Assembly: GCA_035706205.1 (NCBI GenBank)
Contig: DASSVK010000054.1
Coordinates: forward strand, 15,839-79,838
Source of the DNA: Nitrososphaeraceae archaeon
Lineage (GTDB): Archaea; Thermoproteota; Nitrososphaeria; Nitrososphaerales; Nitrososphaeraceae
Direction of reading: 5' to 3'
Length of the DNA stretch: 64,000 nt
Shown: positions 1 through 64,000 of the stretch, one piece after another
How the letters are laid out: every line of letters begins with the position of its first letter
Position numbering within the stretch: the first letter of the stretch is position 1
Translations under genes and position numbers: made by a program
The notes under the pieces: model-generated
What the model saw: only the letters and a program-made list of their open reading frames with translations
Databases searched by the model: none
What the model was told of the DNA's origin: nothing

Positions 1-258
1 ATCCTTTGGTGTGTCAAATTGATTCATTCCAAGGATCTCAAGAGAATCAAATTTTTCTTTAGCCTTTTCAATTTTTACCCCTAACATTTTGCAACCAGAA
101 ATAGTTGCTATTGTATCTCTACTAAGTAGCGGATTATGAATTATTGACTTTCCATCTGCAAGAGATGCAATGGTAATTGCTCTATGGGTATAACTTTTAC
201 TCGGAGGACATTTTATGTTACCATCAACAAATGATTTACTAATTTTTACATTAACCAA
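1..258 (-). CDS. aroA: 3-phosphoshikimate 1-carboxyvinyltransferase (EPSP synthase), 5' part only; runs off the window start
   Basis: Hand translation from TTG at 258: MVNVKISKSFVDGNIKCPPSKSYTHRAITIASLADGKSIIHNPLLSRDTIAT..., containing the EPSPS N-terminal motif PPSKSYTHRA. Overlaps the shikimate kinase stop codon. Confidence 0.93.
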   Translation of the reverse strand, partial: MVNVKISKSFVDGNIKCPPSKSYTHRAITIASLADGKSIIHNPLLSRDTIATISGCKMLGVKIEKAKEKFDSLEILGMNQFDTPKD

Positions 259-1105
259 TTATTTTTTCAACTCTTGCTTTGGTATTATTAATTTTACAAA
301 CTAATGTTTTTCCATATTTTGCTAGAATGCTTCTAATTGTATAGAGGTTCTTTTCTTCAGTAATTACAGCTATTGATGGTCCATTTCCAGAAATAGATGC
401 AGATAGAGCGCCATTTTCTATGGATAAAAGAATTGGACTATAATCATAAGCCATAACAGAAGATACTAAAAGTCCGTTTAGATTCATTGCAGTCCAGTAA
501 TCGGATTTTTCTGCTAATTCAAATGCTTTATTGAAAAATTCTGCTAAAATCTTTAATTTAAAAGGATTCTTTCTTTCTGAATTATTAGGTAAAAGAATAA
601 CTGATAATAAATTAACAGGACCATTTTCTCTTCTTATCAATTTATTAGAATGATTATCTGTTATTACGAAGCCACCAAAATAACATGCAGTTGAATCATC
701 GTAAGCACCAGTAATTGTTATTTTCGCCTTACGCGAGGCATTGACTGCTGTATCTAAAACCTTAAAATCATCTAAATTACCATCTAATAATCCATAACAA
801 GCTAATGATACTGCAGAAGAAACCGCACTAGAACTTTTCAATCCAAATCCAATTGGTATGTCAGAAGAGATAGATAAAGAAATATCATTTTCTCGAAGTA
901 TATTTTTAGGAATGATATTATGTATGATATAGTTAAATAATTCGCTATTTCTGTTATTATAAAGGATCTTACCTTCTCCTTTTTGCATATGAATTTCAGC
1001 GGTTGTTTTGAGTGAGACTCCAAGAGCTGAACCTTTACCAGTTGCAATAGCATTAACTATTGAAATAGCACCATGAACCGTAGCTCTTGTAAAAGTTGAG
1101 GTCAT
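251..1105 (-). CDS. aroK: Archaeal shikimate kinase (GHMP family)
   Basis: HGAISIVNAIATGKG N-terminus, GHMP motif PIGFGLKSSSA, ITGAYDD, SGNGPS; lies in the aro cluster. Confidence 0.95.
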   Translation of the reverse strand: MTSTFTRATVHGAISIVNAIATGKGSALGVSLKTTAEIHMQKGEGKILYNNRNSELFNYIIHNIIPKNILRENDISLSISSDIPIGFGLKSSSAVSSAVSLACYGLLDGNLDDFKVLDTAVNASRKAKITITGAYDDSTACYFGGFVITDNHSNKLIRRENGPVNLLSVILLPNNSERKNPFKLKILAEFFNKAFELAEKSDYWTAMNLNGLLVSSVMAYDYSPILLSIENGALSASISGNGPSIAVITEEKNLYTIRSILAKYGKTLVCKINNTKARVEKIIG

Positions 1106-1950
1106 CTTGGATCCCCAAATATTCCAAATAGAGCTTTTTTCATAGCATCAACAGGAGCATCTAAACCAGTCCAAATCTTAAATGCTTGTGCTCCTTGTGC
1201 AATAAGCATTTCATATCCAAATACAATTGTGGCATTTACCTTCTTAGCTTTCTTTAGAAAATCAGTATATACAGGTTTATAGACTATATCATAAAAAATA
1301 CTATTTGGTTTTATATACCTCTGATCTATTGGACTTGTTTCATCATTTAATCCAATTGGAGTGGCATTAATAATTAAATCGGACCGCAAAGTAAATGTAG
1401 AAAGATTATTGAAATTTTCACCATAACAATTTAATCCCAACTTTAATCCGTGTTGTACTAGCTTTAAAGCATTATCAGATGAGCGATTAACTACAATTAC
1501 TTCAGAAATTCCTTTTTCATATGAAAGAGCAGTCATAATTGCATAAGCTGCGCCTCCAGCACCAATTATTAAAACTTTAATTCCTTTGAAATTTACTCTT
1601 CTTTCATAGAGAGGTTGAATAAAACCATAAAGATCAGTATTATATCCAATCAAGATTCCTTCATCATTTCGCACAGTATTAACAGCATTTGTTTTGAAGG
1701 CTGTTAGATCTAATTTATCAAGATATTTTAAAATTGAAATTTTATGAGGTATAGTTACATTAAAACCTGCAATTCCAATCGACCTTAATGATTCTATAGA
1801 TGCTTTAAGATCTTCAGATGGTACACGAAATGAAAAATAGGAGCTTTTCATTCCAAGAGCGGAAAATGCAGAATTTTGCATTAAAGGAGACAATGAATGT
1901 TGTACGGGATCACCTATTATGCAATAAGTCTTAATTGGTGGCAATGACAT
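1102..1950 (-). CDS. aroE: Shikimate dehydrogenase
   Basis: IGDPVQHSLSP, GFNVTIPHK, AVNTV, GYNTD, GAGGAA, DIVY, GYEMLIAQ motifs. Confidence 0.96.
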   Translation of the reverse strand: MSLPPIKTYCIIGDPVQHSLSPLMQNSAFSALGMKSSYFSFRVPSEDLKASIESLRSIGIAGFNVTIPHKISILKYLDKLDLTAFKTNAVNTVRNDEGILIGYNTDLYGFIQPLYERRVNFKGIKVLIIGAGGAAYAIMTALSYEKGISEVIVVNRSSDNALKLVQHGLKLGLNCYGENFNNLSTFTLRSDLIINATPIGLNDETSPIDQRYIKPNSIFYDIVYKPVYTDFLKKAKKVNATIVFGYEMLIAQGAQAFKIWTGLDAPVDAMKKALFGIFGDPR

Positions 1951-2636
1951 TATCTAAAAAAATGTTGATTGATTCTTTCATATATTCTTCTCATTTCTAT
2001 GACAGATAATTGTCCTGATGCAATAGGTTTTTCCAATGAAGCATAAGTAAAAGGAGATTTTCCATAAATGGTACATAAAATTCTTGATATAATCCCATAA
2101 TCTCCCATTGCAAAAGTAATTAAGTTACTATTCTTGAATTTCTCGTATAAATTTAATAATCTAAAAGAATCAGTAACATTTTTTGCCATTGTGACCAATT
2201 TTATATTATTACTAAATTTCTTCATATCATTAATTTTTTTTTCTAAATATTCATCTGAAGGAGTATTAAAAAAATTATGCCATGAAATTAATACGTTAGA
2301 TTTATTCTGTAAATAATTGTTCAAAGAAGTATTGTTAATTATTGTATCATATTCTACATCTAATAACATAGGATGTACATCATATAACTTTTTAAGAAGT
2401 TCAATTCTATCAATTTCGTTTCCTCTAAATTCACCATGTTGTTTTAAAGGTCTTAATGTAAATACAGATCTTGATTTGACCAAGTCAGTAATCTTTATTG
2501 CAGAAGAGAAATCAGCTTGTTCTAAAAAATCAAATCTTATCTCTAAAAAATCGCTTAAATCTAATGCTTTTTTTATTGAAGAAGATAATTCTTTAATTGT
2601 TTTTGCACCAATTGAAACACAGATTCTTTCTTTCAA
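1950..2636 (-). CDS. aroD: Type I 3-dehydroquinate dehydratase
   Basis: EIRFD, FTLRP, DVE, SWHNF, KLV, AMG..G..SR, FTYAS, ASGQ motifs; coupled to aroE. Confidence 0.93.
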   Translation of the reverse strand: MKERICVSIGAKTIKELSSSIKKALDLSDFLEIRFDFLEQADFSSAIKITDLVKSRSVFTLRPLKQHGEFRGNEIDRIELLKKLYDVHPMLLDVEYDTIINNTSLNNYLQNKSNVLISWHNFFNTPSDEYLEKKINDMKKFSNNIKLVTMAKNVTDSFRLLNLYEKFKNSNLITFAMGDYGIISRILCTIYGKSPFTYASLEKPIASGQLSVIEMRRIYERINQHFFR

Positions 2637-2785
2637 ATTAAAATTACTTATTATATTATTATTTTACTGGATATTAATTTTTAAATTTTAAATATTAATA
2701 GGGCTTTTATTAAAAAATTCAAATAACTTAATTTAATTAATAATTATTCTAAAAGAAAATATATTCATAGCTAGAAAATAATATA

Positions 2786-3676
2786 CTAACTATGATGAGA
2801 CGGAATCTTCTTCCAATTTGCAATTAATGCTTCTGCCCTAATATGTATTGGCTCACTTAATCGCGACCGAGCCAATTTAACATATTCATTGATTATATCT
2901 ACTCCTATAAATCGGCGCTGTAAATGCAAAGCAATTTTTGTAGTTTGACCACTACCATTAAATGGATCCAGAATTATATCTCCCTCATAAGAATATAGTT
3001 TCATCAATCTATATGGTATTTCTTCAGGAAAAGGACAAGGATGTTCAATATATCCTGGAGGAATAGGAGCTATATGCCACACTGAATTTGCAATTTCCTT
3101 TGTCCATTCCTCATGTGTAGCAGGTAATGTTTCTTTCCTTTCTGTTCTTCCGCTATTAACATTACCTTTTCTAAGGACTAAAATTAGTTCATGCATTATA
3201 TTTGCTCTATAATATTTTGGATAGGGATTAATAACAAAGGAACCATATCTATTAGTTCCTCCAGTAACTTTGTGCCAAATGATTTCTTCATGAAGATTCC
3301 ATTTGCCAAATGGTTCAACTAATTGTGATAACAACATATGTGGAAGTGGTAATAATGTACCATTTACAACTTCATTAGCTATAACTATACAACAATATCC
3401 ACCATCTTTGGTTGCATTGTATATTTTATCATTAAAGATATCAATCATTTCATCTAGATATTCTTTTGTATTGACATTTAATTTTCCTCTATAATAAGAT
3501 CCATTTTTAGATATATGTGCATTATAATCAATTGCATTTCGATAAGGGGGGGAAGTTATGGTTAATTGTATGGAACGATTAGGAATTTTAGAAATGATTT
3601 CTTTGCAATCGCCAGATAAAATTTTATCTACATAGCTATGCTTTACCTGCATAATAGAACATAATTTTTGAATCAA
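2786..3676 (-). CDS. Site-specific DNA amino-methyltransferase (N4-C or N6-A), beta class
   Basis: Motif IV TSPPY near the N-terminus, HPCPFPEE, motif I DPFNGSGQT near the C-terminus (beta-class order). The true start may be the ATG of MQVKH. Confidence 0.9.
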   Translation of the reverse strand: MIQKLCSIMQVKHSYVDKILSGDCKEIISKIPNRSIQLTITSPPYRNAIDYNAHISKNGSYYRGKLNVNTKEYLDEMIDIFNDKIYNATKDGGYCCIVIANEVVNGTLLPLPHMLLSQLVEPFGKWNLHEEIIWHKVTGGTNRYGSFVINPYPKYYRANIMHELILVLRKGNVNSGRTERKETLPATHEEWTKEIANSVWHIAPIPPGYIEHPCPFPEEIPYRLMKLYSYEGDIILDPFNGSGQTTKIALHLQRRFIGVDIINEYVKLARSRLSEPIHIRAEALIANWKKIPSHHS

Positions 3677-3808
3677 TATTCACCATGCTTTAAAATAATC
3701 GACAATATGATAAAGAAATTTTGAATCACAAATGTATAATATACATATATCATAAAATAAATTAAACAATTTGAAATAACCATTTGGATCTAATTAGAAA
3801 TAGAATTA

Positions 3809-4873
3809 TTATTTTTCAAGAATATATTCTTGTACCTCTACTCCAAAATGTCTTCCACTAGCTCGTATAAAGTATGCCAAAATTTTATCACCCGGTTTAA
3901 GGTAAGTAACTGGCACCAATTCTCCATTGTCACGAATTAACTGAATTGTTTCTGCATTTTGTACTATAACAGTTCCTTCCATATTGTCAGCAACTGCCCT
4001 AATTAATTTTAATGGCCTAGTTTCTATTTTTGATCTTCCTACAGATACAACTCTAGAATTGCCATCTTTATTTACAATAATTATTTCAGCTCCAGATTCT
4101 AATTCAGATAAATATTTGGTTTTCCCATCCGGAAGAACAGTATAACAATATACAGCTCCAGCATTAACTCTAAAAGGGCGTGGTGAAGTAAAAGATGAAC
4201 CAGATGATTCATTGTGTAAAAGAAATAGAAAATTAGACTTACTTCCCACTAACATACCTTCTCCTGTTTCAAGCATTGAGACAGTATCGACACACACTCT
4301 TTCTCCTATTCCAACATCTTTAACATCTACAATTTCGCAGGCTTTTATTTCAAATTTTTTATTCTTTAAATATTTTTTAGATTCTTCTATTTCTTTATTA
4401 TTTGCGGTTGACAGTATAACACCATCAACTCCTAATTCTAACACGGTAAACATAGTTCTTACTTCCTCTGAATTTTTAGCAGTAGTATAGATCCTCGTTT
4501 TAGTATTTTGTAGATTAGCAATTATATTTTCTAATGGAATTATTTTCCAGTTAGCAGCATCTACTATAATATAATTTGCACCTTTATAGATTGCATTTTC
4601 TATATCAGAAATATCTTCATTTGATAGAACTTTCTTATAATATGCCAAGGATTTACCTTTTGTTTTATTTTTGATTAAATCTTCTATCGATTTGCAAATA
4701 ATAATATCAGCAAGTTCAGATTCATAAATTATTTTAAAATTTTTTTTTCTTTTTATTTTTGTAGGGTCTATGAATAATGTATTAATCTCCTTTAACTCGT
4801 CTAAAAATAATTCTAAATTAGGAATTGTAGAAGGTGGAGCAATAATTAATTCTTTATTTCTTTCTTTTTCCAA
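3809..4873 (-). CDS. aroB': 3-dehydroquinate synthase II (archaeal AroB')
   Basis: W.IIPLEN, LELGVDGV, G.GERVCVDT, GEGMLVGS, RPFRVNAG, KIETRPL, QNAETI motifs. Confidence 0.95.
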   Translation of the reverse strand: MEKERNKELIIAPPSTIPNLELFLDELKEINTLFIDPTKIKRKKNFKIIYESELADIIICKSIEDLIKNKTKGKSLAYYKKVLSNEDISDIENAIYKGANYIIVDAANWKIIPLENIIANLQNTKTRIYTTAKNSEEVRTMFTVLELGVDGVILSTANNKEIEESKKYLKNKKFEIKACEIVDVKDVGIGERVCVDTVSMLETGEGMLVGSKSNFLFLLHNESSGSSFTSPRPFRVNAGAVYCYTVLPDGKTKYLSELESGAEIIIVNKDGNSRVVSVGRSKIETRPLKLIRAVADNMEGTVIVQNAETIQLIRDNGELVPVTYLKPGDKILAYFIRASGRHFGVEVQEYILEK

Positions 4874-5648
4874 AGGTTTTCAAAACCTCATTATAGTTTT
4901 TTCCATCTATAATTATTTCAGATAATGCTTTTACAAGTAAAGAAGGATTATTATGTTGAAAAATATTCCTTCCAAAAGTAACACCTTTAGCACCCGCTTT
5001 GATAGCATTTGAGCACATTTCTAAAACATCAGCGTCTGTTTTAGATTTTGGGCCACCTGCAATGACAACTGGTACTGGACAATATTTTACTACTGATTTA
5101 AAAGAATCTAAATCCCCAGTATAAACAGATTTGACTATATCAGCGCCTGCTTCCGCACCTATTCTGGTAACATGGGCTACAATTTCTGGATCATATGGAT
5201 TTTTTATGTTTTCTCCTCTTGGATACATCATAGCTAGTAAGGGCACATTCCATTCGTCACATTCATCAGAGATCATTCCTAAAATTTCTAACATTTCCGG
5301 CTCTTCTTTGGCACCTATATTTACATGGACAGAAACAGCATCGGATCCATGTCTAACAGCATCAGCAACACTACCCATAAGAACTTTTTTATTTGGATAA
5401 GGACTTAAAGAAGTACTAGCAGATACGTGTGTTATCAATCCGATATTAGTAGTCTTTGGCATAGACTTTATTATCCCTTTGTTAATAATTACAGACGTTA
5501 ATCCAGAATTTTCGCATTGATATATCATTTCATGAGTATTTTCTAATCCTTTTATCGGTCCGTTAGTTATCCCATGATCCATCGGAATACAAACCATTTT
5601 GCCTTTTTTTGTAATTCTGTTTAACCTAATGTCTCTACCTGAGACCAT
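4854..5648 (-). CDS. aroA': 2-amino-3,7-dideoxy-D-threo-hept-6-ulosonate (ADH) synthase, class I aldolase
   Basis: PMDHG, AMMYPRG, GADIVK (Schiff-base Lys), AGGPK, FGRNIFQ; directly upstream of aroB'. Confidence 0.92.
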   Translation of the reverse strand: MVSGRDIRLNRITKKGKMVCIPMDHGITNGPIKGLENTHEMIYQCENSGLTSVIINKGIIKSMPKTTNIGLITHVSASTSLSPYPNKKVLMGSVADAVRHGSDAVSVHVNIGAKEEPEMLEILGMISDECDEWNVPLLAMMYPRGENIKNPYDPEIVAHVTRIGAEAGADIVKSVYTGDLDSFKSVVKYCPVPVVIAGGPKSKTDADVLEMCSNAIKAGAKGVTFGRNIFQHNNPSLLVKALSEIIIDGKNYNEVLKTFGKRKK

Positions 5649-5749
5649 AGAGATGAAGGATATTTGTCCTACTTAAAAGTGATCTGCTATCTAGCGAAAA
5701 ACATTACTAAATAAACAAGTAAATAAAAATAATTAGATCTAATTTATAA

Positions 5750-6514
5750 TTAAGATATTATACAAATTTTTGGCAATGTTATTTTATGTTTATTCTTTGA
5801 TAAGAGATGTTTTACAAATAGTATATCATTCTTATCAATTCCTTTTTTTAATAGATACTTATTTGTATTTTCAGAAATGTTTTCAGCTAAATTTTTCAAA
5901 ATAGTATCAATTTTTTCATAGTTCATTCCAATTTCATCTTCTGCTGTTTGGTCTTTCCATAAAGAAGGACTACTTTTTTTTAGCAATATTTTTTTTGGAA
6001 GGTTTAGATATTTAGCTAATTTTCTTAATTCAGTTTTGTAAATGTCTGCTAATGGAAGAATATCTGCTGCACCATCTCCAAATTTAGTAAAATATCCTAT
6101 CATTAGTTCACTTTTATCCGAAGTACCTAGAACTAATTTATGCTCAATATTTGCATAGTAATAAATAAAATTCATACGAATTCTAGCAGTAAGATTACCT
6201 ATAGATATTTTTTCTTTAGGCAATCTATCTATATACTTCTGTTTTATTTCAGTAATGTCTATTATATGGTAGTTTATACCTACTTTTTGGGATAATTCAA
6301 TAGCATCATCTATATCATTCTGTTGCGAGACTTTTTTATCTGGAAGAATTAAACCTAATACTCTAGTATTGCCCAATGCTTTAGTAGCTAAATATAAGGC
6401 AACAGAGGAGTCGATTCCACCACTTAATCCCAATACGACTCCCTGAGAATTGGCTGTTGTAACTTCATTTCGAATAAAATCAATAATACAATTTGTAATA
6501 TGTAATAGCTTCAA
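5750..6514 (-). CDS. nadE: NH3-dependent NAD+ synthetase
   Basis: LGLSGGIDS PP-loop, NLTARIRM, GTSDKSE...GYFTKFGDG, SSPSLW..QTAE; no glutaminase domain. Confidence 0.95.
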   Translation of the reverse strand: MKLLHITNCIIDFIRNEVTTANSQGVVLGLSGGIDSSVALYLATKALGNTRVLGLILPDKKVSQQNDIDDAIELSQKVGINYHIIDITEIKQKYIDRLPKEKISIGNLTARIRMNFIYYYANIEHKLVLGTSDKSELMIGYFTKFGDGAADILPLADIYKTELRKLAKYLNLPKKILLKKSSPSLWKDQTAEDEIGMNYEKIDTILKNLAENISENTNKYLLKKGIDKNDILFVKHLLSKNKHKITLPKICIIS

Positions 6515-6777
6515 TATTTGCCACTCTTATTAATTAAATATTACTATTAAATCGATCTTTTTTATATGAATTGATGACTATCTACAATTATAATAAGATT
6601 TACAAGTAATCAATGAGTAAAATCTATTATGAAAAACTATATTTCTTTATTTTTTTAAAACAAAAACTTGGTTAGTGTTAAATTTTAAACTATATAAAAG
6701 TTGTTAGTTTATTATGCATATATAAGATATAAAACTTTCAAAAAAAATTTTATTAGTAGCAGATTTAGTAAAATGTA

Positions 6778-7839
6778 TTGTCTCCTTTAGAGATTAGTAC
6801 TTATGACAAAGCAGGCGTTAATATTAAAAAAATTCGATCTACGCAAAAAAATATTGGAAAAATGATTTCTGAATCATATTCTTTTCAAGAAATAGGAAAA
6901 ATTGTTTCTGGATTTGGTCATTATTCTGGTTTAATAAATATTGGAAATCATACCTTAGCATTACATACCGACGGCGTTGGAACTAAAGTTCTTGTTGCAC
7001 AACAAATGAAATGTTTTGATACAATAGGCATAGACTGTATAGCTATGAATGTTAACGATATTATTTGTACGGCAGCAGAACCATTTGCATTTGTAGATTA
7101 TATCGGTTTAAAAAAAATCGATGATGAATTGATAAAAAAAATTATGAAAGGTTTAATTGCAGGTGCAAAAATTGCCAAAACAGCAATTGTAGGAGGAGAA
7201 ACTGCTGTTATACCTGAAATATTAGCAGGCAACAATGATCAAATGTTTGACCTTGCTGGTACTGCTATAGGAATTAGACAAGATAAGAGGTTAATTCTTG
7301 GAAACAATATCAAAATAGGTGATATTATATTGGGATTAGAAAGTAGTGGTTTGCATTCAAATGGATATACATTAGCAAGAAAAGTATTATCAAAATATCC
7401 AATAGATGAAATTCCACAATTTTTAACCCAATCGGTTGGAGAAGAATTACTTATTCCAACTAAAATCTATGTACAGCCAATAATGGAATTAATAAGAGAT
7501 AGGAAAGTGACAGTCCATGGCTTGGCACATATAACAGGAGGATCATTTACAAAATTAAAGCGTTTAAATAATAAAGTAAGATACAATCTTTACAATTTAT
7601 TGCCTCCTTTTGGAATATTCAAGCAAATTCAAAAAGATGGTAATATAGATGTTAAAGAGATGTACAGAACTTTTAATATGGGAATAGGCTTTTGTATAAT
7701 ATTACCAAAAGCTAATGTTGACAAGACAATTAGTATAATAGAAAAGAACAAAATAAAAGTTTATCAAATAGGAGAAGTAGATTCAAAAGGTAACGGAAAC
7801 GTAATTGGGAAGATAGGAAATAAGAAATACAGATTGTAA
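6778..7839 (+). CDS. purM: Phosphoribosylformylglycinamidine cyclo-ligase (AIR synthetase)
   Basis: TYDKAGV, TDGVGTK, DCIAMNVND, VGGETA, SSGLHSNGY, HITGG, EMYRTFNMG. Confidence 0.96.
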   Translation: MSPLEISTYDKAGVNIKKIRSTQKNIGKMISESYSFQEIGKIVSGFGHYSGLINIGNHTLALHTDGVGTKVLVAQQMKCFDTIGIDCIAMNVNDIICTAAEPFAFVDYIGLKKIDDELIKKIMKGLIAGAKIAKTAIVGGETAVIPEILAGNNDQMFDLAGTAIGIRQDKRLILGNNIKIGDIILGLESSGLHSNGYTLARKVLSKYPIDEIPQFLTQSVGEELLIPTKIYVQPIMELIRDRKVTVHGLAHITGGSFTKLKRLNNKVRYNLYNLLPPFGIFKQIQKDGNIDVKEMYRTFNMGIGFCIILPKANVDKTISIIEKNKIKVYQIGEVDSKGNGNVIGKIGNKKYRL

Positions 7840-8108
7840 AATCCTATAGAATGAAGATCACTAAATCTATTCCACCTAATCTAATAATAAATGAAAATTA
7901 GATTATAAATATATGTAAAGGTTCACCTGGAAGACTAAATTATTATGAGTTAGTGAATATAATCTAATGATAATAAATACTATTATGATATCAGTCTATT
8001 ATTAAAGTTACCACTATTATTATAAGAAGAACTATTTGACATAATCAAATTTTATAAATCTTAAAATTATTTTTATTTAAAAAATAAATAACTATCAAAA
8101 ACATAGAG

Positions 8109-9719
8109 TTATAGATACTTTTCAATTATTTCACATGCTCTATTAATTCCTAGATCAACTAGATAATTTCCAAGTTTTGGTCCTCGATCTGAATTGATTA
8201 GTATTTTGTAAAGTAATCTGAAAAAGTCTTTTGGTTGTATTTCATATTTTTTCGAAGTTTCATAAATTAACGTTTGTATATAATTTGATATATCATCAGA
8301 TTCCTGTTCTTTATATGCCTTTAAATATGAAACTAATTCTCTTAATGCTTCGTTATATCTTTTATCCAAAGTTAAATCATATTTATCTTCGTTTACCAAA
8401 ATATCATCTGTCCAGTTAGAAGCTAGCTCGATTTTCTTTAGTATATCTCTTGTTTTATCACGGACTAGCCCATATTTTTTAAGTCTTTCAAATACCTTAT
8501 CTATACGTTCTTTTCCTTCAAAAAGAGAGGTTTGTTGGGCAATTAATCTATATGGAACATGATGATAACTATTAGTTGGTGGATTGAGATGATTAACATA
8601 TTCATAAATTCCCCGCAATTTGACCAATTTTGATTGATTGCTTTCTTTGATTTTACCAAAATACACATCTTCATATAGATCGTATTCATCCATCAATGAA
8701 GGAATATCATCTATTCCTATATGCCGTGTTCCAGTTATTCTTTTGAAGAGTAATAAAAGAATAGATTGAGGTGTACCATATTTCATCCACATTTGAGGAG
8801 TTAATACATTTCCAGCAGATTTACTAATTTTTTTCCCTCCCTTATCTAAAAACATTTCATATTTTATATGCAAAGGATGAGGAAATTTTAATATTTCTTC
8901 GCATACCCAATCATTAATTTTTACAGAATCCATAATATCTTTTCCATATGCTTCAAAGCGGATATCTAATATTTTCCATCGTGCTGCAAATTCAACCTTC
9001 CAAGCTAGTTTTCCTTCATCCTTCCCAATATGTGCTTCTCCCTTATAACCACAACCTTTAATTTCTCTATTTCCTATTTTACTTCCAGAACATTCATATA
9101 ATACTTTCTTTTCGGTAGTCAAATATTCTTTTGCATGTGCTACATAGAGTTTTCCACATTCTTTACATATTGGAAAATAAGGTAATACATTTAGGAACTT
9201 ATCTTGACCAACAAATTCAGAAATTTTCTGTCCCAGATACTCACTCTTTGTAAGAATTTGATCAATTGCATCAATCAGTATACCACTTTTATAGACTTCT
9301 CTAGCACTCTTAAAAATATATTTAATATCTGTTTTATCTAATCCATCAAGAAGTAAGCTACTCATATGAGATCCATATGAACTATGACAATCACCAAATG
9401 GGTCAGGAATATTAGAGACAGGTCTAGCTATATGATCTTGTAGCCATGAAGGGAAGCTTGTAGGAATCTTTCTTAAACCATCCATATCATCAGAATACGC
9501 AATCAATTCAGAATTATATCCCTGATATTTAAGAGATAATCCAATCCCATAGGCACGAACTGCATCTCCCATACTGCCTATATGAGGAATTCCCGAAGCT
9601 CCTAATCCACTTTCTACTCTAATAATATCAAGATTACGATTTAGTTTTTTTTCTCTCAAAATAATGGTATTTGCTACTTTATCTATCCAGGTCCCTTTTC
9701 CAATAATTTTTTCTATCAT
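8109..9719 (-). CDS. lysS: Class I lysine-tRNA ligase
   Basis: GASGIPHIG (HIGH-like), DGLRK, CKEC/CGYKG Zn sites, WKVEFAARW, KISKSAGN (KMSKS-like), GPKLG. Confidence 0.96.
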   Translation of the reverse strand: MIEKIIGKGTWIDKVANTIILREKKLNRNLDIIRVESGLGASGIPHIGSMGDAVRAYGIGLSLKYQGYNSELIAYSDDMDGLRKIPTSFPSWLQDHIARPVSNIPDPFGDCHSSYGSHMSSLLLDGLDKTDIKYIFKSAREVYKSGILIDAIDQILTKSEYLGQKISEFVGQDKFLNVLPYFPICKECGKLYVAHAKEYLTTEKKVLYECSGSKIGNREIKGCGYKGEAHIGKDEGKLAWKVEFAARWKILDIRFEAYGKDIMDSVKINDWVCEEILKFPHPLHIKYEMFLDKGGKKISKSAGNVLTPQMWMKYGTPQSILLLLFKRITGTRHIGIDDIPSLMDEYDLYEDVYFGKIKESNQSKLVKLRGIYEYVNHLNPPTNSYHHVPYRLIAQQTSLFEGKERIDKVFERLKKYGLVRDKTRDILKKIELASNWTDDILVNEDKYDLTLDKRYNEALRELVSYLKAYKEQESDDISNYIQTLIYETSKKYEIQPKDFFRLLYKILINSDRGPKLGNYLVDLGINRACEIIEKYL

Positions 9720-10466
9720 TATTACTTACAAATCCTACAGTTAAAGTCATTATATGCTTTTTACATATACAATAATTAACATTTCTTTTCTACCTTATTA
9801 TTTATATAAATTTAAATGTATTTTATTATAGAAGATTATGATATTTTTTTGAAATTATAAACTAGACTTCGTACACCTCGACAATGAAAGAATTCTACAA
9901 ATATAAAAACTAGTTAATATGGATAAATTAGAATTGTATTAATATCAGTTAAAGTGGATTTAAAATATATCCTTTTTGAAATCAAGATTTAATATCAAGA
10001 CACTCTTGTCACATCATAAGTTATAAATGTCAAGAGAGATCAATCTTATTATCTTGGGCAATAATTTCACTATAGTAATAAAATACTATTATAATTCATA
10101 AGCATAAAGATTTTATTAATTAATTTTTTTATCATTTTGTTAGCAAATAATTTTACGTTTTATAATATTAATCAATCAGATACTTTTATGTTAGTATTAG
10201 CTTTGGCTCAAATATTAAAAGTGAATCTGAATGACTCCTTATTAAATTGAAAAGAAATTTTTTTGAAGTTGATTCAACATATAGGTAAACTCTAAAATGA
10301 ATCTTTCAGTATGTAACACCGATTAGTCTCATTAGTTTTAATTTCCCCAATTTGAAGAACCTTTTACTTTACAAATACATCTTTTTCAATAAGCCTTTTT
10401 CATTAAATATTTAGGTTTTTTTACATTAAATCCTTAAACTTGATTTTCACTATAGTATATTTATTA

Positions 10467-12071
10467 TTATTTTAGTTGCTTTGTAACATAAGGACCATTT
10501 TGAATATATCCTAGTTTCTTATAATAAGCGCGTGTTCCAATTGCACTAATAACAGATAATTTATCTACTTGAAACTCTTCTTTGGAAATTTTTTCAGCTT
10601 CTTCTATTAAATGTAATCCAAGACCATTATGCTGAAATGATAGAGAATTATTTTTTTGTCCAACATCTACTACTTGTCCATAAACATGTAATTCTCTTAT
10701 AATAGCCGAATTCTTTTTATTATTATTATTTAATTCTTTTCTATGAGAAAATGGGATATTTCTTAATCTTAAAAAACCAAATAACAAACTTTTATCTTTA
10801 CTTTCCATAGACAAGAAAACTTCTTTTCCTCTAGATGCAAAGTAGTCAATTCTATTTAATATTATTTCTTGTTGGTTAAAGTTTTTGTGTTTTTGAAGTC
10901 CTGCCTCTCGACATCTTATGCATTTACATTTTGTTCCTAATTCTTTTAATTTTTTCATTGCTATTTGACGTATATTTCCTTTTTTTGAACCTGCTATAAT
11001 ATCTGAAGGTTCAATTTCTCTTTGGATTCGCATAATTCTAACCCATGGTGGTATTATCTTTTTTACTTCAACCAGAATATTTACCAATTCATCTTCTGTG
11101 TAAGCATTATATTTTCCATTCATATACATTTTATATATTCCAGTATTTTTAAGTACTAAAGTTGGGTAAATTTTAAGCATATCAGGTTTAAAGGAATCAT
11201 TTTCTAAAAGCAGTTTAAAACTATTAATATCACTTTCTGTTGTTGATCCAGGCAATCCAGGCATCATATGTGCTACAATTTTATATCCACAATCTCTTGC
11301 AATTTGAAAAGAATTTTTAACATCTGTTAAGTTGTGTCCTCTGTTTATTAATTTATAAATATTTTCTTCTAAAGTTTGGACACCTATCTCAATTCTAGTT
11401 ATTCCCAATTTTAACATTAAATCAACATGTTGTTCTTTACAATAATCAGGTTTTGTTTCTACTGTAAAGCCAACACATCGAATTTCAGCATATTCATTTT
11501 TAATAATAGATTCTTCCAAGGTCGAAGATATATCATTATTTAAAGCATCAAAACATTTTTTAACAAATTCTCTTTGATATATTTCAGGCATGAATGGAAA
11601 TGTCCCACCTACAATTACTAGCTCAATCTTACTAACATTATGACCTCTTTGATATAATTGACTAAGTTTTGATTTAACTTGATAATAAGCATCATATTCA
11701 AAGGACTGTGCTATTTTAGTTGCAGGCTCAGTACCAACATAGCTCATAGGAGTATTATATTCAATACCTCCAGGGCAATAGATACACTTGCCATGTGGAC
11801 AAGCATAAGGTTTTGGCATAACTGCAATTACTGCAACCCCAGATGCGGTTTTAATAGGTTTAACCATTAAAATATTTCTATAATTACTATTTTTTGGTAG
11901 ATAAGGTATAATATGTTCATTCTTTGGAATTATAGAGAGTTTATAATCAGAACATGTTAAACTAATAATTTTGTTTATTTCTTTGAGAGACATATTACTA
12001 TTTTTTCCTAATTGCAATGCAATAGACTTACATGCTTGAGAATAGTAAAGGGAATCCATAACAATTACCAA
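10467..12071 (-). CDS. elp3: Elp3 tRNA uridine(34) acetyltransferase (radical SAM + GNAT)
   Basis: CPHGKCIYCPGG, ETKPD, EIGVQT, HMMPGLPG, KIYPT, RIQREI, CRCRE, RELHVYG, QHNGLG..L, YYKKLGY. Confidence 0.95.
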   Translation of the reverse strand: MVIVMDSLYYSQACKSIALQLGKNSNMSLKEINKIISLTCSDYKLSIIPKNEHIIPYLPKNSNYRNILMVKPIKTASGVAVIAVMPKPYACPHGKCIYCPGGIEYNTPMSYVGTEPATKIAQSFEYDAYYQVKSKLSQLYQRGHNVSKIELVIVGGTFPFMPEIYQREFVKKCFDALNNDISSTLEESIIKNEYAEIRCVGFTVETKPDYCKEQHVDLMLKLGITRIEIGVQTLEENIYKLINRGHNLTDVKNSFQIARDCGYKIVAHMMPGLPGSTTESDINSFKLLLENDSFKPDMLKIYPTLVLKNTGIYKMYMNGKYNAYTEDELVNILVEVKKIIPPWVRIMRIQREIEPSDIIAGSKKGNIRQIAMKKLKELGTKCKCIRCREAGLQKHKNFNQQEIILNRIDYFASRGKEVFLSMESKDKSLLFGFLRLRNIPFSHRKELNNNNKKNSAIIRELHVYGQVVDVGQKNNSLSFQHNGLGLHLIEEAEKISKEEFQVDKLSVISAIGTRAYYKKLGYIQNGPYVTKQLK

Positions 12072-12239
12072 TAAGATGATAATGATATAAGAGAGTTAAA
12101 AATATTTATTATCCAAAATAATTGTATTTATATTATTTACAATATTTCTTCATCTATTCATATTTTTAAATGAAGGAAACTCCAATACATTCTTAAAATT
12201 CAATTAAGACTTATAAGAAAATAAACCTAATAGAAAATA

Positions 12240-13193
12240 ATGCGAGTTGTATTATTTTCTCATGAATCCGATGTTGATGGTATTTTTTCTACTGCCATAG
12301 GCTTAATTCGCTATCCTCAAGCAAGAACTTTTTTTTTAGACTATAGTAAAGAAAGCTTCATGAAAATAATTAATCAAATTTTTTTTTCAAATGAATTTCA
12401 GGAAAAGAATTTGTTTATAATATCCGATCTTGGATTTAATGATAGTCTATTAAATATTTTTAAAGGTACTTTAAATAATTTCAATAAAATAAAAAATGAA
12501 ATTATCTGGGTAGATCATCATCCATGGTCCAAAAATACAATAGATGAAATTCATTCTTTTGTGGAGTTGATTTTGGACGATTCAGGAAAAAAATGTGCAT
12601 CAGAGTTAATATATGAACGGTTTTTATTAGATAATGATTATGCGAGACATTTAGCCAATTTAGCACATACGACTGATTTTTTTATCAAAGATCAATATAT
12701 TACCCCGTTACCTGAGATTATAAGATATTATTTAACTTTTAACGATTCATATGAAAGATTAGCAAAACTTGCACATAAAATATCGAAGGGAACATTATGG
12801 GATATTCAATTGAGTGAAGACTACAAAAAATATGAATCCTTGCGAGACAATGATAAAAAGCAAGTATTAGAAGAGTTAAAGATAAAGAAAATAGATGATC
12901 TAAATGTTGTATTTGTTAGATCGACACCTTATATTCAAACGAGCTTATTTTCAGAAGAGATATTTAATCAGACAAATGCAGATCTTGCAATATTTTATGG
13001 CAAAAATGGTAAAATTAGTATTAGAAGAAATAATGATAAAATTGATTGTAATGCAATTGCTTTGGAATTAATTGATGGAGGAGGGCATAAATTTGCTGCA
13101 GGAGGTACAATACGTAGTGATCCAAGCAAAGTAGAAGACATAATTTCTGAAATTGAAGAAACGATTCTTAATATAAGAATATTAAATAATTAA
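12240..13193 (+). CDS. DHH/DHHA1 family phosphoesterase
   Basis: HESDVDG, SDLG, WVDHH, GGGHKFAAG motifs. Confidence 0.88.
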   Translation: MRVVLFSHESDVDGIFSTAIGLIRYPQARTFFLDYSKESFMKIINQIFFSNEFQEKNLFIISDLGFNDSLLNIFKGTLNNFNKIKNEIIWVDHHPWSKNTIDEIHSFVELILDDSGKKCASELIYERFLLDNDYARHLANLAHTTDFFIKDQYITPLPEIIRYYLTFNDSYERLAKLAHKISKGTLWDIQLSEDYKKYESLRDNDKKQVLEELKIKKIDDLNVVFVRSTPYIQTSLFSEEIFNQTNADLAIFYGKNGKISIRRNNDKIDCNAIALELIDGGGHKFAAGGTIRSDPSKVEDIISEIEETILNIRILNN

Positions 13194-13244
13194 ATTAAAT
13201 GTATCCACAACATTTAGAAATTAATATAAACTCGAAATAATACT

Positions 13245-13883
13245 ATGTTAATATTAGATTGTAAAAATGAAAGTCATCTTATCAAATGTAAGAAAATAAT
13301 TGAAAATGGAGGAATAATAGTCTATCCAACAGATACAATTTATGGTTTAGGTTGTGACCCTTATAATAAAAAAGCAGTAGAAAGAATTTTTAAAATAAAA
13401 AAACGCTTATTAGATAAACCTCTTCCTATTTTAACTTTTGATATTAGATATGCTGAAAAAATAATATCATTAGGCCTTATTGGAAGAAAATTAGCTGATT
13501 ATTTTTGGCCTGGGCCTTTAACAATAATTGGAATTTTAATTGATAACAAAATACCAAAAATTTTGACAGCAGGAAAGAAAACTGTAGGTATGAGAATTCC
13601 AAATAATATATATACTTTAAATTTATTAAAATACTGTAATTTTTTAGCTGGTACAAGTGCTAATATTTCAAATGAAAATTCTTGTATTACTGCTAAAGAA
13701 GTAATAAATTCTAAACTGTATGGATATGATGCAATACTAATTGGAGATGATAAAAAACTCAAGAATCCATTTGCTTTTAAAGGTTCCACAATCATAGATA
13801 TTTCCACCCATGATCCTCAAATAATTAGGCAGGGAATAATAAAATCGGAAACTATTTACAAAATTTTATACCAATTCAAATAA
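13245..13883 (+). CDS. sua5: L-threonylcarbamoyladenylate synthase, YrdC domain only (TsaC-type)
   Basis: YPTDTIYGLGC, KKR..DKPL, WPGPLT, GMRIP, TSANIS, STIID, RQG; no C-terminal SUA5 domain. Confidence 0.93.
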   Translation: MLILDCKNESHLIKCKKIIENGGIIVYPTDTIYGLGCDPYNKKAVERIFKIKKRLLDKPLPILTFDIRYAEKIISLGLIGRKLADYFWPGPLTIIGILIDNKIPKILTAGKKTVGMRIPNNIYTLNLLKYCNFLAGTSANISNENSCITAKEVINSKLYGYDAILIGDDKKLKNPFAFKGSTIIDISTHDPQIIRQGIIKSETIYKILYQFK

Positions 13884-14425
13884 TGAATTTTAATTTATTA
13901 GTTACTACATATAGACATAGAGAATATGATGCAGTTGATGAATTAAACGTAATATTACAAAGATTTGGCGATGAATCATCAATATTAAAAATCCAAGAGA
14001 TTTCAGGTATAATACTTGCATTCACAAATTTAAATCCATTTGAATTAACTAGAAAATTTAAGGAATTACTAGTAGAAGAACCATGGCAATTTAGATACAT
14101 TTTAAGAACAATACCTATAGAAAGATCTTTTTACACTGATCTTAAAAAAATTGAAATAGAAGCAGAAAATCTTGCAATAAAAAAAATAAACATAAATGAT
14201 TCATTCAGAATCACAATTGAAAAAAGATATACATCATTAAGAAGCAATGAAATAATTTCATCTATTGCAAATAAACTTAGTAAATATAGAGTTTCATTAG
14301 AAAATCCTAATTGGATTATACTTATTGAAATTATTGGTAATAAAACTGGAATCTCAGTATTGAAAGAAAAAGATATTTTTAGTTCAATAATGGAAAAAAG
14401 AAAGTCTAGGTATCAAATAGAATAA
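13883..14425 (+). CDS. Stand-alone THUMP-domain RNA-binding protein
   Basis: SFRITIEKR, VSLENPNWIILIEIIG THUMP signature; TAATG overlap with sua5. Confidence 0.85.
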   Translation: MNFNLLVTTYRHREYDAVDELNVILQRFGDESSILKIQEISGIILAFTNLNPFELTRKFKELLVEEPWQFRYILRTIPIERSFYTDLKKIEIEAENLAIKKININDSFRITIEKRYTSLRSNEIISSIANKLSKYRVSLENPNWIILIEIIGNKTGISVLKEKDIFSSIMEKRKSRYQIE

Positions 14426-14574
14426 TCCTCCATTATTAGAATAAATTATTCTAAACCTATAAAATAAATAAAATAATAGTGATATGTATAAGGTTTTTTT
14501 CCAAAATTAGCTCATGCTCTTATCAACATCATCAAATAAATATTTATTAAATAAAATCTATTTTCTTTTAATTT

Positions 14575-15513
14575 ATGCCTAGTAAAAATCATTTTTTTGG
14601 GAAAGACATAGTTTCTATAAAAGATTTTTCTAGAGAAGATTTAGAATTTATTTTTAATTCGACCGACAAAATCCAGCAATTAAAACCTGAAGAGAAAAGT
14701 GAACTAGGAAAAGGAAGAACATTAGGTTATGTATTTTATGAACCTAGCACTAGAACTAGAATGAGTTTTGAAGCTGCAATGGCTTCCTTGGGAGGTAGTT
14801 CTATAGGAATTTTTGATTCAAAATTTTCTTCTATCGAAAAGGGTGAATCCCTTGCTGATACTATAAGAATAATAGATTTGTATTCAGACATTATTGTACT
14901 TAGGCATTCTAGAGATGGCTCAAGTAGATATGCCGCAGAACTTTCTTCTAATCCTATTATTAATGCGGGAAGCGGAAGTGAAGAACACCCAACACAAGCA
15001 ATGCTGGATTTATATACTATTTTCAAAGAAAAGGGTAGAATTGATGATCTGAATATAGGGATAGTTGGTGACTTAAAATATGGTAGAACAATATATTCTC
15101 TTTTATATGGATTAAAAAATTATAATGTAAATGTATATTTAGTTTCTCCACCTAGTTTGGCAATTAGAAAAGAGTCAATTTTTGAATATGAATCAATCAT
15201 GAATATTATTCATTATAACTATCTTGACGATGTTATTCCTCACCTAGATGTATTATATGTAACTAGAATACAAAAGGAAAGATTTCCCGATATTCAAGAG
15301 TATGAAAAAGTAAAAGGCACTTATAGAATTGATGAGAAAGTACTTGATATTGCTAAAACGGATTTATCAATAATGCATCCTTTACCAAGACTAGATGAAA
15401 TATCACATAAGATTGATAATACAAAAAATGCAATTTATTTTAAACAGGCATCATACGGAAAAGAATTACGTTCTGCTTTATTGGCTTTAATATTAAATGA
15501 GGATCCCTTTTAA
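14575..15513 (+). CDS. pyrB: Aspartate carbamoyltransferase catalytic subunit
   Basis: FYEPSTRTRMSF, KGESLADT, INAG, HPTQ..LD, GDLKYGRT, TRIQKER, MHPLPR. Confidence 0.97.
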   Translation: MPSKNHFFGKDIVSIKDFSREDLEFIFNSTDKIQQLKPEEKSELGKGRTLGYVFYEPSTRTRMSFEAAMASLGGSSIGIFDSKFSSIEKGESLADTIRIIDLYSDIIVLRHSRDGSSRYAAELSSNPIINAGSGSEEHPTQAMLDLYTIFKEKGRIDDLNIGIVGDLKYGRTIYSLLYGLKNYNVNVYLVSPPSLAIRKESIFEYESIMNIIHYNYLDDVIPHLDVLYVTRIQKERFPDIQEYEKVKGTYRIDEKVLDIAKTDLSIMHPLPRLDEISHKIDNTKNAIYFKQASYGKELRSALLALILNEDPF

Positions 15514-15644
15514 TTTCTTATTTTGCTACCAATTTTTGTTAGTATTTTAAATTAAATAGTTAGAATACTCTACTACAATTAAACTAAGACTGCTTCTAGT
15601 ATAATAAATTTTTTCCATTAGTAAAAAAGATCAAAAAATATCAA

Positions 15645-18374
15645 TCAGCCTGATACACAACTACTGAAACCACATTCAATACACATATTACAACCTTCTG
15701 TAATGATAAGTTTGGAGTTACAAGTTGGACAAATCTCATCTTCATTTATTTCTTGTATAGTCTTGTGTATGAATTTTATCTTTTCGCTATTTTTTAGCGG
15801 TTCTTTTGTAGATATAGATATGTGATCTAAATCATCATTTACTATATTTTTTTTCTCTTCTAAGAGCTTAGAAACATATTGAATAACATATGGTTCTTTT
15901 ACATAAGATTTAATATATTCTTGGACATATTTACTTGGTTTTACAATAAAAGACTTTTCTAATGTATTAGTTCCTGTAATATGTAAAACTTGTTCATTTC
16001 TCGAACCATCTCTATATACAGTGACGCCTTTTAATCCTAATTCATGAGCTAGTAAATATGAAGATTTAACATCTTCAACGGTAACATCACCCGGCATATT
16101 AATAGTCTTTGCTATAGCATTACTTATCCATCTTTGCCATACAGATTGAGCCATTATATGATCCATCCAGTGAATATCAATAGCTGTTGTAAACATATTT
16201 TGCATCCATTCTGGTATATCATTTAATCCTCTAATTGATCCATAATTATTAGCTATTTTTGTTAAAATATCATCATTATATAACCCATTTTCCTTTAATA
16301 TATTTTCAAAAATTTTGTTAGTATAGAAAAATCTCCCTACTGTTACACGTTTTTCAAAAACTAATGCAAAGACTGGCTCTACACCATTTGAACAATCTGC
16401 TATCATTGATAGAGTTCCAGTAGGGGCAATAGTAGTAGTCCAAGAATTACGAATCCCAAACTTTTGAATTTTTTCAATTAATGAATCCCAATCGTAAGAA
16501 TGATATTCTTTAGGCATTTCATAATATCCTGCTACTGGAATTTTCCCTGCTACATAGTCAGACTTTTTGAATAATGGAAATGGGCCTCTAGACTTGGCAA
16601 TTGCTACACTTTCTTCCATACTATAATAAGTTAATGTTTCGGCAAGTTTATTCATAAATTCATAACCTTCTTTAGAAGCATATGGAATTCTCAACAGAAA
16701 TAAAAGATCAGCAATTCCCATAATTCCTAAACCTATTCTTCTTGTAAGCTTTGTATTATAGTCTATATCATCAACAGGATATTTATTAGCATCTATAATA
16801 TTATCTAAAAATCTTGATGAGATTCTTATAGTTTGTTCATACCTTGACCAATCAAATTCAAACATTCCATCTGCTTTTCTTTTTACAAAATTAGATAAAT
16901 TAATAGATCCAAGATTACAAGATTCATATGGATATAATGATTGTTCTCCACAAGGATTTGTAGCTTTAAGTGGTCCTTCTTTTGCTTTAATGCATGGATT
17001 GTATTTATTTATATTATCAAAGAAAATAACTCCTGGTTCTGCACTTTTCCATGCACTTAATGAGACAAGATCTATTAGTTGATGCGAATCTATCTGTTTA
17101 ATAGGGTCTTGTGTTCTAGGATTTTTAAGAGTATATTTATTACTATTTTTATTAATAAGTGACTTCCAAAAATCATCCCATAGGCCAATGCTCACATTAA
17201 AGTTTTCAAAAACCCCCGGTTTTGTCTTTGCAGTAATAAATTTTTCAATATCAGGGTGCCAAACCTCTAAAATTCCCATATTTGCTCCGCGTCTTTTGCC
17301 TCCTTGTTTTACAACATCGGTAATTGTATCTATAATTCGCATAAAAGACGCTGGACCAGATGCAACTCCAGATGTAGATGCAACAATATCACCTTCAGGT
17401 CTTAAGTCAGAATAATTAATTCCAACACCACCTCCTGATTTAAAGATCATAGCTGCATCTGAGGAAGTCTTCATTATTCGTTCCATATCGTCAGGCATAT
17501 CCAATACAAAACATGCCGAAAGTTGCCCTAATCTAGCTCCTGCGTTCATTAAAGTAGGAGTATTAGGGAGGAAATCTTTTGATACCATTAATGCATAATA
17601 TTCTTTTATTCGATCTTCATATTCTTTGAACTTTCCTTGAAAAATTAATTTTAAAAGTTCTTTAAATGAAATCTTCATTTGTCCTTTAGAAGCTAACTGA
17701 ACATATAACCGAATTAGTGATTCAAAATGATATCTATTTAAATAATAAGAGCCAATCTTTAATTTAAGATCAAAGTGGCTAATTTTATTATAATATGATG
17801 TAGCTTCTGATATATTCTGATTATACCCGCCCCCTAAATGGAATATAGTTTGATCATGTAAGACATCAGACAAAGCAACAAGAATAGCAACCCGTTCAAA
17901 CATCTGTTTAGGAGATTCCACAATTTCATTAGTATCATTTCGAAGTAGGTAACGTGAAGATAAAACACGTAAAGAATTTATATCAAAAGCTTTATCTACC
18001 TCATCAAGATTCTTTTTATTGAGGATTTTCATTTTATCTTCCCTGATCTTCCTTCTTTCGTGTCTATAAAGAATGTAAGCTTTTGCAGTATCTGATAATC
18101 CATCCTCAATAAGAATTGATTCAACTATATCCTGAACATCTTCTACACTTGGAATGACAGATTTATCAAAGGAAGTATTATTGAGAGTCATTTTTTTTAA
18201 GACTTTTTGAACTAGCTTTTTTGCTAATTGATAATTAGGTTTGCCAGTTGCTATCAAAGCTTTATAAATTGCCTGTTCTATCTTTGATTCATCAAAATTT
18301 ACTAATCTGCCATCTCGTTTTTTTATTTGAAATACAGATTTATTGTTAGTTTTATCTATTTCTGAGATTCCCAT
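15645..18374 (-). CDS. nrdJ: Class II (adenosylcobalamin-dependent) ribonucleotide reductase with N-terminal ATP-cone and C-terminal Zn ribbon
   Basis: IKKRDGRLVNFD ATP-cone, PNTPTL.NAG, SACFV, GGGVG, RRGANMG, TNPCGEQ (radical Cys), CNLGS, IAPTGT, KTINMP, VYRDGSR, CPTC...CIECG. No intein seen. Confidence 0.95.
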   Translation of the reverse strand: MGISEIDKTNNKSVFQIKKRDGRLVNFDESKIEQAIYKALIATGKPNYQLAKKLVQKVLKKMTLNNTSFDKSVIPSVEDVQDIVESILIEDGLSDTAKAYILYRHERRKIREDKMKILNKKNLDEVDKAFDINSLRVLSSRYLLRNDTNEIVESPKQMFERVAILVALSDVLHDQTIFHLGGGYNQNISEATSYYNKISHFDLKLKIGSYYLNRYHFESLIRLYVQLASKGQMKISFKELLKLIFQGKFKEYEDRIKEYYALMVSKDFLPNTPTLMNAGARLGQLSACFVLDMPDDMERIMKTSSDAAMIFKSGGGVGINYSDLRPEGDIVASTSGVASGPASFMRIIDTITDVVKQGGKRRGANMGILEVWHPDIEKFITAKTKPGVFENFNVSIGLWDDFWKSLINKNSNKYTLKNPRTQDPIKQIDSHQLIDLVSLSAWKSAEPGVIFFDNINKYNPCIKAKEGPLKATNPCGEQSLYPYESCNLGSINLSNFVKRKADGMFEFDWSRYEQTIRISSRFLDNIIDANKYPVDDIDYNTKLTRRIGLGIMGIADLLFLLRIPYASKEGYEFMNKLAETLTYYSMEESVAIAKSRGPFPLFKKSDYVAGKIPVAGYYEMPKEYHSYDWDSLIEKIQKFGIRNSWTTTIAPTGTLSMIADCSNGVEPVFALVFEKRVTVGRFFYTNKIFENILKENGLYNDDILTKIANNYGSIRGLNDIPEWMQNMFTTAIDIHWMDHIMAQSVWQRWISNAIAKTINMPGDVTVEDVKSSYLLAHELGLKGVTVYRDGSRNEQVLHITGTNTLEKSFIVKPSKYVQEYIKSYVKEPYVIQYVSKLLEEKKNIVNDDLDHISISTKEPLKNSEKIKFIHKTIQEINEDEICPTCNSKLIITEGCNMCIECGFSSCVSG

Positions 18375-18990
18375 ATATCTTCATCCTATTACAAATAATA
18401 TTCTAAGTAATTTAAGACTTGGATATTAATATTATGTAAAACAATAAGCTAATAATTTATACAATATAATTATTTTAGAATTGAAACAGAAAAAATGATA
18501 CAGAAAAAGGTCAGAAAAATTTATTGCATAACAATATACTAGATTTTTTGTTCTTATTATTATACTAAAAGTTATTTAAATTCTTTTTTAATTTATTTGC
18601 TAGTTTTATTAATATAATTATAAAATTGTACATTATATAATGTTTTAATAAATAAGCAATAAGGAGTAATACTTTTACAGGTAAAGGTAGCCACCTTAAG
18701 GAAATAAGTATTTATTTGTATATGTAAAAATATCAGATTTGCAAGTTAATAAAATATCGGATCGGCTCAAATAAAAATTATGATTAATTGACTATAAATA
18801 AAGATTAAGCTTTAATATACAACTTTAGCATTTGATATGTTTATAATTATATTTAGAAGTTTAATTAAATTTATCTATTTTTAAGTAATAAAGGTAACTA
18901 ATTAAATAATGTCTACACTAAAACGGGAATGTACTTCGTCTATTACTTATTAGCTTTAGTTACCTAGTTCTAAGAAAAATAAGAGAAAAA

Positions 18991-21126
18991 TTAGTTATAG
19001 ATTGAAGAAATTTTACTAGAGTCACATTTTTGACAAATTTTTAAATTAGGAATATCAAAACGTTCTCCACAAATATTACAAAATGAGAAATTAAGAGTTA
19101 TATGAAAGAATGGAAGATTAGCAGAAGATTTTATAACCTTTTTTATATCTTCAATATTAGTAATATCAGTGATATCGACATCAATGGAAACTCCCTTTAA
19201 AAGGTTCTCAATGGACGAATAATATTGTATTATAGAATCTATATCCAAAGAATTTGAGAGAATATTACTACCACTAATCTTCAATCCTTGAGAATAGGAT
19301 GTTATATTTTCGTCATTGTTTATTGTTATTGATTTACCATATTTCTCATTATCTAAGTCTTTAAATCTATAGGCACTTTCGTCTTTTAGCATTGTTATTC
19401 CAATTTCTGCATTTTCTTTATTTTCTTTTCTTTGCTCATTGATTATATCAACGGCAGTATGAATTATTTTTTTAATTACATCATTGCCATTATTTTCATG
19501 CCTGTATCCCAAAATATCATTAACTGATTCTTGAATACCGACTAAGTTAATCATAGCTTCAAGTTTTCCCATTTGTAAACTAGATGTTGTCTGGCTTACT
19601 ATAGGAGTTGTTCCTTTTTGAATTAAATCAGAAATTGAGAGAAATCGCTGAGAGATTATCGAAAGAATAGGTTTTAATAATAAAACAAGTCTTGCTCTAA
19701 AATAAGTTTCATCTTTATTTGATTGATATGCTATTCGTGGAAGATTGATTGATAAAGATTGTAATGTCACAACTGTACTTTTACTGGAGATTTCTTCAGA
19801 TTTACATAAACCATGTCGTCCACGAATCTTATCTTTTGAAAATGATATTATTCCTCCCGCTTTGGTAAGTTGTATAAGTTTATCTATAAAAGGATCAAGA
19901 CGAAAAAGATCATCATAAACAATAGAAATGGCAATAGTCGGAAGAGGTGTACTTGTTATATATTTTTGATATCCTTCAAATAATGAATTCAGAATGAACT
20001 CATTGTAATTAGGTAAATTAATTGATAATGTGATATTTGGAGAAAAGCATCCATATGATGAGATGGTAGAGGTTAAAAAGAAAAGGTTTGCTATGCTATC
20101 TTTGATAATTGTACTTCCTTCGATTTTTTTCTGGATAAAATCTAAAAATCCTTCAATAACAATTTCTCTAGATGCTTCTCGACTTAGTAGAGAAAAAACA
20201 ATTGCAACAACGGACTCTGGTGTTTGGAAATTATTTGAATGAAAAATTCTTGATACTGTTAGATACCGCCCCTTAATATCTTTAAAGATCTCTAAAATAG
20301 AATCCATATTGATAAATATGACATCTGGAACAATATTCCAAAATCCACTTTTCCCTATATTAATCTCGCCTGTTAAATGCATATCAACAATATCCTTTGG
20401 TAAAGAATTGTGCAAAAGGTATTCAGTGAATATAGATTGAGATGTTTTCACAACAAGATCGGGAATTTCCATATTGCTCGTACTAGTCTCATGAATAAGA
20501 GATATCATATCAGATGGAGGAAGTCCCAATCTAGCGAGTTTCGTTCTATATTCATCATATCCATGATCAATTAATATTGAATTAGTAGTTTCCCTTATTA
20601 GTGAAGAAGTAAGATAGGATGTTTGTAATTTGTAAATTTTATTTTCAACTTCTTCCGTAATTTTATGAGCGAGTTCTAAAGGCATATTAGCCTCTCTTAC
20701 TAACGATTGAATTATTTTATTAGAATCAAATTCTTCAATTGACGGTTTTGTAGTTCTAACGTATAATTTGCCACTTTCAATAATAGATCTTTCTTCTATT
20801 TGCCGAGCCAGGCTTAATACTAATTTCCCTAAATTAGTAATTGTATATCTTCTTTCTGCTTTATTAAGAGAAACCAAGGATTGACGAAGTAATTTTCTTA
20901 AATGATATGCAAATTTTCCTGATTCTTTTTTAGACTTAAATCCAGCAAGTGATTTTAATTCAGAATAAGTCAAAGGACCTTTAGAATAGAGAATTCTAAG
21001 AATATCTATACGATTTGGACTAGCCATAACAGAAAAAATCATCCTGACCCTTCGGGAAGCGGATTCCAATATACTTCCGCGTTTAGATCCAGGTTTACTA
21101 ATTATTTGTGATTGTACTCGCTCCAT
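18991..21126 (-). CDS. wHTH (ArsR-like) + ATP-cone + degenerate class III RNR (NrdD-like) domain protein; probable regulator/pseudoenzyme
   Basis: N-terminal SPNRIDILRIL...GPLTYSELK...GKFAYHLRKL..LV..RRYTITNLG wHTH; VRT...EEFDSNKIIQSLVREA ATP-cone; NrdD-like LPKDIVDMHLTGEI and SINLPRIA; C-terminal CNICG..CQKCDS; ends without an RxxGY glycyl-radical loop. Confidence 0.8.
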   Translation of the reverse strand: MERVQSQIISKPGSKRGSILESASRRVRMIFSVMASPNRIDILRILYSKGPLTYSELKSLAGFKSKKESGKFAYHLRKLLRQSLVSLNKAERRYTITNLGKLVLSLARQIEERSIIESGKLYVRTTKPSIEEFDSNKIIQSLVREANMPLELAHKITEEVENKIYKLQTSYLTSSLIRETTNSILIDHGYDEYRTKLARLGLPPSDMISLIHETSTSNMEIPDLVVKTSQSIFTEYLLHNSLPKDIVDMHLTGEINIGKSGFWNIVPDVIFINMDSILEIFKDIKGRYLTVSRIFHSNNFQTPESVVAIVFSLLSREASREIVIEGFLDFIQKKIEGSTIIKDSIANLFFLTSTISSYGCFSPNITLSINLPNYNEFILNSLFEGYQKYITSTPLPTIAISIVYDDLFRLDPFIDKLIQLTKAGGIISFSKDKIRGRHGLCKSEEISSKSTVVTLQSLSINLPRIAYQSNKDETYFRARLVLLLKPILSIISQRFLSISDLIQKGTTPIVSQTTSSLQMGKLEAMINLVGIQESVNDILGYRHENNGNDVIKKIIHTAVDIINEQRKENKENAEIGITMLKDESAYRFKDLDNEKYGKSITINNDENITSYSQGLKISGSNILSNSLDIDSIIQYYSSIENLLKGVSIDVDITDITNIEDIKKVIKSSANLPFFHITLNFSFCNICGERFDIPNLKICQKCDSSKISSIYN

Positions 21127-21132
21127 TGCACC

Positions 21133-21146
21133 GGTTATGAATAACC
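21133..21146. promoter_or_regulatory. Candidate palindromic operator GGTTAT-GA-ATAACC between a TATA-like box and the start codon of the wHTH-NrdD-like gene
   Basis: Perfect 6-bp arms at 21133-21138 and 21141-21146; TATA-like TTTAATTA on the - strand at 21149-21156; ATG at 21126. Confidence 0.4.
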
Positions 21147-21217
21147 AGTAATTAAAACTACTTTGTAAAGTTTTTTATACAAATAGTGTAATGGATTCTC
21201 ATCAAAATAGATATGAA

Positions 21218-21844
21218 TTAAGCTTCTAATAGTACTTCAGATTTTTTATTAGAAATTTCTTTGTTCTTAAGTTTGGATTTATTTTTATTGGTTATACTAG
21301 TAGGTATATCTGGAAGCTTTACCATTGTATCTTCTTCCATAATATTTTGGACTTCATTAAGAATTTCTATCGCATCAGAATTAATAGGAACGGAAATAGT
21401 ATCGGAAGTCAAATTCACATTAGATTCTATTAATACATCTGACGTTAATGTTGACAATTCAGAAATAATATTAGTAGCAGTAGGTATCGTGGTTTTAACA
21501 TCATCTTTAACTTCTTTAATAGTAGCAATCATTGGATTAATAGTATCAAGAATTTCAGCAAATTCAGATATTGTGGAAAATCTTATAACTATTACTTCTA
21601 AACTCAATAATAGCTTTTGAGTTGTATTTTTTATTTTTCTAATATTTGCCAATTCGTTTGCTAATGCTTTTGCACGTAAATTATCACCATTTTTTATATT
21701 TATAATTACTTTATTATGTAAATCAGTATCCAAAGTAGTAAATCTATTATCAAGCATCCGCAGTTTTGCAAGTTGATTATTAACAACTCTGCTTGCATTA
21801 TCTAGTTTTGATTTTAACAGAGGATACTTTTCCATATGTTTCAT
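21218..21844 (-). CDS. ESCRT-III / CdvB paralogue (Snf7 family)
   Basis: Helical-hairpin pattern ...RAKALANELANIRKIK...LEVIVIRFSTI..F.EI..TINP...; C-terminal MIM2-like KLPDIP; no C-terminal wHTH. Confidence 0.85.
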   Translation of the reverse strand: MKHMEKYPLLKSKLDNASRVVNNQLAKLRMLDNRFTTLDTDLHNKVIINIKNGDNLRAKALANELANIRKIKNTTQKLLLSLEVIVIRFSTISEFAEILDTINPMIATIKEVKDDVKTTIPTATNIISELSTLTSDVLIESNVNLTSDTISVPINSDAIEILNEVQNIMEEDTMVKLPDIPTSITNKNKSKLKNKEISNKKSEVLLEA

Positions 21845-21950
21845 ATTAACCTTTAGAATGTTAAGGTTAGAGTTAATCTATCTAGACAAATTGATTTTCG
21901 AAAGCTTAGTTAATAGTTAAGCAATAATTATAAAAAGTTATCAAGTTAGA

Positions 21951-22337
21951 TTAAATTTTTTTCAAAAGCAATCCATGTTTTTTATCAAATCCATTTACTC
22001 TAACTTTTGATCCAATAGGAAGTTCGTTAGGTTGTTTAATTCCTGGCAGAAATCCAGATACTCGAATAGGAGCATTATCTAGAGTAAATATTACCCATGC
22101 ATAACTATCTACATCCTCAAATCCCTCAGGCGGAACGGTATGAATAGTAAAAGTATTTACAGTACCTGTACCATCATATTCTATTAAAGTAAATTTATTG
22201 CCTTGACATTTTTCACAATATAGAACGGTTTCGAGAATTATAGTCCCACAATTATTACATTTCCTAGCTAGGATTTTAAAATTCTGTGCAGAAGTGATAA
22301 ATTTTTCTCTCACTCCTCCGCTTACAGGATTGTTCAA
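21951..22337 (-). CDS. DUF35 family Zn-ribbon/OB-fold protein (thiolase partner)
   Basis: RKCNNCG....YCEKCQ rubredoxin-like site, GTGTVNTFTIH..PP.GF. The track start (22397) overlaps the thiolase; TTG 22337 or GTG 22313 is more plausible. Confidence 0.88.
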   Translation of the reverse strand: MNNPVSGGVREKFITSAQNFKILARKCNNCGTIILETVLYCEKCQGNKFTLIEYDGTGTVNTFTIHTVPPEGFEDVDSYAWVIFTLDNAPIRVSGFLPGIKQPNELPIGSKVRVNGFDKKHGLLLKKI

Positions 22338-22344
22338 TGTAATA

Positions 22345-23502
22345 TCAATCCACCTTTTTAAATATATGGACTGCGGCACTTGCTCCTGTTGCACCAAAAT
22401 TGTGAGTTAAAGCAATTTGTGCATCTTTAATTGTTCTTTCTCCAGATTTTCCAGTAAATTGTTCAAAAACTTCAACAACTTGTCCTACTCCTGTGGCTCC
22501 AATAGGATGACCTTTAGACTTCAATCCTCCAGATGGGTTAATTGGAATTTTCCCTTTTCTATAGGTTGCACCTTCACTAATTGCTTTAGCCGCTTTCCCT
22601 TTTTGAAAAAATCCTAGATCCTCTACATCAATTATCTCTGCAATTGTAAAACAATCATGAACTTCTGCAAAATCTATGTCTTCTGGAGTTATTCCAGCCA
22701 TTTTATAGGCTTGATTAGCAGCAGCAACTGTAGCTGGGATAGTAGTTATATCTTTTCTACCTTGAACAGCAGCAGGAGATCCACCTCGTCCTGATCCAAT
22801 AACTTGAATATATGGCTTTCCACTTTTCTTTGCAAAATCTTCACTACATATAATGACTGCAGAGGCACCATCTGAGAAAGGACAACAATCATATAATTTT
22901 AATGGAGAAGCAACTACAGGTGAATTAAGAACATCATCAACAGTAATTTTCTTGCGTACATGAGCTTTAGGATTTAGTAAGCCATTTTCATGATTTTTTA
23001 TTGCTACATTTGCTAGATCTTCTTCATCTGCTTTAAACTTAGTCATATAAGATCTTGCAATTGATGCAAATAAACCTGGAAAAGAAGCACCATTACCACC
23101 TTCGTAAAAAACATCGGAACAGTACGAGAAAAGAGTTGTACTTTGATTTGTTCCAGTATGAGTTATTTTTTCTACACCTAAAGCCAAAACACAATCATAA
23201 AAACCAGCACGAACATTTGCATATGCTTCCCTAAACATTATTGATCCTGAACCACATGCTGATTCAATAGTCAATCCAGGAACATGTGATATTCCTAAAT
23301 TACTCATAATAACTGGAGCCATATGTACTTGTTTATCTGCTACTCCAAAAACATTTGAAATATAACCGGCTTGAATATCATGAGGTGAAATTCCTGCAGA
23401 TTCAATAGCATCGACAGATGCATTAAGAGCTATTTCTATAACGCTTTCATTGAGCTTACCATATTTAGTACTACCAGCTCCTAAAATACAGACATTATTC
23501 AC
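22345..23502 (-). CDS. Acetyl-CoA C-acetyltransferase / acetoacetyl-CoA thiolase (archaeal SCP2-type)
   Basis: ESACGSG (catalytic Cys), NHENG..NP.AH, DCCPFSDGA, EVHDCF, NPSGGLKSKGHPIGATG. Confidence 0.93.
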   Translation of the reverse strand: MNNVCILGAGSTKYGKLNESVIEIALNASVDAIESAGISPHDIQAGYISNVFGVADKQVHMAPVIMSNLGISHVPGLTIESACGSGSIMFREAYANVRAGFYDCVLALGVEKITHTGTNQSTTLFSYCSDVFYEGGNGASFPGLFASIARSYMTKFKADEEDLANVAIKNHENGLLNPKAHVRKKITVDDVLNSPVVASPLKLYDCCPFSDGASAVIICSEDFAKKSGKPYIQVIGSGRGGSPAAVQGRKDITTIPATVAAANQAYKMAGITPEDIDFAEVHDCFTIAEIIDVEDLGFFQKGKAAKAISEGATYRKGKIPINPSGGLKSKGHPIGATGVGQVVEVFEQFTGKSGERTIKDAQIALTHNFGATGASAAVHIFKKVD

Positions 23503-23523
23503 AACATAAATTATTGTGAGTCG

Positions 23524-23531
23524 TATAAAAA
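23524..23531 (-). promoter_or_regulatory. Candidate archaeal TATA box (TTTTTATA) for a leaderless thiolase transcript
   Basis: Lies 22-29 nt upstream of the GTG at 23502. Confidence 0.45.
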
Positions 23532-23650
23532 GGTTAGACAGCTGAGATAAATAAAAATAGGATTTGATATGTAATATAAAACTTAAAATAAATCAAATTT
23601 GATTATGGTCATTTATTAATCTGTATGATTATACTATTAAAAAAAAAGTA

Positions 23651-23658
23651 TTTATAAA
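23651..23658 (+). promoter_or_regulatory. Candidate TATA box (TTTATAAA) with purine-rich BRE-like run upstream, for the 34-aa basic ORF
   Basis: Consensus TATA at -30..-23 relative to ATG 23681. Confidence 0.45.
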
Positions 23659-23680
23659 GAATTATAAAATATTAAAAAGA

Positions 23681-23785
23681 ATGAAAAAGGCATTTAAAAA
23701 GACACATGCATATAGTGAGAAGAGATCTCGTAGTAAGAAGGAAGCAAAATTAGAAAGAAGAATTAGAAAAAAACCCAAATATTAA
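23681..23785 (+). CDS. Small highly basic protein, 34 aa (below the ORF-track cutoff)
   Basis: MKKAFKKTHAYSEERSRSKKEAKLERRIRKKPKY*; 15/34 Lys+Arg; well-placed TATA box. Confidence 0.5.
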   Translation: MKKAFKKTHAYSEKRSRSKKEAKLERRIRKKPKY

Positions 23786-23851
23786 TAGATTTTATCTTCG
23801 ATTTTTAAAAATAAAAAACAATAAATAGATAAATCGTTTACATTAGTTAGT

Positions 23852-23965
23852 TTGAATAGAAATACAGAAACTAAAAAAAAAGTTACGAAAAAAGGCATGA
23901 TTATAACAATACTGATCGTTATTGGAATTGTAGCTGCTAGTTTTATTGTTTATCTTGTACCTTGA
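23852..23965 (+). CDS. 37-aa single-TM micro-ORF or truncated remnant of a membrane-anchored protein
   Basis: TTG start: MNRNTETKKKVTKKGMIITILIVIGIVAASFIVYLVP*; basic N-region followed by a 21-residue hydrophobic run that ends at the stop. Confidence 0.4.
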   Translation: MNRNTETKKKVTKKGMIITILIVIGIVAASFIVYLVP

Positions 23966-24937
23966 TTATTTGCTTAATACTTATAATGATATTATTATCC
24001 TTATTAATATAAAATAAAATATATCAAAAAATATTATAAATTGATTGAATAAAAAAAGAATATAGATGATATAATTTCTTATTATTTAATACCTTAATGG
24101 TAATATAATGATAATAACAATAATGAAATAATTTGCTTGTTATAATAAGCAATATATTATATATGCAGAAAAAAGTAATACTTTAGTTTATATGCTATAT
24201 TTGAACTCACAATATAAGTCTTGTATAATTACTCTCAATCAGTTCTTATTTGAGAATAAAATAATTTAAAACCATTAAAAAAATAATCTAAATATCTAAT
24301 AATAATATAGAGCAAAGATATGTTATCCAATATTATCCGATAAATCGATAAAGATCATAAATAATTATTTTATTATTATTATCCTTATTATCTCTAACCT
24401 TGAGGTATTATTAGATTTAGTAAAAATAAATTAATTATCTATAAGAGGTAATAGTCAAATCAATAATATAATACAATATCTATTAATTTATGATAATTTT
24501 ATACGAGATCACTTATTGAACGAATCTATATTAATTTGTATTTTTATTTGTATTTTTTATATTTATATTTGGAATAATAGTATAGTCAAATAGCCACTTA
24601 ATTTTTTTAAAATATAACACATAGATCCTGTACATTTTAAACCTTTTTATAAGATAAATTCTTTATCTTTCATCAGCATATGTTATCTTAGTACAATAAA
24701 ATAATAAACTTTAATAAATTCATAAATATATAAAAATTTTAATGCTTTATAAAATTTTATTATAACTTCCAATTATCAAAGAACCAGTTAACATAGTTGA
24801 ATTGCATTCATAAAAAATACAAGATTTGCTAAATACTATTAATTTAAAATAAATTGATATGGTGAAATTGTTAATGATATATTAATAAAATTTAATGATT
24901 TATTTTTATTAATAATTAGTAAAAAAAAAGAAGAATT

Positions 24938-25084
24938 TTATGTAGTAAATCCTCCAGTAGCAACTGTTATAACTATATAAACTAAAATAAAGATACCTAC
25001 AAAAATCCTTGTACCTTTAAGTGTATTTGCTAATGAAGACTCTTCCTTCTTTAAAGTATTGGTGTCTTTAGTCAATATAGCCAA
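24938..25084 (-). CDS. 48-aa small membrane protein
   Basis: TTG start: MAILTKDTNTLKKEESSLANTLKGTRIFVGIFILVYIVITVATGGFTT*; visibly higher GC than its flanks; one C-terminal TM helix. Confidence 0.45.
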   Translation of the reverse strand: MAILTKDTNTLKKEESSLANTLKGTRIFVGIFILVYIVITVATGGFTT

Positions 25085-25869
25085 AGTGTATGATAATTAT
25101 AAACCCATAGTAATAAAGGTTTAAGATGAATATATGGAGTAAACAATTTTTTATAGTAATTATTTTTTATTATAATATATTTTTCTTTAACGATACACAA
25201 AGTCAATAATCATCAATTATTTATAGACATATAATCTTATTAAATAATACAAATAAAGAATTTTAGAAATTAAAAAACTATAAAAATAAAATTAGAAATT
25301 CGAAAAAAATGAAAAAGAATAGAAGTTGTATCTGCAAGAATCTTTGATATTGGTTTAATCTAAAGATCAAATTTTTGTATAATTAACAAATTTTTGTTCT
25401 TATTTATAACGTTATTAAATATCATTTGCTGCTAAAAAACCGAGATGAATGTTAATAAGGTATTATCTATGAAGGACCTTAAATAAAAGAAATTGATGTT
25501 TGAATTTAGAAATATATGGATTTCTTGTAAATTTTTATCTCTTGGAAACTAATTACGTCAAATATTTAAGAATGTTATGTTCTTGAAACAGCTGAAGAAT
25601 TATTTCTATTTTATTAGAAAAAGAGTCTTTTGAATTAATATTTTTTTATCCTCAAAAATATAATTTATATAAAATATTTTACCTTTTTGTGGTAGCCAAT
25701 GATAGAAAATCGGTAGCTACAACTAACATATTATAATACTATTAAGGTTTTTAATATTAAATTCTATTTTAATTCTTTTAAAATCAAAGTATTAGGTATA
25801 TAAAATATTTTTAAAATAATTTATCTAAATCAAAAAAATTGGAATAGTATTTTCTAACTTGTATAAAAA

Positions 25870-26151
25870 TCAATGACCTTTATTGGACAATTCCCATACA
25901 AGATCATTAAACATGGTATTCATATGGTCAATTTTAAGCTCCATTCCTTCAAGTAAAGTAATGGCTTCTGCGGTATTATTTGATTTGACTAATTGTATAA
26001 CTTGGTCGACATTATTCGCTAATTGGGAATGAGTAAATCTCATATGACCCATCATTTGTTCTGCAGCACCTATTTGAGAATATACTTGTTGTACAAGACC
26101 AAAAAGAATTCCAATCACAACAATGAAGATTATGGATATAACTATCTTCAT
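25870..26151 (-). CDS. Small secreted or membrane-anchored helical protein, Met/His-rich
   Basis: Signal-like MKIVISIIFIVVIGILFGLVQQVYS. Start moved to ATG 26151 (track gives 26166) because TTTAAAAG at 26173-26180 sits at -22..-29. Confidence 0.65.
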   Translation of the reverse strand: MKIVISIIFIVVIGILFGLVQQVYSQIGAAEQMMGHMRFTHSQLANNVDQVIQLVKSNNTAEAITLLEGMELKIDHMNTMFNDLVWELSNKGH

Positions 26152-26553
26152 AATATTATTATACAATTTGAGCTTTTAAACATTTAGAATACCATTTTAC
26201 TGTAATGTTAGAATTCTAAAAAACTAGATAAATGATAATCTAAAAAATATTGATATTATCAAAATATTATAATTAGCATTGACAGAATCAATTTCTCAAT
26301 TTTACATTTCCATAAGACAATCTTTGAAAGTCTTTTTCTTCTATTATAATAAGTTTTATACTACATAATTATGTAAAAGCTTGTAACAAAGTAAATTTAC
26401 TTTACTTGAAATATAATTTCTAGCTTGTGAATCATCAAATCTCTTTTTTATAGTCTAACTTCAAATTATCTTTTTATTTTCATTATTTTAAAAACATGGT
26501 AAAAATTATCATATAGAAACAATAGAACAGTTTTGAAAATTCCTTAATATATG

Positions 26554-26647
26554 CGCCGGGAGAGGGATTTGAACCCTCGCGACCTTTCGGTCACAAGCTT
26601 ACTTGATAATTCCAGGCTTGCGCCCTTCCAGGCTAGGCGACCCCGGC
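26554..26647 (-). tRNA. tRNA-Ser(GGA) with a 10-nt intron at 37/38 (intron 26600-26609)
   Basis: Acceptor GCCGGGG/TCCCGGC, G73, anticodon stem CAAGC/GCTTG, loop CT-GGA-A|TTATCAAGTA|A, long variable arm GACC-GAAA-GGTC, T-arm GAGGG-TTCAAAT-CCCTC; CCA not encoded. Confidence 0.93.
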
Positions 26648-26774
26648 AATATTCTTTTAAGTTAAAATAAAAGAATGAAATGGAAAATATAATCTATTGG
26701 ATAAGGCTTTAGATATTATTTTCTTCAATAAGATTAATAAAATAAAAATAAGGCATAAGAAAAGTTTTATTAAG

Positions 26775-26933
26775 ATGAATAGCTCAGAAATTTCTCAATT
26801 CTGTAAAAAAAATGATCATATAGAATGTAATGATTGTATGTGTAAATGCCACATTCCAGGTACGATGGAAAATTTAGCAAAAAAAATTGCTAAATTAGAT
26901 AAAAATATCCCAGGAATAGGAGAAACAATTTAA
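26775..26933 (+). CDS. Small Cys/His-rich putative metal-binding protein, 52 aa
   Basis: MNSSEISQFCKKNDHIECNDCMCKCHIPG...; ATG 26775 preferred over the track's TTG 26697. Confidence 0.6.
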   Translation: MNSSEISQFCKKNDHIECNDCMCKCHIPGTMENLAKKIAKLDKNIPGIGETI

Positions 26934-27039
26934 TTTATTATATTTAAAGAAACTTATTATTAATAATAATCATTGAAAAATTATTTTAAAAATTTATTTC
27001 ATAAAGTATATGGTAATTATTTTACGAAAATATCTCTTA

Positions 27040-28035
27040 TTATTTCCAACCTTTTGGATATGTATTAGGTTTCATAATTAATCGTTTCATGATGAAGGAA
27101 ATACCACTTTTTTGAGAAATTATATCATCTATATTCATAAGAGATTGAGCTAATCCTACTATTTCTCCTTTTAAAGTGTATATTCCTACTAAATCACCCT
27201 TTTGAATTTTTGGTGAAAGTTGAGTAATCCCAGGAATAGCTAATGGTGCGCCATGACAAAGAGCATCAACAGCAGTATCTCTAATAATAACTGAAGGAAT
27301 ATTATCAAAACATATTTCAATAGGTCTTACCAGATTTCGGATCTTTTTTTCATCATTTTTTTCTTTATATAAATAAAAAGCATTATACAAATCATGGAGT
27401 TTGACGAGACCGTCTCTTTCAAAAAAGTTGCTAACGCGGGTTCTACGAAGTTCGATCATAGTAGCACCGGAACCCAAAACTTCACCAATATCATAAATAA
27501 GTTTTCTTATATATGTACCTGCTTGACATAATATTCTCAAAAGAATAAGGTTTTCATGATCTTCTACATATTCTAATTCATATATTCTCCGTATTCGGGT
27601 AATTCTCTTTACTGAAGACCTCTGTGGTGGACGTTGATAGATATCACCATGGAAATCTAATAATATTTTTTCTATAGATTTTCTTGTATAATTTGAATGA
27701 ACTCTTGCCAAGGAAAAATATTCCTTTGGTCCTAATAATAAAATTGAAAGTGCTTTGGTACCTTCTCCAAGTCCCATCGGCAATAAACCAGTTGCTCCTG
27801 GATCTAATGTACCACTATGTCCGGATTTATCTATATTTAATATACGTTTGACCCAAGATGCAATTTCATGACTTGTGGGGCCTGCTGGCTTGTCAATCAA
27901 TATTAAACCATAATCAAATAATATATTAATAGGACGATTAAATGGATGAAAACCATATTTATCATCCGTTAGACTATCTGATAATTTAAGTAAATCATCT
28001 AATTGAATGAGTTTTTCATTATTTTTGAAATTCAT
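27040..28035 (-). CDS. cbf5: H/ACA RNA-guided pseudouridine synthase Cbf5
   Basis: IDKPAGPTSHE, GHSGTLDP (catalytic Asp), KEY, YQRPP, GTYIRKL, ELRR, C-terminal PUA domain. Confidence 0.96.
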   Translation of the reverse strand: MNFKNNEKLIQLDDLLKLSDSLTDDKYGFHPFNRPINILFDYGLILIDKPAGPTSHEIASWVKRILNIDKSGHSGTLDPGATGLLPMGLGEGTKALSILLLGPKEYFSLARVHSNYTRKSIEKILLDFHGDIYQRPPQRSSVKRITRIRRIYELEYVEDHENLILLRILCQAGTYIRKLIYDIGEVLGSGATMIELRRTRVSNFFERDGLVKLHDLYNAFYLYKEKNDEKKIRNLVRPIEICFDNIPSVIIRDTAVDALCHGAPLAIPGITQLSPKIQKGDLVGIYTLKGEIVGLAQSLMNIDDIISQKSGISFIMKRLIMKPNTYPKGWK

Positions 28036-28102
28036 CGTTAAAAATATTTTAAAAACAATATTAATAATTTTAATCTTTCATTACCTAGTAATTAGCCTTT
28101 TA

Positions 28103-28693
28103 TCAAATTCGTAAATTTTTTACAATAGTTTTTGATATTAAAAGTATAGATTCGAGATCTAGTAAATCTGTATCTAACACAAAATCAAAAACGGAAAGAT
28201 CTTTTCCAAACTCGTAACCGTATAAGTTATGATAGATAAGAACATTATTATCATCGCGTTGTTGGATTATATCTCTTGCTTGCTTTAGGTTTAAGTTATC
28301 TCTCTTTGCCATTCTTTTGATTCTGTTACTTCTAGAGCCTTTTAACCAAATTTTAATTGATTCTGGAACCAACCATGGCAATGTATAACTTGTCACTACA
28401 ACTTTACCTTTTCTGACGATTTCGACCAATTTTCTATCTACTTCTATATCAAAATAAGAATTTGACTCTCTTTCTTCCATAAAATTTTTAGCCTCTTCAG
28501 TATCCCACCAATCATTACCAGATACTATATATCCTTTCTCAGCTGCTAACATTTTTAGTACATCTCCACCATTGTAATGTTTATACCCGAATTCTCTTGC
28601 CAATTCTGTAGCAATAGTTGTTTTACCTACTGCCGGCCATCCCGATATAACAATACTATTTAATATCTTATTTTTATAATTAGATATAGTCAT
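28103..28693 (-). CDS. cmk: Cytidylate kinase
   Basis: ISGWPAVGKTT P-loop, D.EVD, RMAKRD, RD..N...Y..LYG; conserved position after secY-adk. Confidence 0.88.
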   Translation of the reverse strand: MTISNYKNKILNSIVISGWPAVGKTTIATELAREFGYKHYNGGDVLKMLAAEKGYIVSGNDWWDTEEAKNFMEERESNSYFDIEVDRKLVEIVRKGKVVVTSYTLPWLVPESIKIWLKGSRSNRIKRMAKRDNLNLKQARDIIQQRDDNNVLIYHNLYGYEFGKDLSVFDFVLDTDLLDLESILLISKTIVKNLRI

Positions 28694-29293
28694 TTAGGTC
28701 ATACTTGGAAGTGAAGTTTTGGTTATTTTAGCAATTATTCCACTTGTTCCAAGAGATGTAATAAGAAACCAACCCCATAGAAAAAGCTCGCCAGCAACAT
28801 TGCATGCGCCTTTAGGTTCACCTTTTTCATCAATTACAGTATCTATTTTTACATTTTCTTCAGTACACATTATATATGGAATATGAAGTGGCGAAAGTGC
28901 TACTGTTTGACCAAAAAGAGCAGGAAATACTAAAATCCATAGCATAAATGAAGGTATCATATAGAGCATCATAGGACGCATTTGTTGTTGTTGCATCTCT
29001 AAACTCATCTTATTAACATAAGCTTGTTTTTTCTTTAATTCACTAATTCTAACTTTATCTTTTTTTCTAATAGCATCAGTGTATTCTTTTCTCCATTCAT
29101 TTGTTTCTTTCATAACTTTTGACAATCTATCAATATCAGTAGTCTTCTTTCTTAATACTGCAAAAGCAAAATTCAGACCAATAGCAATTAAAGCAGCTAC
29201 AAGCATACTAGAAAACAAATCTGGAAATATAGGGTGTTTAGTATATGCAGGCGTAAGTCCAGGAATCTGTAAAATTAGATCAGTTAAATCCAT
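28694..29293 (-). CDS. DUF106 / EMC3-TMCO1 (Oxa1 superfamily) membrane protein
   Basis: TM - coiled coil - MRPMMLYMIP - TM, then WGWFLITS; conserved position between adk and cmk. Confidence 0.85.
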   Translation of the reverse strand: MDLTDLILQIPGLTPAYTKHPIFPDLFSSMLVAALIAIGLNFAFAVLRKKTTDIDRLSKVMKETNEWRKEYTDAIRKKDKVRISELKKKQAYVNKMSLEMQQQQMRPMMLYMIPSFMLWILVFPALFGQTVALSPLHIPYIMCTEENVKIDTVIDEKGEPKGACNVAGELFLWGWFLITSLGTSGIIAKITKTSLPSMT

Positions 29294-29297
29294 GATG

Positions 29298-29897
29298 TTA
29301 TTTGTCTTTTTTTGAGGTATCCAATATTAATGAAACCATTTTTTGAGTACAATCAGTAATAGAATTTTCGTGATTTGCAAGGATTTTAAATGGAGCTCCA
29401 GATACTATTGAACAGCATGAAATTAGTATCTTTGACACATAGATATCATTTCTAATAGAATCCATTGATATTATATCTCTATCTCTGGAAGAATCGTTCT
29501 GTCTTCTATGATAAATTTCCTCAGGATTTGCAATTATTAGTACCAAATTAGTTGGTTTTAGATTGTTTAATAAATCAAGAGGCAATCCCGGATAATATCC
29601 CTCTTTAGTATTTATAAATAAATGTGTGTCAATTATTACCACATCAGCATTTATTTGTGAAATTTTTTTGGCAGCTAGATTTTGTAATTTTTTCTGTTCA
29701 TAGATAGAAAGTCGTCTTATTTCGTCTCGATTTGTTATGTTTAACTTGTTTGCTTCTTCTAACATTATTTTTCCAAATTCTGCTAGAATAGTTTTGACAC
29801 CTTTTTCTTCAAGTGTTTTTTTAACACTAGAGACTACGGTAGTTTTACCTACTCCAGGTATACCTACCACAACTATTCTTTTAATCTTTTCTTCCAA
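29298..29897 (-). CDS. adkA: Archaeal adenylate kinase
   Basis: VGIPGVGKTT, RDEIRRL, IDTH, YYPGLP, RRQND..RDRD. Confidence 0.94.
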   Translation of the reverse strand: MEEKIKRIVVVGIPGVGKTTVVSSVKKTLEEKGVKTILAEFGKIMLEEANKLNITNRDEIRRLSIYEQKKLQNLAAKKISQINADVVIIDTHLFINTKEGYYPGLPLDLLNNLKPTNLVLIIANPEEIYHRRQNDSSRDRDIISMDSIRNDIYVSKILISCCSIVSGAPFKILANHENSITDCTQKMVSLILDTSKKDK

Positions 29898-31314
29898 TCA
29901 AAGCCGCCAATTTAGGCATAGTAGTATCTACCTTTTCTCTTATCAACAAATTATAATAGTTTACAAGAATATCTACCATCAACAATAACCCTATACCACC
30001 ACCAAAAAGACCAAGAACATCTGAAACTGATGCCAATAAACCAATTGCTATACCTCCAATTATAGTTACAGAAGGAATATATTTATCTAAGACAGTTTGA
30101 ACAGTATTCTGGGATCTTCTGAAGCCAGGTATTTGAACATCTGCATCTAATAGATTTTTCGCTGCTGCTTTTGCTGAAAGGCCACCTAATTCTACCCATA
30201 ACCGGCCGAATATAGTAACAATAGCCGTTATTAAAATAATATTCACTACTGCCCGAATTGGATCCTGAGCAACTACATCCAGTCCTCTTGGAGTAGTAAT
30301 ATAATATAATAAGCCCCCTATAGGAGTCTGTTGTTGTGTTGGATCAAATTGAGCTATCCAATTAAAGAAAGGATTATCATTTTCTGGATTATAGTTTGCC
30401 CATAGCATTTGACCCATAAATATTGCATTAGCAACCAAAGCTGTGGTTAAAATTACTGGAATATTAGACACATAAAGAAGCTTAATTGGATAGACTGCAG
30501 TAAAGCCTCTATACTTGGTTGAAACAATTGGAATATCAATATGGATACCCTGAGTATATACTAAAAGTGCCAAAACACCTCCTGTCAAGATAAAAGTAAA
30601 GATACTGGGCAATTGGCCACTCCTAAAGAAAGTATCAGAAAGTTCCCCATTAGCGGCTGAATCAATTACAAAAGGAATAATTCCTACTGGCCCATCTGGT
30701 CCTGCAAGAGGACTAAATACACTCCAAAATATAGTCTGAGCCACACCTGCAGCTATAAACAAGCTTATACCTGATCCTAATCCCCAACCCTTTTGGATTA
30801 ATTCGTCTAAAAACATAACAATAAGACTAGTAAATATCAATTGTGCTATCAAAATTGGTACAAAATCAGGTGAAGCAACCAAAGGTCCATAAACACTTGC
30901 TCCATAAAGACCACCTTCAGCAATAATAACAATTATAGTTACAAGTTTAGTTGCCGAAGTAAAAAGAGCTCGATCATCAGGATTTTTAAAATTTAATTTT
31001 AAAATATCAGAGCCTTTGAGCAATTGCATAAGTAACCCAGCAGTTACAATAGGTCCTATACCAAGTTCTAGTATAGTTCCTTGTTGTGCGGCAAAAATAA
31101 CACGTGCGAAGGCAAGAAAATCAAACTGTGGTTCATCAGTGACACCATAAAGTGGAATTTGACCCATAACAAGATATGCAAAAACTGCTATTCCACACCA
31201 TACAAATTTTTCTGTTAAAGTTATTTTCTTCTTTGGTTTTTCTACTTGTGGAATATATCTAGAAATTGTTTTTATTGATTTGCGAATGAAACCTTCATTC
31301 TGAATGGTACTCAT
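29881..31314 (-). CDS. secY: Preprotein translocase SecY/Sec61alpha
   Basis: GTILELGIGPIVTA, DELIQKGWGLGSGISLFI, YPIKLLYVSNIPVI, IPGFRR; about 10 TM helices. Confidence 0.97.
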   Translation of the reverse strand: MSTIQNEGFIRKSIKTISRYIPQVEKPKKKITLTEKFVWCGIAVFAYLVMGQIPLYGVTDEPQFDFLAFARVIFAAQQGTILELGIGPIVTAGLLMQLLKGSDILKLNFKNPDDRALFTSATKLVTIIVIIAEGGLYGASVYGPLVASPDFVPILIAQLIFTSLIVMFLDELIQKGWGLGSGISLFIAAGVAQTIFWSVFSPLAGPDGPVGIIPFVIDSAANGELSDTFFRSGQLPSIFTFILTGGVLALLVYTQGIHIDIPIVSTKYRGFTAVYPIKLLYVSNIPVILTTALVANAIFMGQMLWANYNPENDNPFFNWIAQFDPTQQQTPIGGLLYYITTPRGLDVVAQDPIRAVVNIILITAIVTIFGRLWVELGGLSAKAAAKNLLDADVQIPGFRRSQNTVQTVLDKYIPSVTIIGGIAIGLLASVSDVLGLFGGGIGLLLMVDILVNYYNLLIREKVDTTMPKLAALIGRKD

Positions 31315-31735
31315 TGGAAATTACACTTCCTCCAATTGCTTGAATTTTTTCAACTGCACGCCGAGAAATTTGTTCTACCTTGACATTCATCTTGGTTTTT
31401 ATTATACCTCCTCCTAAAAGCTTGTTAATTCCCAGATTAGTTAAATCTAAGGTTCTATTTTCAGAGTCACTTTTGACAAATTTGGAATACAAAAAATCTA
31501 AATCTTTAACGTTAGCCCATTTTTTTACAGAAACCTTGTGATGAGATTTAGTTTGAGGATGTCCAAAATGATTAGGTTCTTCAATAACAGTGCGTATCCA
31601 AAAATGCTTATGTTTACCAGCCTGTCCTACTCCGCCTCTTGATCCCGATTGTCTATGTTGACCTATTTGACCCCAACCACAATATCTGGTTCCGCGTTGT
31701 CTCCTACTTTTTCTAAACCTAGTAGCCATAATCAA
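31295..31735 (-). CDS. rpl15: 50S ribosomal protein uL15
   Basis: RKSRRQRGTR.CGWG..GQHR..G.RGG.G.AG; KLLGGG; AVEKIQAIGG. Confidence 0.95.
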   Translation of the reverse strand: MIMATRFRKSRRQRGTRYCGWGQIGQHRQSGSRGGVGQAGKHKHFWIRTVIEEPNHFGHPQTKSHHKVSVKKWANVKDLDFLYSKFVKSDSENRTLDLTNLGINKLLGGGIIKTKMNVKVEQISRRAVEKIQAIGGSVISNEYHSE

Positions 31736-31814
31736 GACACCTCGATTTTTTTTTATGAATAAAAAAGATTAGCGAAATCATCATCATTCTTCCATTAATA
31801 AAATTTTGTAGTAT

Positions 31815-32273
31815 TTATATCATTCTCCTAACTAGATCAGTTAACTCATTATTTTCTCCCAATACACCTTTCTGATTGTACTGAGTTGTTATTTTCCTCT
31901 TGAAACCACCTTTAGGAGGACTTAGTGAAAACCAGGGTTTAAGATCTTTAATTTCCGACAAACCAACATTATTTTTATGAATGGCATTAGCTAATTCATC
32001 TATAGTTTTATAATTAGATGGAAGAGGAGACTGATTTAATGTATGGAACCCTTTTTTCCTTCCTCTTGTTTTTAACAGATCTTTGATAATGGATTCATCA
32101 ACAGACTTCCAAGCAACAATGTCTTTCACTTTTCGTAACATTCCTAGAGTTTGATGATTTTCTGTTATTATTGTTGCATTAAACTTTCTTCTCAAGTTTA
32201 AATTTTCTAAAGTTTTTTCTGCCCAATTTGGGATATTAACCAATCCACGAATTCTAATAACTAGATAGACCAT
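31815..32273 (-). CDS. rpl30: 50S ribosomal protein uL30
   Basis: VIRIRG, TLENLNLRRKFNA, GMLRKVKD, LSPPKGG. Confidence 0.95.
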   Translation of the reverse strand: MVYLVIRIRGLVNIPNWAEKTLENLNLRRKFNATIITENHQTLGMLRKVKDIVAWKSVDESIIKDLLKTRGRKKGFHTLNQSPLPSNYKTIDELANAIHKNNVGLSEIKDLKPWFSLSPPKGGFKRKITTQYNQKGVLGENNELTDLVRRMI

Positions 32274-32282
32274 ATCTCGTCA

Positions 32283-32903
32283 CTATCCTGCTGTAAAAGT
32301 GCTTCTTAAGGCATTGAATATAGCTTTTGTAGTTGAAGCCATAGTGTTTGTTGATCCATATGATTTAGTCCAAGCATCTTTTAACCCAGCCAATTTTAAT
32401 AGAGTTTTTATATTCTCTCCTGCTACCAAGCCTAATCCTCTTGGACCAGGTAGTATCTCAATTGTAACACTTCCACCTTTACCTGATACTTGGAAAGGAA
32501 TCGAATGTAATTGATTACATCGACATTCCCAACTTCCACATCCTAACTTAATTGGTATAACATTTAGATAGGCAGAATTTGTAGCTTTATCGATGGCATT
32601 TCGCATTTGTGCAGCTTTTCCCTTACCTATTCCAAACCATCCACCCTCGTTTCCTACTGCAACCAGTGCATCAAATCTTGTCATTTCACCAGCATCTGTT
32701 TGTTTTTGAACAATTCCTACATGAACTACTTGACTTTTCATATCTGGAAGCAGTTGTTTTACAATTTCAGATTCTTGAATTCTCATCCCATTTTCAAAAA
32801 CTTGTTCCATAGAAGATATTTTACCACCTGCAACTAGCATACCCAATGAAGTCCGTGGTTTCCATTCGACTTGTTTTTCTTGTCTAGGAAATTGATGACT
32901 CAT
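32283..32903 (-). CDS. rps5: 30S ribosomal protein uS5
   Basis: WKPRTSLG, QKQTDAGE..RF, GCGSWEC, GPRGLGL, LAGLKD. Confidence 0.96.
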   Translation of the reverse strand: MSHQFPRQEKQVEWKPRTSLGMLVAGGKISSMEQVFENGMRIQESEIVKQLLPDMKSQVVHVGIVQKQTDAGEMTRFDALVAVGNEGGWFGIGKGKAAQMRNAIDKATNSAYLNVIPIKLGCGSWECRCNQLHSIPFQVSGKGGSVTIEILPGPRGLGLVAGENIKTLLKLAGLKDAWTKSYGSTNTMASTTKAIFNALRSTFTAG

Positions 32904-33562
32904 CTTGTTAGCTCCCTACTGATATGTTCTTCTTTCTCTACTTTATTTTTACCATTGTTCTCTAATCGATTATTTTTATCTTTTATAAAATTCTGAATTT
33001 CAAGTTTCATTATTTTTTCCTTAAACTCCTCAAAATGACTTTTATAATTCTCCGGATTTAAACCATTTTTTATAATAATGGAAAATCTTTTATTATAAAT
33101 TTCAGAATCAGACTTTAAAGCTGATGCATAATTAGCTATATGTTCTCCAGAAATACGTTCAGTACTAGGGAAAGAGTCTTCTGATGATGGTATTTCAATT
33201 CCACCATCAATTATGCCTTTTAGACAAGATGATAATCTTTCAGTAAATGCATCTTTGCCTGTATAAAGTATAGCATTATCAATTCCCTTAAAAGATGCTT
33301 TTTTACCTAACAACAAACCGGTCAGGTAGCATGCTGGAAGAGAATTTAAGGATCCCTTCCAACCAAGTTTTACTAAATTAGTACTATGAGCAGAAGTAAT
33401 TACTTTATCCCCTGTAATAGAAGGTTCTAATACTTGTGTTAGAATATTCTGATTTGTTACTTTTATAGTTATAAACCTCTTTTTACTTAATAATAGAGAT
33501 GATCGTTTATGATAATTTGTTTTTCTTTCTCTAATCCTCTTTAATGTATGTATATAACTCAT
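32900..33562 (-). CDS. rpl18: 50S ribosomal protein uL18
   Basis: RIRERKTNYHKR, LGWKG..NSLPACYLTG, GGIEIP, RISGEHIA; charged C-terminal extension. Confidence 0.95.
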   Translation of the reverse strand: MSYIHTLKRIRERKTNYHKRSSLLLSKKRFITIKVTNQNILTQVLEPSITGDKVITSAHSTNLVKLGWKGSLNSLPACYLTGLLLGKKASFKGIDNAILYTGKDAFTERLSSCLKGIIDGGIEIPSSEDSFPSTERISGEHIANYASALKSDSEIYNKRFSIIIKNGLNPENYKSHFEEFKEKIMKLEIQNFIKDKNNRLENNGKNKVEKEEHISRELTR

Positions 33563-33612
33563 TACAGTTCTTTCTCCAATTTTTTAATAATAAATGCAGA
33601 ATTTTACAGCAC

Positions 33613-34434
33613 TTATAAACGTTTTATTGATAAATTTCCAGATTTATTTGATATTTTTTCTATATTACTCATCCTGTTTGCGATCAATGCAGCATATGAT
33701 CCTGCTCCTATTCCATTATCAATATTTACAACAGTTAATCCAAGTGCACAGCTTTGTAGCATAGAGGATAGAGCAGCTATACCATGAGAACCGAAACCAT
33801 ATCCAACAGAAGTAGGAACTCCAATAACAGGAACATTGACACAGGATGAAACTAAAGAAGCTAAAGCACCTTCCATACCTGCAACCACTACGATTGCCTG
33901 TACATTCTCTGACATCATCTTTTCAAGAGTTGGAAAAACTCTATGAATTCCTGCAATACCAATATCATAAGAAATAATTGATTCACAATTCATTGCTTTG
34001 GCCATTAATCTAGCTTCTTCTGCTATTCCTATATCTGATGTACCTCCTGAAATAATTCCTATCTTATAAGAATGACATTTAATTGTAGCAATCGTTGATA
34101 AAAGCATAGTAGAACTACTCTTACCAATTTCAAAATAGAGATTCTTTCTTTTTACAAAATCTATTATTTTTCTAATATGTTTCTTTTGAATCTTACTTAT
34201 AACTATTGTTTTATTTTTACCCAGTATATCAGAAATTATTTTTGTTATATCCGAATAATCCTTGTTTGCTGCAAATATTACTTCAGGAATTCCTTTTCTT
34301 ATTCTTCTATTAATATCTAATTTTGCAATATTTTTTCCTACATTATGAATATAAAAAGAAGTAATATGTCTTTTAAGTTCATTTATCGAGAGATTTCCAT
34401 TATTATATTCATTTAATAGTTCTTCAAATTCCAT
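33613..34434 (-). CDS. larB: Nickel-pincer nucleotide biosynthesis protein LarB (NaAD carboxylase/hydrolase)
   Basis: RKGIPEVIF, GGTSD..IAEEA, DIGIAGIHR, AGMEGALASLV, VIGVPTSVGYG, VVNIDNGIGA. Confidence 0.92.
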   Translation of the reverse strand: MEFEELLNEYNNGNLSINELKRHITSFYIHNVGKNIAKLDINRRIRKGIPEVIFAANKDYSDITKIISDILGKNKTIVISKIQKKHIRKIIDFVKRKNLYFEIGKSSSTMLLSTIATIKCHSYKIGIISGGTSDIGIAEEARLMAKAMNCESIISYDIGIAGIHRVFPTLEKMMSENVQAIVVVAGMEGALASLVSSCVNVPVIGVPTSVGYGFGSHGIAALSSMLQSCALGLTVVNIDNGIGAGSYAALIANRMSNIEKISNKSGNLSIKRL

Positions 34435-35357
34435 TATTTTATTTCTGACTGTACGAACTTTATTGCTTCTTTTACGCTTGTAACACCTAAATCAAAAATT
34501 TTTCTTTCATATTCGTTCAGCTGTAATTCAATAATCTTTTCAATACCATTTGATCCTAAGACTACTGGAACCCCTATACATAAATCAGATACACCATATT
34601 CGCCTTCTAAATAAGCAGAAACAGGTATTACTTGTTTTTTATTTTTTTTAATACTTTCGATCATTGTTGCAACTGCATTACCCGGGGCATACACAGTAGC
34701 TCCTTTTAATGCAATAACTTCGGCAGCAACTTTTTTTGTTCCTTCAAATATTTCTTGAGATTGTTCATTAGATAAAAATTCATTTAAAGGAATTCCACCA
34801 ATAGAAGAAAAACGAATCAATGGTAACATATTCTCGCCATGTTCACTAATTACCATAGCTTGAATAGATTTCCTTGAGAAACCAGTAATATCATGAATAA
34901 AACTTTTAAATCTAGCTAAATCTAGCATACCACCCATTCCAATTACCTTATTTTTCTTGAAACCAGTTGTTTTTAAAGCAAGATAAGTCATCGGATCTAA
35001 TGGATTAGTGACAACAATTACTCTTGCATCATTAGCATGTGTTGAAATTTTATGGGAGACATCCTTTACAATACTAGCATTTTTATTTAATAAATCCATT
35101 CTAGTCATTCCTGGTTTTCTTCCTAATCCTGCTACAAGTACAACAAAATCTGAATTCACCATATCCTCATAACTATTTGATCCTTTTACTCTAGAATCTA
35201 TACCATGTTCAGATAACTGATGATTAATATCCATTGCTTCACCTTGTGGGAGTCCTTCAATTACATCTAACAATAAAATATCATCTAATTCTCTGAGTCC
35301 ACAATTTAATGCAACAGATGCACCTACTCGTCCAGATCCTACTATTGTAATTGTCAT
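34434..35357 (-). CDS. mdh: Malate dehydrogenase (LDH-like)
   Basis: [16 protein letters not shown] (malate-specific Arg), VTNPLD, LDLARF, EHGE; TAATG overlap with larB. Confidence 0.94.
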
Positions 35358-35495
35358 AGAGTGGATTATTTTTAGATAAATTATAAGTTTACTAAAACAT
35401 TTACTGCATAAAGGTTAAATTTTCATTATTGATTAGATTAAAATAAGAAAAGTAATTTTAATGTATGTTTAGTTATTATTGTAACCAATAGAATT

Positions 35496-36749
35496 ATGGC
35501 TAAAATTTCAATAATTGACGCTCAGCTTGCTGGTTTATCAGGAGATATGATTTTATCTGCTTTAATAGATTTAGGAGCAGATAAAAAAAAAGTAATTGAT
35601 TCGATATACAAATGTGAAAATATTTTTTCAGGAAGCAAGATAAAGGATGCTAGGTTCGAAAAAGTAAATTCTAATGGATTTAATGCTACCAGATTTTATT
35701 TTGAATATAATGAGAAAATTTATCAAAGAAAAGGAATTGAAATGGTTAGAGCCTTATCTAAATCCATAGAATATCTAGATTTAAAACCTCGTTCAAAGTC
35801 TTTTATTTTGGATTCAATAAAAACTTTAATAAATGCAGAAGCAAAAATTCATGGCGAATCTATAAGTCAAGTTCATCTTCATGAAGCTTCTAGTATTGAT
35901 ACTTTTGTTGATTTAATTGGTTGTGCAATTGCATTAGAGGATTTAAAGATTTTTGATTCAAAAATATATTCAACTTATATTTGTATAGGAAATGGTCTAA
36001 CTACCTTTTCTCATGGAACAATACCAAATCCCACAAATGCAGTTTTAGAAATTTTTAGAGGAAAATCATTTGTTCTAATCGGCAATGATCAAGGAGAAGT
36101 TACTACTCCAACAGGCGCAGCAATTTTAGTTAATCTATCTTCTGAATGTATCAGATATTATCCTCCTATAATTCCAGAAAAGATAGGTCTAGGAGCTGGT
36201 CATAGAATCTTAAAAAATACACCTAATATTCTTAGAATAGTCATTGGTAGGGACCCAGTTAGCGTTGGTTTAAATAATGAGAAAATGTTTTTAATTGAAA
36301 CAAATATAGATGATGTTGACGGAGAAATTATTGGTAATTTAATAGAGGTTTTGATGAAAGAAGGAGCAAAGGATGTAACGGTTATTCCTGGAATAACTAA
36401 AAAAAATAGACCTGTCAATTTAATAAGAATTCTCTCTGATAACTTTAAAAAGGAAATTCTTATTGAAAGATTATTTAAAGAAACCGGAACCTCAGGAATA
36501 AGAATTAATGAAATTAATAGAATAACGTTGGAGAGAAATATGATAATTATGCAAGTAGTCATTAATGAATCAGAGTATAATATTAAAGTAAAAATAACAA
36601 GAGATTCATCAAATAATATAATTAATATCAAACCCGAGTTTGAAGATTTAAAGAAAATATCTGAACTTGAAAATAATTCATTAAAAACTATTCAAGAATT
36701 AGTTATGTATCAAATATATAAAAAATTTAAGGCGAGTAATTATGAATAG
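35496..36749 (+). CDS. larC: Nickel-pincer nickel insertase LarC, single polypeptide
   Basis: GLSGDM.LSALIDLG, AEAKIHG....VHLHE...IDTFVD, EVTTPTGAA, ETNIDD, TKKNRP, ETGTSGIR, KPEFED. Confidence 0.93.
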   Translation: MAKISIIDAQLAGLSGDMILSALIDLGADKKKVIDSIYKCENIFSGSKIKDARFEKVNSNGFNATRFYFEYNEKIYQRKGIEMVRALSKSIEYLDLKPRSKSFILDSIKTLINAEAKIHGESISQVHLHEASSIDTFVDLIGCAIALEDLKIFDSKIYSTYICIGNGLTTFSHGTIPNPTNAVLEIFRGKSFVLIGNDQGEVTTPTGAAILVNLSSECIRYYPPIIPEKIGLGAGHRILKNTPNILRIVIGRDPVSVGLNNEKMFLIETNIDDVDGEIIGNLIEVLMKEGAKDVTVIPGITKKNRPVNLIRILSDNFKKEILIERLFKETGTSGIRINEINRITLERNMIIMQVVINESEYNIKVKITRDSSNNIINIKPEFEDLKKISELENNSLKTIQELVMYQIYKKFKASNYE

Positions 36750-37557
36750 TGACGAATGTTTTTTACAATTAAAAGACTGGTTTATTAAAAATACAAATGG
36801 AAATGTATTCATAGCATTTTCTGGAGGGGTAGATAGTGCGATAGTAGCATTTGCGGCTAAAAAAGCAATAGGCGAAAAAGCAATTGCCATTACTGCAAAT
36901 TATAAGACTTTAGCATTATCTGAACTTGAAGATGCCAAAAGAGTAGCAAATGAGATAGGAATTCATCATGTAATAATTGAATATAATGAATTGGAAGATA
37001 CCAATTTTATCAAAAATGATATACAAAGATGTTACTATTGTCGAAAAAGTCTAGGCGAACATATCAAAGCATATGTAAAAAAATACCAGGTTACAAACAT
37101 TATTGATGGAACCCATTTGGATGATATAAAAGATTATCGTCCTGGTTTGAAAGCGTTGAGAGAACACAAAATTAAAAGTCCTTTATTAGAGAAAAGAATA
37201 GGAAAAAAAGAAATAAGAGAAATTGCTAAAAAATATAATATTAGTGTAGCAAATAAGCCTTCTAATTCGTGTTTAGCATCTAGAATTCCATATGGAAATA
37301 GGATTACCCAAGAGAAATTAAAAAAAATTGAAATTTCAGAGGAAAAAGTTAAAGAGTTATTTAATATTAGTCATGTTAGAGTAAGAGATCATGGAGATAT
37401 AGCTAGAATAGAAATTTCAAGAGATGAAATGGAAAAAATGTTTGATAAAAGAAAACTTAATCAACTGGATGCAGAATTAAAAAGTACAGGTTTCAAATAT
37501 GTCTCTTTAGATTTATATGGATACAGATCTCGAAAGCTAATTGTGATTAATGATTGA
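36742..37557 (+). CDS. larE: Nickel-pincer sulfur transferase LarE
   Basis: AFSGGVDS PP-loop, RCYYCRK, DYRPG, KPSNSCLASRIPYG, RVRDHG..ARIE, LDLYGYRS. Confidence 0.93.
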   Translation: MNSDECFLQLKDWFIKNTNGNVFIAFSGGVDSAIVAFAAKKAIGEKAIAITANYKTLALSELEDAKRVANEIGIHHVIIEYNELEDTNFIKNDIQRCYYCRKSLGEHIKAYVKKYQVTNIIDGTHLDDIKDYRPGLKALREHKIKSPLLEKRIGKKEIREIAKKYNISVANKPSNSCLASRIPYGNRITQEKLKKIEISEEKVKELFNISHVRVRDHGDIARIEISRDEMEKMFDKRKLNQLDAELKSTGFKYVSLDLYGYRSRKLIVIND

Positions 37558-38759
37558 GTAAAACTAAAATTAATAATAATTTGATTTATTTAGATCATGC
37601 AGCTTCCACTCCTGTACTTCAAGAAATAATTGATGAAATGATACCATATTTAGGAAATTTATTTGGTAACCCATCTTCAATTCATACTCATGGAATAAAA
37701 TCAAAAATTGCAATTCAAATTGCAAGAAAAAGGGTTGCTGCATTAATATATTCCAAACCTAGTGAGATTTATTTTACATCAGGCGGGACAGAATCGAATA
37801 ATTTAGCTTTGAAAGGAATATGCAAAAATATTAGAAACAATCAAAAAATAAAAAATCATATAATTACCAGTGCTATCGAACATGATGCAATTTTAGAAAC
37901 CTGTAAGAATTTAGAAAAAGACGGATTTGATATTTCATATTTGAATGTAGATAGAAATGGAATTATTGATAAAAGTGAATTAAAAAAATATCTTACAGAA
38001 AAAACAATATTAGTTAGTATAATGTCAGCTAATAATGAAATTGGTACTATTCAACCAATTAAAGAATTATCTGAAATTGTTCATAATTTTGATAAAAAGA
38101 TAATATTTCATTCTGATGCAGTTCAAGCTGCTGGTAAAATACCGATAAATGTTAAAGAATTAGATGTTGATGCGTTATCATTGTCATCCCATAAAATGAA
38201 TGGACCAAAAGGAGTTGGAGCCTTATATGTACGCGATAAAGTAAAATTTGAGCCCTTGATACATGGTGGTGGACAAGAATTGAATCTTAGATCAGGAACT
38301 GAAAATGTCCATGGTATTGTGGGTTTTGGAAAAGCTTGTGAGATAAGTATGAGAAATTTGAAAAATAATTCTCAGTATATGTGTTATTTGAGAGACTTTT
38401 TAATTGATCAAATAAAGAAAGAGATTCCAGATAAAAAATTGAATGGTTCTTTGGAATACAGATTACCAAATAATGTCAATTTTACATTTTTAGGGATAAA
38501 TGGAGAGGATCTGCTGATTAAATTGGATGAAGACGGAATTTTAGCATCTACAGGTTCTGCATGTTCTACCAACAGACAAAAAGAATCTCATGTATTGAAA
38601 GCTATTGGTCTTAATCATGAAGAAATCTCTGGTTCAATAAGGTTTTCATTAGGAATACAGAATACTATTGAAGATATAGAAAAAACTATCATCGTTTTAA
38701 AGCAAAGAATAACTGAGCTCTTGAAGATTTCACCATTGAAACAAAAGTATAAAGAGTAG
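37554..38759 (+). CDS. iscS: Cysteine desulfurase (IscS/NifS, group I)
   Basis: YLDHAASTP, GNPSS, SGGTESNN, HSDAVQ, SSHKMNGPKG (PLP Lys), RSGTEN, TGSACS (persulfide Cys); overlaps the larE stop. Confidence 0.94.
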   Translation: MSKTKINNNLIYLDHAASTPVLQEIIDEMIPYLGNLFGNPSSIHTHGIKSKIAIQIARKRVAALIYSKPSEIYFTSGGTESNNLALKGICKNIRNNQKIKNHIITSAIEHDAILETCKNLEKDGFDISYLNVDRNGIIDKSELKKYLTEKTILVSIMSANNEIGTIQPIKELSEIVHNFDKKIIFHSDAVQAAGKIPINVKELDVDALSLSSHKMNGPKGVGALYVRDKVKFEPLIHGGGQELNLRSGTENVHGIVGFGKACEISMRNLKNNSQYMCYLRDFLIDQIKKEIPDKKLNGSLEYRLPNNVNFTFLGINGEDLLIKLDEDGILASTGSACSTNRQKESHVLKAIGLNHEEISGSIRFSLGIQNTIEDIEKTIIVLKQRITELLKISPLKQKYKE

Positions 38760-38797
38760 GCAAAATTTTAATATAAAGTTAATTAAGGATAATATAT

Positions 38798-39277
38798 ATG
38801 CAGAATTCAGAAAAAATTCCAAATATAGGGGATACAGCACCAGACTTTGAATTAGTTAATGAGGAAATGAAAAGGATGAAATTGAGTGATATAAAAGATA
38901 AAAAAATAATTCTTGCTTTTTTCCCTGCTGCGGAATCTCCTGTGTGTACTGCCGAAATGTGTAACTTTAGAGACTATTTAAGTGATTTAAATAACAAAAA
39001 TGCACAGGTAATTGGGATATCTATTGATGGTCCTTTTGCTAATAAGTTTTTCAAAGAAAATCGTCATCTGAATTTTCCATTATTAAGTGACTATAATAGA
39101 GAAGTAATTAAAAAATATAATGTTGTAATGAAAGATCTAGCATCACTTAAAGGTTATAATGCTGCCAAAAGAGCCATTTTTATATTAGATAAAGATAAAA
39201 AAATACAATATAAATGGATTTCAGATAATCCATTGATTGAGCCTAATTATAAAGAAATTATGAATAACCTCAAATAG
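38798..39277 (+). CDS. Peroxiredoxin (AhpC/BCP family)
   Basis: GDTAPDFEL, FFPAAESPVCTAEMC (PxxxTxxC-like, with resolving Cys), KRAIFILD. Confidence 0.9.
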   Translation: MQNSEKIPNIGDTAPDFELVNEEMKRMKLSDIKDKKIILAFFPAAESPVCTAEMCNFRDYLSDLNNKNAQVIGISIDGPFANKFFKENRHLNFPLLSDYNREVIKKYNVVMKDLASLKGYNAAKRAIFILDKDKKIQYKWISDNPLIEPNYKEIMNNLK

Positions 39278-39327
39278 AAAGCAAATTTTTTATTTTTAAA
39301 TGCTATAAACAAAAATAAAGTTTTTCG

Positions 39328-39840
39328 CTAATCTATTATAGCAACAACTTCGTTTCTTGAGACAGTTGAACCCTCTTTTACTTTGACTTCCTTTACTACA
39401 CCATCTTTATGAGACTTAACAGCAATTTGCATTTTCATAGATTCAAGAACTAAAATAGGATCACCTTCCTTTATTGTATCATCTTTTTTAACAGAGACTT
39501 TAACGACTCTACCCGGTATTTGGCTGGTTATATTATTAGCTCGACTTACAGTTCCCTTAGCACTTAAAGATTTTTCTATAATTTCGGTTATTTTGGATTG
39601 TTTCTTTATTTCAATTATGACTCCGTCAATAAAAATTTTATATTTTGTTTCAGTAGAAGAAAGAATTTTTACATGATGAAATGTATTACCCAGCATAAAT
39701 TCAAATTCATCTGATTTTGATTTTAAAATTTTTAAATTATATTTTTTTCCATCTATTTCAAATAAAAGATCACCTTCTCCTTTATTGTATATCAATTCGG
39801 CATTAATTAATTCAGGTCGACCCTCTATTTGAAATTTCAT
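39328..39840 (-). CDS. accB: Biotin carboxyl carrier subunit of acetyl-/propionyl-CoA carboxylase
   Basis: LESMKM biotinylation motif in a C-terminal lipoyl-type domain. Confidence 0.92.
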   Translation of the reverse strand: MKFQIEGRPELINAELIYNKGEGDLLFEIDGKKYNLKILKSKSDEFEFMLGNTFHHVKILSSTETKYKIFIDGVIIEIKKQSKITEIIEKSLSAKGTVSRANNITSQIPGRVVKVSVKKDDTIKEGDPILVLESMKMQIAVKSHKDGVVKEVKVKEGSTVSRNEVVAIID

Positions 39841-41342
39841 TAATAAAATCCTCCACTCATTGACTTTTGTATTTTATTCAATCGTTGAGGACTTAAATTT
39901 GATTTTTTTACATATTCAGATTGTAATAAAATTGCCGATATTGCTGCATATGCTTTGTCTTTGTATTCCTGACTTCTTTTTTGTTTCATCTTTTCTATAA
40001 TATTATATTTCTCAATATAATCAGTAGAAATATTGCCATTTATAAAATTAGATTCTTCTATAATTGTTTTATGAATTGGAATAGTAGTATTTATTCCTTC
40101 AATAGTAAATTCAAATAAAGCATTCTTCATTCTTACTCGTGCTTCGTTAAAGTCACCACCATAGGTAATTAATTTAGCAATTAATGAATCGTAATAACCA
40201 GACACATTACAACCTGGATAGAGAAAAGTATCCACTCTGACTCCAGGTCCAGAAGGAATATTGCAATTTGGAATAAATCCTACAGATGGAGTAAAATCAT
40301 AAAAGGGATCCTCAGAATTTATACGACATTCTATGGCACAGCCTTTTAATTCAAGATCTTTTTGTTTAAATGGTATTTCTTCACCTTGAGCAACTTGAAT
40401 TTGTAACTTGACAAGATCCTTTCCAGTAACAAGTTCAGTAACTGGATGTTCAACTTGTAATCTAGCATTAATTTCAATAAAATAAAAATTGCCTTTAGAA
40501 TCAGATAAAAATTCTGCTGTTCCAGCGTTTAAATAGTCTAGAGCAGTACTTGCACGTACTGCAATTTCTCCTACTTTTTCTCTAATTTCTTTATTAACTA
40601 CCGGTGAAGGTGACATTTCAATAAGTTTTTGGTGTCTTCTTTGAATAGAACATTCCCTTTCGAAAAGATGTCTACCATTTCCACTAGAATCTCTTAGCAA
40701 TTGATATTCAATATGCCTGATGTTGGTAAGATATTTTTCTATAAATAATGCAGACTTGCCAAATGCTGCTTTTGATTCATTTGATGCTAGTTCAAATTCT
40801 TGTCTAAGTTCTTTTTCGTTACTTACCAATCTAATGCCTCTTCCTCCTCCTCCATAAGCAGATTTAAGCATCACAGGATAACCTGCGTCCTTAGCGATAT
40901 CTACAGCCAATTCTATATCTTCAACTACTCCATCACTTCCAGGTACAGTAGGAACTTCAGCTTTTTTCATTATTTCTTTACATTTCATTTTATCTCCAGC
41001 TAACTCCATCGCTTTTGCGGTTGGACCTATAAAAATAATGTTATTTTTCTTACACTCCTCAGAAAATAATTCATTTTCAGAGAGAAATCCATAACCAGGA
41101 TGTATAGCATCGGCACCAGATAATTTAGCTATATCAATTATTTTGTCTATACAAAGGTAACTTTCTGACGCTTGTGCTGCGCCCAATCTATATGATTCAT
41201 CAGCTCTTTTAACATGTATTGATCGATTATCTTCATCTGAATAAACTGAGATTGATTTTATTCCCAAATCTTTGCATGCTCTAATAACACGTAGAGCAAT
41301 CTCTCCACGGTTTGCTATAAGAATGCTTGAAATTTTGGACAT
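39840..41342 (-). CDS. accC: Biotin carboxylase subunit
   Basis: ANRGEIA, HPGYGFLSEN, GGGGRGIR, RHIEYQ, CSIQRRHQKLIE, EINARLQVEHPVTE, YDSLIAKL. Confidence 0.96.
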   Translation of the reverse strand: MSKISSILIANRGEIALRVIRACKDLGIKSISVYSDEDNRSIHVKRADESYRLGAAQASESYLCIDKIIDIAKLSGADAIHPGYGFLSENELFSEECKKNNIIFIGPTAKAMELAGDKMKCKEIMKKAEVPTVPGSDGVVEDIELAVDIAKDAGYPVMLKSAYGGGGRGIRLVSNEKELRQEFELASNESKAAFGKSALFIEKYLTNIRHIEYQLLRDSSGNGRHLFERECSIQRRHQKLIEMSPSPVVNKEIREKVGEIAVRASTALDYLNAGTAEFLSDSKGNFYFIEINARLQVEHPVTELVTGKDLVKLQIQVAQGEEIPFKQKDLELKGCAIECRINSEDPFYDFTPSVGFIPNCNIPSGPGVRVDTFLYPGCNVSGYYDSLIAKLITYGGDFNEARVRMKNALFEFTIEGINTTIPIHKTIIEESNFINGNISTDYIEKYNIIEKMKQKRSQEYKDKAYAAISAILLQSEYVKKSNLSPQRLNKIQKSMSGGFY

Positions 41343-41352
41343 CTAACTTCAC

Positions 41353-42894
41353 CTATAAATTGATATTCCCATGTTTTTTCCATGGACCCGTTTCTTTCTT
41401 TCCTAATAATGATGCAATAGCTCCTATTATCATAGTTCGAGTTTCCATAGGATCAATTACTAGATCAATAATTCCTTTCTCTGCCGCAATATAGGGATTA
41501 GCAAATTTTTTCCTATATTCATCAGCTAATCTCTTTTTTGTTGTTTTTGCATCTTGAGAAGATTTAAGATCTCTTCTATGAATTATTGTAATTGCTGCTT
41601 CAGGTCCTAAAACTGCAATTTCTGCAGTAGGCCATGCAAAATTAATATCTGCTCTTAAGTTTTTACTCCCCATTGCAATATAAGCTCCGCCATACGCCTT
41701 TCCAATGATACAAGTAATCTTAGGCACTGTTGCTTCACAATATGCATATAATAATTTACTACCATGTCTAATTATTCCATTATGCTCTTGATCAGCACCT
41801 GGTAAATAACCAGGTGTATCAACTAACGTAATAATAGGTATATTAAAAGAATCACAAAATCTAATGAATCTTGCTGCTTTATTAGAAGAATCTATATCTA
41901 AAGCACCTGCTAAATACATTGGTTGATTAGCTACAATGCCAACTGTTTTACCATCCATTCTAGCAAAGCCTACAATGATATTGCTTGCAAAGGATTCATG
42001 AATTTCAAAAAAATCTTTATCGTCGATTATACTCATAATGATTGATTTAATATCGTATGGTTGATATGGATTCTCAGGCAACATATTAATCAATGAAGGA
42101 TCAAGTCTATTTGGGTCATCGTTTGATTCTATTGATGGTGGTTCTTCTAAATTGTTTTGAGGTAGAAATGAAAGTAATTTTTTAATTTTTTCCATACATT
42201 CATATTCATTAGCTGCAACCATATGAGCAACTCCTGACTTAGTTGCATGAGTAGAAGCTCCTCCGAGTTCTTCGAATGATACATCTTCACTTAAGACTTC
42301 CTTCACAACTTCAGGTCCAGTTACAAACATCTGTCCTATATTCTCTACCATTATTACAAAATCTGTCATTGCCGGAGAATATACAGCACCACCAGCACAA
42401 GGTCCTATGCTAGCAGTTATTTGAGGAATTATTCCAGAAGCAGTAGTATTTCTATAGAAAATATCACCATAGCCGTCTAAACTCATTACTCCTTCCTGAA
42501 TTCTGGCTCCACCAGAATCAAGAACTCCTATGATTGGTGCGCCTACTTTAATGGCTCTATCCATAATTTTTACAATTTTTCTTGATGCCATTTCACCCAA
42601 TGAGCCACCTAAAACTGTAAAATCATATGCGTACACAAAGATTTTTCTGCCGTTAATTGTTCCAAATCCCGTAATCATGGCATCCCCGTAGAATTTCGTA
42701 GTTTCAGGATCATCCTGTCTATGAGTCACATATTTATCCAATTCAATAAAACTTCCTTCATCAAGAAGAAGAGCAATTCGTTCTCTAGCCGTAAGTTTGC
42801 CTTTGGAATGTTGTATATCAATTTTATCTTTACCACCGCCAGATTCAGCTAAATTTTTTAATTCATACAATTTCTTTAACTTTTCTTCGTGCAT
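41353..42894 (-). CDS. Carboxyltransferase subunit of acetyl-/propionyl-CoA carboxylase (3HP/4HB cycle)
   Basis: KLTARERI, DFTVLGGSLG, DSGGARIQEG, GPCAGGAVY, DTPGYLPG, KAYGGAYIAM, KKHGNI. Confidence 0.95.
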   Translation of the reverse strand: MHEEKLKKLYELKNLAESGGGKDKIDIQHSKGKLTARERIALLLDEGSFIELDKYVTHRQDDPETTKFYGDAMITGFGTINGRKIFVYAYDFTVLGGSLGEMASRKIVKIMDRAIKVGAPIIGVLDSGGARIQEGVMSLDGYGDIFYRNTTASGIIPQITASIGPCAGGAVYSPAMTDFVIMVENIGQMFVTGPEVVKEVLSEDVSFEELGGASTHATKSGVAHMVAANEYECMEKIKKLLSFLPQNNLEEPPSIESNDDPNRLDPSLINMLPENPYQPYDIKSIIMSIIDDKDFFEIHESFASNIIVGFARMDGKTVGIVANQPMYLAGALDIDSSNKAARFIRFCDSFNIPIITLVDTPGYLPGADQEHNGIIRHGSKLLYAYCEATVPKITCIIGKAYGGAYIAMGSKNLRADINFAWPTAEIAVLGPEAAITIIHRRDLKSSQDAKTTKKRLADEYRKKFANPYIAAEKGIIDLVIDPMETRTMIIGAIASLLGKKETGPWKKHGNINL

Positions 42895-43027
42895 GGCTTT
42901 AGCATTTATCCGATATTCTGCTATTTATATATATAACATAATAAATATCAGATAAATAATATATACTCTATTTAATTTTATTAAAAAATTTTAATGAATT
43001 ACTTGTAAATTTAATAAAAAAGAAAAA

Positions 43028-43243
43028 CTATTGTTCTCGTAAACTTGATCTTCCTCCCTGTGCTCTTCTGAAAACATTCATACCAAGGTTATAATTTTCA
43101 AACAATGTTTTTAATGCCTCAATTTCATTAGACAATAATTGTATTTCATACTTGTTTTCATTTGGATTTTCTAATAATAAATCTAATCTTTGCTTTTTTT
43201 CGAAAAGCAATTTTCCAACATTATGTTCATATTCACTTGACAT
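43028..43243 (-). CDS. Hypothetical 71-aa coiled-coil protein
   Basis: ATG-start ORF with a heptad-like central region; 19 nt downstream of the Zn-finger ORF on the same strand. Confidence 0.65.
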   Translation of the reverse strand: MSSEYEHNVGKLLFEKKQRLDLLLENPNENKYEIQLLSNEIEALKTLFENYNLGMNVFRRAQGGRSSLREQ

Positions 43244-43262
43244 TTTCTTTAGATAATCCTAA

Positions 43263-43637
43263 TTAGGATTTTAATTTTGCTATTTTTTTTATTTTTTCAT
43301 ATATTATATCTTGATATTTTAAGTAAGATTTAGGATTTTCTAAACAAGATTTACACAAGAATATAGTATCTTTTTGAAATTCTCGATTTAAAAGATCATA
43401 GTCATCAGGAAACCCATCTTGAACAGCATTACCACATAAGAAACAATGTAGATTTGGTACAATAGTTTTCTCAGAAGTTTCCTTCTTCACCTTATTATTG
43501 TTATTACAATCTAAATGTTTAATTGTTTTTGATGATTTTGACCATAGAGCGTATTCACCTGCTGAAATTTGCTTTTCACAGATCTGACATTTACCTTTAA
43601 ATTTGACTAAAAGTTTTATCCATTCAGACCCCATCAT
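43263..43637 (-). CDS. Hypothetical protein with two putative Zn-binding modules
   Basis: CQIC...KHLDC and CFLCG...CKSC; ATGA overlap with the rfcL stop. Confidence 0.7.
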   Translation of the reverse strand: MMGSEWIKLLVKFKGKCQICEKQISAGEYALWSKSSKTIKHLDCNNNNKVKKETSEKTIVPNLHCFLCGNAVQDGFPDDYDLLNREFQKDTIFLCKSCLENPKSYLKYQDIIYEKIKKIAKLKS

Positions 43638-44866
43638 AGTTTTTTATTCCTATTCATTTCTTTTTGAAGGATTTCTACAAATTTTTCATCAAGCATAAAA
43701 TTTGAAATAAATTCATGAATATCTATTTTAAATTCCTGGATTATCTCAAGCATGTACGGATAAAACAACATTCCAAAAGTACTAGAAGAAACATGAAAGA
43801 ATGTAGAAAGATTAGAAATCAAATTACGTAAAGATAAACCTCTTGAAAAGATTTTACCCATTAAAGGCCAGCTAATACCATATTGATTATAAGATATCAT
43901 CTTATTCTGCATATTTTCATATAAAAGTTCAATTAATATATTATCCATATATTTTAATAAATTCCAATTTCTCTTTTTATATATTCGTGCTACTTGTAAA
44001 TCAATTCTCGATAGACTGTCTAATAATTGGGATAAAGTATTCATATCCAGATTCGATGATACAATACTTGTAAATAGTGAATTTACAATATCTTTTCTGC
44101 GTTCTTCAGACGATAAGCCAAACCGTGGATCAGAATATTTGCCATCTAAAGATAATAAAATGATTCTGGCATTATCTTTATTTTGACTAGAAAACAATTC
44201 ATTTAGACCTTCAGCGATATCAACCTTAAATTTTTGGGTTATAAATTGACCATAACCACTGCACTTAGATTGAGCAATATTAAGCATTGTTCTAATATCG
44301 CCATTACTTTTTTCAACTATCCACTTTTTATCATCAAAAGGTAGAGAATATTTTTGTTCATCTAGTACATAATTTAAAAACATCAGCATTAAATTGGATG
44401 AAATGCGTTGGAATTTAATTATTTTACAAAGTTTTGTTAAATTTTTTAATTTAATGTTACTAGAATTCGCAGCAAATAATATTGGAAAGTTTGACGATTT
44501 GACAATATTTATAAGAACTTCAATTCCTCCACTATCTTCTCTTCCATAAATACCATCTACTTCATCAAAAAAAAGAAGAATTTTTTTTCCAAAGATACTT
44601 GTATTATTAAGGAGTGGATTTACTAATTTTTCTAATTGTGAACCACTTCTAGTATCACTTGCATTTAATTCTATTAGATCATAGTTCAAAATAGAAGATA
44701 ATAATTTAATGATTGTAGTTTTCCCAATTCCAGGCGGTCCTATTAAAAATAATGGTTTAGTACCAGGGAGCCATTTTACTAACCATTTCAATATAGTAAT
44801 TCTTATTTCTTCATTACCAATCATCTGTTCAAAACTTTTTGGTCGATAAATTTCTGTCCAATACAT
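43634..44866 (-). CDS. rfcL: Replication factor C large subunit
   Basis: WTEIYRPKS, GPPGIGKTT, IELNASD.R, FDEVDG, GDIR. Confidence 0.92.
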   Translation of the reverse strand: MYWTEIYRPKSFEQMIGNEEIRITILKWLVKWLPGTKPLFLIGPPGIGKTTIIKLLSSILNYDLIELNASDTRSGSQLEKLVNPLLNNTSIFGKKILLFFDEVDGIYGREDSGGIEVLINIVKSSNFPILFAANSSNIKLKNLTKLCKIIKFQRISSNLMLMFLNYVLDEQKYSLPFDDKKWIVEKSNGDIRTMLNIAQSKCSGYGQFITQKFKVDIAEGLNELFSSQNKDNARIILLSLDGKYSDPRFGLSSEERRKDIVNSLFTSIVSSNLDMNTLSQLLDSLSRIDLQVARIYKKRNWNLLKYMDNILIELLYENMQNKMISYNQYGISWPLMGKIFSRGLSLRNLISNLSTFFHVSSSTFGMLFYPYMLEIIQEFKIDIHEFISNFMLDEKFVEILQKEMNRNKKL

Positions 44867-44883
44867 ATTATATCGAATCTTGA

Positions 44884-46023
44884 TTAATGTAATTTGCGTG
44901 TTAGAGGATGAATAGTTCTTTCAAAATACTTAAAGAGATCACGTTTAGTTATATCATGATACCAATATTGATTATAATGATTAACTGTAAGAAATAAAAA
45001 TGTTAGAAACGGCTTAAGTTCGAATTCTTCTGGTAAAAATTCCAAAGCGAGTTTCGCTTCATCTAAATATATTTCACTTTTCTTCAGAGTAAGTTCGAAT
45101 CCTTTTCTAACATCATTGGCAATGAGGGAATAATACAGGGGCCAAGATGGTATTTTAATTGTACCTTCGTTAATTGAATCTTGCATTTCGTTACCACATC
45201 CAACAGATTCACTAGCTTTTGCCATTCCTAAATGGTAAATTTCATTTAAAGGTGTTTGATTTAAGGCCATATTTCTTCCAGCAGTACCCATAATTGAACG
45301 ATATTTTTTATAACACCCAATCATATGTTCATCAGTAATTGATTCAGGTTTCATCTTTAATTTTTGATCAATTAATTGACCTATTCTAGCATCTTTAAAT
45401 CCTTCTTCAAATGCTTTTAGAACTGAATCGCCTCCTTGAGAAATTTTTTCCCTAGCTATATCCAAAATATAAGGATTCATTAATCTATAGTCATCTAGAT
45501 ATTCTATATCTTCATCTTTATCCATAATTCGATCCATAGGTTCACTCAAATCAATAGCTATGATATGTCCATCTATTATAGAAGTTCTTAAGTCATTTGA
45601 AAGATCTTCTTTATAATAAGTCATAGAGCCATCAAATAAAGCATTAAATACTGGAAAGGTCATTTTAACAAAATTAGAGTTCAATATTCTTTGTACTCTA
45701 TCGGCCAGAATTTCTGGCCTAGAAAGACGAGTTTTAATATCTTCAATTTTAGCATCAGATTCAAGTTCCATATCTTGAGAACCAACTTCTTCTGCAAATT
45801 GAGATACAGTTGAATTTGGTGAAGTATCAGAAATTATCCTTCTATGTAAGGATAGAAGGAAACGTTTAGTAAAATCTTCAAATTCCGTTTCATATTTCAT
45901 TTTATATTTATTATATTGTTTATAGCCTCTTTCTCTCAATAATACTTGTTTAAGTATATCTTTACCAGCCTTTGTACTCATTAAAGCACTTTTAGAAAAA
46001 ACAAAATCGTCTTTGCTACTCAT
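44884..46023 (-). CDS. Uncharacterised 379-aa protein, probable divergent isoprenoid-synthase (class I terpenoid synthase) fold
   Basis: CDS itself is secure. Fold call inferred from DRIMDKDED, GQLID, GCGNEMQDSINEG motifs in polyprenyl-synthase order (see findings). Confidence 0.6.
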   Translation of the reverse strand: MSSKDDFVFSKSALMSTKAGKDILKQVLLRERGYKQYNKYKMKYETEFEDFTKRFLLSLHRRIISDTSPNSTVSQFAEEVGSQDMELESDAKIEDIKTRLSRPEILADRVQRILNSNFVKMTFPVFNALFDGSMTYYKEDLSNDLRTSIIDGHIIAIDLSEPMDRIMDKDEDIEYLDDYRLMNPYILDIAREKISQGGDSVLKAFEEGFKDARIGQLIDQKLKMKPESITDEHMIGCYKKYRSIMGTAGRNMALNQTPLNEIYHLGMAKASESVGCGNEMQDSINEGTIKIPSWPLYYSLIANDVRKGFELTLKKSEIYLDEAKLALEFLPEEFELKPFLTFLFLTVNHYNQYWYHDITKRDLFKYFERTIHPLTRKLH

Positions 46024-46376
46024 TTATAATTAGTTGAATTGTAATTGCCATTATTTATTATCTTTTATAATTTGACGCCTATCCCAAAAATAGATAATAA
46101 TATCGATCCTTATTTTTATCATCTTTATTACATTATAATTAAAAATAAGGTTGAGAGAGAACAAATTCATGGCATAATACAGGATTCAGGAAATTGTTTA
46201 CAATATGTGAAAAGAAGGTAAAAACTATCTTGGTCTTGCAACTAACAAATAATATAATTGATTATAGATGGATAATTTCGGAAAGGTTTTTAATTAATTT
46301 TTAATTAGAAATATTTCAATCAACTAAATCTATACAATTGTAAGTAAAATGGTAACAAAATAGTAAAATGAGTTAT

Positions 46377-46985
46377 TTATCTTGAAGCCATTGCAATACG
46401 TTCTTGTTCATTCTTTTTCTTTATTGCATGACTTGTCATATCATTGTTAGCTGCTAGAATAATTTCTTTAGCTAATGCTTCTTCTATTATCTGGGGATTA
46501 GAATAGGTTGACTCTCTTACTCCTTCTGCTATAAATCTAAGTGCTAAATCAAGACGTCTGAGAGGAGAAACATCTACCGAAACATGATATACAACACCAC
46601 CATAGACAATTCTTGTAGTATCTTCGTTTGGAGAAGAGTTCTCTATAGCTCTTACTAGTAATTCAACAGGATTTTTCCCAGTTTCTAAATTTATTATTTC
46701 AAAAGCCGTTTTAACAACATTGAGTGATTTTGCTTTTTTTCCACCCATTCGTCCAGTATTTTTTGCATATTTTTTTCCAAAACGCATTAATTTATTTGCT
46801 AATCGTTCAATAAGGTTTACTTCAGCTTTTTTAAGTCTTTGATGTTCATGTCTTCCAAAAGATATAGGAATTACCATCGATGGATTGAAAGATATAACTC
46901 TATTTAATCCTGGATCATTAACTTCTATACCAGCTGTCTCCCACTTATTAAACAATAATATTTTTGTAATTTCCTTCCCGCTCAT
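46377..46985 (-). CDS. rps7: 30S ribosomal protein uS7
   Basis: IERLANKLM, NPVELLVRAIEN..P.ED, VDVSPLRRLD, ERIAMASR. Confidence 0.96.
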   Translation of the reverse strand: MSGKEITKILLFNKWETAGIEVNDPGLNRVISFNPSMVIPISFGRHEHQRLKKAEVNLIERLANKLMRFGKKYAKNTGRMGGKKAKSLNVVKTAFEIINLETGKNPVELLVRAIENSSPNEDTTRIVYGGVVYHVSVDVSPLRRLDLALRFIAEGVRESTYSNPQIIEEALAKEIILAANNDMTSHAIKKKNEQERIAMASR

Positions 46986-46987
46986 TT

Positions 46988-47425
46988 TTATCGCCTTGGT
47001 TTTTCCTTTTTACCATAAACTAATTCTTTTAATGATACACCATTAACTTTGAAAACTTGCCATCGTACTCCCGGAATATCACCCATTGCACCCCCCATTG
47101 AGCCTCCAATCCCCTCTACTATTACTTCATCATGTTCATCAACAAAATTTAATGCACCATCTCGTGGAAGAAATGCAGTTATTGATTTTCCATTTTTTAT
47201 CAATTGGATTCTAACACATTTACGTACGGCAGAATTAGGTTGTTTTGATTCTATTCCTACTTTTTCCAATACAATACCTCTAGCCTGAGGCGCACCTTCC
47301 ATAGGATTAGTTTTTTTATCAAGCAATAATACACGTCTCTTATAATATTTGTTTGCCCATCTAGAACGTTTTCTTTTTAAATTAAGAACACGTCCAGCAA
47401 ACAAACCCAACGGAGATTTAGCCAT
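46988..47425 (-). CDS. rps12: 30S ribosomal protein uS12
   Basis: [34 protein letters not shown]. Confidence 0.97.
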
Positions 47426-47426
47426 T

Positions 47427-47906
47427 TTATATATTCACACCATTATTATCGTTAGTTGTTTGTTCAGGGCTTACTATTAGAACATTTGAAATTTGAAAAT
47501 ATCGCCTTGCAAGCAATCTTGCTTTTTCAGCATTTCTACCTTCTTTTCCAACTACAACACCCTTTTTTTTTGAATCAACAACAACAATTGCTTGTTTTGT
47601 ACCATCTATCCTTTTATTAATCTTTATCTCATTAATCATACTAGAATTAAGAATATTTTTCAAAAATTCATCTACATTATCGGAATATTCTACTAACTCT
47701 ATTCTGCGAGGCACTACATTTTGTAATTGCTTTATAGTTGTGCCTCCTTTCCCAATAGCCAGACCCATTTGACCTTTATTTACAACAAAAATTACTCGAT
47801 CCATTTTTTCATCTACAATACAATCTCTTGCACTAGCACTAGTTATACTTGAAAATAAAGAGATAAGCCTAAGTTCATCAGATGTCAGTTTTATTTTCTC
47901 AGTCAT
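47427..47906 (-). CDS. nusA: Archaeal NusA (KH domains)
   Basis: [30 protein letters not shown]; conserved position between eL30 and uS12. Confidence 0.94.
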
Positions 47907-48143
47907 TATTCCACAATACCTCTATATACCAATTTTCAGTTATATTATACATCAAATGATTAACATCCTGTGTAATAAAGTATAATTTAAATTTTAATGA
48001 AGGTTTTTGATATCAACAAAAGAAATAAAAATTTGTTTTCAAAATACATAATCTAAAAGTTCAAAAAAACTAATTATTTATTAAAATATTTTGACTTTTA
48101 AAAGTATAATGACTAAAAATTATAAAATATAAAAATAAAAAAT

Positions 48144-48452
48144 TTATTGTGTCTCCAATAAGCTATTTACATCTTCTTCAGATACAGCTTTAAGCGCTAC
48201 TGTAGAAATTCTATAAGGTTTATTGAAAAGTCGCCCTAGTTTTATCGAATTATCACCATAATAATATATAGGAACTTTGTATTCCTTCGAGGACTTTTCA
48301 AGTAATTGTTTATCTACATTATTTAGTGAAGTAGAAACGATAATTAATTTTGATCCTTTGACATTAGATTTAACCTCTTTTATTCCATCCTTATACTTAT
48401 TGGAGGATTTTGCCTCTTTAATTATTTTCTCCAGATTCTTCATTTTGTTCAT
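48144..48452 (-). CDS. rpl30e: 50S ribosomal protein eL30 (L7Ae family)
   Basis: GIKEVK, KLIIVS, LGRLFNKPYRIS; position after rpoA. Confidence 0.85.
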   Translation of the reverse strand: MNKMKNLEKIIKEAKSSNKYKDGIKEVKSNVKGSKLIIVSTSLNNVDKQLLEKSSKEYKVPIYYYGDNSIKLGRLFNKPYRISTVALKAVSEEDVNSLLETQ

Positions 48453-51400
48453 TCACCTTCATATACAAATCAACCATTCCTGTTCCAACAGGTACAGTTG
48501 CTCCCACAATAACATTTTCTGTAACTCCTTTTAATGCTTCCGTTTGTCCTTCCATTGACGCTTTTGCAATAGTTGGAACAGTAATTTCAAATGCAGCTCT
48601 TGCCAACACAGAGGTTTTAGTTCCAGCAATACCATGTCTTCCAATTTGTTGAAGATATCCCTTAGATGTCATCAAATCAGCTACCAACATAATATGTCGA
48701 ATGTCAACTTCCAAACCTTGTTCTTCTAGCGTATTAGTAATCTCGCGAACTAGAGCAGTTCTTGCTGCTTCTATTCCTAAGGTTTGCCATATTTCATAAA
48801 CATTATTTGTTGTTATACGAGAAAGATCTATGCCGTCTACATAAATTATTTTAGATAAATTAGAACCTGCAGTTTGTATTACCCATTCTTCATTCTGTTT
48901 AACTATTGTAACTCTTTCTATATCAGGTACACCTTTTACTCTAGTATTGAGAAGCTTATTTTTCAACAGTAATAGAGTTTGAGCATCTAATTCTTCATTC
49001 AACTTTATAACAATACTCAATTCCTTTTCATCAAGAGTTGTATCATATTTCTTTTTACTACCCTTTAGAATTTCAAAAATATCCGTCAAAATACATCCTC
49101 GATCGTTTAGCTTATTTTGAGAAAAGGTTAATTTTATTATTCCACTATAATCAATATCTGTCTTTTCAACTACATCAATAACCTTAGTATGTATTATCTC
49201 TTTTGCAACATTTAATGCTTTTTCTCTAGAAATTCGATGTTCCTCATCAAGGTAAATATCCATTGTAGGGGTTATGGGTTTTTTTCTAGCATCTACTAAT
49301 TCTATTAAACGAGGTAGTCCAAGCGTTACATTTCGTTCTTTAACTCCAGCATAATGAAAAGTTCTCAAGGTCATTTGTGTTCCAGGCTCACCGATAGATT
49401 GAGCAGTAACCACTCCTACTGCTTCTCCAGGCTCAACCATAGCTCTTTCTATCAAATCTATAATTTTTTTAAGAACCTTTTCTATTCCTTGTTTACTGAG
49501 TCTGTTTTCTAGTAATACATTTTCAATATTATTTTTTAATTTAGGATTAAAGTCAGAGACATATTGATTCAATATATGTTTAATTTCTTCTTCATCTGCT
49601 TTTGCTGCTTCATCAACTACTGATTCACTCTCAATTATTCTGGAAATATTAACCGCTTCACCATGGTCACTTTTTGCCGGATCAATGCCATCCTCTCCAT
49701 AGAGATATTGAATTATATTACCATGAGGATCTCTGACTGTACCATCATATTCCATTTTCAAATGTTCAAGGGCATTGATTAATCTTCTTTGCATATATCC
49801 AGATTGTTGAGTTCTTACAGCAGTATCAACTAAACCTTCTCTACCGCCCATAGCATGGAAAAAAAACTCGAGAGGAGTAAGCCCATCTCGATAATTTGAT
49901 TTAACAAAACCTTTTGCATCGGGATTTGTATCATTTATCTTGAAATGAGGTAAAGATCTATTATGATATCCTTTATGGATCCTTTTTCCTCTTATGGATT
50001 GTTGACCTAAAACAGCAGTCATTTGGCCGATATTTAGTGTAGAACCTCGAGCGCCCGTTGATGCCATTATAACTCCTGCATTATTATTTGGAAATGATCT
50101 ATCAGCTAATCTGCCAGCTCGATCTCTAGCTCTGGAAAGTTCATTTACAAGGTATAATTCTAATGCTTCTTCAGGTGATAATCCTCTAGTTAAGGGTAAA
50201 CTTCCCTCTTTATACTGTTGAATCAGTTCATCGATCTTATCATATGCTTTCTTAATTACTCCTGTAATTTCATTATGTGTCTCCTCTGACAACCATAAAT
50301 CTGAATAGCCATATGTGAAACCCCTATGAGTAATGAAAGTTTTTAACATTACCAAAATAGAATTAAGGAATTTTTGTGCTACATCATTTCCATAATCCTT
50401 CGCTATTCTATGTAGAACACTATCTGGCTCCTCTGCACCAATTGAGGCTTTATCTATTACACCACTAATCAATTCTCCATTTTTAATTACAACATCCTTT
50501 CCTTCTCCCTTAACAGCTTTATTCCATTTTGATGTAATAATGAAATTGAAATCCTTTGGAAGAAATAGTGAAAATAATTGCTTTCCTGTATATACTTTAT
50601 TACCATCTTTTTCAGCTTTTGGCTCTAGTATTGGCCCAGTATAACCTCCCAATAATGCTAAATTGAAAAATTCTTCTTTAGATAAGAAAGTTTCATCTCT
50701 CGTTAAAATATAAGCCCCTGTAATAAAGTCTCGAATGCCACCAATTATAGGTCCGCCGTATCTTGGAGAAATTAGCTGATCTTGGACACTCATCAATAAA
50801 GATGCTTCAGACCTTGCTTCTTCGCTTTGGGGAACATGAAGGTTCATCTCATCACCATCAAAATCAGCATTATAAGGAGGACAAACTGCTGGATGTAACC
50901 TAAAGGTTCTATACGGAAGAATCCTTACATAATGTGCCATTATAGACATTCTGTGTAATGATGGTTGTCTATTAAAAATGACTATATCACCATCTGATAA
51001 ATGTCGTTCAATAATATAACCAGGAATGATAGAATCGGCTACTATTTGTCTATCATTTACATAATCAAGCCTTATTTTTACTCCATCAGGTCTTATAATA
51101 TAATTTGCTCCTGGATAGTTATTGGGTCCATTAAAAACTAATTTTTTTAATTTATCTATATTCCAATTTGATACAGTTTCAGGGATGGTTAGTTTTTTTG
51201 CAACTTCATATGGAATACCTACTTCAGAAATAGCAATGTTTGGATCAGGTGAAATAACAGTTCTACTTGAAAAATCTACTCTTTTTCCAGACAAGGAACC
51301 CCTAAATCTACCTTCTTTACCTTTTAACCTTTGTGTTAATGTTTTTAATGGTCTTCCTGACCTATGATGAGCTTGTGGAATTCCTGAAACTTCATTATCA

Positions 51401-52236
51401 AAATATGTTGTGACGTGATATTGAAGTAAATCTACTAAATCTTGAACAATCAATGGAGGCGTACCTGCTTCTTTGCTTTCCTTTAATCTTTGATTTACAC
51501 GAATTATATCTACTAGTTTATGGGTTAAGTCATCTTCAGATCTTATTCCTGTTTCAAGTATAATAGATGGTCTAACGGTAACTGGTGGGACAGGAAGAAC
51601 TTGTAAGATAAACCACTCAGGACGAGCAGTAGTAGGATCATAACCTAATAGTTTTAGATCGTCATCAGTTATATTGACCATTCTTTCTCTAATGGTTATT
51701 GGCAATAGTCGATTTTCTCCTGCATCAGTCTTTTCAACAAAGATAGTAGGTTTAGTAAAAATTAAGTCATATTGTTCCTTTTGACAATGAGGACAAATTT
51801 TTATTTTTTTGGATTTTTCAATTATTTCATCTTTGATATTTTCTAGAGTAATAACAGCATAAGATGCCTTGGCATTTCTAATTTCTCTATAATATTCCAA
51901 TTCTTCATTTTCTAATTTTATTCTATTACATGATCTACAAGTTGTAAGTAGTAATTTATGTATATCATCTACAAATGCTATGTGTAAAACAGGTTCTGCT
52001 AATTCGATGTGACCAAAATGGCCTGGGCATTTCGCAGAGGTATTTCCACATGAAATACATTTTTGCCCTGGTTCAAGTGTTCCTAAACGGTTATCCATCA
52101 ATCCACCCTGAACTGGCATTCCGTCTTCATCATAGGTTTCAGGTGCTGTTGTTTCAGCAACGCTAAATTTTCTAACTTCTATTGGAGACCATATGCTAAA
52201 TTTTATTGCACCTAAATTTTTAATTGATTCTTCCAT
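48418..52236 (-). CDS. rpoA: RNA polymerase largest subunit, unsplit A'+A'' (Rpo1)
   Basis: CPGHFGHIEL, KEGRFR..LSGKRVD, YNADFDGDEMN catalytic motif, GLVDTA..T..SGY, QSIGEPGTQMTLRTFH, and the A'' C-terminus in one ORF. Confidence 0.98.
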   Translation of the reverse strand: MEESIKNLGAIKFSIWSPIEVRKFSVAETTAPETYDEDGMPVQGGLMDNRLGTLEPGQKCISCGNTSAKCPGHFGHIELAEPVLHIAFVDDIHKLLLTTCRSCNRIKLENEELEYYREIRNAKASYAVITLENIKDEIIEKSKKIKICPHCQKEQYDLIFTKPTIFVEKTDAGENRLLPITIRERMVNITDDDLKLLGYDPTTARPEWFILQVLPVPPVTVRPSIILETGIRSEDDLTHKLVDIIRVNQRLKESKEAGTPPLIVQDLVDLLQYHVTTYFDNEVSGIPQAHHRSGRPLKTLTQRLKGKEGRFRGSLSGKRVDFSSRTVISPDPNIAISEVGIPYEVAKKLTIPETVSNWNIDKLKKLVFNGPNNYPGANYIIRPDGVKIRLDYVNDRQIVADSIIPGYIIERHLSDGDIVIFNRQPSLHRMSIMAHYVRILPYRTFRLHPAVCPPYNADFDGDEMNLHVPQSEEARSEASLLMSVQDQLISPRYGGPIIGGIRDFITGAYILTRDETFLSKEEFFNLALLGGYTGPILEPKAEKDGNKVYTGKQLFSLFLPKDFNFIITSKWNKAVKGEGKDVVIKNGELISGVIDKASIGAEEPDSVLHRIAKDYGNDVAQKFLNSILVMLKTFITHRGFTYGYSDLWLSEETHNEITGVIKKAYDKIDELIQQYKEGSLPLTRGLSPEEALELYLVNELSRARDRAGRLADRSFPNNNAGVIMASTGARGSTLNIGQMTAVLGQQSIRGKRIHKGYHNRSLPHFKINDTNPDAKGFVKSNYRDGLTPLEFFFHAMGGREGLVDTAVRTQQSGYMQRRLINALEHLKMEYDGTVRDPHGNIIQYLYGEDGIDPAKSDHGEAVNISRIIESESVVDEAAKADEEEIKHILNQYVSDFNPKLKNNIENVLLENRLSKQGIEKVLKKIIDLIERAMVEPGEAVGVVTAQSIGEPGTQMTLRTFHYAGVKERNVTLGLPRLIELVDARKKPITPTMDIYLDEEHRISREKALNVAKEIIHTKVIDVVEKTDIDYSGIIKLTFSQNKLNDRGCILTDIFEILKGSKKKYDTTLDEKELSIVIKLNEELDAQTLLLLKNKLLNTRVKGVPDIERVTIVKQNEEWVIQTAGSNLSKIIYVDGIDLSRITTNNVYEIWQTLGIEAARTALVREITNTLEEQGLEVDIRHIMLVADLMTSKGYLQQIGRHGIAGTKTSVLARAAFEITVPTIAKASMEGQTEALKGVTENVIVGATVPVGTGMVDLYMKVNEQNEESGENN

Positions 52237-52244
52237 AATATTTA

Positions 52245-52251
52245 ACCCCCT
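52245..52251 (-). promoter_or_regulatory. Shine-Dalgarno-like site (AGGGGGT) for rpoA
   Basis: 8 nt upstream of ATG 52236, within the rpoB-rpoA spacer. Confidence 0.55.
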
Positions 52252-52253
52252 AT

Positions 52254-55200
52254 CTATAATTTCTCTTTAGGAATGAGCCTAGGAGCTATGTTAAGGCTCA
52301 TCATTTCTTGAAGTAATAATTTGAAGGCATATGCTATGACGACAGTTGAAATTTTTGCCTTATCCCCACAAACTCTACATATATGTCTTCGTTGTTTAAT
52401 ATCATAATATGACAATAATCCACAACGCTCACATACACTTACTTCAGCTTTATCAGACTCTTCTAGTAATCGGTCTTTTAACATCATTGATGCACCATAT
52501 GCGATGAGACAATCTCTTTCCATTTCTCCAAATCTTAGACCACCTCCTCTTGCTCTGCCTTCAGTAGGCTGTTTGGTTAACATTTGAACTTGCCCACGAG
52601 CTCTACTATGAATTTTGTCAGCTACCATGTGATGGAGTTTCTGATAATATACCACACCAATATAAACTTCAACCGGAAATTTTATCCCTGTTCTTCCATC
52701 ATACATTTCCTCTTTACCACTATACTTGAATCCATACTGTTCCATGACATCTTTTATATCATTTAATTTTTCGCCTAAAAAGGCCGAGCCATCAACCACT
52801 TTTCCTCTTAATGAGGCTGCTTTCCCCCCTAATGATTCCATGAATTGACCTACGGTCATCCTAGATGGAAATGCATGAGGATTTATCATTATATCCGGAA
52901 CTATACCCTCTTCAGTATATGGTAAATCTTCCTGATTTACAAGCATTCCAAGAACTCCTTTTTGTCCATGTCTTGAAGCAAATTTATCACCTATTTCTGG
53001 AATTCTCATATCCCTTACCCGGATTTTATACATCTTTCCGCCTTCTACAGATTGAGTCATTATTACGGTATCTACAACTCCATTCTCAGATGGCCTTACA
53101 CCTATAGAAGTATCACGTCTATAAGGTCCTTTTACTTCAAATTCTTTATATTCTTCAATGAATCGCGGAGGAGATGTTCTTCCAATAAGAATATCACCCC
53201 CAGAAACTATTGCTTCATGCATAACTGCACCATCTTGTTCCAATAATCGATAAGCTTTTTCTCCTCTAAATCCACGAATATTTTCATCTGCTGAAGGTAA
53301 TTCAAAAGTATCTTTCATTCCACCTGGATATTGTTTTGCCTCTGCTTCATAGACTCTATAAAAAAATGTTCTTGCTAAACCTCGTTCTACTGAAGACTTA
53401 TTGAAGACAACTGCGTCTTCAATGTTATACCCCTCAAAAGGAAGTACTGCTACAACACAATTTTGGCCTGTAGGTCGTTCATCAAGTCCAAGAAGACTTA
53501 TTGCTTTAGTACTAACTACTGGAATTTGGGGATACAACATAAAGTGTTGTCTTACATATGTACTTGCATTCATCAAAGGTGTAGAGAATCCAAGGCTTTG
53601 TTTAGCCATTGCACTTTCATATGTATTTCTTGGAGATTGATTATGTTCAGGATATGGTATTACAGAAGCACCAATTCCAAGAATTGATGGTGGATATATT
53701 TCAACATGAGTTGTATTGGAGTCTATTGAAGTGAGGTCAATAGAGATAAAACAATTTTCTTCTTCATTGGCATCAACAAGTTCTATTATTCCCATGTAAA
53801 TCAAGTCTATCCATGAGAGGAATTTTTTATTGATCTTCTCAATAACTTCCGATGTCATTAAGGATTTTCCTTCTTTAACAATTGCAAGAGGTCTTAATAC
53901 ACGTCCAGAATTACAGGATATGTATAACCTTTTTGTAGCATTTGCATTTAAAGAAGAATAAAAATAAATTCCAATATGAGGATGGATTTTCCCATTTCGT
54001 CTCAGAACTCTGAGTGTATTTGCTAATTGAGAACCGTCTTCAATATAACCTATTGCTTTTCCATCTACAAATATTCTACAGCCATTTTGTCTTAAACTTT
54101 CATCTGCATCATCAATATGTTGGACTCTCAATTCATATAGCTTTTCTATAATTTCAGAAGACGAAACACTTACAGAGATTATTGCAGATAGAGCAAGATT
54201 TTTTACTAATCCACAATTTGAGCCTTCTGGTGTTTCTGCGGGACAAATTCTACCAAAATGAGTAGTATGAAGATCTCTTGCTTCAAAATTGGGCTGACTT
54301 CTGCTAAGTGGAGATTGTATTCTACGTAAATGACTAATTGTAGACATATAATTAGTTCTGTCTAATAATTGTGTGACTCCTACTCTTCCTCTTCCCCAAT
54401 TACCTGTAGCTATTGCATTATTCAATTTATCAGATATGATACCAGGTCTGACTGCAGCTGCCACTGCATTGATTCCTCTTTTTTGTCCTGATCGTTCAAG
54501 TTGATACTTCATATCCCTTATTAAATTTCTAAATGCAGTCCTAAAAAGATCAGCAAGCATTTGACCTGCAAATTTTATAACTTTATTTCCATAATGATCT
54601 TTATCATCATTATCTACCCATCCTAACTTAAGTTCTACTAACTTGTTTGCAGCTTCTCCAAGAAATAAAGCTTTTTCACCACGATTTTCAGGATTTTTTC
54701 CTAAATGAGGTAACAATCCCCAATCTAACAATGTTTCAGCACGCTTTATTTGAAATTCTTCGAGCATACCTGGAGCAATTCTTTTACTGATATATACAAT
54801 GGCATCTCTACTTGAAATAATTTCTCCTACTTTTTCAAATGAAGGTTCTAATTCATCTTGAACCTTTTCATTAAAAGATATAGCATTGGCTATATCTTTA
54901 TCAGATTCTAGTCCTAAAGCACGAATCAATGTTATTAGAGGAATATCAACGGGAGAACCAGGTATCTTTGCTACTATAGAACCATCAGGTTTCATAATAA
55001 GTTCTAATTTTGCTCGATAACCTACGATAGAAGAATAAACTTTTGCTTTATAGGTAAGTGTTCCAGCAGTTTCTTCTGCATCAACAATAATTTTATTATA
55101 GGACAAGTCTTCTAATCCTACTATTACTCTTTCTGATCCATTTATAACGAAATAGCCACCAGGGTCTCTGGGATCTTCACCTAATTCGATTAACTTAGAT

Positions 55201-55604
55201 TCTGGTAGATTATGAAGAATACATACATTAGATTTTACCATTACAGGCATATCACCAATATGAATGAATCGTGATTCAATTATTCTTCCATCTTCAACAA
55301 TGCTACATTCAAGCATAATAGGAGAGGCATAAGTAAGATTTCTTAGTCTAGCCTCAACAGGGGCAACGTGTGTAATAGATCCATCCAACTCCATAATTCT
55401 TGGACGTTGAAGTTTTATTTTTCCTAATTTCAACTTGTATGGAAATTCAGCAGTTTCTATTTCTACTTCGTTTACTTCGTCTATTATACTTTGTAAGCCA
55501 GATTCCATAAATTCATTGTAAGAATTTAAATGCTGTCGTGCAATACCTTCTCTTCTTAAAATATCATTAATAATTGGCCAAATATCAACAAAAGTATTTA
55601 CCAA
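52254..55604 (-). CDS. rpoB: RNA polymerase second-largest subunit, unsplit (Rpo2)
   Basis: GGYFVING.ERV, ETPEG.NCGLVKNL, GYNIED, GDKFASRHGQKG, QPTEGRARGGGLRFGEME, C-terminal Zn site. Confidence 0.98.
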   Translation of the reverse strand: MVNTFVDIWPIINDILRREGIARQHLNSYNEFMESGLQSIIDEVNEVEIETAEFPYKLKLGKIKLQRPRIMELDGSITHVAPVEARLRNLTYASPIMLECSIVEDGRIIESRFIHIGDMPVMVKSNVCILHNLPESKLIELGEDPRDPGGYFVINGSERVIVGLEDLSYNKIIVDAEETAGTLTYKAKVYSSIVGYRAKLELIMKPDGSIVAKIPGSPVDIPLITLIRALGLESDKDIANAISFNEKVQDELEPSFEKVGEIISSRDAIVYISKRIAPGMLEEFQIKRAETLLDWGLLPHLGKNPENRGEKALFLGEAANKLVELKLGWVDNDDKDHYGNKVIKFAGQMLADLFRTAFRNLIRDMKYQLERSGQKRGINAVAAAVRPGIISDKLNNAIATGNWGRGRVGVTQLLDRTNYMSTISHLRRIQSPLSRSQPNFEARDLHTTHFGRICPAETPEGSNCGLVKNLALSAIISVSVSSSEIIEKLYELRVQHIDDADESLRQNGCRIFVDGKAIGYIEDGSQLANTLRVLRRNGKIHPHIGIYFYSSLNANATKRLYISCNSGRVLRPLAIVKEGKSLMTSEVIEKINKKFLSWIDLIYMGIIELVDANEEENCFISIDLTSIDSNTTHVEIYPPSILGIGASVIPYPEHNQSPRNTYESAMAKQSLGFSTPLMNASTYVRQHFMLYPQIPVVSTKAISLLGLDERPTGQNCVVAVLPFEGYNIEDAVVFNKSSVERGLARTFFYRVYEAEAKQYPGGMKDTFELPSADENIRGFRGEKAYRLLEQDGAVMHEAIVSGGDILIGRTSPPRFIEEYKEFEVKGPYRRDTSIGVRPSENGVVDTVIMTQSVEGGKMYKIRVRDMRIPEIGDKFASRHGQKGVLGMLVNQEDLPYTEEGIVPDIMINPHAFPSRMTVGQFMESLGGKAASLRGKVVDGSAFLGEKLNDIKDVMEQYGFKYSGKEEMYDGRTGIKFPVEVYIGVVYYQKLHHMVADKIHSRARGQVQMLTKQPTEGRARGGGLRFGEMERDCLIAYGASMMLKDRLLEESDKAEVSVCERCGLLSYYDIKQRRHICRVCGDKAKISTVVIAYAFKLLLQEMMSLNIAPRLIPKEKL

Positions 55605-55622
55605 ATAATCTATTTCTCCTTC

Positions 55623-55874
55623 TTATCCTTGTACAACATATCTGTAATATACACTTTCACCTGCAGTTGGACTCTTTCTAGTAATTTTAATAATATCTCC
55701 TGGTCTAATATCCAGATCTTCTAATCCTTTATCATTTGACATAATATACGGGAGTTGATTAGTTCTTACATTGAATTTTTTAAGGATATTTTCAGCTTCA
55801 TCTTTAGAAAGAATTTCATGTTTAGGTTGATAGATATGATTTTTTACTTTGACAATTTTTTTATCTACTGACAA
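55623..55874 (-). CDS. rpoH: RNA polymerase subunit H (Rpo5)
   Basis: HIYQPKHEIL, QLPYI, GDIIKITRKSPTAGES.YYR; SD-like AGGGAGGG at 55883-55890. Confidence 0.96.
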   Translation of the reverse strand: MSVDKKIVKVKNHIYQPKHEILSKDEAENILKKFNVRTNQLPYIMSNDKGLEDLDIRPGDIIKITRKSPTAGESVYYRYVVQG

Positions 55875-56072
55875 ATTAACAGCCCTCCCTTCTTATATTT
55901 ATTATTCGATAAATAAATTTTGATAAAAACAGCTTTTCGCAATACGAAATCAGTAAATTGCTTAGAATAGGAGATATATGTAGTTTCTTACAATCATAAT
56001 TATAGATAGATATTAAAATATAACAGTTATGTATATTTAATAATTTTTGAAAATATTAGTTTTATATCATTA

Positions 56073-56172
56073 GGCCTTCGGAGGGATTTGAACCCTCCTC
56101 AAGCGGTTTCCACCATTTTACAAAATAAAAGACCACAGCCGCCTATACTAACCAGGCTATACTACGAAGGCC
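56073..56172 (-). tRNA. tRNA-His(GUG) with genomically encoded G-1 and a 25-nt intron at 37/38 (intron 56108-56132)
   Basis: G-1 + GCCTTCG/CGAAGGC + C73, anticodon stem GGCGG/CCGCT, loop CT-GTG-G|TCTTTTATTTTGTAAAATGGTGGAA|A, T-arm GAGGG-TTCAAAT-CCCTC. Confidence 0.93.
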
Positions 56173-56228
56173 ACTAGGTTTTATGAAAATGTGCATTATT
56201 TATTCTTTAGAGAATTGAAGAACAAAAA

Positions 56229-57056
56229 TTAAAAATTACTATAATTGATTATACCTCTTTTAACCACTACTATTTTTCTTTTTTCTAGTTCTTTACAAAT
56301 TCCATTCATTCCTATTGAGTCTCCCGCAAGATGTCCAAGAATAATAAGATTTTTACATCTTTTATCTTTTTTTAATTTTAAAAGTTCATTATAATCTATA
56401 TGAAGGTAGATCACTGTAGAGATATTATTTTCGTAATAAGCTCGTGCAATATCATATCCTCCATTAGATCCAGCTGCTAGGATAAGAACCCACTTTCCCA
56501 ATTGGTTGGTGGATTTTCCATTGCAAACTATAACTCTTGTTAAAGCTTTTTTAAATTCCGGTATTTCTTCTATTGCTTCTATTAAATCAGAGATAGATTC
56601 AAGTTCCGAATTATAAAGTTTATTTAAAATAATCTTTCTCATATATTCATCGAGTGGCTGATGGATATTTAATAAAGGCATATGGAGGAGTTGCGAGGTG
56701 CTAATTACATCATTATAAATTAAAGAATGAGATTTTAAAGAAACTTTATCTTTTAAATCTTTAACTAATGAAATTGCTAGATTTTTTTTGACGCCATTCT
56801 CTACCATATAATCTATGTGTCTATCAAAAACCTTATGAAATGATAACAATGACTTTCCGAGTGGATGATGAGTTAAGACACAATCACAACCGAGATTTTT
56901 GGCAAGATAAATATCAGCTGGATTTACATCAATAGAAACAAAAACCTTTTTAATATTATTCCCTTTCACATGAATAGCACTATCAAATGGTATATTTTTC
57001 CATCCGGCTAAATCTAAACCAATTTTCATTATTTTACTTGTATCTAATCCTTTCAA
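56229..57056 (-). CDS. NIF3/YbgI-like dinuclear metal-binding protein (divergent)
   Basis: IKKVFVSIDV, VLTHHP, NIHQPLD, ILGHLAGDSIG correspond to the NIF3 metal-ligand motifs. Confidence 0.75.
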   Translation of the reverse strand: MKGLDTSKIMKIGLDLAGWKNIPFDSAIHVKGNNIKKVFVSIDVNPADIYLAKNLGCDCVLTHHPLGKSLLSFHKVFDRHIDYMVENGVKKNLAISLVKDLKDKVSLKSHSLIYNDVISTSQLLHMPLLNIHQPLDEYMRKIILNKLYNSELESISDLIEAIEEIPEFKKALTRVIVCNGKSTNQLGKWVLILAAGSNGGYDIARAYYENNISTVIYLHIDYNELLKLKKDKRCKNLIILGHLAGDSIGMNGICKELEKRKIVVVKRGIINYSNF

Positions 57057-57219
57057 AATATTCTAAAATAATAATAATAATGTAGAATATTACTTTTAAC
57101 ATTTTAAATTATTTGCCTATTACTAATAATCCATAAACTTAATTAGAGAATAGAAAATCTCTGATCGATTCATGGTAAAAAAATAATAATAATAAAAACT
57201 CAATAAAAATTGAACTATT

Positions 57220-57690
57220 TTGTTTAAAAAACTTATTAATTTCTATTTGCGATATCAAAATCTTAATCTAAAGATCTCATTCTTATTAATCTCATTACAA
57301 TTATTACATCTCTATTGGCTTACAACAGACGTCGTATTATATCGCATTACAGGAACAGATTATTTTGTACAAGCATCTGGATTTGTTTTATTGTTTATAA
57401 TAATTGATTATATTGAAATTCCTGCTTTAGTTTCTGGAATAACATATTATTTCTTTAATTTAATTTACAATAAAAAAGAAAAAAGAATTAAAAATATAAT
57501 TTTCTTAATTCTATTGGCAATACAATCAATTCATATCTTTTGGATTACAGATGATATAGTTTATTCAACTTTTGTAGGTGCTGATTTAATTGAAATTCCA
57601 GAATATCTTGTATGGATTGCAATTCTAATAGATTATCTAGAACTACCTGTAATTTATGATCTTTTAAAAAGGATCATTAAAAAAGAATAA
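57220..57690 (+). CDS. Four-TM membrane protein built from two internal repeats
   Basis: QLLHLYWLTTDVV...IDYIEIP and QSIHIFWITDDIV...IDYLELP. Confidence 0.75.
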   Translation: MFKKLINFYLRYQNLNLKISFLLISLQLLHLYWLTTDVVLYRITGTDYFVQASGFVLLFIIIDYIEIPALVSGITYYFFNLIYNKKEKRIKNIIFLILLAIQSIHIFWITDDIVYSTFVGADLIEIPEYLVWIAILIDYLELPVIYDLLKRIIKKE

Positions 57691-57900
57691 TCCCACATAC
57701 AAATACCATAAGAAGTGAATAAATGTACTTGTTCGTTTAAAGAGAAATTAATATTAATAATAATTATTAATTCAGTATAATTTTGAATAGAGCCTTTTAC
57801 CAAATTAAAAATGATGATAAATCTTATCAAATCTATATAAAAAGGTCTTTAAAATAAGTATATAATATTCAGTATCAGAAAATTAAAAGTAACAAATCAA

Positions 57901-58953
57901 TCAATTCTGGTCATGGACGATATTCTCTTCAAAATATTCCTTTATCCATCGGTCAGTATATCTATTACGATTTTGTAATACCACTATTCGGGAAATTTCA
58001 CTTTCATCCATTATACTATAACCTTGTAGAGCTCTTTGAAAAATATTAGTAAATTCTCTTACTTCTCTAAATTCAAGCATATTATTTTGCTTTAGTCTGT
58101 TAATAGACATTCCTATATGCATATATGATTTAATTTCAATAAAATTTGGATTTCCTTGGTTAATTACATTAACAAATTCAGGTATATTGATTAAATCATT
58201 ATTGTAGTTACGAATTAGAGTCATTCTTAATACTGTTCGTGTATTAATTTCCGATAGAATTTTTAATGTAGCAAGCCATCGATCCCAAGCATCTTTATAT
58301 TTTGGTCTATTTATGTGATAAAACATCTTTTTATTTGAGGCATTAGTAGATAAATATAACTGAGTCGGTAAAGCATCTTCTTTTATTAAACGTTTAATCA
58401 TTTCTGGTTCTTGACCATTTGTTACCAAAAAAATGGATTTTGTATTATTTAATGATCTAAGATATTTAATTAAGTTGGGTAATTTTGGATACATGGTTGG
58501 TTCACCTGACAGAGAAATAGCATAATGAGCAGGAAATAATGATTCATCTAGTTTTTTCTTATCAGATTTAGAATTTCCGTAAAACCCTATAATTAATCTT
58601 TCTCTTTCTTTCAAGAGTTGATGTATAATTGCATCTGGTTCATCGACTAAATCCTCAGGCATGTGTAAAGTATCATAGAATTCTGTTGGACGCCAACAAT
58701 ACACACATCTATTTTCACAGTTCATTGCAGTTGGAGTCATTTCCATACATCTATGTGTAGAAATCCCATAAAACTTATGCTTATAACAATTTCCTTGGTT
58801 ATAAAATGACTTTTTAGTCCAATGGCACAATTCTACAGCTGAATGGTTAAATACACCATACTTTGCCTTACGAAGTTTTCCTTGTAAACTTGGAGTAATA
58901 TTGATCAAGTTATTCTCTTTTTCATGATAAACATATTCATCCGAACAACTCAT
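57901..58953 (-). CDS. taw1: 4-demethylwyosine synthase Taw1/TYW1 (radical SAM)
   Basis: HSAVELCHWTKK, CYKHKFYGI.THRCMEMTP, CENRCVYCWR, AISLSGEPT, EIKSYM.IG.S. Confidence 0.95.
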   Translation of the reverse strand: MSCSDEYVYHEKENNLINITPSLQGKLRKAKYGVFNHSAVELCHWTKKSFYNQGNCYKHKFYGISTHRCMEMTPTAMNCENRCVYCWRPTEFYDTLHMPEDLVDEPDAIIHQLLKERERLIIGFYGNSKSDKKKLDESLFPAHYAISLSGEPTMYPKLPNLIKYLRSLNNTKSIFLVTNGQEPEMIKRLIKEDALPTQLYLSTNASNKKMFYHINRPKYKDAWDRWLATLKILSEINTRTVLRMTLIRNYNNDLINIPEFVNVINQGNPNFIEIKSYMHIGMSINRLKQNNMLEFREVREFTNIFQRALQGYSIMDESEISRIVVLQNRNRYTDRWIKEYFEENIVHDQN

Positions 58954-59062
58954 ATATTTAAATAAATAATAAACTACTTTATATTTTAACTAGTAATGAA
59001 AATGATAATTATCTTAATATAGAAAATATATTAGATATAAGTATATCATTAATATCATTGGA

Positions 59063-59614
59063 TTGGATAAGACCGTAGCCATTGATTTAGACTCAGTTTT
59101 AGCAGATGTTTTGATAACTTGGATCAATGAATATAATAGATTAAAAAATGCCAATATAGCAAAAGAAGATATAATTGTATGGGATATTCATACTATTCTG
59201 CCAATAACTGAAGCTGAAAGTGAATCTTTATTTTCTTTCATATGGAAATATAGATGGAAAGATATTCCTACTACTCAAAAGGATATCGGAAAAATCATAG
59301 AAAGACTAAAATCAGAAAATTATAGAACATCAATAATAACAAAAAGAGAAAGAAAAACAATTCCTTATGTGTACAATTGGTTAGAAGCTAATGGTATTCA
59401 TTGTGATGAACTAATATGTGTTTTTGATTCTACTCCAAAGAGTATTTATCCATTTGACATTTTAATCGATGATGCACCTCAAAATATAATTGATATAAAA
59501 CTTCCAAAAAAAGGTATATTATTTAATCAACCATGGAATAAAAATTTTGATTGGCCTCTTCGAATAAATTTATTATCAGATATATTCCATATTACTTCCG
59601 AAATCTCTAAATAA
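59063..59614 (+). CDS. 5'(3')-deoxyribonucleotidase-like HAD hydrolase (NT5C family)
   Basis: IDLDSVLAD motif I, IITKR, LIDDAPQN motif IV, LFNQPWN. Confidence 0.85.
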   Translation: MDKTVAIDLDSVLADVLITWINEYNRLKNANIAKEDIIVWDIHTILPITEAESESLFSFIWKYRWKDIPTTQKDIGKIIERLKSENYRTSIITKRERKTIPYVYNWLEANGIHCDELICVFDSTPKSIYPFDILIDDAPQNIIDIKLPKKGILFNQPWNKNFDWPLRINLLSDIFHITSEISK

Positions 59615-59625
59615 ATTTAATAAAA

Positions 59626-59964
59626 TTAAATTTGATCTAATTCGATTAAAGCTCTATTAATTAATGATGATAATCCACTATATTGAGTTAAGATTTCGAT
59701 TGCATTATCAAAAGCATTATCTCCACGATATCCTTCATCGTATTTCATTATAATAGTTCCTTTATTTGTTTCAAGACTAATAATTAAAATACAATAATCA
59801 CCAAGTGTTGAATGTTTGGTTGTAATATATAATAATAATTCGAGTTTTTTTATAAAATGTACGGCATCATACATAACATTGGATAAAATTATAAATGATT
59901 TTTTAGGAGTTTTTTGCAATAAACTATAGATTTCTGAGTCTATTTTCATTATTTTATTATTCAT
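59626..59964 (-). CDS. Hypothetical protein, 112 aa
   Basis: ATG-start ORF overlapping the PurF-like stop by 8 nt; no motif recognised. Confidence 0.6.
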   Translation of the reverse strand: MNNKIMKIDSEIYSLLQKTPKKSFIILSNVMYDAVHFIKKLELLLYITTKHSTLGDYCILIISLETNKGTIIMKYDEGYRGDNAFDNAIEILTQYSGLSSLINRALIELDQI

Positions 59965-61330
59965 AGTCTAAAAATCTTATCCATTCTGGAAACCATAAAT
60001 TACTCTCTGAAATACCTATCCCTTTAGCCAGTAAAAATGGAGAATTATAGAATATTTTTTCGCATCTGAGTTCATAAGCAATATGATCATTAAGTTGATC
60101 TATTGAAGTAACTTTTCCTATATATTTATTGGCAATAAAATCCCTATTAGAAGTATATAATCCTACTTGTTTTCCATCAATTGTCGGAACATAACAAACT
60201 ATTATATCTATTTTTTTTACTCCATTTTTATTCAGATAATGAATTGTTTCTTTTGCTGTACTGCCTGTTTGAATAGTTCCTTGAACAGAAGCTACTTTTT
60301 TATTTTTGGTTATATCTTCTACTATAAATTTAAGTGACTTTCCAGTAGTAAGTAACTTATTTTTGCTTTCTTCCTCTGAAAAATCTATCATATGATCTGA
60401 ATCGTCGTATCTATCTTTGATTACTCCTTCTGAAATTTCAAAATTGGAAAATGTTTTTTGCAATTCTAGTCCCATTCCAAGAGCCATGGGACGAGTATAA
60501 TCTGGTTCTGCATAAACTGTATCAAGATCAATATATTTTGATAGATAGTTGGCTTGAACTTTTCCGATGTTCCTTCTGATTGTATATATACTTTTGCCGT
60601 TAAAAGTAGTAGTTACATGGGATTCTCTAATAAACTCAAATGGATCCATTATCATTTTATGATTGTTTAGAATTGTTAATTCTTGTATATGATTTTTGTT
60701 TGAAATTTTAAGCAATTGTCCCATTTTTACATCTGAATATTTGATATCAGAAAATGAAACTTGTAAAGAATTCTCTGATGAAAAAATTACCAAGTTTTTA
60801 TGTGATGCCATTATCAATGGTTTAAAACCAGTACTATTTCGATATACAAAAATTGAATCATTTACTTTTAGAATAAGATTTCCAAGCAGATGTTTATCTA
60901 AAAATTCAGCTGCTCTGCTATAATCTTTTCTCTCACTCAATAACTTAAAAAATATTGTATAAATTTGAGACAACGGATCTGCATCTTTTGCTGATCCTAT
61001 GTAAGGATGGACATATAGCTTTTCAGTATCAACAAGAAAACCATCTAATGCAATTTTGAGATAATTCATGCTAGGATATATTGGAGCTCGTTTAGAAAGA
61101 TAACCAATAGCATTTAAACCAACTAAATTCTTTTTTTTTATCAACCTCGATAAAATATGGTCTGATGGAAGAAAGCCTTTGCTTTCTAAAACTTTTTCTC
61201 CAACAATCATCTTCCAATATGCCTTTCCTCTGTGTTGAAGCATCCGCATTGCGCTTACAAGGTAAAATAGGATCTCGTCACAAGATTCTCTCTTAACATC
61301 AAAATTATAAATTGCTACTATTCCTGCCAA
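59957..61330 (-). CDS. Amidophosphoribosyltransferase (PurF) paralogue lacking catalytic residues
   Basis: PurF scaffold (xGIVAI, LQHRG, RN.TGFKPL, SSE, PFEF, IRRNIG, KDRY), but Cys1 is Ala, the DD of the PRPP loop is lost and the Fe-S cysteines are lost. Confidence 0.8.
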   Translation of the reverse strand: MAGIVAIYNFDVKRESCDEILFYLVSAMRMLQHRGKAYWKMIVGEKVLESKGFLPSDHILSRLIKKKNLVGLNAIGYLSKRAPIYPSMNYLKIALDGFLVDTEKLYVHPYIGSAKDADPLSQIYTIFFKLLSERKDYSRAAEFLDKHLLGNLILKVNDSIFVYRNSTGFKPLIMASHKNLVIFSSENSLQVSFSDIKYSDVKMGQLLKISNKNHIQELTILNNHKMIMDPFEFIRESHVTTTFNGKSIYTIRRNIGKVQANYLSKYIDLDTVYAEPDYTRPMALGMGLELQKTFSNFEISEGVIKDRYDDSDHMIDFSEEESKNKLLTTGKSLKFIVEDITKNKKVASVQGTIQTGSTAKETIHYLNKNGVKKIDIIVCYVPTIDGKQVGLYTSNRDFIANKYIGKVTSIDQLNDHIAYELRCEKIFYNSPFLLAKGIGISESNLWFPEWIRFLDYE

Positions 61331-61567
61331 GATCCTTTTACTTGATTAAAGTGTCATTGTGAATATATAAAACTTGTAGAATAAAAGAAAAGAAGATGGT
61401 ATTTGTACTATTACTTAAATTTGAGCAAATTTATAACTAAATTGTATAATATTATACTTCCATCAAGGTAATATAATATAAATAACATCTTTTACAATTG
61501 TTATAGAATTATAACAAGCAATAGAAAAATAAAAAATACTGCTAATATTAATAGAAATGATTCAATT

Positions 61568-62767
61568 ATGATAATAGGAATTATCGGTAAAGCTAATGTT
61601 GGTAAATCTACTTTTTTTAATGCTGCGACTGATCAAGCCGTCCCATCAGCTAATTATCCTTTTACTACTATTCAACCAAATATTGGAATAAGTTTTGTGA
61701 GAGAGAAATGTGTATGTAGAGAATTTGGAATAAAAGATAATCCAATTCATTCATTATGTATAGATGGAAACAGATTTGTACCTATAAAATTAATAGATAT
61801 TGCAGGGCTAGTACCTGGAGCTCATTTAGGAAAGGGATTAGGAAATAAATTTCTGGATGAGGCAAGACAAGCAGATGCATTAATTCATGTTGTTGATGCC
61901 TCAGGTTCAACTGACCCAGAGGGAAAAGTAGTAGAAAAAGCACATGGCAATCCCCTTTTTGATATTAAATTTGTTGAGGAAGAATTCGATCAATGGATTC
62001 TTTCAATTATCAATAGAGATTGGAATAAAATTACAAGAGACATGGCAAATCAAAAATTAAAAATTGAGCAATTATTAACAAAGAGGCTTTCAGGATTATC
62101 TGTAACAATTGATACTATTTCAAATTCATTATCAAAAGTTGGTCTAACCAATAAAAATCCTGAAAATTGGACACAAGAAGAATTATTAGAGTTGGTAAAA
62201 TTAATAAGAAATTCAAAACCTTTACTAATACTGGCTAACAAGGCAGATATTTCTTCTTCCAAAGAAAATATAGAAAAAATAAAACAAATGAATACAATAG
62301 TAATTCCTTGTGCATCAGAGGCAGAATTGGTTCTTAGAAAAGGAGCAAAAAAGGGTTTATGGTATTATCTTCCAGGAGACAGTAATTTTGAAATAAAGGA
62401 TAAAGATGCATTGAATGAGCAACAAAAAAAAGCATTATTGATAATACAATCTGTACTTGATGACTATGGATCTACAGGAGTTCAGGAAGCAATAAATACA
62501 GTATGTTTTAAATTACTTAAATTAATTATAGTTTTTCCTGTTGAAGATGAAATAAAATTATCGGATAAAAAAGGAAATATTCTGCCTAATGCGATTTTAT
62601 TACCAAAGGGAGCTACAGCAAAGGATTTAGCTGCAAATATTCATCAAGATTTAGCTAAAGGATTTATGTTTGCTATAGATATAAGAAATAAACAAAGAAT
62701 TGGAGCTGAATATGAATTGAAACATAATGATATAATAAAAATAGTTTCTGCTACTAGCAGAAGATAA
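61568..62767 (+). CDS. ychF: YchF/OLA1-related Obg-family NTPase with TGS domain
   Basis: GKANVGKST, YPFTT, DIAGL, NKAD, C-terminal TGS (AANIHQDL). Confidence 0.92.
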   Translation: MIIGIIGKANVGKSTFFNAATDQAVPSANYPFTTIQPNIGISFVREKCVCREFGIKDNPIHSLCIDGNRFVPIKLIDIAGLVPGAHLGKGLGNKFLDEARQADALIHVVDASGSTDPEGKVVEKAHGNPLFDIKFVEEEFDQWILSIINRDWNKITRDMANQKLKIEQLLTKRLSGLSVTIDTISNSLSKVGLTNKNPENWTQEELLELVKLIRNSKPLLILANKADISSSKENIEKIKQMNTIVIPCASEAELVLRKGAKKGLWYYLPGDSNFEIKDKDALNEQQKKALLIIQSVLDDYGSTGVQEAINTVCFKLLKLIIVFPVEDEIKLSDKKGNILPNAILLPKGATAKDLAANIHQDLAKGFMFAIDIRNKQRIGAEYELKHNDIIKIVSATSRR

Positions 62768-62769
62768 TT

Positions 62770-63804
62770 ATGAAAGAGTCCAAAGAAAAGGATAATAATA
62801 TATATTGCCTTGGAATTGAAAGTACCGCTCACACTTTTGGCTGTTCCATAATTCAATTTGATTCTATTAAAAAAAAAGGAGATATATTGTCTGAAATCAG
62901 AAGCATATATAAGGCTCCAACTGGTGCTGGCATACATCCTAGAGAAGCATCTAGGCATCATTTAGATAAAGCTCCAAACCTTCTCACAGATGTATTAAAA
63001 AAAGCTAATATAAAACCTAAAGAAATAGACTTAATCGCATATTCTGCTGGCCCTGGTTTAGGTCCATGTCTTAGAGTAGGCGCAGTAATTGCAAGGGCTC
63101 TTTCATCATTTTACGATATACCATTAATACCTGTTAATCATGCGTTAGGTCATATCGAACTAGGTATGATGCTTACACAAAGTATAGATCCTCTAGTCTT
63201 ATTAGTATCGGGAGGCCACACCATGATATTAGCATTTTCAAATAAAAGATGGCGAGTATTTGGAGAAACGTTGGATATTACTATTGGACAATTATTAGAT
63301 CAATTTGGAAGATACATTGGACTTGCCTCTCCTTGTGGAAATAAAATTGAAGAATATGCTAATCAATCTTCAAAACAATACTTTCAGTTACCATATATTG
63401 TCAAAGGTAATGATGTTTCTTTTTCTGGTATATTAACAGCTGCAAAAAAGTTGATAGATAATGGATATAATAAATTTGATATCTGCTTTTCCCTTCAAGA
63501 AACGGCATTTGCAATGTTAACAGAAGTTATAGAAAGAGCATTATCATTTACAGAGAAAAAAGAAGTTTTGATAGTAGGAGGAGTCTCTGCAAATAATCGT
63601 CTTTCCAGTATGTTAAAAATAGCTTCAATAAGACAAAATGCAAAATTGTATACTTGTCCATTTCATTATTCTGGTGATAATGGTGCTCAAATAGCATGGA
63701 CAGGAATCTGCGATAATGTTTCTTCTGGTAAAACAATCAAAGTTCAAGATTCATTTGTAATGCAGTCATGGAGAATAGACAAAGTAGAAGTACAATGGAG
63801 ATAA
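62770..63804 (+). CDS. kae1: tRNA N6-adenosine threonylcarbamoyltransferase Kae1 (KEOPS), not fused to Bud32
   Basis: GIESTAHT, GIHPRE..RHH, GPGLGPCL, VNHALGHIE, SGGHT, GETLDI.IG, GGVSAN, DNGAQIA, Q.WRID.V. Confidence 0.96.
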   Translation: MKESKEKDNNIYCLGIESTAHTFGCSIIQFDSIKKKGDILSEIRSIYKAPTGAGIHPREASRHHLDKAPNLLTDVLKKANIKPKEIDLIAYSAGPGLGPCLRVGAVIARALSSFYDIPLIPVNHALGHIELGMMLTQSIDPLVLLVSGGHTMILAFSNKRWRVFGETLDITIGQLLDQFGRYIGLASPCGNKIEEYANQSSKQYFQLPYIVKGNDVSFSGILTAAKKLIDNGYNKFDICFSLQETAFAMLTEVIERALSFTEKKEVLIVGGVSANNRLSSMLKIASIRQNAKLYTCPFHYSGDNGAQIAWTGICDNVSSGKTIKVQDSFVMQSWRIDKVEVQWR

Positions 63805-63844
63805 AATAATTATTATTATTATATTATCACCATATCTAAAAAAT

Positions 63845-64000
63845 TTATTTAATATTGGATTTTGATTTTTCTATCTCTTTCGCCCATTTAGAATTATTTA
63901 AGACACCAAATTTGTAAGTATCACCAGATATTGTTATAATTACTACCTTTTTTAATAGAAATCCTTCTGTTTTAGATTCTTTAATTTCATTTAAAGGAAT
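63845..64000 (-). CDS. 3' end of a PH-like/GRAM-like domain protein; runs off the window end
   Basis: Open frame ...IPLNEIKESKTEGFLLKKVVIITISGDTYKFGVLNNSKWAKEIEKSKSNIK*; beta-strand pattern followed by a W-containing terminal helix. Confidence 0.5.
   Translation of the reverse strand: MPLNEIKESKTEGFLLKKVVIITISGDTYKFGVLNNSKWAKEIEKSKSNIK

Follow-up and report, generated by a model that had tools for sequence, protein, structure and literature searches.

The locus and the architecture of its product

The window analysed in this work is a stretch of 64,000 nt from an ammonia-oxidising soil archaeon of the Nitrososphaeraceae (contig DASSVK010000054.1). On its minus strand it carries a gene for a protein of 711 residues, with a putative promoter element of its own, followed by a spacer and by nrdJ, which codes for a class II ribonucleotide reductase (RNR) (Table 1). 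The first-pass annotation had described a single ORF joining a winged helix-turn-helix (wHTH), an ATP-cone, an NrdD-like body and a Zn ribbon, and the Pfam matches bear out this architecture. The N-terminal head matches DUF7347 (aa 30-104, 40.5 bits against a cut-off of 27.6) and passes HTH_20 marginally (aa 34-85, 28.0 bits against 27), with the recognition helix lying around GKFAYHLRKL. The ATP-cone model aligns with aa 122-193 (38 bits, cut-off 25.8), and the NRDD model PF13597 with aa 226-705, which correspond to positions 14-531 of its 562 (71.9 bits). The same four-domain architecture is found in the best 120 of 3,776 homologs.

Table 1. Coordinates of the features at the locus, numbered from the first letter of the window
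Feature	Position	Residues	Strand	Basis
Own promoter element, dyad and TATA-like box	21151..21183		minus	Sequence read, ortholog upstream regions
Whole gene: wHTH, variant ATP-cone, dead NrdD barrel, Zn ribbon	18991..21126		minus	711-aa ORF, Pfam
Winged helix-turn-helix, ArsR/HTH_20 type, DUF7347	20788..21042	29-113	minus	Pfam
Variant ATP-cone (YVRTTKPSIEEFDSNKI...YRTKLARLG)	20518..20772	119-203	minus	Pfam
Class III RNR (NrdD) alpha/beta-barrel body, predicted catalytically dead	19102..20517	204-675	minus	PF13597
NrdD-type C-terminal Zn ribbon (C683, C686, C698, C701)	18994..19101		minus	C-terminal alignment with true NrdDs
Spacer between the gene and nrdJ, presumed nrdJ promoter; 616 bp, AT-rich, non-coding	18375..18990		.	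No ORF
nrdJ, class II (B12-dependent) RNR with canonical ATP-cone	15645..18374		minus	TIGR02504, Pfam

An AlphaFold (AF2) model was also examined. Its barrel body has a pLDDT of 85-94 and, when used as a Foldseek query, returned NrdD in all of the top 36 matches (E-values from 1e-16 to 4e-8), which identifies the body as an NrdD fold; the wHTH region is modelled with low confidence and is unreliable. When the PDB was searched with the single sequence, only a weak MarR match appeared, and NrdD was reached only with a profile.

Loss of class III RNR chemistry

The protein ends (...KISSIYN) 10 residues past its last Zn Cys, and the last ~30 positions of PF13597 (532-562), where the glycyl loop lies, have no counterpart in it. 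In the alignment, the column of the SR[VI][TV]GY C-terminus of true NrdDs is missing in all orthologs from ammonia-oxidising archaea, and 80 of 80 species-level orthologs end 7-15 residues past the second CxxC. The glycyl radical loop (RVxGY) was found neither in the protein nor in its orthologs nor in the downstream spacer. Since the 616 bp of this spacer hold no remnant of the loop and are interrupted by stops in every frame, and since the 80 orthologs share this ending, a frameshift or an assembly artefact that deleted the loop, an error that the first-pass annotation had itself allowed for, is ruled out. The absence of an R-x-x-G-Y loop, which it had claimed, is thus confirmed by the NrdD alignment, by the unmatched end of the profile and by the ends of the orthologs.

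The radical cysteines are lost as well. In phage T4 NrdD, C290 and C79 are the thiyl-radical finger-loop Cys and the second active-site Cys, and their equivalents are absent here: the invariant C and CC columns of seven true NrdDs are V269 and R437/H438 in this protein, and a HMMER alignment to T4 NrdD places C290 opposite I434. Across the family the catalytic Cys columns hold T/V and R-H, variably, and the Gly column is empty. A Cys that had been noted near the expected finger loop, in GRHGLCK, is real (C441), but only 18 of 81 orthologs have a Cys there. Apart from the four Zn ligands, C683, C686, C698 and C701, which are invariant and match the Zn Cys of true NrdDs in the alignment, no Cys column reaches 90% conservation in the 81 orthologs. 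The NxN substrate flap of NrdD sits between the cone and the core (PMC11226230); the six full-length true NrdDs aligned all have it, as ENAN or ENSN, whereas the 46 wHTH-fused members of the alignment all lack it. With the NrdD equivalog model TIGR02487 the protein scores 62.4 bits, against a cut-off of 326.35. The losses of the glycyl loop, of both radical Cys and of the NxN flap recur in more distant relatives. These comparisons confirm that the product is predicted to be a class III RNR fold incapable of radical chemistry, and not an enzyme.

The ATP-cone is retained in a variant form. In the cone of Streptomyces coelicolor NrdR, K50 and R51, on the beta-hairpin, bind phosphate and E56 and F58 read the adenine, and K62 is a further residue of the site (PMC9110341). 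Here the canonical Lys-Arg pair, which holds the nucleotide phosphates in the cones of NrdR and of NrdD, is replaced by T125 and T/S126, flanked by an invariant R124 and by K/R127, and E131, F133 and K/R137, which are conserved, would represent the adenine-reading Glu and Phe and the K62 equivalent. R124, T125, E131, F133 and R194 are invariant in 81 orthologs.

Reductases, activase and NrdR in the genome

An intact class II RNR had been placed directly downstream of the gene and co-oriented with it, and this holds: nrdJ (15645-18374) scores 757.7 bits with TIGR02504, 503 bits with the Pfam barrel model and 71.7 bits with the ATP-cone model. It is the sole PF02867 locus and the only RNR of the genome, in which no second NrdD was found. 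The claim that the window lacks nrdG could be extended to the rest of the genome, which is 97% complete and where nothing scores above 51 bits with NrdG2, whose cut-off is 131. Of the NrdG-like radical-SAM ORFs, the best five were looked at as possible hidden activases, and the top three belong to other families (QueE-like, AmmeMemoRadiSam with 335 bits and MoaA with 315 bits). In a sample of the phylum, 99 of 201 genomes pass the cut-off of the strict NrdD model (TIGR02487), and none of the listed genomes of the window's order reaches an E-value of 1e-30 with it.

The bacterial RNR-specific repressor NrdR (TIGR00244) has no match in this genome, and exceeds the cut-off in one of 151 genomes of the archaeal class, in keeping with its rarity in archaea (PMC9110341). 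The absence of NrdR from the lineage leaves its niche open and makes a functional analogue plausible.

Distribution and selection

The gene is near-universal and single-copy in the archaeal class (293 of 301 genomes). Purifying selection bears most heavily on the N-terminal winged helix and the ATP-cone, where dN/dS is 0.000-0.016 and 0-0.04, respectively, against 0.12-0.21 in the dead body. The wHTH is 96% identical among distant orthologs, nearly all of its columns are invariant in 40 orthologs, and its motif is retained in tier-2 and tier-3 (more distant) relatives. The distribution and the low dN/dS rule out a decaying pseudogene. The body and true NrdDs have in common H250, G253, P267, N461, P463, D592 and Y611, and the dead family derives from an archaeal NrdD subclade with the same VRT[ST] variant of the cone. 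The first-pass annotation had proposed an archaeal analogue of NrdR, with a check in thaumarchaeal genomes; archaeal is right, and the names of the relatives (Nitrososphaeraceae) agree with a thaumarchaeal origin of the window, but the family is broader than the thaumarchaea, as it also occurs in other Thermoproteota and includes a protein named for an Asgard archaeon.

Gene neighbourhood

The suggested co-occurrence with nrdJ was examined and the linkage proved to be conserved, with nrdJ directly downstream and co-oriented in 57 of 69 loci of the window's family and in 10 of 10 loci of a second, marine-type family; it is absent downstream in 12 of the 69. Among 22 distant genomes examined, dead paralogues lie directly upstream of a genuine nrdD in four, upstream of nrdJ in one and beside pyrB/pyrI in eight. 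These associations with nrdD, nrdJ or pyrBI are found in anaerobic relatives, and tier-2 paralogues coexist with an intact NrdD in the same genomes. The majority of tier-2 relatives do not adjoin an RNR gene. Mevalonate genes are conserved neighbours across distant lineages too, so that part of the synteny is ancient inherited gene order. In the window's family a cdvB-like cell-division (ESCRT-III) gene adjoins in 76 of 77 loci, a tighter association than that of nrdJ, and confined to this one family.

Own promoter and nrdJ spacer

Upstream of the gene, a dyad formed by TTTGTA (21183-21178) and TACAAA (21167-21162), separated by 10 nt, is followed by GTAG and then by a TATA-like TTTTAAT (21157-21151) that lies 24 nt upstream of the ATG (21126). 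A 19-nt core of this element was matched with at most five mismatches in 73 of 80 ortholog upstream regions; in 67 of the 73 it starts 42-44 nt upstream of the chosen ATG. A PWM scan of all 2.26 Mb of the genome gave the 26-nt element 32.9 bits and no other site more than 14.9, so that it is unique. A conserved, genome-unique dyad abutting a TATA-like box suggests that the gene may be autoregulated.

The spacer before nrdJ is unusually long here, since in most relatives it measures 87-300 bp. It holds no Rfam family, and the spacer of the closest relative is 45% identical to it, with two short conserved islands only, among them 18810-18855; nrdJ promoters turn over fast, even between orthologs that are 91% identical. 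The whole-genome PWM scan found no second copy of the own-promoter element, upstream of nrdJ or elsewhere. When k-mers in the nrdJ promoters of 31 clade representatives were tested for enrichment against other promoters of these loci, the shared words were all TATA/BRE-like. No repeated or shared element resembling the paired palindromic boxes of NrdR was found upstream of nrdJ, and TTTAC...TAGTAA dyads occur at nrdJ promoters in some clades only. In the marine-type family the own-promoter element is different and has phased GATC words, and an operator conserved across both families was rejected on this ground. There, and only there, GATC arrays occur at both promoters, enriched 4.4-fold upstream of the gene and 2.8-fold in the spacer before nrdJ. 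The search for an operator in tier-2 relatives returned only generic AATTTTTTAAAC boxes.

The own-promoter elements thus differ between the two families, whose wHTH is essentially identical, an awkward observation if the wHTH reads the element.

Discussion

In this work, we have examined a gene of ammonia-oxidising archaea whose product is, in our view, most probably a non-catalytic DNA-binding sensor built from an inactivated class III RNR, a reading to which we assign a probability of about 0.55. All the catalytic residues have been lost and a near-invariant putative DNA-binding head has been gained, so a regulator of DNA-precursor supply is the most likely function. As we found no operator in common with nrdJ, as the cone is without its Lys-Arg pair and as the synteny is partly ancient, we grade this regulatory function, predicted from sequence comparison, as likely and no higher.

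We propose that the protein dimerises through its NrdD core, as class III RNRs do, and that the two ArsR-type winged helices of the dimer would bind a dyad operator. A nucleotide would bind to the variant ATP-cone, and possibly also to the former specificity site in the dimer interface, and could thereby change how the protein oligomerises or how far apart its two DNA-binding heads stand. Such an effect would be analogous to that of ATP and dATP on NrdR, or to that of dATP on Prevotella copri NrdD, which it drives from dimer to tetramer. Most concretely, we predict a site in the gene's own promoter, where the occupied dyad, abutting the TATA-like box, would block the binding of TBP and TFB and cause autorepression. 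From the synteny only, we infer that the protein might also control nrdJ, as a functional analogue of the missing NrdR.

These elements can be joined in a wider and more tentative picture, which we consider somewhat doubtful as a whole. An ancient family of the TACK and Asgard archaea might have made a whole class III RNR into the sensor of a transcription factor, an archaeal counterpart of NrdR. With the cone that it has kept and the once allosteric specificity site of its dead dimer, it would sense the pools of adenine and deoxynucleotides, and would set the expression of the nucleotide-synthesis genes on which its host relies, nrdJ in the aerobic ammonia oxidisers and nrdD and pyrBI in anaerobes.

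Could the protein have another role? It may be a transcription factor whose regulon or ligand has no specific relation to ribonucleotide reduction, such as a global or cell-cycle regulator, or a sensor of energy charge or of another metabolite through the remodelled cone and barrel, with the adjacency to nrdJ as inherited gene order. The lack of an operator in common with nrdJ and of the canonical K-R pair in the cone fits this explanation, as do the mevalonate genes that adjoin the family across distant lineages and the cdvB-like gene, which is an even tighter neighbour (76/77 loci), and the extreme invariance of the wHTH would fit many constrained targets. However, the adjacency of cdvB is seen in one family only, the neighbours vary by lineage and yet remain genes of nucleotide synthesis (nrdJ, nrdD, pyrBI), and the sensor module is derived from an RNR, with a cone that keeps the adenine-reading E and F and the K62 equivalent, so that we regard a regulon of this kind as unlikely. 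Somewhat more unlikely, to our mind, is that the dead RNR is not a transcription factor and acts by protein contacts, as a scaffold or regulator of NrdJ or of the replication or division machinery, its winged helix being a protein-interaction or non-specific nucleic-acid-binding module. A wHTH that stays invariant while the promoter elements differ is easier to reconcile with a conserved partner, a protein or a structural nucleic acid, than with an operator that drifts; the searches also yielded no regulon motif, and a cell-division ESCRT-III gene is among the neighbours. Against this stand the HTH_20/ArsR-type signature of the recognition helix, kept in all tiers, and the genome-unique conserved dyad that abuts the gene's own TATA-like box. 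Class III RNRs have another dimer interface than class II RNRs, and the protein would not be expected to pair with NrdJ.

That the protein is still an enzyme, either an RNR with an unknown radical source or a barrel with some other, non-radical activity on nucleotides, appears very improbable to us. Its body is under purifying selection and keeps the residues common to true NrdDs (H250 to Y611, as listed above), and its public annotation is that of an anaerobic RNR; but the Gly loop and the NxN flap are missing, its conserved Cys are all Zn ligands, there is no activase, and the tier-2 paralogues stand alongside an intact NrdD in the same genomes. Furthermore, ammonia oxidisers are aerobes, and these hosts have a complete NrdJ.

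The sensor that we favour resembles NrdR in combining a DNA-binding domain with an ATP-cone and in being encoded beside RNR genes. Autoregulation is frequent in NrdR, and may occur here too, as the promoter dyad suggests. The differences are nevertheless large. As seen in the S. coelicolor structures (PMC9110341), NrdR has ~150 aa, uses an N-terminal Zn ribbon as its DNA-binding domain and has no RNR body, whereas in this protein an ArsR-type wHTH is predicted to bind DNA, the Zn ribbon is the C-terminal one of NrdD, the cone is without a phosphate pair of the K50/R51 type, and a dead RNR barrel of 470 residues is attached. There is no sequence relationship between the two beyond the cone. With NrdD, in turn, the protein has in common the barrel fold, the N-terminal cone, the C-terminal Zn ribbon and several framework or pocket residues, and Foldseek aligned it with the structures of T4 (1H79), Thermotoga maritima (4U3E/4COL, the latter with dATP bound at the specificity site), P. 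copri (8P23) and Streptococcus thermophilus (9DCA) NrdDs at E-values from 1e-16 to 1e-10. It differs from them in its ~12% identity, in the additional wHTH and in having neither the radical Cys pair nor the bottom-face Cys.

The head has its closest likeness in the ArsR/SmtB proteins: its 85 residues match HTH_20 and DUF7347 and the recognition helix is ArsR-like (...AYHLRKL...), although the score with the NCBIfam metalloregulator model (23.4) is below the cut-off of 55. ArsR proteins are stand-alone dimers of ~100-120 aa, whereas here the head is carried by a sensor of 600 residues. A parallel in logic is offered by the NrtR proteins, Nudix-related regulators of NAD metabolism. They are described (PMC2330246) as regulators annotated as enzymes, in which an enzyme-like sensor is joined to a winged helix, and which were found by comparative genomics beside the pathway that they control. 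They are bacterial, have a Nudix domain in place of the RNR barrel and cone, and have the reverse order of domains. NrtR operators and regulons have been reconstructed, whereas the searches made here yielded none.

Full-text searches of the literature yielded no account of this protein, nor any of DUF7347. To our knowledge, the control of RNR expression and of the dNTP supply in archaea is essentially unknown, and the protein is a concrete candidate for an RNR regulator; almost all of the ammonia-oxidising archaea examined have it, cultured species probably among them. If the proposal is correct, a complete RNR catalytic subunit would here, for the first time, be seen to serve as a regulatory sensor, and the protein would join the transcription factors derived from pseudoenzymes. 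In the databases, thousands of entries carry the annotation 'anaerobic ribonucleoside-triphosphate reductase', a label that could mislead metabolic reconstructions of aerobic nitrifiers into a false anaerobic pathway of dNTP synthesis.

Results

The first-pass annotation had described a 711-aa ORF that joins a wHTH, an ATP-cone, an NrdD-like barrel and a zinc ribbon, stops without a glycyl-radical loop and neighbours the class II RNR gene nrdJ, and the ORF call and the Pfam and NCBI profile matches confirmed this description. The PF13597 alignment spans positions 14-531 of the 562-position profile, the glycyl-loop end having no counterpart in the protein, and the score against the strict NrdD equivalog of NCBI is 62 bits, with a cut-off of 326. 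In the window genome (97% complete) this ORF is the sole NrdD-like locus, and nrdJ the sole class I/II RNR.

Features of the window and of the 711-aa protein
Feature	Position	Strand	Remarks
wHTH-cone-NrdD ORF, 711 aa	18991-21126	-	
DUF7347 winged helix	aa 30-104	 	Pfam 40.5 bits
HTH_20 winged helix	aa 34-85	 	Pfam 28.0 bits
ATP-cone	aa 122-193	 	Pfam 38 bits
NrdD family PF13597	aa 226-705	 	Pfam 71.9 bits
nrdJ, complete class II RNR with canonical ATP-cone	15645-18374	-	616 bp downstream of the 711-aa ORF; TIGR02504 757.7 bits
Spacer before nrdJ	18375-18990	 	616 bp, AT-rich, no ORF
Spacer island, TCAAATGCTAAAGTTGTATAT	about 18815-18850	 	conserved with L002, the closest relative
Own-promoter element TTTGTA-N10-TACAAA, then GTAG, then TTTTAAT	21183-21151	-	
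CdvB1/B2-like ESCRT-III paralogue, 208 aa	21218-21844	-	NCBIfam NF041005 75 bits, far under the 350 cut-off; Pfam Snf7 weak
DUF35/ChsH2 OB-fold Zn-ribbon protein and adjoining thiolase-like ORF	21951-23502	-	profile scan; thiolase-like ORF named by eye
G+C minimum	24001-26000	 	19%, about 28% elsewhere
tRNA match	26554-26647	-	94 nt
tRNA match	56073-56171	-	99 nt

AlphaFold2, run on 40 orthologs, models the barrel with high confidence (pLDDT 85-94), the cone with moderate and the winged helix with poor confidence, and all top Foldseek matches of the model in the PDB are NrdD (T. maritima, S. thermophilus, P. copri and phage T4; E 1e-16 to 1e-10, identity about 12%). The catalytic columns were compared in an alignment of orthologs from ammonia-oxidising archaea, remoter relatives and, from other members of the phylum, seven genuine NrdDs. 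The genuine enzymes have an invariant Cys (equivalent to T4 C79), a finger-loop Cys-Cys and a radical-loop Gly-Tyr, where the window protein has V269, R437-H438 and nothing, respectively; across the whole wHTH-fused family these Cys and Gly columns are variable or missing. The NxN flap, which covers the substrate in the P. copri enzyme (PMC11226230), is ENAN or ENSN in the genuine NrdDs and is missing in 46/46 aligned wHTH-fused proteins. The only Cys columns at least 90% conserved in 81 orthologs are the four zinc ligands, and C441, the Cys singled out in the first-pass annotation, is a Cys in 18 of the 81. No NrdG activase was found in the window genome, whose best radical-SAM candidates are other enzymes (a QueE-like protein, an AmmeMemoRadiSam enzyme and MoaA), so that the absence of NrdG claimed earlier holds genome-wide. 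With glycyl loop, radical Cys columns, NxN flap and NrdG all missing, the proposal of a dead enzyme, a class III RNR fold unable to do RNR chemistry, is strongly supported.

Is the truncated gene an artefact, or is it decaying? An artefact origin is ruled out, since the orthologs of 80 species-level loci (named Nitrososphaeraceae, Nitrososphaera, Nitrosopolaris and Nitrosomirales) all end 7-15 residues past the zinc ribbon's second CxxC, and a search of the 616-bp spacer, closed in all three frames, found no glycyl-loop remnant. Comparison of the window gene with four close orthologs (Nei-Gojobori) gave dN/dS values of 0.000-0.016 for the winged helix, 0.000-0.043 for the cone and 0.12-0.21 for the dead barrel, and identities to distant orthologs are 96%, 81% and 38%, respectively; the barrel has H250, G253, P267, N461, P463, D592 and Y611 in common with true NrdDs. 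Judged by these regional values and retained residues, selection weighs most on the putative DNA-binding head and on the cone, while the barrel is maintained as a folded, functional module; by its substitution pattern the gene is not decaying.

A word-indexed search returned 3,776 homologs, the best 120 of which all have the same four-domain architecture and are labelled in the databases 'anaerobic ribonucleoside-triphosphate reductase' or 'ArsR family regulator'. The gene is real, ancient and widespread: a whole-genome survey found it in 293/301 genomes of the class (275/278 high-quality ones), nearly always in single copy. An exhaustive representative search gave 893 cluster representatives in three tiers, and the wider family has named members such as Ca. 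Atabeyarchaeum (Asgard) and Ca. Terraquivivens. Tier-1 proteins are similar to the window protein. Tier-2 proteins (740-800 aa) retain a tail beyond the zinc ribbon; its radical-Gly position mostly holds Ala, Ser or Thr (SRVSAKH vs SRVTGY), and in some members the tail breaks off after SRV. One subgroup (loci L117, L119-L122, L127, L128; P0203) has lost both catalytic Cys and keeps the Gly in a remnant loop, TRVYGKY, a fossil of the glycyl domain. In tier 3 (about 570-640 aa) the zinc ribbon is lost too. Genuine Gly-bearing NrdDs that adjoin dead tier-2 paralogues (L097-L100) carry the same unusual cone as the wHTH-fused family, of the VRT[ST] type (VRRTDG / VRTSK) and not V-x-K-R-D-G. The shared cone marks out the NrdD subclade that probably gave rise to this family, and indicates that the variant cone also operates in active enzymes.

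Discussion

The best available explanation of the architecture, the selection, the synteny and one promoter dyad is that the 711-aa protein acts as a transcription factor that senses nucleotides and controls nrdJ, a reading to which we give slightly better than even odds (about 0.55). It would then belong with enzyme-derived one-component regulators such as NrtR, and would be an ATP-cone regulator analogous to NrdR. To our knowledge, NrdR is the only known RNR-specific regulator. It scored over cut-off in 1/151 genomes of the class, and has been described as rare in archaea (PMC9110341). Our literature search found no publication describing a wHTH-cone-NrdD protein.

In S. coelicolor NrdR the phosphate contacts come from K50 and R51 of the beta-hairpin, adenine is recognised by E56 and F58, and K62 is needed for nucleotide binding (PMC9110341); Lys7 and Arg8 of P. 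copri NrdD act likewise on phosphates (PMC11226230). The wHTH-fused family keeps invariant E131 and F133, and K/R137 as the K62 equivalent, but in place of the K-R pair it has T125 and T/S126, with an invariant R124 before them and K/R127 after them. Nucleotide binding by this variant cone is plausible from its residues; ATP/dATP-like binding cannot be assumed.

The linkage to nrdJ recurs: a co-oriented nrdJ lies at most 1.2 kb downstream in 57/69 loci of the window's family with enough flank, and likewise downstream in 10/10 loci of a second, marine-type family. The neighbourhood was also examined in 22 genomes from other classes of the phylum. In four of them a genuine nrdD with the radical Gly comes directly after the dead paralogue, in one an nrdJ lies downstream of it, and in eight it adjoins genes matched to pyrB/pyrI by BLAST to an unscanned query. 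The neighbour thus shifts with the host's route to nucleotides, and this favours a functional link. Two points call for caution. Within the window's family a cdvB-like ESCRT-III gene is a tighter neighbour than nrdJ, directly upstream and co-oriented in 76/77 loci, and in 0/10 marine-type loci. Mevalonate-pathway genes adjoin the family both here and in remote lineages, so that some of the synteny reflects inherited order; HMG-CoA synthase and reductase were named by eye in L117, L119-L122, L127, L128, L098 and L123, and if these names and that of the thiolase-like ORF are right the mevalonate-type neighbourhood represents conserved gene order of great age.

The gene's own promoter is strikingly conserved: the 19-nt core of its element, TTTACAAAGTAGTTTTAAT, was matched with at most five mismatches in 73/80 upstream regions, and in 67 of these 73 the match begins 42-44 nt upstream of the chosen ATG. 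Within the window genome the 26-nt element has no second copy (32.9 bits vs 14.9 for the next best match), and its dyad symmetry and position against a TATA-like box are those expected of an autorepressor site. Neither this element nor a relative of it was found upstream of nrdJ, whose promoters vary from clade to clade; k-mer enrichment in those of 31 clade representatives gave core-promoter words only. The nrdJ spacer, which is 657 bp in L002 and 87-300 bp in most relatives, has only two short islands in common with L002, and had no match in Rfam. In the marine-type family (L103-L112) the wHTH sequence is essentially identical but the own-promoter element is different, its GATC words recurring with a phase of about 11 bp, and an invariant wHTH facing family-specific elements is a mismatch. 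Marine-type GATC density relative to the rest of the loci, in statistics inflated by related genomes, is 4.4-fold upstream of the gene and 2.8-fold, clustered, in the spacer before nrdJ; GATC at both promoters is the sole hint of co-regulation at the sequence level, and the window's family has no such enrichment. A search of tier-2 promoters for an operator found nothing. In three distant genomes (L102, L114 and L125) the tier-2 gene is closely preceded by a tRNA-like sequence (GGGGCTGCCCGGATTTGAACCGGG...). Both tRNA matches of the window are longer than the 71 positions of the model and may thus represent archaeal tRNAs with introns.

Follow-up and report, generated by a model that had tools for sequence, protein, structure and literature searches.

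A LarA-less set of nickel-pincer cofactor genes around malate dehydrogenase in an ammonia-oxidising archaeon suggests a user enzyme encoded elsewhere in the genome

Two described systems offer the closest counterparts to the locus reported here, the nickel-pincer (NPN) cofactor biosynthesis of Thermotoga maritima and the larA-larBCDE lactate racemase operon of Lactiplantibacillus plantarum. T. maritima possesses LarA, and its LarE, of the CXXC-C type, is catalytic when supplied with IscS (PMC9283937). Sets of larBCE without larA occur in about 15% of genomes, including those of cyanobacteria, and such orphan sets are already a known general problem in the literature (PMC11796402). Two users of the cofactor other than LarA have been described since, the aldo-keto reductase (AKR) NphT (PDB 9YEB), which uses NPMN, and an NPAD-dependent ornithine cyclodeaminase (OCD) (PMC13524815). 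According to the same work, a gene that adjoins larBCE and bears an NAD(P)-oxidoreductase annotation may in truth encode a nickel-pincer enzyme (PMC13524815).

The locus lies in a 64,000-nucleotide stretch of DNA (the window) from an ammonia-oxidising archaeon in whose assembly (2.26 Mb in 172 contigs, 97% complete) amoA is present, and its gene order is nifS-larE-larC <> mdh-larB. On the reverse strand, mdh (34434..35357), encoding an LDH-like NAD-type L-malate dehydrogenase (MDH), is followed by larB (33613..34434), encoding the NaAD C5-carboxylase/hydrolase of the first cofactor step; the mdh stop and the larB start have one base in common in a TAATG overlap within AAATAATGGAA. A divergent intergenic region of 138 bp (35358..35495) separates mdh from larC (35496..36749, forward strand), which encodes a full-length CTP-dependent nickel insertase and overlaps by 8 bp the gene for the ATP-dependent sulfur insertase, larE (36742..37557, forward strand). 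The original prediction, which had proposed a complete larB/larE/larC set around mdh, coupling of mdh to larB through TAATG and a 138-bp divergent spacer between mdh and larC, was borne out on all these points, each of the four genes lying at the coordinates it gave and scoring above its curated family cut-off. Its span, 33613-37557, is right for these four genes but stops one gene short, having missed a gene for a NifS/IscS-type cysteine desulfurase (37554..38759, forward strand). The desulfurase start at 37554, the first in-frame TTG, gives a 4-bp overlap with larE, and an alternative TTG start at 37581 lies 24 bp past the larE stop.

LarB, [4Fe-4S] LarE and LarC belong to the same families as those of T. 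maritima (PMC9283937) and are orthologous to the L. plantarum proteins; all three pass curated equivalog cut-offs with their key motifs intact. LarB (NF033503, 233 bits against a cut-off of 175) aligns with L. plantarum LarB 7MJ0 across residues 35-257 (E 1.6e-39), as is typical of this PurE-like family, its C-terminal active-site stretch QSCALG/VVNIDNG being the counterpart of NSCASG/VVNIDNG in that protein, and it is present in 36 of 41 relatives. The cysteine of the SCA(S/L)G stretch is the residue that we take to be catalytic. LarC matches PF01969 over residues 7-399 (344 bits) and carries both its domains, LarC1 for nickel (146 bits against a cut-off of 90) and LarC2 for CTP (109 against 50), in a single frame of 417 aa, whereas larC1 and larC2 of L. 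plantarum are joined by a frameshift. LarE (TIGR00268, 281 bits against a cut-off of 150) carries SGGVDS together with Cys97, Cys100 and Cys177, cysteines kept in 20/20 relatives. Unlike its L. plantarum counterpart it is not of the sacrificial single-Cys type; the SGGxDS motif and CXXC-C triad are shared with T. maritima LarE, and the spacing is identical to that of Cys92/95/172 in the latter (PMC9283937).

The desulfurase scores 282 bits with PF00266 and 491 bits with the NifS model TIGR03402, under the cut-off of 531 for that model, and both its PLP motif, SSHK, and its catalytic loop, STGSAC, are in place. In each of the four ammonia-oxidiser families, representative genomes have its gene directly 3' of larE, and it is a member of the conserved block, whereas the desulfurase genes of T. 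maritima are distant from the lar genes. In both organisms LarE is expected to draw its sulfur from a cysteine desulfurase, and here the adjoining enzyme is the probable donor. Further class-V enzymes are encoded elsewhere in the host genome. The block differs from the L. plantarum operon in having neither larA nor larD, and from the T. maritima arrangement in that mdh stands between larB and larC.

The claim that no LarA is encoded within the 64 kb was confirmed and extends to the whole assembly. The LarA models PF09861 and NF033504 gave no match at E<=1 in the window or in the 2.26 Mb, DUF362 gave none in the genome, and tblastn of the assembly with six LarA proteins from relatives reached a best E of 0.12; the host thus differs from T. 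maritima in having no LarA. A survey of 151 genomes of the order, 66 of them amoA-positive and distributed over four families, found LarC in 64/66 amoA-positive genomes and LarA in 0/66, many of these closed; retention of LarC so widely implies that the pathway is still in use. Families f1, f4, f9, f12, f13 and f18 carry lar genes but no LarA, and f10 carries no lar genes. The proposal in the original prediction that a distant LarA homologue might racemise malate for the L-MDH is unsupported by the permissive models, by tblastn and by the 0/66 count, and a distant LarA or a DUF362 protein was rejected as the user; the other proposed client, an unrecognised nickel-pincer enzyme, stands as the best reading, which we reach by inference. 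No lactate racemase turned up elsewhere in the genome, and the linkage to mdh is kept far beyond the genus, so that the refutation which the original prediction had set for itself did not come about.

That linkage is unusually persistent, more so than most gene order in lineages that diverged so deeply. In 53 of the 64 LarC-bearing ammonia-oxidiser genomes no more than 1.4 kb separates mdh from larC, and the two are also linked in five non-oxidiser families (f5, f6, f7, f11 and f18). Family f7 keeps the pairing in 10/10 genomes although only a LarC2-size fragment remains there, beside larE and mdh. The acc, prx and ribosomal genes near the block share its synteny in family f1, as do acc and prx in families f4 and f9; the block therefore sits in a generally stable core region. 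In the Lar-positive families f12 and f15 mdh is unlinked from lar, the lar genes of f12 adjoining NAPRT-like, GAPDH and PGK genes instead. Inspection of the lar neighbours in families where mdh is unlinked (f12, f2, f3, f14 and f8) returned NAPRT-like, Thi4, GAPDH, PGK, TPP enzyme, UDG and TauE genes and no consistent candidate. A radical-SAM gene 3' of larB in family f13, 80% conserved there, was set aside, its host counterpart being on another contig.

The spacer between mdh and larC was aligned across 23 loci, 22 from the genus and one (L024) from another family. The box GATAAATTATAAGTTTACT is conserved approximately 10-40 nt from the mdh start and the box AAGTAATTTTAATTTATGT approximately 30-45 nt from the larC start, at a variable distance from each other. 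A shared operator was looked for in this alignment and none was visible, only these two separate, AT-rich, promoter-like boxes. In some genera a membrane-like ORF of about 196 aa is inserted between larC and mdh; it is genus-specific and has no Pfam match.

The placement of mdh raises the question of whether MDH itself is the user, an NPAD-like dinucleotide made by the products of the flanking genes replacing or accompanying NAD in a malate racemase, a transhydrogenase or a specialised dehydrogenase. The divergent mdh-larC pairing, kept across nine families, and the overlap of mdh with larB in the genus speak for this idea, as do the precedents of the Rossmann-fold NPAD ornithine cyclodeaminase and the NPMN AKR, and the many lar-adjacent genes annotated as NAD(P) oxidoreductases (PMC13524815). 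The host block, complete and LarA-less, likewise has such a gene embedded in it. Nickel-pincer chemistry on malate is moreover established in LarA-type malate racemases (PMC11770544), and the retained GxGxxG and Asp suit a dinucleotide, which NPAD is. The protein (PRK06223, 383 bits against a cut-off of 283) has, however, an LDH-like fold not reported as a user of the cofactor, and it bears no sign of lost NAD binding. Aligned with MDH 4PLH, it carries the motifs SEHGE and LLLD, the substrate-discriminating Arg, the catalytic His, Asp and Arg, and a GxGxxG motif, strand 2 being followed by an acidic residue, and its closest solved relatives (4PLH, 2D4A and 1GUY) are ordinary NAD-MDHs. The roles of these residues we take from established LDH/MDH knowledge. 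It is the sole Ldh_1_N match in the genome, which has no Ldh_2 protein, and thus the only recognisable MDH there, so that its diversion to another chemistry would leave the TCA cycle without an NAD-linked MDH. Orthologues of 46-52% identity persist in family f10, where LarC is found in 0/24 genomes, whereas in f14 and f8, which have lar genes, the MDH query matches only LDH/MDH-type sequences of 28-30% identity; neither partner, then, needs the other. The unlinked mdh of f12 and f15 also speaks against MDH as the user. Across 41 aligned MDHs, drawn from genomes with mdh linked to lar, with mdh unlinked and with no lar genes, the NAD and catalytic motifs are invariant, and in no column does a change involving His, Lys or Cys part the lar-linked from the Lar-less sequences. 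The nicotinamide-pocket motifs show no additional His or Lys. MDH was downgraded accordingly as an obvious nickel-pincer enzyme, and we regard its being the user as unlikely.

Among the folds known to use the cofactor, an ornithine cyclodeaminase was rejected, as a genome search with PF02423 (OCD/mu-crystallin) at E<=0.01 came back empty. An NphT-kind AKR encoded elsewhere in the genome deserves thought, since the known cofactor users fall into only three folds, of which the AKR is one (PMC13524815), and the host has four AKR genes, all of which were inspected, two being compared with PDB entries including 9YEB. Two retain canonical SN/TN...Q cofactor motifs, and a third is far nearer to NADPH-dependent AKRs than to NphT, matching 9YEB at E 3.3e-5 over N-terminal residues 1-130 only. 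The fourth, very divergent, has no close solved relative, diverges too far for alignment with NphT and its His144/Lys200 motif, and is present in 63/66 ammonia oxidisers; profiled across the order, however, it occurs in 0/10 genomes of the Lar-positive family f12 and yet in one Lar-less f10 genome, and no extra invariant His/Lys pair is seen when its sequences are aligned. None of the four was recognised as NphT-like, the divergent one being core to ammonia oxidisers but uncorrelated with lar, and an AKR user seems to us improbable. Very improbable is a highly diverged LarA, for example a malate racemase, that was missed by the searches or is encoded in the 3% of the genome left unassembled: LarA is known from 22/151 genomes of the order, in some non-oxidiser relatives, and the assembly is in many contigs, but neither the two LarA models and DUF362 at E<=1 nor the six-LarA tblastn found anything, and the many closed genomes among the amoA-positive ones lack it too. 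Finally, there might be no protein dedicated to using the pathway product, a pyridinium dithiocarboxylate or a nickel compound, or the genes might be relics. That no user was found and that f7 retains just the LarC2-size piece, a hint of pathway remodelling, would fit such a view; the genes are nevertheless intact, with catalytic motifs conserved in 64/66 ammonia oxidisers over very deep divergence, which tells against relics, and we consider this view unlikely. We know of no role for such a compound free of protein.

The explanation that we favour, and hold to be reasonably probable, is that a working nickel-pincer cofactor pathway serves a non-LarA enzyme encoded elsewhere, mdh being a housekeeping neighbour through old synteny. 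Judging from the intact genes and motifs, the block is predicted to produce the cofactor: LarB would carboxylate NaAD, the [4Fe-4S]-type LarE would insert two sulfur atoms catalytically and be recharged by the adjoining cysteine desulfurase, and LarC would insert nickel as the last step. From there the cofactor would go to an enzyme other than LarA whose gene lies elsewhere in the genome, a separate user that we infer. MDH would be an ordinary NAD-dependent enzyme of the TCA cycle with no need for the cofactor, and its position would reflect an old, stable gene order in which two core promoters stand back to back in a short spacer. Because no candidate user was identified, this central claim rests on elimination, and both the persistence of the mdh-larC pairing, in 53/64 ammonia oxidisers and the five further families, and the report of misannotated lar-adjacent NAD(P)-oxidoreductase genes (PMC13524815) count against it.

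We also incline, if only slightly, to the broader view that all ammonia-oxidising archaea make the nickel-pincer cofactor for a new user fold that is not LarA, an NphT-type AKR or an OCD, with the LDH-like MDH as the prime suspect by position, one that might bind an NPAD-like dinucleotide. Few microbes of soil and sea are as abundant as ammonia-oxidising archaea, which drive nitrification. A nickel enzyme awaiting discovery probably exists in them, and, if the whole group makes the cofactor, they would have an undescribed nickel requirement as well as an undescribed nickel enzyme. With only three cofactor-using folds known, two of them found in 2025-2026, an orphan pathway that is clade-wide and has cultured representatives is good ground for a search, in which the conserved position of mdh supplies a concrete first candidate.

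The original prediction had described a larBCE set around mdh, an observation we confirmed: larB (33613-34434, - strand), mdh (34434-35357, -), larC (35496-36749, +) and larE (36742-37557, +) all lie where they had been placed, and each product scores above its curated cut-off. LarB reaches 233 bits (NF033503; cut-off, 175), the mdh product, an LDH-like malate dehydrogenase, 383 against 283 (PRK06223), and LarE 281 against 150 (TIGR00268), while LarC is full length (LarC1, 146 against 90; LarC2, 109 against 50). The reported TAATG junction, in which the stop codon of mdh and the start codon of larB share one base, and the 138-bp spacer between mdh and larC were also recovered; between larC and larE there is an overlap of 8 bp. 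The predicted span was right for these four genes and one gene short, since larE is followed by a NifS/IscS-type cysteine desulfurase gene (37554-38759, +) that overlaps larE by 4 bp when read from its first in-frame TTG and begins 24 bp after it when read from the next TTG.

The DNA of the window is archaeal and low in G+C (about 29%), and archaeal ribosomal proteins L18, S5 and L30 are encoded immediately downstream of the lar/mdh block. An archaeal amoA gene in the source assembly (2.26 Mb in 172 contigs, 97% complete) identifies the organism as an ammonia-oxidising archaeon. Next after the desulfurase come genes for a peroxiredoxin (38798-39277, +) and for the BCCP, biotin carboxylase and carboxyltransferase of acetyl/propionyl-CoA carboxylase (39328-42894, -), the key carboxylating enzyme in the 3HP/4HB cycle; this arrangement beside the lar block is kept in three ammonia-oxidiser families (f1, f4 and f9). 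Elsewhere in the window, an AT-rich gap of about 2.4 kb (23500-25870, 19% G+C) is devoid of ORFs of at least 50 aa; the sole repeat found there is short, a 16-bp tandem repeat at 25146-25184. Directly downstream is an intron-sized tRNA match (26554-26647, -; 94 nt); this match and another at 56073-56171 (-; 99 nt) exceed standard tRNA length, and each probably contains one intron.

LarB, LarE and LarC are members of known families, and the closest described system is of the T. maritima type. The alignment of LarB with its solved L. plantarum counterpart (7MJ0) runs through the C-terminal active-site stretch. LarE carries SGGVDS and a CXXC-C motif (Cys97, Cys100 and Cys177) whose cysteines are kept in all 20 relatives examined and are spaced exactly as Cys92/95/172 of T. 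maritima LarE, an enzyme that binds a [4Fe-4S] cluster, sacrifices no cysteine and turns over with IscS and cysteine (PMC9283937). Judged from these sequences, the nickel-pincer pathway looks functional and of the catalytic type. The desulfurase retains the PLP lysine (SSHK) and the catalytic loop (STGSAC). Because additional class-V enzymes are encoded elsewhere in the genome, a plausible role for the one joined to larE is that of a sulfur donor dedicated to LarE, as its position and the in vitro precedent suggest.

No enzyme of the classic cofactor-using family, LarA, was matched in the whole assembly at E<=1 with Pfam and NCBIfam models; DUF362 was likewise absent from the assembly, and tblastn of six LarA proteins from relatives of the same order against the genome returned noise only. 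The distribution was followed in 151 genomes evenly drawn from the order, absences being among the genomes searched. The amoA gene occurred in four sampled families and in no other (f1, 22/23; f4, 9/9; f9, 11/11; f13, 23/23), and of the 66 genomes in these families 64 had LarC and none had LarA; among ammonia oxidisers, therefore, an orphan pathway, larBCE lacking LarA, is the norm and not a quirk of a single genome. LarA was confined to some non-oxidiser families (f5, f6, f14, f15 and f19) and one f7 genome, and LarC was found in none of the 24 genomes of f10. The LarA homologues of f15 (loci L038-L040) lie in open frames of 655-675 aa, some 230 aa beyond the usual LarA, which suggests fusion with another domain.

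Two other users of the cofactor have recently been described: NphT, an AKR-fold hydride transferase that binds the NPMN form via His144 and Lys200 (PDB 9YEB), and an ornithine cyclodeaminase that binds an adenine-dinucleotide form, NPAD (PMC13524815). The genome has no OCD-family gene and four AKR genes, two of which retain canonical cofactor motifs. One AKR is much nearer to NADPH-dependent AKRs than to 9YEB, and another (about 380 aa; C20:248-1369) is very divergent and has no close solved relative. Of 66 ammonia oxidisers, 63 carry the divergent AKR, which is otherwise rare in the order (the f7 count in this search includes an unpublished genome, G129, on which nothing else here depends); it occurs in none of 10 genomes of the Lar-positive f12 and in one genome of the Lar-less f10. 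Its alignment displays the usual Asp/Tyr/Lys/His tetrad and no extra invariant His/Lys pair. An AKR of the NphT kind is kept as a low-probability candidate user.

The linkage of mdh to the lar genes extends well outside the genus. Within the genus, the order L18, larB, mdh and divergent larC holds at 22 of the 22 loci that reach far enough, a 23rd (L017) being cut inside mdh. Judged from the positions of the LarC and MDH matches, 53 of the 64 ammonia oxidisers with both genes have mdh within 1.4 kb of larC, mostly at 60-200 bp and divergently, and two more have it within 3.5 kb; fetched regions from representatives of all four oxidiser families contain the entire nifS-larE-larC and divergent mdh-larB arrangement. 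The pairing extends to non-oxidisers (f18, f11, f6, f5 and f7) and is absent from f12 (0/10), f15, f2 and f3. In f7 a LarC2-size fragment alone remains, adjoining mdh in 10 of 10 genomes, and in f4, f9 and f7 ORFs whose N-terminal sequence looks ETF/FixC-like lie between mdh and larB. In the mdh-larC intergenic region an AT-rich box is found about 30 nt ahead of each start codon; the two boxes are conserved separately, the distance between them varies, and no shared palindrome was seen. Back-to-back core promoters with so short a spacer would be hard to separate without harm to both genes. Since the surroundings (acc, prx and ribosomal genes) are syntenic as well, we infer that mdh is a housekeeping neighbour kept through old synteny; the chief counter-evidence is the persistence of the mdh-larC pair.

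An alternative is that the MDH is itself the user of the nickel-pincer cofactor, a legitimate reading because many neighbours of larBCE carry an NAD(P) oxidoreductase annotation that may be wrong (PMC13524815). We nevertheless consider it improbable. Besides mdh the genome has no LDH/MDH-type gene, and it has no type-2 MDH; the ordinary TCA-cycle reaction must therefore fall to the mdh product. The protein retains GxGxxG, the Asp that follows strand 2, Arg102/Arg109, Asn140, Asp168/Arg171 and His195, and among solved structures it is closest to ordinary NAD-MDHs. That the adenosine site is kept speaks against a mononucleotide cofactor, though not against NPAD. Orthologous MDHs (46-52% identity) occur in f10, f17 and f19, all without LarC, whereas in the Lar-positive f14 and f8 the MDH query gave only LDH/MDH-type matches at 28-30% identity. 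In an alignment of 41 MDHs, lar-linked and Lar-less sequences split at only three conservative or surface-like columns, none involving His, Lys or Cys. Together these four tests make an obligate dependence of MDH on the cofactor unlikely. The original interpretation is supported in part: its distant LarA homologue acting on malate gained no support, and its other option, an unrecognised nickel-pincer enzyme, is the preferred reading.

Other families showed further variations. In the non-oxidiser f7 (L055-L057), larE and mdh are separated by the LarC2-size fragment, which is about 140 aa long and matches LarC positions 235-374; larB, at 35% identity, stands 4-5 kb apart, and the PP-loop reads SAGVD/SSGVD. 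The pathway may here have been remodelled without the LarC1 nickel domain. In f12 (L082-L085), a Lar-positive, LarA-negative non-oxidiser family, GAPDH and PGK genes flank the larE side, and a quinolinate/nicotinate phosphoribosyltransferase-like (NAPRT-like) gene on the larB side would supply NaMN/NaAD precursors. In f13, larB is directly followed by a gene for a 525-aa radical-SAM protein (L051:9854-11431), 80% identical to the product of a gene on another contig of our genome (C115:15210-16760); a paralogue at 32% lies on C54, upstream of the window. The very high conservation of this protein suggests a core function.

By its gene content the system is an orphan nickel-pincer pathway, a recognised phenomenon, orphan larBCE sets being known from about 15% of genomes, many cyanobacteria among them (PMC11796402). 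Our literature search found no paper tying lar genes to ammonia-oxidising archaea. The finding matters in that an orphan pathway is near-universal in a globally important clade, for which mdh offers a concrete first candidate user to test.

What the first reader, a model, noticed from the sequence alone, without database searches (positions are those of the whole stretch)
44884..46023. 'Hypothetical' 379-aa protein carries the motif skeleton of a trans-isoprenyl diphosphate/terpene synthase
Seen, in the order found in polyprenyl synthases: an acidic helix end D164-RIM-D168-K-D170-E-D172 (FARM-like DDxxD), G215-QLI-D219 (the conserved GQxxD), YKKY at the KT position, G275-CG-N278-EMQ-D282-SIN-E286-G (SARM position, also matching the NSE/DTE pattern N-x-x-x-D-x-x-x-E), and a closing helix YLDEAKLALEFLP. 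The RRG loop after the first motif is missing. Known: this fold performs Mg-dependent prenyl elongation, head-to-head coupling or cyclisation, and thaumarchaeal lipid and quinone biosynthesis still has unassigned steps. Inference: an unrecognised, divergent prenyl-diphosphate-processing enzyme embedded among core genes (between rps7 and rfcL).
Basis: partly seen in the sequence, partly recalled or inferred. Interest (0 to 1): 0.75.

Follow-up and report, generated by a model that had tools for sequence, protein, structure and literature searches.

The report
Hidden prenyl-synthase-fold enzyme of ammonia-oxidising archaea
A "hypothetical" gene found in every ammonia-oxidising archaeon checked is predicted to have the fold and metal-binding acidic residues of isoprenoid chain-building enzymes but lacks their building-block site. 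Its distant relatives sit beside the genes that make archaeal ether lipids, so it probably performs an undescribed step of membrane-lipid synthesis.

Summary
**Observation confirmed.** The 379-aa ORF (44884-46023, minus strand) carries every listed motif at the stated residues.

**Fold**
- AlphaFold2 gives a confident all-helical model (pLDDT 91.8, pTM 0.89).
- All 50 best PDB matches are trans-polyprenyl diphosphate synthases.
- No Pfam, NCBIfam or PDB sequence model recognises the protein. Public records call it "hypothetical".

**Conservation down to 28-32% identity**
- Invariant: D164, D168, D170, E171, Q216, D219, K240, D282.
- The second FARM Asp is Arg, and RRG is absent.
- The motif-I basic residues are not conserved, and the loop after SARM is deleted.
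- E286 varies, so the NSE/DTE reading fails.
- I read this as a retained allylic-diphosphate/Mg site and a lost IPP site.

**Distribution**
- One copy in all 87 genomes of three AOA families sampled from the class.
- In a 41-genome order panel it occurs in exactly the 12 genomes that have amoA.
- It was found in 0 of 341 other Thermoproteota.

**Context**
- In AOA it lies just upstream of rfcL.
- In the non-AOA homologues whose neighbours could be read, the neighbours are G1P dehydrogenase, GGGP-synthase-family genes and a canonical GGPP-type synthase.

**Reading**
- It is a non-elongating prenyl-diphosphate enzyme of ether-lipid core assembly.
- The favoured specific role is speculative: the DGGGP-synthase step. 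The two mesophilic AOA examined lack a UbiA-type enzyme for it, while three non-AOA relatives have one.
- No biochemistry exists.

The parts
44884..46023 (-). 379-aa ORF (P0001), 44 kDa, pI 5.65, soluble. Predicted isoprenoid-synthase (trans-IPPS-like) fold.
45679..46023 (-). Residues 1-115: N-terminal helices. The first Asp motif lies about 80 residues further into the protein than in the genome's own GGPPS, so there is an N-terminal extension. T17, G20, F51, D66, P69 and F76 are conserved in the family; role unknown.
45508..45534 (-). First acidic motif D164-R-I-M-D168-K-D170-E171-D172, at the C-terminal end of predicted helix 143-168. It aligns to FARM 'DDIMDxDD' of archaeal GGPPS with the second Asp replaced by invariant Arg. 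No RRG follows.
45367..45381 (-). G215-Q216-L-I-D219, in predicted helix 199-224. It aligns to the GQxxD motif of polyprenyl synthases. Q216 and D219 are invariant.
45301..45312 (-). Y238-K239-K240-Y241. Invariant K240 aligns to the Lys of the 'KT' motif.
45163..45201 (-). G275-C-G-N278-E279-M-Q-D282-S-I-N-E286-G, near the C-terminal end of predicted helix 259-286. Invariant D282 aligns to the first Asp of SARM. Positions 278/279 are N/D and E/D ('IDDFQD' in Aenigmarchaeota homologues). E286 is not conserved. The 18 residues that follow SARM in canonical enzymes, including the 'TGKxxGxD' loop, are absent.
45031..45069 (-). Y319-LDEAKLALEFLP-331 helix. It aligns to the C-terminal 'A..e.A...L..lp' helix of GGPPS. 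Y319 is invariant.
46024..46376 (-). 353-bp AT-rich intergenic region after rps7, with TATA-like A/T boxes 25-50 nt before the ATG. It probably holds the gene's own promoter (read from sequence only).
43634..44866 (-). RFC large subunit gene (410 aa). It starts 17 nt after the target's stop. The adjacency is conserved in Nitrososphaeraceae and Nitrosopumilaceae; the functional link is unexplained.
43263..43637 (-). 124-aa Cys-rich zinc-ribbon-like protein whose start overlaps the rfcL stop. It is conserved as the third gene of the trio.

Best explanation
The gene encodes a soluble enzyme of the class I isoprenoid-synthase (trans-prenyl diphosphate synthase) fold. It keeps the Mg2+/allylic-diphosphate site: first-motif D164 and D168, D282 at the SARM position, and Q216, D219 and K240. 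It has lost the isopentenyl-diphosphate site: there is no RRG, the motif-I basic residues are not conserved, and the post-SARM Lys loop is deleted.

It therefore most likely binds and ionises a prenyl diphosphate (probably GGPP) and passes the prenyl group to an acceptor other than IPP, rather than elongating chains. Gene neighbourhoods of its distant relatives place it in the core assembly of archaeal ether lipids, beside G1P dehydrogenase, GGGP synthase and GGPP synthase.

The most specific reading I favour is that it forms the second ether bond (GGPP + GGGP -> DGGGP + PPi). I give this about 0.25 on its own. On this reading it replaces the UbiA-type DGGGP synthase, which the two mesophilic ammonia oxidisers examined lack.

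Shown here: fold, residue conservation, phyletic pattern and gene contexts. Inferred: metal and diphosphate binding, loss of the IPP site, the substrate and the reaction.
For: **Fold.** The AF2 model has pLDDT 91.8 and pTM 0.89. All top 50 Foldseek PDB hits are trans-prenyl diphosphate synthases, with TM-scores up to 0.57 normalised to the query and 0.69 normalised to the target.

**Concordant sequence-profile register.**
- hhalign of the family against 30 archaeal GGPPS gives E 7e-4. It aligns GQxxD, K240 to the Lys of KT, and D282 to the first Asp of SARM.
- The N-terminal half aligns SxxxD164-R-I-M-D168-x-D-E onto S-L-x-H-D-D-I-M-D-x-D-D.
- A PDB profile search ranks geranyltranstransferase 3ipi second, in the same register.

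**Invariant residues.** D164, D168, D170, E171, Q216, D219, K240 and D282 are invariant down to 28-32% identity.

**IPP site.** No invariant Lys or Arg lies upstream of the first motif under either alignment register. RRG is absent.

**Context.**
- Aenigmarchaeota homologues P0132, P0229 and P0136 lie divergently next to G1P dehydrogenase (E 6e-50 and 2e-43) plus one or two PcrB/GGGPS genes.
- Homologues P0125 and P0270 are followed after 18 bp by a divergent PcrB-family gene (hhalign probability 95.7%). In L146 a canonical short-chain prenyl synthase comes next.

**Complementary pattern for the DGGGPS reading.**
- Three non-AOA relatives that lack the target each have a DGGGPS-like UbiA (222-257 bits).
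- AOA genomes G000 and G004 have none, only heme-O-synthase-like, MenA-like and EboC-like members.
- The Aenigmarchaeota MAG has no UbiA hit at all.
- A review states that DGGGP synthase could not be identified in Thaumarchaeota (PMC4244643).

**Selection.** The gene is single-copy in all 87 sampled genomes of three AOA families. It is 61-63% identical between Nitrososphaeraceae and Nitrosopumilaceae, against 37-40% for the adjacent rfcL.
Against: - No biochemical data exist.
- Sequence-level similarity to prenyl synthases is below significance for HMMER and only marginal for hhalign (probability 26%).
- In AOA the gene is linked not to lipid genes but to rfcL and a zinc-ribbon gene. This is unexplained.
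- Against the DGGGPS reading in particular:
  - AOA carry two heme-O-synthase-like UbiA paralogues, one of which could be the real DGGGP synthase.
  - Nitrosocaldus has the target and still keeps weaker DGGGPS-like UbiA proteins (125 and 81 bits).
  - The Aenigmarchaeota MAG is only 0.6 Mb, with 5 tRNAs detected, so absences there are weak evidence.
  - The UbiA comparison covers only 7 genomes.
  - DGGGP is a membrane lipid, and this protein has no membrane segment.
Confidence: 0.55

Rival explanations
1. It is a non-catalytic or regulatory prenyl-synthase-like partner. It would bind GGPPS and/or GGGPS, or bind GGPP itself, and channel or tune flux into ether lipids. Known parallels are the inactive small subunits of heteromeric prenyl synthases and plant GGPPS-recruiting proteins.
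For: It has the fold of a prenyl synthase but degenerate FARM and SARM and no IPP site. It is always next to a PcrB/GGGPS-family gene in non-AOA lineages. AOA already have two canonical polyprenyl synthases and a GGGPS.
Against: Known inactive subunits have lost their Asp-rich motifs (recalled from the literature, not tested here). Here six acidic residues plus Q216 and K240 are invariant over very long distances, which is the pattern expected of a working metal/diphosphate site. The protein is much more conserved than its neighbour rfcL.
Confidence: 0.18
2. It is still a chain-elongating prenyl diphosphate synthase, with an unconventional IPP site, that makes GGPP or another chain length.
For: The best structural matches are elongating synthases. 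The Aenigmarchaeota MAG that carries a homologue next to G1PDH and GGGPS has no PF00348 gene, by the Pfam model and by my own HMM.
Against: No conserved basic residues correspond to GGKRxR or RRG. The second FARM Asp is an invariant Arg. AOA have two canonical synthases, and contig L146 has a canonical one two genes downstream. The MAG is probably incomplete.
Confidence: 0.07
3. Its role is unrelated to isoprenoids. The fold has been reused, for example for binding a nucleotide or another diphosphate, in a function tied to DNA replication, as its tight operon with the clamp-loader large subunit in AOA suggests.
For: The order target -> rfcL -> zinc-ribbon gene is conserved, with gaps of 0-30 nt or overlapping stop and start codons, across Nitrososphaeraceae and Nitrosopumilaceae and in L250.
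Against: The rfcL link is confined to AOA. It is absent in the Aenigmarchaeota MAG, where the rfcL-like gene lies on another contig, and beside the second Nitrosocaldaceae copy. In the non-AOA homologues whose neighbours could be identified, those neighbours are lipid genes instead. Archaeal housekeeping genes are often co-transcribed without a shared function.
Confidence: 0.1
4. It performs a lipid reaction specific to ammonia oxidisers, such as a step towards crenarchaeol (cyclohexane ring) or another thaumarchaeal isoprenoid, acting as a terpene-synthase-like enzyme.
For: It co-occurs perfectly with amoA in the order panel (12 of 12 against 0 of 29) and is absent from 341 other Thermoproteota. 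That crenarchaeol's cyclohexane ring is found only in Thaumarchaeota is stated in PMC4244643; that the enzyme forming it is unassigned is my own knowledge, which my paper search did not contradict.
Against: Homologues occur in Aenigmarchaeota and in an unplaced lineage, next to early lipid genes. A diphosphate-ionising site is hard to reconcile with ring formation far from C1 on a finished biphytanyl chain. The NSE/DTE motif of cyclases is not conserved.
Confidence: 0.08

Closest known systems
trans-Isoprenyl (polyprenyl) diphosphate synthases, Pfam PF00348 (e.g. E. coli octaprenyl-PP synthase 3wjk, M. mazei 3ipi, M. luteus HexPPS large subunit 3aqb)
   Same: The predicted fold is the same: all top 50 Foldseek hits belong to this family. 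The acidic motifs lie at the C-terminal ends of the helices that correspond to helices D and H. GQxxD, the Lys of the KT motif and the C-terminal 'A..A..L..LP' helix are in the same order and register.
   Different: The protein is not recognised by the Pfam or NCBIfam models. FARM reads D-R-x-x-D rather than DDxxD, and there is no RRG. The motif-I basic residues are not conserved. The 18-residue stretch after SARM that includes the Lys loop is deleted, and the second SARM Asp is Ser. The first Asp motif lies about 80 residues further into the protein than in the genome's own GGPPS.
Catalytically inactive prenyl-synthase paralogues (GPPS small subunits, PDSS2/DLP1, plant GGPPS-recruiting protein)
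   Same: They are paralogues with the prenyl-synthase fold that no longer elongate on their own. This comparison is recalled from the literature, not tested here.
   Different: Those proteins have lost the Asp-rich motifs. This family keeps six invariant acidic residues, Q216 and K240.
Terpene synthases derived from prenyl synthases (e.g. insect enzymes)
   Same: They keep the allylic-diphosphate/Mg site and lose the IPP-binding residues (comparison from memory).
   Different: They come from an unrelated lineage. No cyclase-type NSE/DTE motif is conserved here, and the gene context points to ether-lipid assembly rather than volatile terpenes.
UbiA-type DGGGP synthase (NCBIfam NF009521/NF009522/NF009523)
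   Same: This is the reaction proposed for the target. Both use an Asp-rich, Mg2+-dependent prenyl-diphosphate site. The phyletic patterns are complementary in the 7 genomes examined.
   Different: UbiA enzymes are integral membrane proteins with many membrane segments. The target is soluble, has none, and belongs to a different family.
Squalene/phytoene synthases (PF00494)
   Same: They have the class I isoprenoid fold and use DxxxD-type motifs rather than DDxxD.
   Different: None appears among the top 50 structural matches. No PF00494 gene or hit is found in this genome. No second prenyl-diphosphate site is evident.

Membership tests
Polyprenyl synthase family (Pfam PF00348) | Match to the family HMM above its gathering score | tested here: not met
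   There is no PF00348 hit even at E<=10. A family profile search of 1.84 billion proteins returned only 107 hits, at most 383 aa long and most of them fragments; the seven read in full are all homologues of the target, and nothing suggested a prenyl-synthase match. The genome's two true members score 241 and 176 bits.
Polyprenyl synthase family (Pfam PF00348) | All-helical trans-IPPS fold | tested here: met
   The AF2 model has pLDDT 91.8. All top 50 Foldseek PDB hits are this family, with TM-scores normalised to the target of 0.47-0.69.
Polyprenyl synthase family (Pfam PF00348) | First Asp-rich motif DDxx(xx)D followed by RRG | tested here: not met
   The sequence is D164-R-I-M-D168-K-D-E-D. 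The second Asp is an invariant Arg and no RRG follows. D1 and D5 of the motif are retained.
Polyprenyl synthase family (Pfam PF00348) | Second Asp-rich motif DDxxD | tested here: inconclusive
   D282 aligns to the first Asp and position 283 is Ser. Aenigmarchaeota homologues have 'DDFQD', one helical turn earlier.
Polyprenyl synthase family (Pfam PF00348) | IPP-binding basic residues (motif I GGKRxR, the Arg of RRG) | tested here: not met
   No invariant Lys or Arg occupies either candidate position. K120 and R146 vary in distant members.
Polyprenyl synthase family (Pfam PF00348) | GQxxD motif and the Lys of the KT motif | tested here: met
   G215, Q216, D219 and K240 are aligned to these motifs and are conserved (Q216, D219 and K240 invariant, G215 nearly so).
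Polyprenyl synthase family (Pfam PF00348) | Condensation of IPP with an allylic diphosphate | not testable with these tools
   This needs an enzyme assay.
Class I terpene cyclases | NSE/DTE triad (N/D)Dxx(S/T)xxxE | tested here: not met
   The pattern N278...D282...E286 is present in the window's protein, but E286 is T, K, Q, R, S or D in relatives.
UbiA-type DGGGP synthase | Integral membrane UbiA fold with NDxxDxxxD | tested here: not met
   There is no hydrophobic segment (highest 19-residue hydropathy 0.96) and no UbiA hit.
DGGGP synthase activity (EC 2.5.1.42), irrespective of family | Transfer of geranylgeranyl from GGPP to GGGP | not testable with these tools
   Only indirect evidence exists: gene context and complementary distribution with UbiA-type enzymes.

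The most novel reading that the evidence does not exclude
The protein is the missing DGGGP synthase of ammonia-oxidising archaea. It would be a soluble enzyme of the prenyl-synthase fold that forms the second ether bond of archaeal lipids (GGPP + GGGP). On this reading it displaced the universal membrane-bound UbiA-type enzyme when the ammonia-oxidising lineage arose. It is shared, probably by gene transfer, with some Aenigmarchaeota.
Probability: 0.25. Interest if true: 0.85.

Novelty: new variant of a known kind. Interest (0 to 1): 0.72.

Why it matters
- Ammonia-oxidising archaea are among the most abundant microbes in oceans and soils, and their tetraether lipids underlie the TEX86 palaeothermometer.
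- Their core lipid pathway still has unassigned steps. DGGGP synthase and CDP-archaeol synthase "could not be identified" in them (PMC4244643). This study finds CarS absent from all 41 genomes of the order and no DGGGPS-like UbiA in the two mesophilic AOA examined.
- A universally conserved, strongly constrained, unannotated enzyme-like protein is therefore a concrete candidate for one of these steps. It has a prenyl-diphosphate site, and its relatives sit in ether-lipid gene clusters.
- The candidate is directly testable.
- If confirmed, it would show non-orthologous replacement in a pathway thought to be fixed across Archaea. It would also extend what the prenyl-synthase fold is known to do.

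Tried and rejected
1. **GGGP synthase replacement.** I recalled that Thaumarchaeota lack PcrB-type GGGPS. The recollection was wrong: 40 of 41 genomes of the order, including this one, have it.
2. **CDP-archaeol synthase replacement.** CarS is absent from all 41 genomes of the order. The 29 non-AOA genomes lack both CarS and the target, so the target cannot be what fills that gap.
3. **AAA+/RFC pairing as a moving module.** The second, divergent copy in a Nitrosocaldaceae MAG is followed by an unrelated 434-aa protein.
4. **Global hhalign.** The -glob run gave a meaningless alignment. Only local alignments were used.
5. **ATPase_2 and ribonucleotide reductase hits.** The weak Pfam hit (E 0.0011, 19 bits against a cut-off of 33) and the NCBIfam hit were treated as noise.
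6. **Lipid genes downstream in the Aenigmarchaeota MAG.** I fetched the whole 0.6-Mb MAG. No CDP-alcohol phosphatidyltransferase motif was found. Membrane-protein candidates were listed but not pursued, and the MAG looks incomplete.
8. **Literature.** Searches found no paper describing this family.
Full report
**The object.** The window holds an ATG-initiated ORF on the minus strand at 44884-46023 that encodes 379 aa.
- Singly they are not remarkable. D...D occurs 2.3 times per shuffle of this sequence, GQ..D occurs in about 4% of shuffles, and there is no true DDxxD.
- The protein is soluble. The highest 19-residue hydropathy is 0.96, the pI is 5.65 and the mass is 44 kDa.
- Upstream lie rpoB, rpoA, L30e, nusA, rps12 and rps7, then a 353-bp AT-rich gap.
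- Downstream, 17 nt after the stop, begins a 410-aa RFC large subunit gene (NF003229, E 1.8e-60). A 124-aa Cys-rich protein follows, then the acetyl/propionyl-CoA carboxylase genes.

**No sequence model recognises it.**
- Pfam, NCBIfam and PDB sequence searches give only noise.
- More than 2,200 close homologues exist. Every one of the 120 listed that carries a name is called "hypothetical protein", and none has a Pfam domain. Named orthologues in Ca. Nitrosotenuis cloacae, Ca. Nitrosocosmicus franklandus and Ca. Nitrosocaldus cavascurensis are also "hypothetical".
- A profile search of 1.84 billion representative proteins returned only 107 hits, about seven full-length 50% clusters and many fragments. 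The seven clusters read in full are homologues of the target, and nothing suggested a match to a prenyl synthase.

**Fold.**
- With a 16-sequence alignment reaching 28% identity (A2), AlphaFold2 gives an all-helical model with mean pLDDT 91.8 and pTM 0.89.
- Foldseek against the PDB returns 522 matches. The top 50 are, without exception, trans-prenyl diphosphate synthases (octaprenyl, C45, solanesyl, hexaprenyl, FPP and GGPP synthases).
- Probability is 1.00 and E-values run from 7e-4 to 1e-2. TM-scores are 0.42-0.57 normalised to the query and up to 0.69 normalised to the target.

**Residue register.** I built an alignment of 30 archaeal GGPP-type synthases from genomes of the phylum and compared it with a 51-sequence family alignment.
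- hhalign gives a marginal local match (E 7e-4, probability 26%) in a meaningful register:
  - G215-Q216-x-x-D219 falls on GQxxD.
  - K240 falls on the Lys of 'KT'.
  - D282 falls on the first Asp of SARM.
  - The C-terminal helix falls on the 'A..A..L..LP' helix.
  - 18 residues that follow SARM in the canonical enzymes, including the 'TGKxxGxD' loop, are missing.
- The N-terminal half aligns weakly (E 0.045-0.07). The best register puts S160-E-P-M-D164-R-I-M-D168-K-D170-E171 on S-L-V-H-D-D-I-M-D-N-D-D. So D164 and D168 correspond to the first and fifth FARM positions, and the second Asp is Arg.
- A PDB profile search ranks the M. mazei geranyltranstransferase 3ipi second, not significantly (E 0.27) but in the same register.
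- In the model these motifs sit near the C-terminal ends of helices 143-168 and 259-286, in helix 199-224 and at the start of helix 239-251. These positions match helices D, H, F and G of the family.
- I could not read model coordinates. That the acidic residues face one cavity is therefore inferred by homology, not measured.

**Conservation.**
- Across A2 the invariant residues are D164, D168, D170, E171, Q216, D219, K240, G246, G266, D282, W294, Y297, Y319 and F344.
- N278 and E279 alternate with D. Aenigmarchaeota homologues read 'IDDFQD'.
- E286 is not conserved, so the NSE/DTE reading fails.
- No Lys or Arg upstream of the first motif is invariant. K120 and R146, the two candidates for the motif-I position, vary in distant members.
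- Together with the missing RRG, this says the allylic-diphosphate/Mg site is kept and the IPP site is gone.

**Distribution.**
- In a class-wide sample the gene is present as a single copy in 87 of 87 genomes of three AOA families of the window's order, and in 0 of 64 from other orders.
- In a phylum-wide sample it is present in 60 of 60 genomes of those families and in 0 of 341 outside the order.
- The order also contains many families without it. In a 41-genome panel, 12 genomes have the gene. These are exactly the 12 that have archaeal amoA.
- The gene thus arose or arrived with the ammonia-oxidising lineage. Because that lineage is probably one clade, this counts as one event, not twelve.
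- It is under strong constraint. It is 61-63% identical between Nitrososphaeraceae and Nitrosopumilaceae, against 37-40% for rfcL next door.

**Context in AOA.** The order target -> rfcL -> zinc-ribbon gene is conserved in nearly all Nitrososphaeraceae and Nitrosopumilaceae loci examined, sometimes with overlapping stop and start codons. I have no explanation for this link. rfcL is a genuine clamp-loader subunit.

**Context outside AOA.** A maximum-likelihood tree separates the AOA clade from a long-branched group made of P0125, P0131 and the Aenigmarchaeota sequences.
- P0132 and P0229 (Ca. Aenigmarchaeota) and P0136 lie divergently beside a G1P dehydrogenase (NF002022, E 6e-50 and 2e-43) and one or two PcrB/GGGPS genes. 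P0136 sits on a 389-kb contig that also carries GatD/GatE-type and Fer4_RLI (ABCE1-type) genes, which I read as archaeal.
- P0125 and P0270 come from two separate metagenomes. Each is followed after 18 bp by a 255- or 256-aa protein. The two are 50.6% identical to each other, and hhalign places them in the PcrB family (probability 95.7%, E 1e-8), with the YLEGGSG and GGGI motifs.
- In L146 the next gene is a canonical short-chain prenyl synthase carrying GGKRLRP, DDFED...RRG and FQTIDDILN.
- So in the two non-AOA clades whose gene neighbours could be identified, the neighbours are the enzymes that make G1P and GGPP and form the first ether bond.
- A further divergent copy (P0137) lies beside transposases in a Nitrosocaldaceae MAG.

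**What reaction?** Three candidates were tested against the genomes.
- *GGGPS replacement* is rejected. AOA have PcrB.
- *CarS replacement* is unlikely. CarS is missing from all 41 genomes of the order, including the 29 that also lack the target.
- *DGGGP synthase replacement* fits best.
  - Each of three non-AOA relatives (G497, G500, G503) has a UbiA protein that scores 222-257 bits on NF009523 and E 1e-43 to 1e-52 on the DGGGPS models.
  - The window's genome and Ca. Nitrosotenuis cloacae have only heme-O-synthase-like (two each) and MenA-like UbiA proteins; the window's genome also has an EboC-like one.
  - The Aenigmarchaeota MAG has no UbiA hit and no polyprenyl synthase.
  - A review notes that DGGGP synthase and CarS could not be identified in Thaumarchaeota (PMC4244643).
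  - An operon encoding a GGPPS-like, a GGGPS-like and the target-like protein would then encode three consecutive steps.
- *Caveats to the DGGGPS reading.*
  - One of the two AOA heme-O-synthase-like paralogues could be the real DGGGPS, although a non-AOA genome with a DGGGPS-like UbiA (G500) also has two top-scoring UbiA hits besides it, which I did not classify.
  - Nitrosocaldus keeps weaker DGGGPS-like UbiA proteins alongside the target.
  - The MAG is 0.6 Mb with only five tRNAs detected.
  - Only seven genomes were compared.

**Verdict.**
- The protein defines an unannotated family of the class I isoprenoid-synthase fold. In the genome samples scanned here it occurs only in ammonia oxidisers; distant relatives turned up in Aenigmarchaeota and in contigs of unplaced origin.
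- Its exact reaction is unknown. I favour prenyl transfer in ether-lipid core assembly, with DGGGP synthesis as the leading specific hypothesis at about 0.25.
- Earlier notes of this scan on relatives in other genomes reached similar fold-level readings. I used them as leads only.

Noticed in passing
window 43263-44866 (-): rfcL (410 aa) evolves much faster than the target: 37-40% identity between AOA families against 61-63% for the target. It is translationally coupled to a 124-aa Cys-rich zinc-ribbon protein that has no family assignment. The trio is conserved across AOA.
   Followed up: partly
41-genome panel of the window's order: CDP-archaeol synthase (CarS, PF01864) is undetectable in all 41 genomes, AOA and non-AOA alike, although it is found in the archaeal control genomes. 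The enzyme for this step in the whole order remains unidentified.
   Followed up: partly
G000 C5:19603-20310, C85:16368-17123, C11:22511-23149 (own genome, outside the window): The genome has two heme-O-synthase-like UbiA paralogues, both above NCBIfam's equivalog cut-off, and an EboC-like UbiA protein. It has no DGGGPS-like UbiA. One of these could be a lipid prenyltransferase.
   Followed up: partly
L144 8001-9152 (Nitrosocaldaceae MAG BPGC01000003): A second, highly divergent copy of the family (P0137, branch length 4) lies beside Mutator-type transposase genes and a DUF5906/primase-like gene. This suggests carriage on a mobile element.
   Followed up: no
L146 1225-1992 and L249 2513-3283: These encode a 255/256-aa protein family with no Pfam hit that is a very divergent PcrB/GGGPS-like TIM-barrel protein (hhalign probability 95.7%). 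It is always immediately downstream of the target homologue in that clade.
   Followed up: partly
proteins P0044-P0063 with source 'src': Several homologues listed without contigs look like mosaics of different Nitrososphaeraceae sequences. In alignment A1 their N-terminal half matches one lineage and their C-terminal half another. They may be chimeric assemblies and should not be used for evolutionary inference.
   Followed up: no
window 39328-42894 (-): The biotin carboxyl carrier, biotin carboxylase and carboxyltransferase genes of the acetyl/propionyl-CoA carboxylase lie directly downstream of the trio. I take this to be the carboxylase of the 3-hydroxypropionate/4-hydroxybutyrate cycle (not tested). 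In many Nitrososphaeraceae, pccB follows rfcL and the zinc-ribbon gene.
   Followed up: no
window 48418-52236 (-): RNA polymerase subunit A is encoded as one 1272-aa ORF rather than split A'/A'' genes, as I recall is usual for Thaumarchaeota. In the Aenigmarchaeota MAG the query matches two separate ORFs.
   Followed up: no
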